Origin: an uncultured archaeon
GTDB lineage: Archaea; Iainarchaeota; Iainarchaeia; Iainarchaeales; 0-14-0-20-30-16
Assembly: GCA_964595665.1 (NCBI GenBank)
Contig: CAZQQS010000014.1
Coordinates: 1-14,140 of the forward strand
Direction: 5' to 3'
DNA length: 14,140 nt
How positions within the stretch are numbered: the first letter of the stretch is position 1; every line of letters begins with the position of its first letter. The notes under the pieces were generated by a model. That model was not told the DNA's origin and made no database searches. It saw nothing but the letters and a program-made list of their open reading frames with translations. The position numbers and the translations under genes were made by a program. Below, piece by piece: positions 1-14,140 of this stretch.

Positions 1-1
1 A

Positions 2-421
2 GTAGAAGGGCCTATGGCAGGCGGCCATCTTGGATTTACAAATGAGCAAATTAATTCAGAAACTTTTTTAACAAAATCTAAAGCATTATTGGAAAATTCA
101 ATTTTTGTAGACCCAGAAGTTGGAGGTAATGAATTAAATATAAATGATTTTTTAATTAATTGGAAAAATACTTATGGTTCAGATATAGAATATCTGCCAT
201 TAATATATCACTTGACAGCTTACGATTCTGTTTATATAATTAAGGATGCTTTAGAATATTGTGATGAAAATTCTATTTGTATTAGAGATTTTTTATATAA
301 TTTAAAAAATTGGGATGGTTTATCAGGCAAGATTACAATGGATAAACACGGGGATGTTGTTTGGAATAATTATAATGTTAGAATTATAAAAGATGGAAGG
401 GCGGAAATATTTATTAAGTGA
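2..421 (+). CDS. Extracellular solute-binding protein, type-1 periplasmic-binding-protein fold (Leu/Ile/Val-binding-like), C-terminal fragment; the 5' end lies outside the window
   Basis: The frame is open from the window edge (no stop upstream of Met at 14) to TGA 419-421. YDSVYIIKDALEY and WDGLSGKITMDKHGDVV resemble the C-terminal lobe of LivJ/LivK-type binding proteins, which carry a G-x-[ST]-G-x-[IV]-x-[FM]-D-x-x-G-D block. The family call rests on by-eye motif recognition only. Confidence 0.5.
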   Translation, partial: VEGPMAGGHLGFTNEQINSETFLTKSKALLENSIFVDPEVGGNELNINDFLINWKNTYGSDIEYLPLIYHLTAYDSVYIIKDALEYCDENSICIRDFLYNLKNWDGLSGKITMDKHGDVVWNNYNVRIIKDGRAEIFIK

Positions 422-426
422 TAATT

Positions 427-1464
427 ATGAATTCAGAGACAAAATATAAACTAATTACAAGAAATTTGCAAGAAGTAATGGATGAAAAACAATTAAAAGA
501 AATATTAAACAAAAGAGATTTATCTTTGTATTGGGGAACTGCACCAACTGGACGAATACATATTGGATATTTAATTCCTTTTACAAAATTAGCTGATTTT
601 TTGGAAGCGGGTTGTGAGGTTAAAATATTGTTAGCAGATTTGCACGCATTTTTAGATTCACAAAAAACTCCTTGGGAATTATTAGAAGCTCGAACTTTAT
701 ATTATGAACAAATAATTAAAGAAACTTTGAAAGCTTTATACGTTGATATTAGTAAATTAAAGTTTATTAAAGGAACTGATTATCAATTAACTAAAGAATT
801 TAATTTAGATGTTTATAGATTAGCAAGTATTACAACAGTAAACGAAGGAATTAAAGCTGGAGCTGATGTTGTTAAACAAAGTGAGAATCCTCGATTAGCA
901 CCAGTATTTTATCCTTTATTACAAGCATTAGATGAAGAATACTTGAAAGTTGATGCTCAATTTGGAGGCAACGATCAAAGAAAGATATTTGTTTTAGCTC
1001 ATGAATATTTACCTAAATTAGGTTATAAAAGAAGAATTCATTTAATGAATCCTATGTTGCCTGGATTACAAGGTTCTAAAATGAGTGCATCAGATCCAAA
1101 TTCAAAAATAGATTTATTAGATTCTCAAGAGCAAATAAAAAAGAAATTAAATGGCGCTCATTGTGTTGAAGGTATAGTTGAAGATAATGGTGTTTTAATA
1201 TTTACAAAATACGCTTTATTCCCATATTTAGAAAGAGTAAATAAAACTTTTGATATTGAAAGGCCAGAGAAATTTGGGGGAAATTTAACAGTAAAAACAT
1301 ATGCTGAATTAGAGCAATTATTTGTTGAAAAGAAATTGCATCCTTTAGATTTAAAGTTAACAGTTGCCAAATATTTAACACAAATATTAGAGCCAGTAAG
1401 AAAAGCTTTTGAATCTTCAGAATACAAAGCAAATTTAGACAAAGCATATTCTAATGAAAAGTAA
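427..1464 (+). CDS. tyrS: Tyrosyl-tRNA synthetase, archaeal/eukaryotic type
   Basis: Class I signatures are present: HIGH variant H-I-G-Y (559-570) and KMSKS variant K-M-S-A-S (1078-1092). GGNDQRKIF and the C-terminal RPEKFGGNLTV...LHPLDLK...ILEPVRK follow the pattern of archaeal TyrRS (M. jannaschii enzyme, recalled from memory). I place the start at ATG 427 (SD-like GTGAT 418-422, 4-nt spacer) rather than the track's GTG 418. Confidence 0.95.
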   Translation: MNSETKYKLITRNLQEVMDEKQLKEILNKRDLSLYWGTAPTGRIHIGYLIPFTKLADFLEAGCEVKILLADLHAFLDSQKTPWELLEARTLYYEQIIKETLKALYVDISKLKFIKGTDYQLTKEFNLDVYRLASITTVNEGIKAGADVVKQSENPRLAPVFYPLLQALDEEYLKVDAQFGGNDQRKIFVLAHEYLPKLGYKRRIHLMNPMLPGLQGSKMSASDPNSKIDLLDSQEQIKKKLNGAHCVEGIVEDNGVLIFTKYALFPYLERVNKTFDIERPEKFGGNLTVKTYAELEQLFVEKKLHPLDLKLTVAKYLTQILEPVRKAFESSEYKANLDKAYSNEK

Positions 1465-1474
1465 ATTAAAAATA

Positions 1475-1671
1475 TGCCAAGAAGGGGACTTGAACCCCCG
1501 ACCTCCAGATTTCTCATTGCAAGAAATCTATATTTTATAATCATCAACCAATGCTTTATGCATTGTACTACCTTGTGTAGTACGCGGCGTAGACTGACGC
1601 AACGGTCTCATCACTCATAAATTTTTTAATAATTATGAGTCTGGCGCTCTAACCAGCTGAGCTACCTTGGC
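1475..1671 (-). tRNA. tRNA with anticodon CAT (elongator Met, or CAU-type Ile2), intron-containing
   Basis: The reverse complement folds as a cloverleaf. Acceptor GCCAAGG/TCTTGGC (one G-U); D arm GCTC-AGCTGGTTA-GAGC; anticodon stem CCAGA/TCTGG with loop CT-CAT-AA; variable loop AGGTC; T arm GGGGG-TTCAAGT-CCCCT; discriminator A; no encoded CCA. Exons 1634-1671 and 1475-1510 give a 74-nt mature tRNA. The anticodon stem lacks the three G-C pairs typical of initiators. Met and Ile2 cannot be separated by eye. Confidence 0.9.
1511..1633 (-). other. 123-nt tRNA intron at canonical position 37/38 with bulge-helix-bulge splice motif
   Basis: Exon CTCA (anticodon loop) pairs with intron-3' TGAG to form the central 4-bp helix. 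It is flanked by 3-nt bulges TA|A (5' site) and AA|A (3' site), each cut after the second bulge nucleotide, as expected for the archaeal splicing endonuclease. The intron core is locally GC-rich and holds two perfect hairpins: GTACTAC-ACAAG-GTAGTAC (plus 1565-1583) and CAATGC-ATAAA-GCATTG (plus ~1548-1565). Confidence 0.8.
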
Positions 1672-1679
1672 ACTATATC

Positions 1680-1702
1680 CTTTTCTTTTTAAAAAAGAAA
1701 AG
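1680..1702 (-). promoter_or_regulatory. Putative TATA-box region of the tRNA gene, embedded in a perfect 11-bp-arm palindrome
   Basis: On the tRNA strand, TTTTTTAAAAA lies about 15-25 nt upstream of tRNA position +1. This fits an archaeal TATA box if a short 5' leader exists. The plus-strand sequence cttttcttttt-a-aaaaagaaaag is a perfect inverted repeat. Confidence 0.3.
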
Positions 1703-1770
1703 TCTAAAGTTTATCCCAAAGAAAATACGTATTAATCTTCGCTATGCTCGATAATACTTTTTTTATTTTC

Positions 1771-1807
1771 TAAAAGAAAACTGATACTTATACAATCTTA
1801 AATTGTA
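1771..1807 (-). terminator. Possible terminator of the Rtc-like gene (hairpin plus oligo-T)
   Basis: Just after the TAG stop (1812-1814), the minus strand reads TACAAT-TTAAG-ATTGTA (6-bp stem). This is followed by GTTTTCTTTT; oligo-T tracts are the usual archaeal termination signal. Confidence 0.25.
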
Positions 1808-1811
1808 TTTA

Positions 1812-2822
1812 CTATAAACTTTCTATTAATATATCTTTTTCTCTTTCTTCTTTATTGTATTTTAAATCAAATAAAGTTTCACAAATATAAAGACAATCTT
1901 CTAAATATGAATCTTTCTTTGGGCAAATTATTTTGAATTTTTTGTTGTGTAATACTAAAAATGGTATTAACATATTACTTGAATTTAAATCTAATGGTGT
2001 TTCTCTTGTATAAATACTAATTACTTTATCTGCTAATTCTTTTCCCAATTGTGTAGGTTGTTTTTTATGACTACTTACATTTGCGCCTAATATAGCGTTT
2101 TCATATATTAAGATTGCATCTGCACCATACCCTTTATGTTTTTCATTATTTTCTACAAATTCATTTTGGTATTCATTAATTAAAATTTCTTTTGGAGTTA
2201 AAGTATTTTTTATACCATCTAAAATATAATCATTTATATTTTCATTATGCCCATAAGAATGTACTTTAATAATACTTTGTAATAAATCTCCCTTTTCTAA
2301 TAAATCTAGATTATTTACTTTTGTGGTTTTTTTTGTATATAATATACTTTTTCCAACATCTTTGTTATATCCTCTTTTAGTTATTTCCAATCGAGCATGA
2401 ATATTTATTTTGCTTAACATAGGAATAATAATATTTTGAAAGTAATCAATACTTAATTTATTTTCATTATTTGTAGGGCCCATTAAACTTATTTTTTGAT
2501 CACTATCGTGATACAATAATAATAAGTAAGGTAACATAACTGTTAATTGTGCTGGGTATTTAAAGTTTATTTGATTTGCTTTTTTTATTATTTTTGGAAT
2601 AAATTCTACTTCTGTTGAACCCCTTGCAATTCCTTTAGTTTCTGCTTGTGAGATTTGTCCTAAAACTGTTAAATAGAACACATCTTCATCATTTAGGCCC
2701 TTATTTTCGTCATTTATTCGTATGTTTTCTACTTTAATAGACTCTTTTTTTAATATTGCTAATGTAATAGATAGCCTAGTAATAAAACCGGAGTGATTTT
2801 TATTTGCATCTATTATAAACAT
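1812..2822 (-). CDS. RNA 3'-terminal phosphate cyclase family protein (RtcA/Rcl1-like), divergent
   Basis: The 336-aa product is co-linear by eye with RtcA. IDxxxxxxG..ITRLSITLAIL...I.V.NIR......GL matches the N-terminal LDGxxGEGGGQILRxALxLS...IRAGRxxPGL. GSTEVEFIPK matches GSxxLxFxPG. MGPTN...IDYFQNIIIPMLSKINI...EITKRGY matches GGTD/N...DF/Y...P...G......RGFYP. The C-terminal L..NMLIPFLVL matches L.DQLVLPMAL. The glycine-rich motif and the catalytic His appear substituted (see findings). Confidence 0.7.
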   Translation of the reverse strand: MFIIDANKNHSGFITRLSITLAILKKESIKVENIRINDENKGLNDEDVFYLTVLGQISQAETKGIARGSTEVEFIPKIIKKANQINFKYPAQLTVMLPYLLLLYHDSDQKISLMGPTNNENKLSIDYFQNIIIPMLSKINIHARLEITKRGYNKDVGKSILYTKKTTKVNNLDLLEKGDLLQSIIKVHSYGHNENINDYILDGIKNTLTPKEILINEYQNEFVENNEKHKGYGADAILIYENAILGANVSSHKKQPTQLGKELADKVISIYTRETPLDLNSSNMLIPFLVLHNKKFKIICPKKDSYLEDCLYICETLFDLKYNKEEREKDILIESL

Positions 2823-2955
2823 ATTTTCGCCTTAAAATTATAAAAAGAATATAAAGTATATATTATTGAGACATTTCCTTTATAAAATTTGTGTTTTATT
2901 TTAGATTTGCATCTACATTTATATATATTTTGAGCTTTTTTAATATAGTGATGAT

Positions 2956-3975
2956 ATGAGTTTTTTAATTATAGGAAATAAATTGGAATCTTTAATCCTT
3001 TCTGATTATTTATATGAACATGGTTGGCCAGTAAATTTAATGTCTAAGCTTGGTTTTGAATATAGGGGCGATTATGAGTTAGCTAATCCAAAAGAATTGG
3101 AAAAGTTAGGTTTTGATTACAAACCTTATATTTTGACTGAAATTCATAAAATGAAGGTAATAGATTATTTTGGGAATATTTTAGAAAGAAATACACATAC
3201 AATATTATTAAATTTGTCTAAACCAAGCAATGATTTGTATATAAAATTAAAAAAAACCTCTAAAGTATATACTGATACCACATATATTGACAAAAATAAT
3301 GAAAACATATTTATTCAGCAAGGAGTTCATGGAACTTTATTAAAAGCAAAACACGTTTTTGCAGTAAATGATTTAAATTTAGCAAATAACTTAAAAACTA
3401 AAAAATGTATTAAAGCGAGTATAGAATTAAAAAATGAAATAGGATTATTAACTTTAAAATTTTTGGAAACAGGTTATTTATGGTATGTTAATTATTCCGC
3501 AAGAGTTTCTGAATTGTGTATTATATCTGATACACCAGAAAAAGATTTGGAAACATTTATTTTGGAAACTGGTGCAAAAATAATTTATAGAAAAGGAATT
3601 TTATTACCCTATTTTAAATCTGAAAGACCTTTAGAAAATAAAGGGGTTTATTTATCTGGAGATAGTGCTTTTATTAATAATAATTTAAATTTTTATAATT
3701 TTACTTTAAAAATAGATTTTATGCATTTAACCTGTAAGTTTGCACATGATTTAATGACTAAGAAAAATATAAGTTATGCTTTTTTTACAAGAGATTTTGA
3801 TAAATTATTAGACAAATACTCTAAGCAAGGAGATGTTTTTTGGAGTTTATCTAAAGAACAAAGAAATAAACTAATTGAAAAAATGTCTTTTAATAAGTTC
3901 GCATTAGATTTTAGTTCTGCATTTGAAAATAGTTCTATATTATCTTTGCCTAAAATAAAATTATTGTTTAGATGA
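2956..3975 (+). CDS. Geranylgeranyl-reductase-like (FAD-dependent oxidoreductase fold) protein with degenerate cofactor motifs
   Basis: Co-linear by eye with archaeal digeranylgeranylglycerophospholipid reductases. AKHVFAVNDLNL matches AxxVIGADG, GYLWYVNYS matches GYxWVFP, and GVYLSGDSAFINN matches GxxLVGDAAGxxxP. The N-terminal dinucleotide-binding GxGxxG is G-N-K-L-E-S here. SD-like GTGAT at 2948-2952 precedes ATG 2956. Confidence 0.5.
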   Translation: MSFLIIGNKLESLILSDYLYEHGWPVNLMSKLGFEYRGDYELANPKELEKLGFDYKPYILTEIHKMKVIDYFGNILERNTHTILLNLSKPSNDLYIKLKKTSKVYTDTTYIDKNNENIFIQQGVHGTLLKAKHVFAVNDLNLANNLKTKKCIKASIELKNEIGLLTLKFLETGYLWYVNYSARVSELCIISDTPEKDLETFILETGAKIIYRKGILLPYFKSERPLENKGVYLSGDSAFINNNLNFYNFTLKIDFMHLTCKFAHDLMTKKNISYAFFTRDFDKLLDKYSKQGDVFWSLSKEQRNKLIEKMSFNKFALDFSSAFENSSILSLPKIKLLFR

Positions 3976-3979
3976 TTAC

Positions 3980-5071
3980 ATGCCTGAAGTTAATTTAAAA
4001 TATAAATTTATTGATCAATTAAAGAAATTATCTTTATTTTCTAACTGGAAGTTTTTTTTATTTTTGCTTTTTGGAATAATTTTATTAATAATATTATTTT
4101 TAAAATTTGATTTTGGATTGTTATTTAATTCTTTTAAAACATTGGGCATTTTAGGATTAGGAATTATATTTCTAATATCTTTATTTGAACAATATTTGTT
4201 TTATATTAGATTTAAGATATTTTATAAGAAAAAGTATTCTTTAAAAGAATTTATTTATTATATTCCAACAAATTTTTCTAGCCAAGTTATTCCTCCACCA
4301 CCAGTAGGGTATTATGCTAGATTTTTGTTAACCAAATATTATTATAAAACATCAATTAAACAAAGTATTTTTTTAGTAATGATTGATAATTTTTTAGAAG
4401 CTGCATCATTTTTAGTTTTTGCAATATTTGGATTAATATTCTTCCCAGAAACAGATTTGGGTTTAGGAATATTATTAGTATCTTTGTTTGTAATTGGAAT
4501 ATTGTATTATGTATTTAATTATTACGAAACTAAAAAAGAAATAATAAAATCTAGTGTTTTCAAGAAGATAATTAATTATTTATCAAAAATAAAATCTAAG
4601 TTTTTAGTATCTATCTATAAAGATATTAAGAAAAATAAGTTGAGGATATTTTTAGCTTTTTTATTGTCTTTATTTAAATTTATAATAAATATTTTGAAAG
4701 TTTATGTTTTATTTTATTTGTTGGGTAATCCCTTAAGTATTATTGCTGTATTTGGGTTAGTTTCAATATATTTATTTATTAGTGCAACTTCTTCTTTACC
4801 AGGAGGTATAGGTGTAGCAGAATTATCGTTTGTATTATTAGCTTCGAGTTTAGGTGTAGATGAGAATTTAGCTTTATTAATTGCGTTATTAGAGAGATTT
4901 TTTTCAGTTTGGTTGTGGGTATTATTGGGTGCAATAATAGTAGTTTATGAAAAAGCAAATATTGCTAAAGTTCATAGAAAGTTTTTAACGTTTTTGGCCA
5001 ACACTTATGAAAATATTAAATTAAATAAATCTAAAAAGAAGATGAAATTATTTAATAATAAAAATAAGTGA
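3980..5071 (+). CDS. Polytopic membrane protein, UPF0104 / lysyl-phosphatidylglycerol-synthase TM-region (flippase-like) family
   Basis: About 8 hydrophobic segments. The motif SSLPGGIGVAELSF (P-G-G-I-G-V-A-E at 4799-4822) matches the conserved PGG[LI]G..E signature of the MprF-TM/UPF0104 family. It starts 4 nt after the upstream stop. Confidence 0.6.
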   Translation: MPEVNLKYKFIDQLKKLSLFSNWKFFLFLLFGIILLIILFLKFDFGLLFNSFKTLGILGLGIIFLISLFEQYLFYIRFKIFYKKKYSLKEFIYYIPTNFSSQVIPPPPVGYYARFLLTKYYYKTSIKQSIFLVMIDNFLEAASFLVFAIFGLIFFPETDLGLGILLVSLFVIGILYYVFNYYETKKEIIKSSVFKKIINYLSKIKSKFLVSIYKDIKKNKLRIFLAFLLSLFKFIINILKVYVLFYLLGNPLSIIAVFGLVSIYLFISATSSLPGGIGVAELSFVLLASSLGVDENLALLIALLERFFSVWLWVLLGAIIVVYEKANIAKVHRKFLTFLANTYENIKLNKSKKKMKLFNNKNK

Positions 5072-5076
5072 TGTTT

Positions 5077-6348
5077 ATGAAATCTTTTTCAATAAAAACT
5101 TATGGTTGTTCATCAAATATTGCGGATAGTGAATTTATTAAAAATATTTTGATCGAATCAAACTATAAATTTATTGAGAAAAATGCTGATTTTTTTATAG
5201 TAAATAGTTGTTCTGTTAAAGGCCCTACAGTAAATAAAATAAAAGATTTTATTAAAACATTAAAACAAAAAAAACAAAATATAATTATTATGGGTTGTTT
5301 ACCAAGTGATAAAAAAACATTAGATTATTTAAAAGATTATTCTATAATTAGCCCTTATAATATAGATTTAATTGATAAGGCATTTGAAGAAATAATTAGA
5401 TCTCAAAAACCAATTAAATATTTGGATTTAAAGTATTTGGATAAAACCCTTTTAGAATCTAATATAAAAAATATTGCAATTGTGCAACCATTAATTGGAT
5501 GTTTGGGAAATTGTTATTTTTGTAAAACAAAATTAGCTAAGCCTTTATTTAATAGTTATCCTTTGGAGAACATTTTAAATAGAATTGATAAAAATATTAA
5601 ACAAGGCGCAAAAGAAATTTGGATTAGTTCAGAAGATAATGCTGCTTATGGTTATGATATTGGAAAAAATTATATGGATTTATTAAATTCTATAGAAGAA
5701 AGATTTAAAGGAAAAGCAATGTTTAGGTTTGGGATGAGTAATCCTTGGCTTTTAAGAAAACATGAAAAAGAATTAATTAAATTTTTTAAAGAAACAAAAT
5801 CATTTTACAAATTTTTACATATTCCTATACAAAGTGCATCTTCAAAAGTTTTAAAAAATATGAATAGACCTTATACTGAAAAACAATTAGAAAGTTTTTT
5901 TACAAAGATTAGAAAAGAATTTAAAGAAAACGAATTAAATTTAACAACCGATATTATAGTTGGATATCCAACTGAAACAAAAGAAGATTATTTAAAAACA
6001 AAAAGATTTATTAAAAAATATAAGTTTTTAGTAGCAAATGTTTCTCAAATTTGGCCAATGCCATTTACTAAGACTATTGAGATGAAACAATTACCAACAG
6101 AAATTAAGAAAGAAAGAAGTAGAGACTTATCTGAATTTGTAAGAGCGTTATCCAAATCTTATTTAAAAAATTATGTTGGCAAAACTTTAGAAATTTATTT
6201 TAATGATTTAGATAACGAGGGAAACATCTTGGGAAGAACAAAGAATTATGTTTCTGTGATTATGAAAAAACCTAAAAATAATCCTGAATTAGGTAAATGG
6301 AGTAAACATAAGATTACAGCTATTGAAAATTTTCATTTATTAGTTTAG
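5077..6348 (+). CDS. mtaB: Radical-SAM methylthiotransferase, MiaB/RimO/MtaB family (archaeal/eukaryotic CDKAL1-like t6A37 methylthiotransferase most likely)
   Basis: N-terminal UPF0004 domain: IKTYGCSSNIADSE...VNSC...GC. Radical-SAM C-x3-C-x2-C: C-LGN-C-YF-C at 5500-5523. HIPIQSAS...L..MNRPYT block and a C-terminal TRAM-like segment (GKTLEIYFND...GRTKNYV) are present. Start candidates are GTG 5068, ATG 5071 and ATG 5077. I chose 5077 because GTGAT 5068-5072 sits 4 nt upstream. Confidence 0.85.
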   Translation: MKSFSIKTYGCSSNIADSEFIKNILIESNYKFIEKNADFFIVNSCSVKGPTVNKIKDFIKTLKQKKQNIIIMGCLPSDKKTLDYLKDYSIISPYNIDLIDKAFEEIIRSQKPIKYLDLKYLDKTLLESNIKNIAIVQPLIGCLGNCYFCKTKLAKPLFNSYPLENILNRIDKNIKQGAKEIWISSEDNAAYGYDIGKNYMDLLNSIEERFKGKAMFRFGMSNPWLLRKHEKELIKFFKETKSFYKFLHIPIQSASSKVLKNMNRPYTEKQLESFFTKIRKEFKENELNLTTDIIVGYPTETKEDYLKTKRFIKKYKFLVANVSQIWPMPFTKTIEMKQLPTEIKKERSRDLSEFVRALSKSYLKNYVGKTLEIYFNDLDNEGNILGRTKNYVSVIMKKPKNNPELGKWSKHKITAIENFHLLV

Positions 6349-6375
6349 CTATTATTGAGAATATAAAAAGATATA

Positions 6376-6410
6376 TTTATATATATTTAAACAGTACTAA
6401 TTTAGAGGTG
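6376..6410 (+). promoter_or_regulatory. Putative promoter (TATA-like TTTATATA 6376-6383) and Shine-Dalgarno (AGAGGTG 6404-6410) of the surface-protein operon
   Basis: The 68-nt spacer after mtaB holds an alternating AT tract with TTTATATA preceded by an A-rich stretch (BRE-like). It also holds the best match in the window to the anti-SD complement GGAGGTG, 6 nt before ATG 6417. Confidence 0.35.
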
Positions 6411-6416
6411 TAAGCT

Positions 6417-7388
6417 ATGTTTAATGGTAAAAGTAATGTTATTTTAATATTTGTATTTATTTTTATATTTTTATTTAGTGGATTAAATTTTATTTCTAGT
6501 GAAGATACTTTTGATGTTGGGGTAAGTGTTTCTAATGGAGTCCCTGAAATTCAAGATGTGAATGTTTGTGAAGTAGATACTTGTTCTAAATATATTGATG
6601 AAATAATTCCAGGTAATAGTACCTTTGTTTTACAAGTTCAAGGTTATGATCCTAATGGAATTATAGATATTAATTGGGATGCTACTGTAGTTCATATTTA
6701 TGCCGAAGGCTTATCTTTCGATAGTAATGTAGATTTTGATGGAAATTTAGATTATAGAAAATATTCTGTGAATACTAGTTTGACTGAAGAGTATAATGGT
6801 TTTATTTTTGAAGATGGCGAGGGTTGTACGAGTAGTTCAACTAGTGTTTCCGAGGTAAAATGTTTGAAATTTACGGAAGATATTTTTACTTATGGTTTTG
6901 CTTTAGGTGGTGCAAACATATATGTTCAAATATTTGATAATGCGGATGAAGATTCTGATTATGATTTGATGTTTTTAGAAGATGTAAATGGATTAAATAT
7001 AGGTTTGTCTTTAAGTTTTGCCATAGGTATTAGTGATGAACATGGAATAACTTATTCTGGTGCACCAGGAGATGAAAATGTAGAATTTTATAATGCTGAT
7101 AATACTAGCAATTATTTTGATATAACTAATGAAAGTAATACAAATATTGATTTGAATTTAAGCCATACAGATTTATTATATGATTTAAATAATAGTATAA
7201 CAATCGATAAAGAATATATTCACGGCAATAAAAAAGACCAAAATTTTGGTTTAGGTAGTTTATTCTTGCCTGTGAATTTAGGTATAGATGCAACTATGCA
7301 ATTAAAAACATATTTAGATATTCCAGTAGGTATACCTTCAGGAGCATATTCTGGTACTTTGGGTGTTGCTATAACTCAAAGAGAATAG
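6417..7388 (+). CDS. Secreted protein P1, unknown function; stand-alone copy of the domain found at the C-terminus of P4
   Basis: N-terminal signal-like segment (KSNVILIFVFIFIFLFSGLNFISS). No C-terminal anchor. Acidic, with many N-x-S/T sequons. Predicted beta-rich, ending ...LDIPVGIPSGAYSGTLGVAITQRE. Homologous by eye to P4 residues ~613-879, sharing the motifs PEI, EDGEGC, SG-x-PG-[DE]-EN and LD-[IM]-P...SG-x-YSGT. Confidence 0.8.
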   Translation: MFNGKSNVILIFVFIFIFLFSGLNFISSEDTFDVGVSVSNGVPEIQDVNVCEVDTCSKYIDEIIPGNSTFVLQVQGYDPNGIIDINWDATVVHIYAEGLSFDSNVDFDGNLDYRKYSVNTSLTEEYNGFIFEDGEGCTSSSTSVSEVKCLKFTEDIFTYGFALGGANIYVQIFDNADEDSDYDLMFLEDVNGLNIGLSLSFAIGISDEHGITYSGAPGDENVEFYNADNTSNYFDITNESNTNIDLNLSHTDLLYDLNNSITIDKEYIHGNKKDQNFGLGSLFLPVNLGIDATMQLKTYLDIPVGIPSGAYSGTLGVAITQRE

Positions 7389-7397
7389 TGAGTTAAC

Positions 7398-8018
7398 ATG
7401 AATAAAGGTTGGTTAATATTAATATTTGGAATAATTTTAAGCTCGTATGTTTCAGCTTTAGCTTGTGTTGGTTTGGGTGGTGGGGGCTATACTGTTTTAA
7501 CATCAAAAGAACAACCAACATATATTACTTATACTATCTTTAATAAAGATTCTAAAGGTGTTTGTGATAGTGGGCGATATTCTTTAGAATTAACTTTAGA
7601 TTCTGAGGATATCTATAAAGTGTTTGATTTTGTAATTTCGGATGATGGTTTTATATTAAACGATGGGGAATCTAAAAAAGTATTAATCACATTAATCCCT
7701 TTAGTAGAAGATGGCAATTATACTTTAAAGGTTTCAGCTTTAAGAGCTGGTTTAATTGAAACACAGAATGCTACTGCGGTTATGCCCAAAACTATTAGTT
7801 CGATTAAAATAAATGTTAATGAGGAATATAATTCTAAATTTACTGATTTACCAAAGTGGTATATTTTAAAACAAAAAGAACGAAAACAATTTATATTTAA
7901 GATAGTTATTTTATCAATTATAATAATAGTAATTATTTTTGTAATTTTGTATTTAGTTTTATTTAGATTTAAAAAAATAAAATCAATTAGAAAATCAACT
8001 TCTTACAAATATAAGTGA
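7398..8018 (+). CDS. Membrane-anchored surface protein P2 (signal peptide, single beta-sandwich-like ectodomain, C-terminal TM helix plus basic tail)
   Basis: N-terminus MNKGWLILIFGIILSSYVSALA. The ectodomain has a CARDB/Ig-like pattern: ...FILNDGESKKVLITLIPLVEDGNYTLKVSA. The C-terminus is FIFKIVILSIIIIVIIFVILYLVLF followed by RFKKIKSIRKSTSYKYK. It starts 9 nt after the P1 stop. Confidence 0.75.
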   Translation: MNKGWLILIFGIILSSYVSALACVGLGGGGYTVLTSKEQPTYITYTIFNKDSKGVCDSGRYSLELTLDSEDIYKVFDFVISDDGFILNDGESKKVLITLIPLVEDGNYTLKVSALRAGLIETQNATAVMPKTISSIKINVNEEYNSKFTDLPKWYILKQKERKQFIFKIVILSIIIIVIIFVILYLVLFRFKKIKSIRKSTSYKYK

Positions 8019-8023
8019 TTTCT

Positions 8024-9385
8024 TTGAAGATTAATTTTATTTTAATAATTTTTTTAGTATTATTTTTAACTCCAAATATTTTTAGTAAAGAGTTTTCAGT
8101 TGGTGCAATTATTTTAAATGGAGCCCCACTAAAACCAGAGCTTATTGAAATAAATGATCTTTATGGTATTAATAATATTGCTTTTAGTTGGAGTAGTTTT
8201 GATTATGAACATGATTCTATAAAATATTTTTTACAAGTTGGTTCTTTTTTAGGTAGTAAAGATATTTTAGATATTAATTTAGATGAAAATTATTATAATA
8301 TAACTCTAGATCTAGGAAAACAGTATTTTTATAGGGTTAAAGCTTGCGATAATTATTATGGAGATTATAATAATTGTAGTGATTGGGGTTACGATTCATT
8401 TTATTTATTAACATTTATAATAATTCCTCCTTCAGGAGGTGGAGGGGGTGGGTCTTCAAGTTCTCAAGTAATAATTTATGGTTGTAAAGAATTAGAGGGA
8501 ATAATTTGTAATTCAAATGAATTATGTTATGATAATTTAATTGCTACTTATGATACACAAAGTTGTTGTTTTTCAAAATGTATTTTAAAAGATGATTTGG
8601 GTAAGGTTGTGGATTCAAATATAGCCCAAATTGATTTGGAATTAAGTTCGCCAATTAACGAAATTATTGCAGTATATCCTTTAGATGGGGTAATAAATCT
8701 TTTTCAAAAAAGGTTTTTAACAGATTCAGAAATAACTATAAAAAAAACAATGAGAATTTATAATATAATTAATGTTTATGGTATGCCAGAATATAGGGTA
8801 TTTATATTTATTACTATTAAAAATATTTCTAAGGATAAATTAACTAATTTAGAGATTTTAACTCTTGTTCCAAATAGTTTTGTAAATGATCTTTATGAAG
8901 TAAATAGTAACAATATATTTATTAGGGTTGTTGATAAAAATATGCTAAAATTTGATAAAGATTTTTTAGATTCTGGAGAAAGTTATAATATAGATTATTA
9001 TTTTGATACTAGTAAAGAATTTATAGTTTTAGAAAATTTATTTAAGGGTTTATCAGCACCTTTGGTTTTGACTAAAATGGATGATTCTGATAATTGTGCA
9101 GGTATTTTTTGTAATGATTTTAATCCTTGTACGACAGATTTTTGTCATGATGGTTTTTGTAAATTTATAAATAATAATCTAAATTGTGAGAATGGAAGGT
9201 GTATTGGGGGTAAGTGTGTATTAGTAATTCCTGAAAAAAAATCTTTAATTAATTGGAAAATATATCTTGTAATTGGAGTAATTTTATTTATAATTATAAT
9301 TTTTGTTTTATTAATATATTTTTTACGTAAACCAAAAAACAAAGAACATTGGTTTTTACAATCAAATATAAGGGATTTTATATGA
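8024..9385 (+). CDS. Membrane-anchored mosaic surface protein P3 (signal peptide, FN3-like domain, Gly/Ser linker, Cys-rich modules, beta-sandwich, C-terminal TM)
   Basis: FN3-like pattern: IAFSWSS...YFLQVGS...YFYRVKACD. Linker PPSGGGGGGSSSS (about 8428-8466). Cys cluster: C-x7-C-x5-C-x13-CC-x3-C. Second Cys-rich block CNDFNPCTTDFCHDGFC...C..G.C..GKC (9080-9220) resembles the C-x-D-x-N-x-C-T-x-D-x-C repeat signature. TM segment WKIYLVIGVILFIIIIFVLLIYFL is followed by RKPKNK. No ATG is available: the options are GTG 8015 (track) or TTG 8024, which is preferred because GTGAT 8015-8019 sits 4 nt upstream. Confidence 0.75.
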   Translation: MKINFILIIFLVLFLTPNIFSKEFSVGAIILNGAPLKPELIEINDLYGINNIAFSWSSFDYEHDSIKYFLQVGSFLGSKDILDINLDENYYNITLDLGKQYFYRVKACDNYYGDYNNCSDWGYDSFYLLTFIIIPPSGGGGGGSSSSQVIIYGCKELEGIICNSNELCYDNLIATYDTQSCCFSKCILKDDLGKVVDSNIAQIDLELSSPINEIIAVYPLDGVINLFQKRFLTDSEITIKKTMRIYNIINVYGMPEYRVFIFITIKNISKDKLTNLEILTLVPNSFVNDLYEVNSNNIFIRVVDKNMLKFDKDFLDSGESYNIDYYFDTSKEFIVLENLFKGLSAPLVLTKMDDSDNCAGIFCNDFNPCTTDFCHDGFCKFINNNLNCENGRCIGGKCVLVIPEKKSLINWKIYLVIGVILFIIIIFVLLIYFLRKPKNKEHWFLQSNIRDFI

Positions 9386-12021
9386 GTATTTGGAATGTAT
9401 TTTATAAGGTTTTATTTATTATAATTTTTTTGTTTGGTAATGTTTTTGTTTTTTGTGATAGTTTTTATGATTCATTACAAACAGATTTTGATTTAGGTAG
9501 TTTTAATAATACTATTTCACACGAAGATGGTCATATAATATTAGATACTTCTGGTTCAAATTATTATTCTGATGGTGAATTTGAATCGCAAATCTTTGAT
9601 GCCGGAATAAATTCTAATTTAACTTCATTAAAATTTTCTACACCTAATTATTATAAACAAGATTTGCCTGGAAATGGAGGTGCAGAAAAAGATATTAATA
9701 TGTATGGAAATGTTTTTTTAATGAATGTTAATAATGATTCTATTATAGCGGATGTTGCCGAAAGTTATGGTTTGGGCTTAGTAGGAACATTTAGTTCAGT
9801 TAGTGGAAAATTTGGTAATGCATTAAGTTTTAATGGTTCTAATAATATTGCTTTTACAGATATTTTAGTCCCGTCAAATGAATATACTTTTTCATTGTGG
9901 ATAAAAACAAATACTAAGAGCAGACCTGTATTTACTTTTTCTAATGAAACGCCTTCTAATTCTACTTATGATAGAAGATTAAGTATTGATGCTTCTGGGC
10001 ATTTAGTATATTATGTTTATCCAAACACAGGGGTTACTTTAACAGGCACTAATACAACTGTTGCAAATAATAGTTGGCATCATATTGCTATTGTAAGTAA
10101 ATATAATGGTTCAAAATATGATATTAATGTTTATTTTGATGGTAGTTTGGATTCTAGTGCTACTAATTTAAATTTTGGAGGTTATAATGGTTATACTTTA
10201 CCAAGATTAAATTTGGGAAATAGTGGAACGTTTTTTTTAGGTGCTTTAGATGATTTTGCATATTATGATCGAGCTTTAAGTTTTGATGAAATTCAAGATA
10301 TTTACAATTCTGGAGATGGTTTGGAATTTTGGGAAGATGATTTAATTGCTGGTTGGCGGTTTGAAGAAACAAACCCTGCTTTAAGTTTAGAAGATACTTC
10401 ACCAACACCCAAAACTTTTGTATATCCTACAGTTACAAATAATTATTTGGGTATAGGGTATAGCCCTTACAATTATTATAGTTTATTTTCTCAAAATATT
10501 TATGCGAATACAAATTATTATTTGAAAACATCACAATTCTATCCTCCAACTGCCGCTATGAGTATTAGTTTTTGGATGAAAACTAAATTAGATCGAAAAA
10601 GTATTTTAGGATGGGTTGGGGGTATGGCAAACAATAGTGTGTTTATTGAAAATGGAAATTTAAAATGGTATTTTTCATCAGCACCAACGTATTTTGCAAG
10701 TACTTCTGCATTAAATGATGGTGAATGGCATCATATAGTTTTAACGCGTAATGCAAATAATTCTAGAAAAATATATGTTGATGGAGTATTAAATAATACA
10801 TCTACAAGTACATATACTATAGATAATAGTTTTACAACTGCCGTAGCATTGTATTTTTTTCATAGTGCTGTATATAGTGCTGGTTCAGGAACATTGGATC
10901 AAGTATCTGTATGGTCTCGAGAGTTAGTTTTAGATGAAATATCGAATATTTACAAAAGAGGTGTTGGCGAATTAAGATTACAATTAAAAGGTTGTGCGAT
11001 TTCAGATTGTTCAGATTCTGTTTTTGTAGGTCCTGATGGCGAAGATTCTTATTTTGAATTAACTAATTCAGAGTATGATTTGTCAAATTTATTTTCTGGA
11101 TTCAGATATTTTCAGTATGCGAGTTTTTTTGAAGTTTTAGATTTAATTGCTTCAAAAAACATATCTCCAAAATTAGAAGATGTTAATTTAAGTTATGAAT
11201 CTGCAGTTGTAGAAAATTCCGAACCCGAGATTTTAAGTTTGCAAATTTGTAAAGATGGTTGTGAAAATTCAAAATATATTTTGCCGGGTTTAGAATCGTT
11301 TATTGTAAAATTAGAAATCAATGATTCTGATGGTTTTGAAGATTTAAATTTAGATTCAAGTATTTTGAAAATATATTCTAATATTTTAACATCTGATTCA
11401 GAAGATGATTGGGATCACATAACTTTAACGAATTTAATAAATGAAGATGGGGAAGGATGTATTACGGAGTATAATTATATTTGTTATTTGGTATCGGATA
11501 GTAATATACCCTTAAAATTTAGTTCTGGTGCAACTAATGTTTTTTTTGGAATTTCTGATTCAGTTTCAAATTATGATAATTATGAATTAGAATATTTGTT
11601 AGATGAAAATGATGTTTTGATCTCTGGAATTGATATGGGAGAAGTTCTAAGTTTAAGTATTGATACTAGTTCTGGTAATTTTTCAGGGAATCCTGGAGAA
11701 GAGAATATTCCTATAAGTACCAACACTTCAGAAAACTATATTGCTATAACTCATGAAGGTAATTGTGATGTAAATTTATATTTGGTAACGAGTGAGTTAA
11801 TTTATTCGGATTATGAATTTCCTATTTCTGCTTTTGAATGGAATTTAGAAGACATTGTTTTAGAAAATCATTTAGATAGTAATGAAACATTAATTATCGA
11901 GGATTGGTCGCGAGGTGTTTATCCAGATTCAAATATAAATCATATTTTTCTTTGGTTAGATATGCCACCAGTTGTTTCTGGAGAATATTCGGGAACATTT
12001 TCTTTTGAAGTAAGAAATTAG
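9382..12021 (+). CDS. Large secreted adhesin-like protein P4: signal peptide, N-terminal beta module, two LamG (concanavalin A-like lectin/glucanase) domains, Cys-containing spacer, C-terminal P1-like domain
   Basis: LamG-1 (~9720-10320): GKFGNALSFNGSNN...YTFSLWIKT...WHHIAIV...VYFDGSL...GALDDFAYYDRALSFDEIQDIY. LamG-2 (~10340-10968): MSISFWMKT...EWHHIVLT...IYVDGVL...LDQVSVWSRELVLDEISNIY. Both match the Laminin_G_3 pattern. The C-terminal part (11218-12018) is paralogous to P1. I place the start at ATG 9382, which gives an ATGA overlap with the P3 stop and the signal peptide MSIWNVFYKVLFIIIFLFGNVFVFC. The track uses TTG 9349. Confidence 0.85.
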   Translation: MSIWNVFYKVLFIIIFLFGNVFVFCDSFYDSLQTDFDLGSFNNTISHEDGHIILDTSGSNYYSDGEFESQIFDAGINSNLTSLKFSTPNYYKQDLPGNGGAEKDINMYGNVFLMNVNNDSIIADVAESYGLGLVGTFSSVSGKFGNALSFNGSNNIAFTDILVPSNEYTFSLWIKTNTKSRPVFTFSNETPSNSTYDRRLSIDASGHLVYYVYPNTGVTLTGTNTTVANNSWHHIAIVSKYNGSKYDINVYFDGSLDSSATNLNFGGYNGYTLPRLNLGNSGTFFLGALDDFAYYDRALSFDEIQDIYNSGDGLEFWEDDLIAGWRFEETNPALSLEDTSPTPKTFVYPTVTNNYLGIGYSPYNYYSLFSQNIYANTNYYLKTSQFYPPTAAMSISFWMKTKLDRKSILGWVGGMANNSVFIENGNLKWYFSSAPTYFASTSALNDGEWHHIVLTRNANNSRKIYVDGVLNNTSTSTYTIDNSFTTAVALYFFHSAVYSAGSGTLDQVSVWSRELVLDEISNIYKRGVGELRLQLKGCAISDCSDSVFVGPDGEDSYFELTNSEYDLSNLFSGFRYFQYASFFEVLDLIASKNISPKLEDVNLSYESAVVENSEPEILSLQICKDGCENSKYILPGLESFIVKLEINDSDGFEDLNLDSSILKIYSNILTSDSEDDWDHITLTNLINEDGEGCITEYNYICYLVSDSNIPLKFSSGATNVFFGISDSVSNYDNYELEYLLDENDVLISGIDMGEVLSLSIDTSSGNFSGNPGEENIPISTNTSENYIAITHEGNCDVNLYLVTSELIYSDYEFPISAFEWNLEDIVLENHLDSNETLIIEDWSRGVYPDSNINHIFLWLDMPPVVSGEYSGTFSFEVRN

Positions 12022-12027
12022 TTTAGG

Positions 12028-12035
12028 TTTTAAAT
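12028..12035 (+). promoter_or_regulatory. TATA-like box (TTTTAAAT) positioned for a leaderless herA transcript
   Basis: The box centre lies ~25-26 nt upstream of ATG 12057, the usual archaeal TATA-to-TSS distance. There is no SD-like element in the 35-nt spacer. A T5 run (12037-12041) could also terminate the upstream operon. Confidence 0.3.
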
Positions 12036-12056
12036 CTTTTTGTTGTATTTAATATT

Positions 12057-13562
12057 ATGTCTGATTATATTGGTACAGTTTTAACTTATAATAATACTCC
12101 GAGCATAGATAAAGTATATTTTCAATTAAATGATAAAATTAATTTGAAAATAGGTCAATTTGTGTCCATAGAGCACGATAACAAAGTATTTGGTATGGTA
12201 ACAGGAATATTTAGGGATAATCCTTTTTTTGAACAATTGCATACAGATTTTCATAGTATAAAAGATGCTTTTGATACTACTACTTGGCATAAAACATTAG
12301 TTGAGGTTAATTTATTGGGTTCATTTGTTGATGGCAAACCAAATAAAATTATTAATCCTCCTTATTCGGGTTCGAGAGTTAATTTTGCATTATCTAATGA
12401 AATTATTTCTTTTTTGGGATTTAGTGCTGATGGGTTATATTTGGGAAATATTGAAACAGATAATGAAAATGTAGATGTTAAAATTAATTTATCCAAATTA
12501 TTGCAAAAGCATTTTGCTATTTTGGCAATGAGTGGTGCTGGAAAGTCATATGCAATTTCTGTTTTGTTAGAAGAATTATTATCTATGCCAAAAGAAAAGT
12601 CTTTAGGGTTAGTTTTATTTGATGTTCATGGAGAATACAGAAATTTTGCGGAACCATCATCTAAAGAGTTTACAGATTATAGTTCTAAAGTTAGATATTA
12701 TGATGCTTCTCAAATGAAGTTTGCCTTACATTCATTAAATGATAGTTTTTTATTTAATATTTTAGGAGATATTTCTGAAGTTCAAAAAAGAGAGTTATTA
12801 AAAATCTTAAATGAGTTCAAAAAAGATGATGAAAAGAAAGTTTTTGATTTACAAGATATTATGAATTATTTAGAAAGTTTAGATTTAAAGAAAAATGTTA
12901 AAGAGCCATTATTAAATTGGTTAGCACAAGCTGAAAGTCAAAATATTTTTAGTAAAACAAATACTTTTGATATATTTAAGATTGCAGAACAAGGTAAATT
13001 AACAATTATTGATTTGTCAAATGTTTTGAATATGCTTCATAAGCAAATGATTGTAGCATATTTATCTAATAAATTATTTGAATTACGAAGATTGGAAAAA
13101 ATAGTTCCATTTACAATATTTTTAGAAGAGGCACATCAATTTATTCCTCAATCTGGTGCAAGTGAATTTATGAAATCTCGAGCAGTTTTTGAAACTATTG
13201 CAAGAGAAGGTAGAAAGTTTGGGGCATCTTTATGTTTGATTTCTCAAAGACCAATAAATTTATCTACAACTGTTTTAAGTCAATGTAATACACATATGCT
13301 TTTGAGAGTTATTAATCCAAATGATTTAAAACACATTTCCGAGTCATCCGAAGGTTTAGATTCTTCAAGTATAAAGTTAATTACTGGTTTAAATGTTGGT
13401 GAAGCTTTGTTAGTTGGTTCGGCAGTAAAGTATCCTGTATTTTTTAAAGTTAGAGAAAGAAAGTCTCAACCAAATAAATACGAATTAGATTTAGAACAAA
13501 TGTCTAAAAAATTCTTAAATAAAAAAGAAGAAAAAGAAAAAGATTTGGATTTATTTATGTAA
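12057..13562 (+). CDS. herA: HerA-type hexameric DNA translocase/helicase ATPase (COG0433, DUF87 core) with N-terminal HAS-barrel
   Basis: HAS-barrel-like N-terminus: IGTVLTY...KIGQFVSIEHDNKVFGMVTGI. Walker A: ILAMSGAGKS (about 12525-12548). Walker B: FTIFLEEAHQF (about 13110-13137). IAREGRKFGASLCLISQRPINLSTTVLSQCNTHMLLRVINPND...LNVGEALLVG is co-linear over the full length with crenarchaeal HerA as I recall it. Confidence 0.85.
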   Translation: MSDYIGTVLTYNNTPSIDKVYFQLNDKINLKIGQFVSIEHDNKVFGMVTGIFRDNPFFEQLHTDFHSIKDAFDTTTWHKTLVEVNLLGSFVDGKPNKIINPPYSGSRVNFALSNEIISFLGFSADGLYLGNIETDNENVDVKINLSKLLQKHFAILAMSGAGKSYAISVLLEELLSMPKEKSLGLVLFDVHGEYRNFAEPSSKEFTDYSSKVRYYDASQMKFALHSLNDSFLFNILGDISEVQKRELLKILNEFKKDDEKKVFDLQDIMNYLESLDLKKNVKEPLLNWLAQAESQNIFSKTNTFDIFKIAEQGKLTIIDLSNVLNMLHKQMIVAYLSNKLFELRRLEKIVPFTIFLEEAHQFIPQSGASEFMKSRAVFETIAREGRKFGASLCLISQRPINLSTTVLSQCNTHMLLRVINPNDLKHISESSEGLDSSSIKLITGLNVGEALLVGSAVKYPVFFKVRERKSQPNKYELDLEQMSKKFLNKKEEKEKDLDLFM

Positions 13563-13814
13563 TTATAATCTATTCTTTTTCTTAACTAATCTTATTTCAA
13601 TTAATTGGAATATAATTCCTATAAGCATTAATATCGCTGTTAAGTAAATCCAATAAATTAACCAATTAGTTGGTAAAAAATTGAATATTGTTAAAATCAA
13701 TAATATTATTAAGAATATAATTCCAAAAATAAATCCTTCAAGAATTCCTTTTGTTGTCCAATGTAATTTATTCCAAATCTTTTTTAAACTATTATTTGAA
13801 TTGTTTTTTTTCAT
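13563..13814 (-). CDS. Small membrane protein, two predicted TM helices, unknown function
   Basis: 83 aa. Basic N-terminus, then two hydrophobic segments (GFIFGIIFLIILLILTIFNFL and LIYWIYLTAILMLIGIIFQLI), then a basic tail. Its ATG overlaps the TGA of the upstream minus-strand ORF (ATGA). An AAGGCG SD-like element lies 5 nt upstream. Confidence 0.55.
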   Translation of the reverse strand: MKKNNSNNSLKKIWNKLHWTTKGILEGFIFGIIFLIILLILTIFNFLPTNWLIYWIYLTAILMLIGIIFQLIEIRLVKKKNRL

Positions 13815-14140
13815 AATAACGCCTTCTTTTTTAAATTGTATACTTTGTATCCAGCATATCCTAACAATAATAAAATCATAGTTATTATTCCAGGAATTAA
13901 ACCATTACCTAAGGTAAATAGTCCTGTAGGTGTTGTTAATTGATTAGTGTTAAGATCAATATTATTGTTATCTGTAATAATCTCATTTACTATTTTTTCT
14001 CGTTCTTCAAAAATAAAACAGGGTTTTTCTAATAAATCTATAGTTTGGTTTTCACAAGAATTAATTATTTCATAAGTTCTTGTTTGTTTATTATCTATAC
14101 ATTCAGACCAATCAGAATATTCTATTTTTGGAATACATTC
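13811..14140 (-). CDS. Partial CDS (3' end only; not in the supplied ORF track): Cys-motif surface protein with C-terminal TM anchor
   Basis: My manual reverse-complement translation is open from the window edge for 109 codons to TGA 13811-13813: ECIPKIEYSDWSECIDNKQTRTYEIINSCENQTIDLLEKPC...TPTGLFTLGNGLIPGIITMILLLLGYAGYKVYNLKKKALL*. The track missed it because the start codon lies beyond the window. Confidence 0.6.
   Translation of the reverse strand, partial: ECIPKIEYSDWSECIDNKQTRTYEIINSCENQTIDLLEKPCFIFEEREKIVNEIITDNNNIDLNTNQLTTPTGLFTLGNGLIPGIITMILLLLGYAGYKVYNLKKKALL

Follow-up and report, generated by a model that had tools for sequence, protein, structure and literature searches.

What single assembly, if any, do the four adjacent genes P1 to P4 encode at positions 6349 to 12021 of the window, the whole 14,140-nucleotide stretch of DNA analyzed here? 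An earlier note had described them as one co-transcribed unit of surface proteins without enzymes, and our analysis bears this out. The neighboring genes identify the organism as an archaeon, nothing more specific, and the host-contact role and episymbiotic genome suggested in the earlier note are conjectural.

Operon layout and the four proteins

The four reading frames lie on the forward strand where the earlier note had placed them, except for the start of P3: P1 at 6417 to 7388 (323 amino acids), P2 at 7398 to 8018 (206 amino acids), P3 at 8015 to 9385 (456 amino acids), and P4 at 9382 to 12021 (879 amino acids). In the sequence, a 9-nt gap separates P1 from P2 and an ATGA overlap joins P3 to P4, both as described before, whereas the P2/P3 junction had to be corrected. 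The TTG at 8024, previously taken as the start of P3 with the P2 stop inside its Shine-Dalgarno sequence, is ruled out since the window and relatives A and B all carry AAGTGA; P3 therefore starts at the GTG at 8015, a conserved start codon in a 4-nt overlap (GTGA) with the P2 stop. Junctions are also tight (−7 to +19 nt) in three relatives.

The promoter/leader ahead of P1 (6349 to 6416, forward strand) contains both elements claimed for it, an AT-rich TATA-like run at ∼6377 to 6389 and a strong Shine-Dalgarno sequence, GAGGTG, at 6405 to 6410, 6 nt upstream of the P1 ATG, where AGAGGT is conserved in relatives A and B. Downstream of the P4 stop, the right boundary of the cassette (12022 to 12056, forward strand) consists of a T-run and a TTTAAAT box ∼25 nt upstream of the HerA ATG; it is near-identical in relative A and thus part of the conserved flank, and the adjoining HerA gene is outside the four-gene module.

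All four proteins begin with a hydrophobic segment, their N termini being of the Sec type; P2 and P3 end in a transmembrane (TM) helix (residues ∼165 to 189 and ∼415 to 437, respectively) and a basic tail, and P1 and P4 have no anchor, all in agreement with the earlier note. Orthologues keep this topology. The claim of many N-x-S/T sequons did not hold, as P4 has 19 compared with 14.5 ± 3.2 in shuffled sequences, no enrichment over composition.

P2, a predicted type-I membrane anchor, has a signal peptide followed by the conserved mature N terminus LACVGLGGGGY, a single ectodomain of ∼140 residues with two conserved cysteines, a juxtamembrane LPxWY motif, and, after the TM helix, a tail ending in FKYK. 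No family in Pfam, NCBIfam, PHROGs, or PDB sequences covers it, and the same was found for P1 and P3. The signal peptide of P3 is followed by a strand and NxxP motif resembling those of P1, an FN3/Ig-like domain (∼28 to 135), a Gly/Ser linker (∼139 to 151), a Cys-rich knot (157 to 189), a middle domain (∼190 to 355), a second knot (361 to 402, with the motif CxDxNPCTxDxC), and, beyond the TM helix, the conserved tail HWFLQSNIRDF. The FN3-like content and Cys-rich knots noted before are both recovered, the former by a P3-type repeat reaching the Pfam Ig_Rha78A_N threshold in the homologue at locus L038 and by a weak PDB match of the P3 N-domain to an FN3 domain, the latter by 16 cysteines and a Dicty_CTDC-like motif in P3. 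The folds of P2 and P3 are read from motifs and weak profile matches, AF2 modeling having covered P1 only.

P4 consists of a signal peptide, an N-terminal domain with the motif DFxLGxF, two LamG domains, a short Cys-containing domain, and a C-terminal module related to P1. Both LamG domains were expected and are confirmed by Laminin_G_3 at 126.5 bits (cutoff, 27.6). The first spans residues 151 to 305 (9832 to 10296, forward strand; best stretch, 1.2e-36), a region to which an NCBIfam TafC match is confined. For the second, matched by another Laminin_G_3 stretch, we infer approximate limits of residues 385 to 520 (10534 to 10941, forward strand); the region also shows Laminin_G_2 at 419 to 478 and Toxin_R_bind_N at 390 to 475.

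The module common to P1 and P4

Mature P1 is paralogous to the last ∼270 residues of P4 (residues ∼606 to 879; 11197 to 12018, forward strand), with 30% identity over 225 amino acids in BLASTP (E, 4e-22). The earlier note had missed this relationship. P1 is the stand-alone form of the module, and the module common to both proteins is the key to the architecture. In P1, a Sec-type signal (residues 1 to ∼28) and a conserved N-terminal strand segment with an NxxP motif (∼31 to 43) precede two β-sandwiches (44 to 174 and 179 to 321), the first with four conserved cysteines, and an eight-sequence alignment has four invariant cysteines in the module.

The AF2 model of P1, built from a 56-sequence alignment, shows the two sandwiches with a pLDDT of 86.9. 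Foldseek with this model returned generic two-Ig matches (TM-scores of 0.2 to 0.33), the top match being WxLIP with a probability of 0.99 but weak TM-scores of 0.21 to 0.25, so that the structural check proposed earlier, applied to P1 alone, gave a confident two-sandwich fold but only generic matches. The Ig/CARDB-like sandwiches of the earlier note survive in part: β-sandwiches are present in P1 and FN3/Ig-like structure in P3, but CARDB never reached threshold. The final strands of P1 resemble the N-terminal sandwich of GH123.

The module family comprises 164 representative clusters, 63 of them at E ≤ 1e-10, and has no Pfam or NCBIfam model. Its members either are stand-alone proteins or carry the module at the extreme C terminus of long variable proteins, ending 1 to 5 residues before the stop (20 long homologues read as sequences, together with every hit coordinate of long proteins among the best 150). 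Passengers ahead of the module elsewhere include LamG, β-propeller-like repeats, FN3, and β-helix-like repeats.

Gene neighborhood and divergence

Contrary to the possibility, raised earlier, that homologues are never colocalized, P1-module, P2-like, and P3-like genes adjoin in ∼10 uncultured archaeal lineages with GC contents of 25 to 52%. At every distant locus examined, P1-module genes have neighbors that are P2-like or P3-like or that encode anchored proteins of matching topology. A long protein with a P1 tail, P1, and P2-like and P3-like genes or two signal-plus-TM proteins are adjacent at eight loci (L037, L038, L040, L041, L042, L043, L044, and L045), and the P2-P3 pair is present in D (L011). 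The P2 HMM matches neighbors of P1-like genes in L037, L038, L040, L041, L042, and L044, and the P3 HMM finds matches in L011, L038, L041, and L044 and, at the domain level, in L040 and L042; none of 25 unrelated archaeal or other loci was matched by any of the three HMMs. The linkage holds in loci with different gene orders, different neighbors, and GC contents of 31 to 52%. In L040, LamG proteins with a P1 tail alternate 1:1 with anchored proteins in which the P2 ectodomain is fused to the P3 middle domain, a Rosetta-stone link. Gene neighborhood is evidence that the genes are functionally linked but does not tell which type of assembly they form.

The close relatives A, B, and C are syntenic with the window across the whole region, housekeeping genes included, and so these four alone prove nothing on linkage. 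In all four, the cassette is flanked by a MiaB-like gene and a HerA gene, and its chromosomal context is conserved. The flanks are 83 to 91% identical at the nucleotide level and the cassette is 40 to 74% identical; the change is sharp, falling where P1 starts and where P4 stops, and the leader region (6349 to 6416) bounds the hypervariable block on the left. The flanks group C with A (86 to 88% amino acid and 83 to 91% nucleotide identity), and P1 to P4 are most divergent in C, with P1 at 27 to 31% amino acid identity. We propose that the operon may evolve, and be exchanged between close relatives, as one cassette.

Possible assemblies and known systems

Recurrence of the four-gene set in ∼10 distant lineages, together with the apparent block exchange, argues for a real, uncharacterized surface attachment module. 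We give about an even chance to the reading that the four genes encode one Sec-exported multisubunit cell-surface adhesin, a surface-display complex. P2 and P3 would be type-I membrane proteins whose ectodomains, facing outside, form the cell-bound base, and the P1 module, being all of mature P1 and the extreme C terminus of P4, would attach both proteins to this base, presumably by binding P2/P3. The two LamG (lectin-type) domains of P4 would point outward as the distal, ligand-binding end, toward a target that could be a glycan, a substrate, or the cell of a host or partner. This module carries other passengers in other lineages, and exchange as one cassette would be expected of an exposed specificity determinant.

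The main rival, which we consider possible but rather unlikely, is a donor-strand fimbria that depends on Sec and is akin to type-1 pili, threads, or tafi. Like FimH, P4 would then be a tip adhesin with lectin domains and a pilin-like module at its C terminus, P1 the polymerizing shaft whose N-terminal strand inserts into the next subunit, P3 a membrane-anchored terminator or base using the same strand, and P2 a membrane-tethered assembly factor. In stand-alone P1 proteins, the segment that directly follows the signal peptide (v-t-v-t-A-T-V-x-N-x-x-P) ranks among the best conserved of the family, P3 has exactly the same signal, strand, and NxxP (hhalign E, 1.7e-4; probability, 50%), several long proteins have a linker in place of the strand, and L044 carries two short P1 genes in tandem, which recalls a major and an adapter subunit. 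The conserved strand and the tandem genes fit a polymerizing fimbria at least equally well. Weak matches to DUF4402 recur among ∼165-residue relatives of P1 domain 2, the best PDB TM-score match of the P1 model is the CsuE tip adhesin (0.33/0.36), and tafi fimbriae have the same cast, with the LamG tip TafC, Ig-like TafE and TafA, and TM-anchored TafF (PMC11821415). However, domain 2 ends on the final strand that complete sandwiches of the GH123 N-terminal and NEW3 types also have and so gives no hint of a groove or of a lacking strand, and the N-terminal segment of P1 is confident in the monomer model (pLDDT, ∼89), yet not a β-strand. Solved thread, TasA, Fim, and Csu chains were unmatched at E ≤ 10, the cluster has no signal-peptidase or chaperone gene, the position of LamG is reversed relative to TafC, and L040 consists of 1:1 long-protein/anchor pairs with no complete stand-alone P1, its first open reading frame being cut by the contig end. 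A match to the PapG lectin domain (E, 1.1) is noise.

That P1 to P4 form an S-layer or S-layer-associated lattice, with a P4/P1 canopy on P2/P3 stalks, we regard as improbable. The pairing of anchored and anchorless proteins and the operon organization are like slaAB, the operon has the strongest Shine-Dalgarno sequence and promoter-like spacer of the window, a hypervariable cassette is typical of S-layer loci, and the composition is N/S/T rich with low charge; against this, the passengers are extremely variable, with several paralogues per locus, as is typical of adhesins and not of a lattice protein, the 16 cysteines of P3 lie in knot-like modules, and no solved S-layer chain is similar. Four independent surface proteins, merely co-transcribed and kept in order by shared ancestry and general synteny, would suit the window and relatives A to C, but the linkage survives altered gene order, neighbors, and GC content in distant loci, P2-P3 fusions occur, and P1 to P4 diverge jointly with common sharp boundaries; this reading is already disfavored, and we hold it to be quite improbable. 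Least probable is that some genomes have domesticated an envelope or spike module from a virus or mobile element. L044 does sit on an IMG/VR contig, L038 lies amid many small open reading frames and genes for transposase, TnpB, and restriction-modification, an integrase is 6 kb from the cluster in L041, and spike proteins also combine signal, ectodomain, TM helix, and short tail; yet neither capsid nor terminase nor any other hallmark turned up, PHROGs had no match for P1 to P3, and the cassette of the window and its close relatives is in a chromosomal setting.

The earlier note held that no named system describes this module, which goes too far where the logic is concerned: firmicute WxL clusters and tafi fimbriae share its parts list, although the cassette belongs to neither. 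LamG jelly-roll proteins are expanded in DPANN archaea, often in genomic islands, with a proposed role in host interaction (Mia14; PMC5498576), and β-propeller proteins fused to a CARDB-like module have been noted there (PMC5498576). Such LamG-rich proteins, including SPEARE-type giants, resemble P4 in their LamG domains, but those reported are single proteins or are tied to type IV pili, and a four-gene module, a shared C-terminal module, and dedicated anchors are absent from the description (Mia14; PMC5498576). SlaA/SlaB of Sulfolobales likewise pair an anchorless outer protein with a membrane-anchored stalk in one operon, whereas the cassette has four proteins instead of two, a shared module, Cys-rich knots, and highly variable passengers, and no similarity to its proteins was detected. 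The tip-adhesin logic of chaperone-usher type 1, P, and Csu pili (FimH type), in which lectin domains precede a C-terminal subunit-like domain that also exists stand-alone, is that of the cassette too, and Sec/SPI-dependent export is shared with Sulfolobus threads (Saci_0406; PMC9715654); the cassette, however, lacks both chaperone and usher, has no sequence match to Fim, Pap, Csu, or thread chains, and gives no evidence of an incomplete fold.

Like the cassette, the tafi cluster of the archaeon Haloarcula hispanica (TafC/TafE/TafA/TafF; PMC11821415) combines small Ig-like subunits with a LamG-bearing tip protein and with a subunit that is pilin-like at the N terminus and membrane anchored at the C terminus, and P4 matches NCBIfam TafC over LamG (E, 2.5e-8), at 33 bits against a cutoff of 410. 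The signals of the cassette are of the Sec type and those of tafi are Tat, LamG precedes the shared module in P4 but is C-terminal in TafC, the cassette subunit is a two-domain protein of ∼290 residues and not of ∼17 kDa, and the cassette lacks a TafD-type signal peptidase, TafB, and TafG, as well as any match to DUF1102, the mark of the Sec-dependent relatives of tafi.

WxL clusters of Firmicutes encode a surface complex of small WxL, large WxL, and WxLIP (DUF916-DUF3324-TM) proteins (PMC10599100). There is no sequence relationship, with no Pfam match to WxL, DUF916, or DUF3324 in the cassette; the cassette has two anchors instead of one and a shared module made of two β-sandwiches in place of a WxL domain, and the archaeal envelope has no peptidoglycan to bind. 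Nevertheless, in both, a small secreted protein is the shared domain alone (P1/small WxL), a large protein carries variable binding domains followed by the shared domain at its C terminus (P4/large WxL), and a conserved Ig-fold partner is held by a TM helix at its C terminus, the genes forming a single cluster, such that the surface-display complex we favor for P1 to P4 would follow the same logic as the firmicute WxL clusters.

The P1-P4 operon and its flanks

Four co-directional ORFs encode the surface proteins on the forward strand of the window, which has a GC content of 25%: P1 (6417-7388), P2 (7398-8018), P3 (ending at 9385), and P4 (9382-12021). A gap of 9 nt separates P1 from P2, and P3 and P4 overlap in an ATGA. 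The earlier note had started P3 at TTG 8024; the P2/P3 junction, however, reads AAGTGA in the window and in A and B, two groups of close relatives with syntenic loci, and the start of P3 is therefore placed at GTG 8015, overlapping the P2 stop codon. The 68-nt spacer 5' of P1 contains an AT-rich TATA-like run and a GAGGTG located 6 nt upstream of the ATG. A 10-pair terminator-like hairpin followed by TTTTCTTTTG lies at 11973-12006, within the last 45 coding nucleotides of P4, and may be the operon terminator; a second T-run is found 3' of the P4 stop codon.

The neighboring genes in the window encode TyrRS, an RNA 3'-phosphate cyclase, an LPG_synthase_TM-domain protein, a MiaB-like radical-SAM enzyme to the left of P1, and a HerA-type ATPase to the right of P4, and the relatives further carry Hjc, PolB, and SRP54. 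These neighbors identify the source organism as an archaeon. The 348-nt TyrRS-RTC gap holds an intron-containing tRNA-Met(CAT) gene (1474-1672, reverse strand; mature length of 76 nt, with an ∼123-nt intron in the anticodon loop) that both default ARAGORN and Rfam missed; its exons are kept in A and B, while the intron length varies. A 339-aa protein without a family match (2956-3975) is also kept in A and B, and its gene is coupled to that of the LPG_synthase_TM-domain protein (3980-5071), the latter missing in B.

The HerA gene (12057-13562; HAS-barrel and DUF87) has a TTTAAAT box in front and is apparently leaderless, and its product is 34 to 47% identical to HerA from Asgard archaea, Hadarchaeota, and Bathyarchaeota. 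No NurA, Mre11, or Rad50 gene lies near it, and a scan of genome contigs with HerA matched only HerA of Asgard archaea and Hadarchaeota (34 to 47% identity) and did not recover the P1-P4 cluster. HerA was considered as a fifth component of the system and rejected: the gene is not part of the hypervariable block, a conserved promoter-like spacer of its own precedes it, and it is found 3' of P4 in close relatives only, being missing from all distant clusters. A second variable spot lies to the right of HerA, where the window encodes an 83-aa two-TM protein (13563-13814, reverse strand), relative A a 669-aa VWA/Big_9/cadherin-like protein (L001, 17191-19200), and B an AAA_17/18 kinase.

The P1 module and its neighborhood

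The last ∼270 residues of P4 are paralogous to P1 (30% identity; E 4e-22). Aligning four P1 sequences with four P4 tails revealed four invariant Cys residues and a shared C-terminal motif, LD(I/M)P..G.Y(S/T)G, in this two-sandwich unit, which we call the P1 module. Word-indexed homology searches returned close relatives and P0007 only and missed P4 as well as the B and C orthologues (C being a third close relative), so that an exhaustive profile search was needed. This search defined a family of 164 representative clusters, 63 of them at E<=1e-10, whose members are either stand-alone proteins of ∼270 to 330 aa or long ones that reach ∼1300 aa (most have ∼730 to 1300) and in which the P1 module always occupies the extreme C-terminus. 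The N-terminal regions before it are diverse and comprise LamG, propeller-like repeats, FN3, and beta-helix-like repeats; the Pfam threshold is reached by none of the family members. Scanning metagenomes with the P4 alignment brought up nothing but unrelated LamG proteins, one of them bacterial and type IV pilin-like, and no P1-P3 neighbors.

AF2 modeled P1 from a 56-sequence alignment with a pLDDT of 86.9 and a pTM of 0.77 (four sequences only gave a pLDDT of 44), predicting two beta-sandwiches at residues 44-174 and 179-321. Compared with the PDB by Foldseek, this model gave matches of a generic two-Ig kind only (WxLIP, RbmA, integrin, Fab, and CsuE), with TM values of 0.2 to 0.33. In a PDB profile search, the last strands of the module aligned with the GH123 N-terminal sandwich (E 5.6e-6), and the idea that domain 2 lacks its G strand found no support, the end of the domain matching complete sandwiches.

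The order MiaB-P1-P2-P3-P4-HerA is kept in A, B, and C, but these relatives alone are uninformative on linkage because they are syntenic throughout. Distant loci, analyzed with HMMs of P1, P2, and P3, provide the decisive evidence for a conserved neighborhood. In L037, a long protein ending in the P1 module is followed by P1 and P2, and L011 carries P2-P3. In L038 (GC 40%), an 833-aa protein with the P1 tail precedes P1, P2 (8e-31), a P3 with five FN3 repeats (6e-109), and a small membrane-anchored protein; L044 (GC 36%) has a LamG protein with the P1 tail, two P1 genes, P2, P3, and again a small anchored protein. The series in L041 (GC 31%) runs from a long P1-tailed protein through P1 and P2 (4e-62) to P3 in two ORFs, and in L042 (GC 45%) P1 and P2 precede an anchored protein whose N-terminal part resembles P1. 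L043 (GC 38%) encodes an anchored protein, P1, a 781-aa P1-tailed protein, a weak P2, and another anchored protein, while in L045 (GC 52%) a long P1-tailed protein and P1 are followed by two signal-plus-TM proteins with no detectable P2/P3 similarity. Finally, in L040 (GC 47%), LamG proteins with the P1 tail alternate with ∼415-aa anchored fusions of a P2 ectodomain and a P3 middle domain, the fusion genes lying at 827-2083, 5374-6612, and 13789-19548; one L040 gene encodes a 1920-aa protein beginning with a P2-like domain. Where classifiable, the contexts of the distant loci are archaeal (fibrillarin/Nop, Alba, and histone fold), and the three HMMs had no match in 25 unrelated loci.

Within the L044 surface-gene cluster lies an HNH/homing-endonuclease-like ORF (11470-12555; PHROG endonuclease, 1.5e-40), and the equivalent place in L038 holds a 239-aa ORF (16156-16875) with no match in PHROGs. 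L044 itself is part of a "viral" contig of IMG/VR; virion hallmark genes were not found in the stretch examined.

The cassette diverges differently from its flanks. Comparison of the MiaB and HerA fragments on either side puts C nearest to A (86 to 88% aa identity) and makes B the outgroup (49 to 54%), whereas P1-P4 reverse this pattern, with C the most divergent (P1, 27 to 31%; P4, 36 to 38%) and B at 47 to 60%. DNA identity between C and A is 83 to 91% in the flanks and 40 to 74% in the P1-P4 block, the drop beginning at the P1 start and ending at the P4 stop. The P4-HerA spacer is nearly the same in the window and A. The contrast between flanks and cassette and its sharp edges therefore argue that P1-P4 diversified or were replaced as one unit, which by analogy resembles other exposed specificity loci.

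Architecture of a putative surface complex

Each of P1-P4 has a hydrophobic Sec-type N-terminal segment, and P2 and P3, but not P1 and P4, end in a TM helix and a basic tail. The two LamG domains (concanavalin A-like lectin) named in the earlier note were confirmed by Pfam, in which two stretches of P4 match PF13385 Laminin_G_3 with 126.5 bits against a gathering cutoff of 27.6. They are the sole above-threshold Pfam matches in P1-P4, P1-P3 being without LamG and without a match in NCBIfam, PHROGs, or PDB sequence searches, and are the only part of the four proteins that belongs to a named family. The abundance of N-x-S/T sequons that had also been claimed did not hold up, their frequency being no higher than composition predicts.

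Two candidate signals in P2 were rejected: a lipobox (LAC), in which Leu is at -2 and not -3 and the Cys is missing in L040 and L043, and a class III signal peptide (MNKG|W), because the KG is not conserved in orthologues, which read MNKIF and MNKYF. The cytoplasmic tails of P2 and P3 (7965-8015 and 9326-9382) are better conserved than the ectodomains in the window, A, and B, with the motifs HWFLQSNI[RK]DF in P3 and a terminal FKYK in P2, and are different in C, L011, and the distant loci, which hints at a possible lineage-specific intracellular partner. The N-terminal domain of P4 (residues ∼30-100; ∼9470-9680), with the motif DFxLGxF(N/D)N, recurs at the N-termini of otherwise unrelated metagenomic LamG surface proteins (L030, L032, L033, L035, and L036), some of which end in a TM anchor in place of the P1 module.

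P1-P4 are best read as a surface-display adhesin complex, in which P2 and P3 would form the membrane base, the shared P1 module would dock P1 and P4 onto it, and the LamG domains of P4 would be the distal binder; the 1:1 pairs of long protein and anchor in L040, and its P2-P3 fusions, fit such a complex. Its chief competitor is a donor-strand fimbria built without a chaperone, of the kind seen in tafi or threads. Stand-alone P1 proteins begin with a highly conserved strand and an NxxP motif, a segment also present in P3, and the two short P1 genes of L044 likewise suit a fimbria, but AF2 places the N-terminal segment confidently and yet not as a strand, domain 2 closes in the manner of complete sandwiches, the proteins show no relationship with solved pilins, and accessory genes are absent. 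It is less likely that the four form an S-layer, act as independent proteins, or belong to a viral envelope, and P1-P4 have no sequence or fold match to S-layer chains.

Many small uncultured archaea are presumed to be symbionts, and to our knowledge, their surface and partner attachment is largely unexplained apart from type IV pili and a scatter of giant LamG proteins. Here, a concrete, recurrent four-part gene module is defined, which we rate as a putative multi-subunit surface adhesin or fimbrial cluster; it has a diagnostic P1 module for which neither Pfam nor NCBIfam holds a model, its LamG domains are a clear candidate for the binding end, and it diverges as one block between genomic backgrounds that are nearly identical. 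We tentatively propose, with more doubt than confidence, an unrecognized and widespread archaeal surface system in which the C-terminal P1 module links interchangeable passengers, such as LamG, propeller, and FN3 domains, to a dedicated pair of type I anchors, or polymerizes them as a chaperone-free fimbria, and in which a cassette replaced between close relatives determines which partners or hosts these small uncultured archaea recognize. The module offers a profile for finding the system in metagenomes, specific subunit pairs for interaction and structural work, and cassette alleles to correlate with host or virus populations.

Comparison with known systems

Judged by their features, P1-P4 appear to fall outside tafi, WxL clusters, type IV pili, and sorting-signal systems. 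Tafi comprise a LamG-bearing TafC tip, TafE, TafA, and a TM-anchored TafF (PMC11821415). Their subunits carry a Tat signal, whereas the N-termini of P1-P4 (MFNGKSNV.., MNKGWLIL.., MISLKINF.., and MSIWNVFYK..) have no RR motif; P4 reaches 33.4 bits against the TafC model (NCBIfam NF052521; cutoff of 410 bits) and in the LamG region only, and P1-P3 have no NCBIfam match to TafA/TafE-type subunits. Tafi also have the TafD signal peptidase I and TafB/TafG, whereas the cluster from the MiaB-like gene to HerA has no peptidase gene in 6349-12056.

In donor-strand pili (type 1, threads [PMC9715654], and TasA/ABP), a subunit fold that lacks a strand is completed by the N-terminal strand of the next subunit. 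P1 does carry a conserved N-terminal strand, but its domain 2 ends as complete sandwiches do. Solved chains of chaperone-usher pili (Fim, Pap, and Csu), threads, and TasA gave no sequence or profile match at E<=10 in the PDB, a PapG lectin-domain match at E 1.1 being noise, and CsuE is only a weak fold match to the P1 model (TM 0.33). Archaeal type IV pili use a class III signal and a PilB/PilC-type ATPase and platform; neither gene is in the window, the signal is not conserved, and HerA is an ATPase of the DUF87/HAS-barrel type with a promoter-like spacer of its own. PGF-CTERM/archaeosortase and LPXTG sorting differ in that neither motif precedes the TM helix of P2 or P3, and no NCBIfam sorting-signal model reaches its cutoff in P1-P4.

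The WxL clusters of firmicutes have the same parts list as the P1-P4 set (PMC10599100), but their WxL and DUF916/DUF3324 Pfam domains were not matched in P1-P4; Foldseek gave TM values of 0.21 to 0.25 for WxLIP, and one remote member of the P1-module family matches WxLIP_PGBD (E 0.054). In the literature on DPANN donor-strand or adhesin clusters, we found no description of the four-part module; a DPANN expansion of LamG, as well as propeller proteins fused to CARDB-like modules, has been noted earlier (PMC5498576).

Follow-up and report, generated by a model that had tools for sequence, protein, structure and literature searches.

Surface and host-cell attachment of uncultured archaea with small genomes is poorly understood. 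The window analyzed here, the whole stretch of 14,140 nucleotides from an uncultured archaeon, raises the question of what is built by four consecutive genes, P1 to P4, the first and last of which encode related proteins. The answer developed below is that this gene kit probably builds a fibre or a docking platform that displays an adhesin.

The coordinates of the four genes and their parts are collected in Table 1. The start of P3 overlaps the stop of P2, the ATG of P4 overlaps the stop of P3 as ATGA, and a TATA-like tract and a GAGGTG motif were found upstream of P1. The only hydrophobic segment of P1 is N-terminal and signal-like (residues 1-29), with no other anchor, and that of P4 is also N-terminal only, consistent with cleaved signal peptides, whereas P2 (hydrophobic segments 3-28 and 161-197) and P3 (1-27 and 409-442) are additionally anchored. 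P2 is a conserved partner and candidate membrane anchor, and P3 is a second candidate anchor or stalk. The FN3 part of P3 matched giant FN3-repeat proteins of two other loci, L010 and L011, with E values of 1e-9 to 1e-17, and no homology to the module shared by P1 and P4 was detectable in P2 or P3 by hhalign. The 879-aa product of P4 is on record as a called gene, with an exact match. Both LamG domains that had been read in the P4 head were recovered, by PF13385 (E=1.3e-36; two stretches, of which residues 162-316 of the ORF matched best) and PF02210 (E=1.8e-9, at 430-489), and the head passed the Pfam Laminin_G_3 gathering score (126.5 bits against 27.6, two stretches). P1-P4 had no defence match in PADLOC, and Rfam gave no match in the window, L010 or L011.

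Table 1 Features of the P1-P4 locus, in positions of the window.
Feature	Position	Strand	Description
P1	6417..7388	+	323-aa ORF; stand-alone copy of the module
P1 mature N-terminal amphipathic strand TFDVGVSVSNGVP	6507..6545	+	conserved; candidate donor or docking strand
P1 domain 1	6546..6938 (approximate)	+	beta-sandwich, AF2 model strands 12-142
EDGEGC in P1	6810..6827	+	
P1 domain 2	6951..7379 (approximate)	+	beta-sandwich, AF2 model strands 147-289; end hairpin YLDIP...GAYSGTLGV
P2	7398..8018	+	signal peptide, beta-rich ectodomain with conserved Cys pair, C-terminal transmembrane anchor
P3	8015..9385	+	signal peptide, FN3-like domain, Gly/Ser linker, Cys-rich modules, C-terminal transmembrane anchor
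P4	9382..12021	+	signal peptide, double-LamG head, P1-like module at the C-terminus; 879 aa when started at the ATG
P4 head	9832..10953 (second domain approximate)	+	two concanavalin-A-like/LamG domains
P4 C-terminal module	11200..12018	+	paralogous to whole mature P1
EDGEGC in P4	11443..11460	+	

The earlier note had proposed that the C-terminal ~270 residues of P4 are a paralogue of the whole mature P1 at a quarter to a third identity, and this end-to-end homology was confirmed, as was each specific statement made there about the similarity. BLASTP with compositional adjustment gave E=5e-22 and 68 identities in 225 positions (30%). Its single dominant alignment joined P1 38-255 to P4 621-819 in TTG-start numbering, which corresponds to 610-808 counted from the ATG at 9382, the start on which the residue numbers of the earlier note (879 aa) are based. 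A local Smith-Waterman comparison of mature P1 with the P4 tail, the check suggested there, scored 257 (z=23.8) against 48 +/- 8.8 and a maximum of 92 for 1000 shuffles of P1, and the alignment spanned VSNGVPEI/VENSEPEI through to the last strand. The proposed pairing of the terminal strands, YLDIPVGIPSGAYSGTLGVAI with WLDMPPVVSGEYSGTFSFEV, was collinear with the remaining alignment, and its score was matched in 2 of 2000 shuffles. The hexapeptide EDGEGC is encoded exactly where it had been placed in both genes; its codons are identical at 15 of 18 bases, and the pair is not a recent DNA copy. A family profile matched both P1 and P4 at E<1e-70, covering profile positions 5-269 of 271 in P4 (E=4.6e-90). 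Although D, N and S are abundant in both regions, the idea that Asn/Asp/Ser-rich low-GC coding sequence produced the similarity has practically no chance of being right: it is already refuted by the adjusted BLASTP, the composition-preserving shuffles and these profile matches, and the P1-type/P4-tail-type pairing recurs at 40-46% identity in unrelated loci.

The shared module had no sequence match in Pfam, NCBIfam or the PDB. At E<=0.1 neither P1 nor the P4 tail matched a Pfam or NCBIfam fimbrial family (PF00419), and the family profile had no such match in the PDB. An AF2 model from 3 sequences only was unusable (pLDDT 47.6); the AF2 monomer model of the module (pLDDT 87) contained two tandem complete beta-sandwiches. 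The module is thereby predicted to consist of two disulfide-braced, very acidic beta-sandwiches in tandem, both of them closed in the model and with no missing strand evident. Domain 1 contains the motifs DPNG..DIN and EDGEGC as well as four conserved cysteines, arranged as C-x4-C and GC...C; C19, C24, C105, C117, D52 and G104 are conserved columns. For domain 2, weak matches to GH123_N_2 and DUF4402 were obtained with relatives, the latter at 17 bits (threshold 25); a limited literature search found no paper on DUF4402. The terminal strand of the module aligned to the last strand of the closed domain GH123_N_2 (profile positions 111-141 of 142), and therefore seems unlike the missing-strand arrangement of FimA-type pilins. 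This alignment argues against a FimA-like domain 2 that is short of its last strand. In the Foldseek search that the earlier note had suggested, the top 50 PDB matches were generic Ig tandems with TM 0.28 or below, among them the Gram-positive major pilins 6ixy, 3pg2 and 4hsq and, equally generic, the WxLIP structure 9i1y (E=1.2e-3), and neither a chaperone-usher pilin nor a thread subunit, TasA or AbpA was among them.

Word-indexed homologue searches returned 2 matches for P1 and none for the P4 tail, and the family was recovered only by an exhaustive profile search, which placed the module carriers in ~30 clusters among 1.84 billion representative proteins. The kit, a set of cell-surface genes that had not been described before, was found in about a dozen uncultured microbes. 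The gene directly upstream of the stand-alone copy ended in the module in 9 of the 9 other loci with upstream DNA, and in all 8 loci with DNA on the downstream side the gene directly after the stand-alone P1 encoded a P2-like membrane-anchored protein; L013 contained a head-less second paralogue. More than 10 independent loci showed the small-plus-large pairing. Their heads are exchangeable and comprise LamG (window, P0003), FN3 plus LamG (P0015, P0018) and unannotated heads (L010, L011), and the module was always C-terminal. At each locus the small gene, the large gene and the gene for the anchored P2-like protein were present once each, large FN3-repeat proteins were also encoded in the loci, and the small/large/P2 trio was kept across lineages of 24-51% GC. 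Comparison of the loci shows the pairing to be conserved and selected. Within the main clade, 99 of 100 bootstrap trees split the long-form modules from the stand-alone proteins as two orthologous groups, indicating non-redundant roles of the two forms. Unlike this split, P1 and the P4 C-terminal module of the window lineage clustered together in 80 of 100 trees. The gene cluster of L011 lies beside transposases. Since L010 and L011 have no HerA next to the cluster, HerA was ruled out as a kit member. The window cluster contained no chaperone, usher, sortase or dedicated peptidase, the clusters of L010 and L011 contained no chaperone or usher, and no conserved assembly factor was found among the loci.

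The stand-alone proteins carry a strand, (V/I)x(V/I)TATVGNxAP, that starts 0-5 residues after the signal peptide. All stand-alone members reached 12-23 bits with a position-specific profile of this motif, and scores elsewhere stayed at ~3 bits or below except for a P3-like protein of L010 (12.8 bits), in which the motif is internal and ahead of an Ig-like domain and may therefore be an ordinary A strand. Since the P3 proteins of the window and L001 scored at background and only the L010 protein carries the motif, P3 as a general strand-donating anchor bearing the P1 N-terminal motif was dropped. In the AF2 monomer model the N-terminal strand is an unpaired coil (residues 1-11 at pLDDT ~72 versus 93-97 for the next blocks). 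In the long forms of L010 and L011 the strand is absent and a Pro-rich linker is present instead; in the window lineage, P4 has kept a degenerate strand (SAVVEN).

We tentatively propose, as a reading with a real but limited chance of being correct, that P1-P4 form a Sec-exported surface assembly with P1 as fibre or stalk, P4 as distal adhesin, P2/P3 as base and a strand as joint. The analysis shows that P1 and the P4 tail are homologous, that the proteins carry signals for export and anchoring, how the module folds, and that the gene set is conserved while its heads vary; that the module associates with itself, how the units are oriented, that the strand is the joint and that P2/P3 serve as anchors is our inference. 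The ~270-residue module would be a self-associating building block, and P1, the bare block, would form a short fibre or stalk. With this block at its C-terminus and the double LamG lectin head at its free N-terminus, P4 would therefore be incorporated as the distal unit, the one that binds the ligand. P2 and/or P3 would hold the base of the assembly on the cell by their C-terminal transmembrane helices. The joint would be the amphipathic mature N-terminal strand of a stand-alone subunit, added to the module of the next unit on the distal side; the head-bearing unit would need no joining strand.

A fibre fits the whole-module homology, the conserved pairing, the exchangeable heads and the two orthologous groups in the main clade, as well as the N-terminal strand of the stand-alone proteins, the contrast between anchor-less P1/P4 and anchored P2/P3, and the overlap of stop with start codons. 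Threads (PMC9715654) and tafi (PMC11821415) are precedents among archaeal fibres that are strand-complemented without a chaperone and have a cap paralogous to the subunit or a tip with LamG. Nevertheless, the model tends to argue against a fibre through its closed sandwiches at pLDDT 87, a C-terminal hairpin that appears to end a closed domain and the lack of a strand-exchange pilin in the Foldseek top 50. The internal motif of L010, SAVVEN in the window P4, the clustering of P1 with the P4 module in 80 of 100 trees and the lack of a conserved assembly factor would likewise count against it. The tip-adhesin interpretation of the earlier note was thus partly supported: the lectin head fused to a copy of whole mature P1 and the conserved pairing speak for it, and the closed domains and generic fold matches against it. 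That the kit represents an undescribed class of chaperone-free archaeal fibre, polymerized by the N-terminal strand, rooted in P2/P3 and capped by adhesins with swapped heads, possibly a DPANN-like host-attachment organelle, is conceivable but doubtful.

The presence of exactly one small gene and one large gene at each locus would be just as compatible with a 1:1 platform. In such a docking platform, resembling WxL clusters and involving no polymer, one P1 and one P4 would stand side by side, held by P2 (and P3); the module would be a docking domain, P1 would stabilize the platform and P4 would present the lectin head. We regard this as possible, though we lean against it. The design is the same as that of Firmicute WxL clusters, which are not filaments (PMC10599100) and are just as good a precedent, with one small, one large and one anchored P2-like gene at each locus. 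The closed module domains of the AF2 model and the occurrence of a WxLIP structure among the Foldseek matches, though generic, point the same way. However, P1, P2 and P4 had no Pfam WxL, DUF916 or DUF3324 match, P2 had no PDB sequence match to WxLIP, and peptidoglycan, the target of WxL domains, is absent from archaea. The motif order of the module, W-L-D-I-P...G-x-Y-x-G-T, differs from the dual WxL motif, which also counts against a platform. Furthermore, a docking platform leaves unexplained why a conserved free N-terminal strand occurs in the stand-alone copies only.

An absence of any interaction, with the module a rigid two-Ig spacer reused by duplication and P1 an independent secreted protein of unrelated function, is unlikely. 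Tandem Ig domains are common spacers and the fold matches are generic, but a module that forms the very C-terminal end of a protein without an anchor has nothing to space, and the retention of the trio over the same range of GC contents, with two orthologous groups, argues against independent functions. A two-dimensional S-layer-like lattice is very unlikely. P1 would be a canopy tethered by P2, following a SlaA/SlaB-like logic, and P4 an occasional lectin-headed subunit. P1 is acidic, disulfide-braced, anchor-less and two-domain and adjoins a small transmembrane-anchored partner, and the shared-module argument applies as for the fibre. In contrast, the family is rare (the ~30 clusters above), the large FN3-repeat proteins at the loci are more typical of adhesion kits, the transposases beside the L011 cluster suggest accessory rather than core envelope genes, and no similarity to known S-layer proteins appeared in the Pfam, PDB and Foldseek output.

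The conserved four-gene surface kit, with its exchangeable binding heads and a module described in no database, offers a testable candidate for an attachment structure, and the family profile can be used to find the kit in metagenomes. If the kit builds a fibre, the shaft-plus-tip-adhesin design would have been invented independently once more; if it builds a platform, archaea would have a counterpart to the WxL system of Gram-positives.

Among known systems, chaperone-usher pili (FimA/FimH) likewise have an adhesin composed of an N-terminal lectin domain and a C-terminal copy of the subunit fold, an N-terminal strand of the subunits that is missing from the adhesin, and a single operon, which in the window opens with the small subunit and closes with the adhesin. 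They differ in having a chaperone and usher, neither of which was found here in an archaeon without periplasm or outer membrane; there was no sequence or fold match, and the module has two, apparently closed, domains with a terminal strand that resembles the last strand of a complete sandwich. Type V pili (Bacteroidia FimA/Mfa1) and Gram-positive sortase pili share shafts of two or more tandem beta-sandwich domains. Unlike them, the proteins here show no lipobox or protease-processing logic, LPXTG or sortase, and the structural matches were generic; P1 and P4 end 4-6 residues past the last strand and have no C-terminal hydrophobic segment.

Haloarchaeal tat-fimbriae comprise the TafA shaft, the TafC LamG tip, the TafE adapter and the TafF membrane anchor (PMC11821415). 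Similarities are a predicted LamG-bearing tip that shares the fold of the shaft subunit and a transmembrane-anchored terminal subunit (PMC11821415). TafC has the reverse order, however, with the pilin-like part N-terminal and LamG C-terminal, and the TafC equivalog NF052521 matched the LamG region of P4 only, at 33.4 bits, far below the cut-off of 410. Taf subunits are single-domain and DUF1102-like and use Tat signals, whereas the N-terminal sequences MFNGKSNVIL... and MSIWNVFYKV... contain no RR motif; the cluster lacks the TafD peptidase and TafG (DUF5305), with no match to an S26 peptidase or DUF5305. In the threads of Sulfolobus, Saci_0406 is the subunit and Saci_0405 the putative cap (PMC9715654). 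Threads resemble the kit in a signal-peptidase-I-type precursor, an adjacent paralogue proposed as cap and the lack of known dedicated assembly machinery; the mature N-terminus is the donor strand in threads and only a candidate in P1. They differ by a subunit with tail and head and isopeptide bonds, a cap without lectin head and no sequence similarity, and the module had no Pfam match of this kind, nor were Saci_0406, AbpA or TasA (Peptidase_M73) in the top 50 Foldseek PDB matches.

WxL clusters of Lactobacillales/Bacillales encode a small protein consisting of the domain only and a large protein with 1-4 binding domains and the C-terminal domain (PMC10599100). Their WxLIP is transmembrane-anchored, has two Ig domains and inserts a strand alongside the N-terminus of WxL (PMC10599100). 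P2 is analogous in topology to WxLIP (signal peptide, beta ectodomain, transmembrane helix) and differs in having one small ectodomain instead of two. WxL clusters are bacterial and peptidoglycan-binding, with a WxL domain of 160-190 residues and a dual W-x-L motif; Pfam WxL had no match at E<=0.1 in the window proteins or at E<=1 over 23 family members, and DUF916/DUF3324 had none in P2 or its relatives. The cluster design of small, large and anchored partner is found in P1/P4/P2 of the window and in 9-10 further loci, as a likeness of design and not of family membership. P1-P4 are a new instance, unrelated in sequence, of an already known design.

That the C-terminal part of P4 is a paralogue of mature P1, as the earlier note proposed, was borne out by BLASTP (P1 residues 38-255, 30% identity, E=5e-22). 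Aligned locally, mature P1 and the P4 tail matched from an N-x-x-P-E-I motif to the last strand, at a score 23.8 SD above 1000 composition-preserving shuffles; this excludes a compositional artefact as the source of the similarity between these strongly acidic sequences (~50 D+E and 7-10 K+R in each). The terminal strand, also claimed to be similar, was matched on its own in 2 of 2000 shuffles. The hexapeptide EDGEGC was found in both proteins at exactly the claimed positions, with different synonymous codons, and the same P1/P4 relationship recurred in the orthologous locus L001. The homology of P1 and the P4 tail is confirmed, and the observation held in all its details. The two LamG domains of the P4 head were likewise recovered (PF13385, 1.3e-36), and the residue numbering of the note is that from the ATG at 9382; a TTG at 9349 listed by an ORF finder is probably not the start. 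The match of P4 to TafC covers its LamG domain alone, at 33 bits where the cut-off is 410. The segment following the second LamG domain reads …FRYFQYASFFEVLD…SPKLEDVNLSY, and the regions on either side of the LamG pair may be parts of a single beta domain that the inserted pair splits.

The window is one complete contig of 14,140 bp (G+C ~25%). Its housekeeping genes, among them a t6A methylthiotransferase of archaeal/eukaryotic type (TIGR01578, 324 bits, above the cut-off), a PRK08560-type TyrRS and an RNA 3'-phosphate cyclase, point to an archaeal source, which we infer to be a small-genome, DPANN-like archaeon. In anaerobic-digester metagenomes (PMC10793357), a close relative of the locus was present on contigs of 34-49 kb. 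The four head-to-tail genes are preceded by a 68-nt spacer containing a TATA-like tract and a GAGGTG motif. The overlaps of the P2 stop with the GTG start of P3 (4 nt, 8015-8018) and of the P3 stop with the P4 start (ATGA, 9382-9385) suggest translational coupling of both pairs. Each of the four has a signal-like hydrophobic segment at its N-terminus, and only P2 and P3 also end in a transmembrane helix. The HerA-like ATPase downstream gave weak CedD and VirB4/TraC-type matches and has no adjoining NurA gene; it is kept in the close orthologue locus.

Features of the window and of related loci
Sequence	Feature	Position	Strand	Remark
Window	339-aa ORF	2956-3975		Between RNA cyclase gene and LPG-synthase-like membrane protein; no Pfam/NCBIfam match; kept in orthologous locus
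Window	P1	6417-7388	+	
Window	P2	7398-8018	+	
Window	P3	8015-9385	+	
Window	P4	9382-12021	+	879 aa, likely ATG start
Window	P4, ~first 100 residues	9382-9830	+	No family match
Window	P4, ~80 residues after second LamG	10950-11200	+	No family match
Window	HerA-like ATPase (HAS-barrel + DUF87)	12057-13562	+	36 nt past P4
L001	Prepilin peptidase (Peptidase_A24)	1-374		~10 kb upstream of kit
L001	VWA + cadherin-like, transmembrane-anchored surface protein	17191-19200	opposite	669 aa; just past HerA
L010	Internal strand copy in P3-like protein	~9800-9850		Residues 790-801
L013	Head-less upstream paralogue	171-1064		298 aa, signal peptide
L013	Downstream member of the pair	1087-1587		

The unit common to P1 and the P4 tail, hereafter the module, had no match in Pfam, NCBIfam, PADLOC or PDB sequences. 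When 1.84 billion representative proteins were searched exhaustively with a profile, only 30 were returned at E<=0.001, most of them of ~300 residues with a signal peptide; in three long proteins (875-1263 aa) LamG or FN3+LamG regions precede the module, which lies at the very C-terminus. Two relatives, P0027 (172 aa) and P0028 (268 aa), matched domain 2 only (E ~5e-5), so that the second sandwich also occurs as a stand-alone secreted domain. Sub-threshold DUF4402 matches to this domain were seen in a few members, in P0027 across nearly the whole profile. In a sub-clade (P0014, P0022, P0025) the module is preceded by ~55 further residues, in which the motif S-x-x-Y-x-(L/I)...G-Q...G...S-x-x-Y is repeated.

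A confident AlphaFold2 model built from the 23-sequence family alignment (mean pLDDT 87.2, pTM 0.79) predicted two tandem beta-sandwiches, the first containing a DPNG..DIN loop and four cysteines that are conserved (C-x4-C and GC...C), the second terminating in a W-L-D-I-P...G-x-Y-x-G-T hairpin. The modelled domains are closed, and the terminal strand highlighted in the earlier note looks like the strand with which a sandwich normally ends; the hairpin weakly matched profile positions 111-141 of 142 of the GH123 N-terminal domain, where the last strand of that closed domain lies. Foldseek comparison with PDB and BFVD retrieved only generic proteins with Ig-like domains in tandem, at TM <=0.31 (among them integrin legs, PorU, VPS26, Gram-positive pilins, WxLIP, RbmA and phage tail proteins).

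The main new result is a conserved gene kit, recognized by scanning three relatives (L005-L007) and eight metagenome loci (L008-L015) in six frames with module and P2 profiles. A module-ending gene lay directly upstream of the stand-alone protein in all nine loci with upstream DNA, and a P2-like protein followed the stand-alone copy in all eight with downstream DNA. These P2-like proteins, matched by the P2 profile at E as low as 1e-108, have a signal peptide, a Cys pair, a beta-rich ectodomain and a transmembrane helix. On two long contigs (L010 and L011) the order was long form, stand-alone copy, P2-like protein, FN3-repeat protein and small anchored protein; the FN3-repeat protein (1032-1218 residues) is transmembrane-anchored and shares FN3 units with P3. 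Heads differ among the long forms: those of the window lineage and of P0015 and P0018 have LamG; heads in L010 and L011 are unannotated, and in L010 LamG lies instead on the P3-like protein. Identity between stand-alone and fused copies was 40-46% in L010 and L011 and 30% in the window, and G+C of the kit loci ranged from 24 to 51%. In L013 the long form is replaced by a second, head-less copy. Like P0004, P0017 and P0021, this copy carries an extra ~16-residue N-terminal segment (DVSVNLELGNPQSLSVSATVS in L013), and it may represent a third, adaptor-like class. HerA showed no linkage to the kit at other loci, L010 and L011 included, and across the loci examined the kit had no conserved companion that is a peptidase, chaperone, usher, sortase or ATPase.

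Within the main clade, neighbour-joining set long-form modules apart from the adjacent stand-alone copies (99 of 100 bootstraps); there, an old duplication was followed by retention of both copies. The branches of the window lineage are long, and P1 and the P4 tail grouped together in 80 of 100 trees, which may reflect independent duplication or long-branch attraction. An amphipathic strand, (V/I)x(V/I)TATVGNxAP (TFDVGVSVSNGVP in P1), is conserved at the start of all stand-alone proteins, within 0-5 residues of the signal peptide. Scored with a profile of this strand, every stand-alone member reached 12-23 bits, and everything else but one exception stayed at background. In L010 and L011 the strand is missing from the long forms, which have a Pro-rich linker leading into the module; other long forms, P4 included (SAVVEN), retain only a degenerate version. 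In the AlphaFold2 monomer this segment is the sole unpaired, lower-confidence part (residues 1-11 coil, pLDDT ~72). The exception is internal to the P3-like, membrane-anchored FN3-repeat protein of L010 (12.8 bits, background <=3.5), where ITATVGNEPPT nearly reproduces the N-terminal ITATVGNEVPT of the neighbouring stand-alone protein; no such copy was seen in the P3 of other loci. Since this copy precedes an Ig-like domain, the motif may be an ordinary first strand.

Comparative genomics strengthened the plausible proposal of a major subunit and tip adhesin, although it remains unproven and faces a serious rival. We tentatively favour a fibre in which the module is the assembly unit and the head-bearing copy is outermost, because the anchor-less module occurs both bare and with swappable N-terminal heads, is always C-terminal and encoded beside membrane-anchored partners, and because the conserved free strand is restricted to bare copies. 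The strand would dock on the module of a neighbouring unit; as P1 and the P4 tail share a fold, a strand able to bind the latter should also bind P1, which would give a fibre. The fibre is not rated higher because self-association is a prediction, the modelled domains are closed, fold matches are unspecific, the strand motif recurs in the P3-like protein of L010, and a precedent of the same design is non-filamentous. That precedent is the Firmicutes WxL cluster, in which an Ig-like partner with a transmembrane anchor holds a platform made of a small protein, consisting of the domain alone, and a large one with heads and the domain at its C-terminus (PMC10599100). A comparable platform here is somewhat less likely than the fibre; one small, one large and one anchored gene per locus fits it well. 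Both a mere spacer role for the module, which is improbable, and an S-layer-like lattice, more improbable still, are less likely than either fibre or platform.

The module gave no sequence signal of fimbrial, TasA, thread, Taf or WxL proteins, and none of the accessory genes of these systems was found with the kit. The module lies outside every family considered, and the resemblance is one of design. In the P1-P4 kit a known design appears in a new variant, unrelated in sequence, within a group of organisms about which little is known. It shares the small/large/anchored-partner design of WxL clusters (PMC10599100), and the fibre model follows the FimA/FimH logic proposed in the earlier note and likens the kit to two chaperone-free archaeal fibres: threads, whose putative cap is a paralogue (PMC9715654), and tafi, which have LamG at the tip and an anchor subunit that is transmembrane (PMC11821415).
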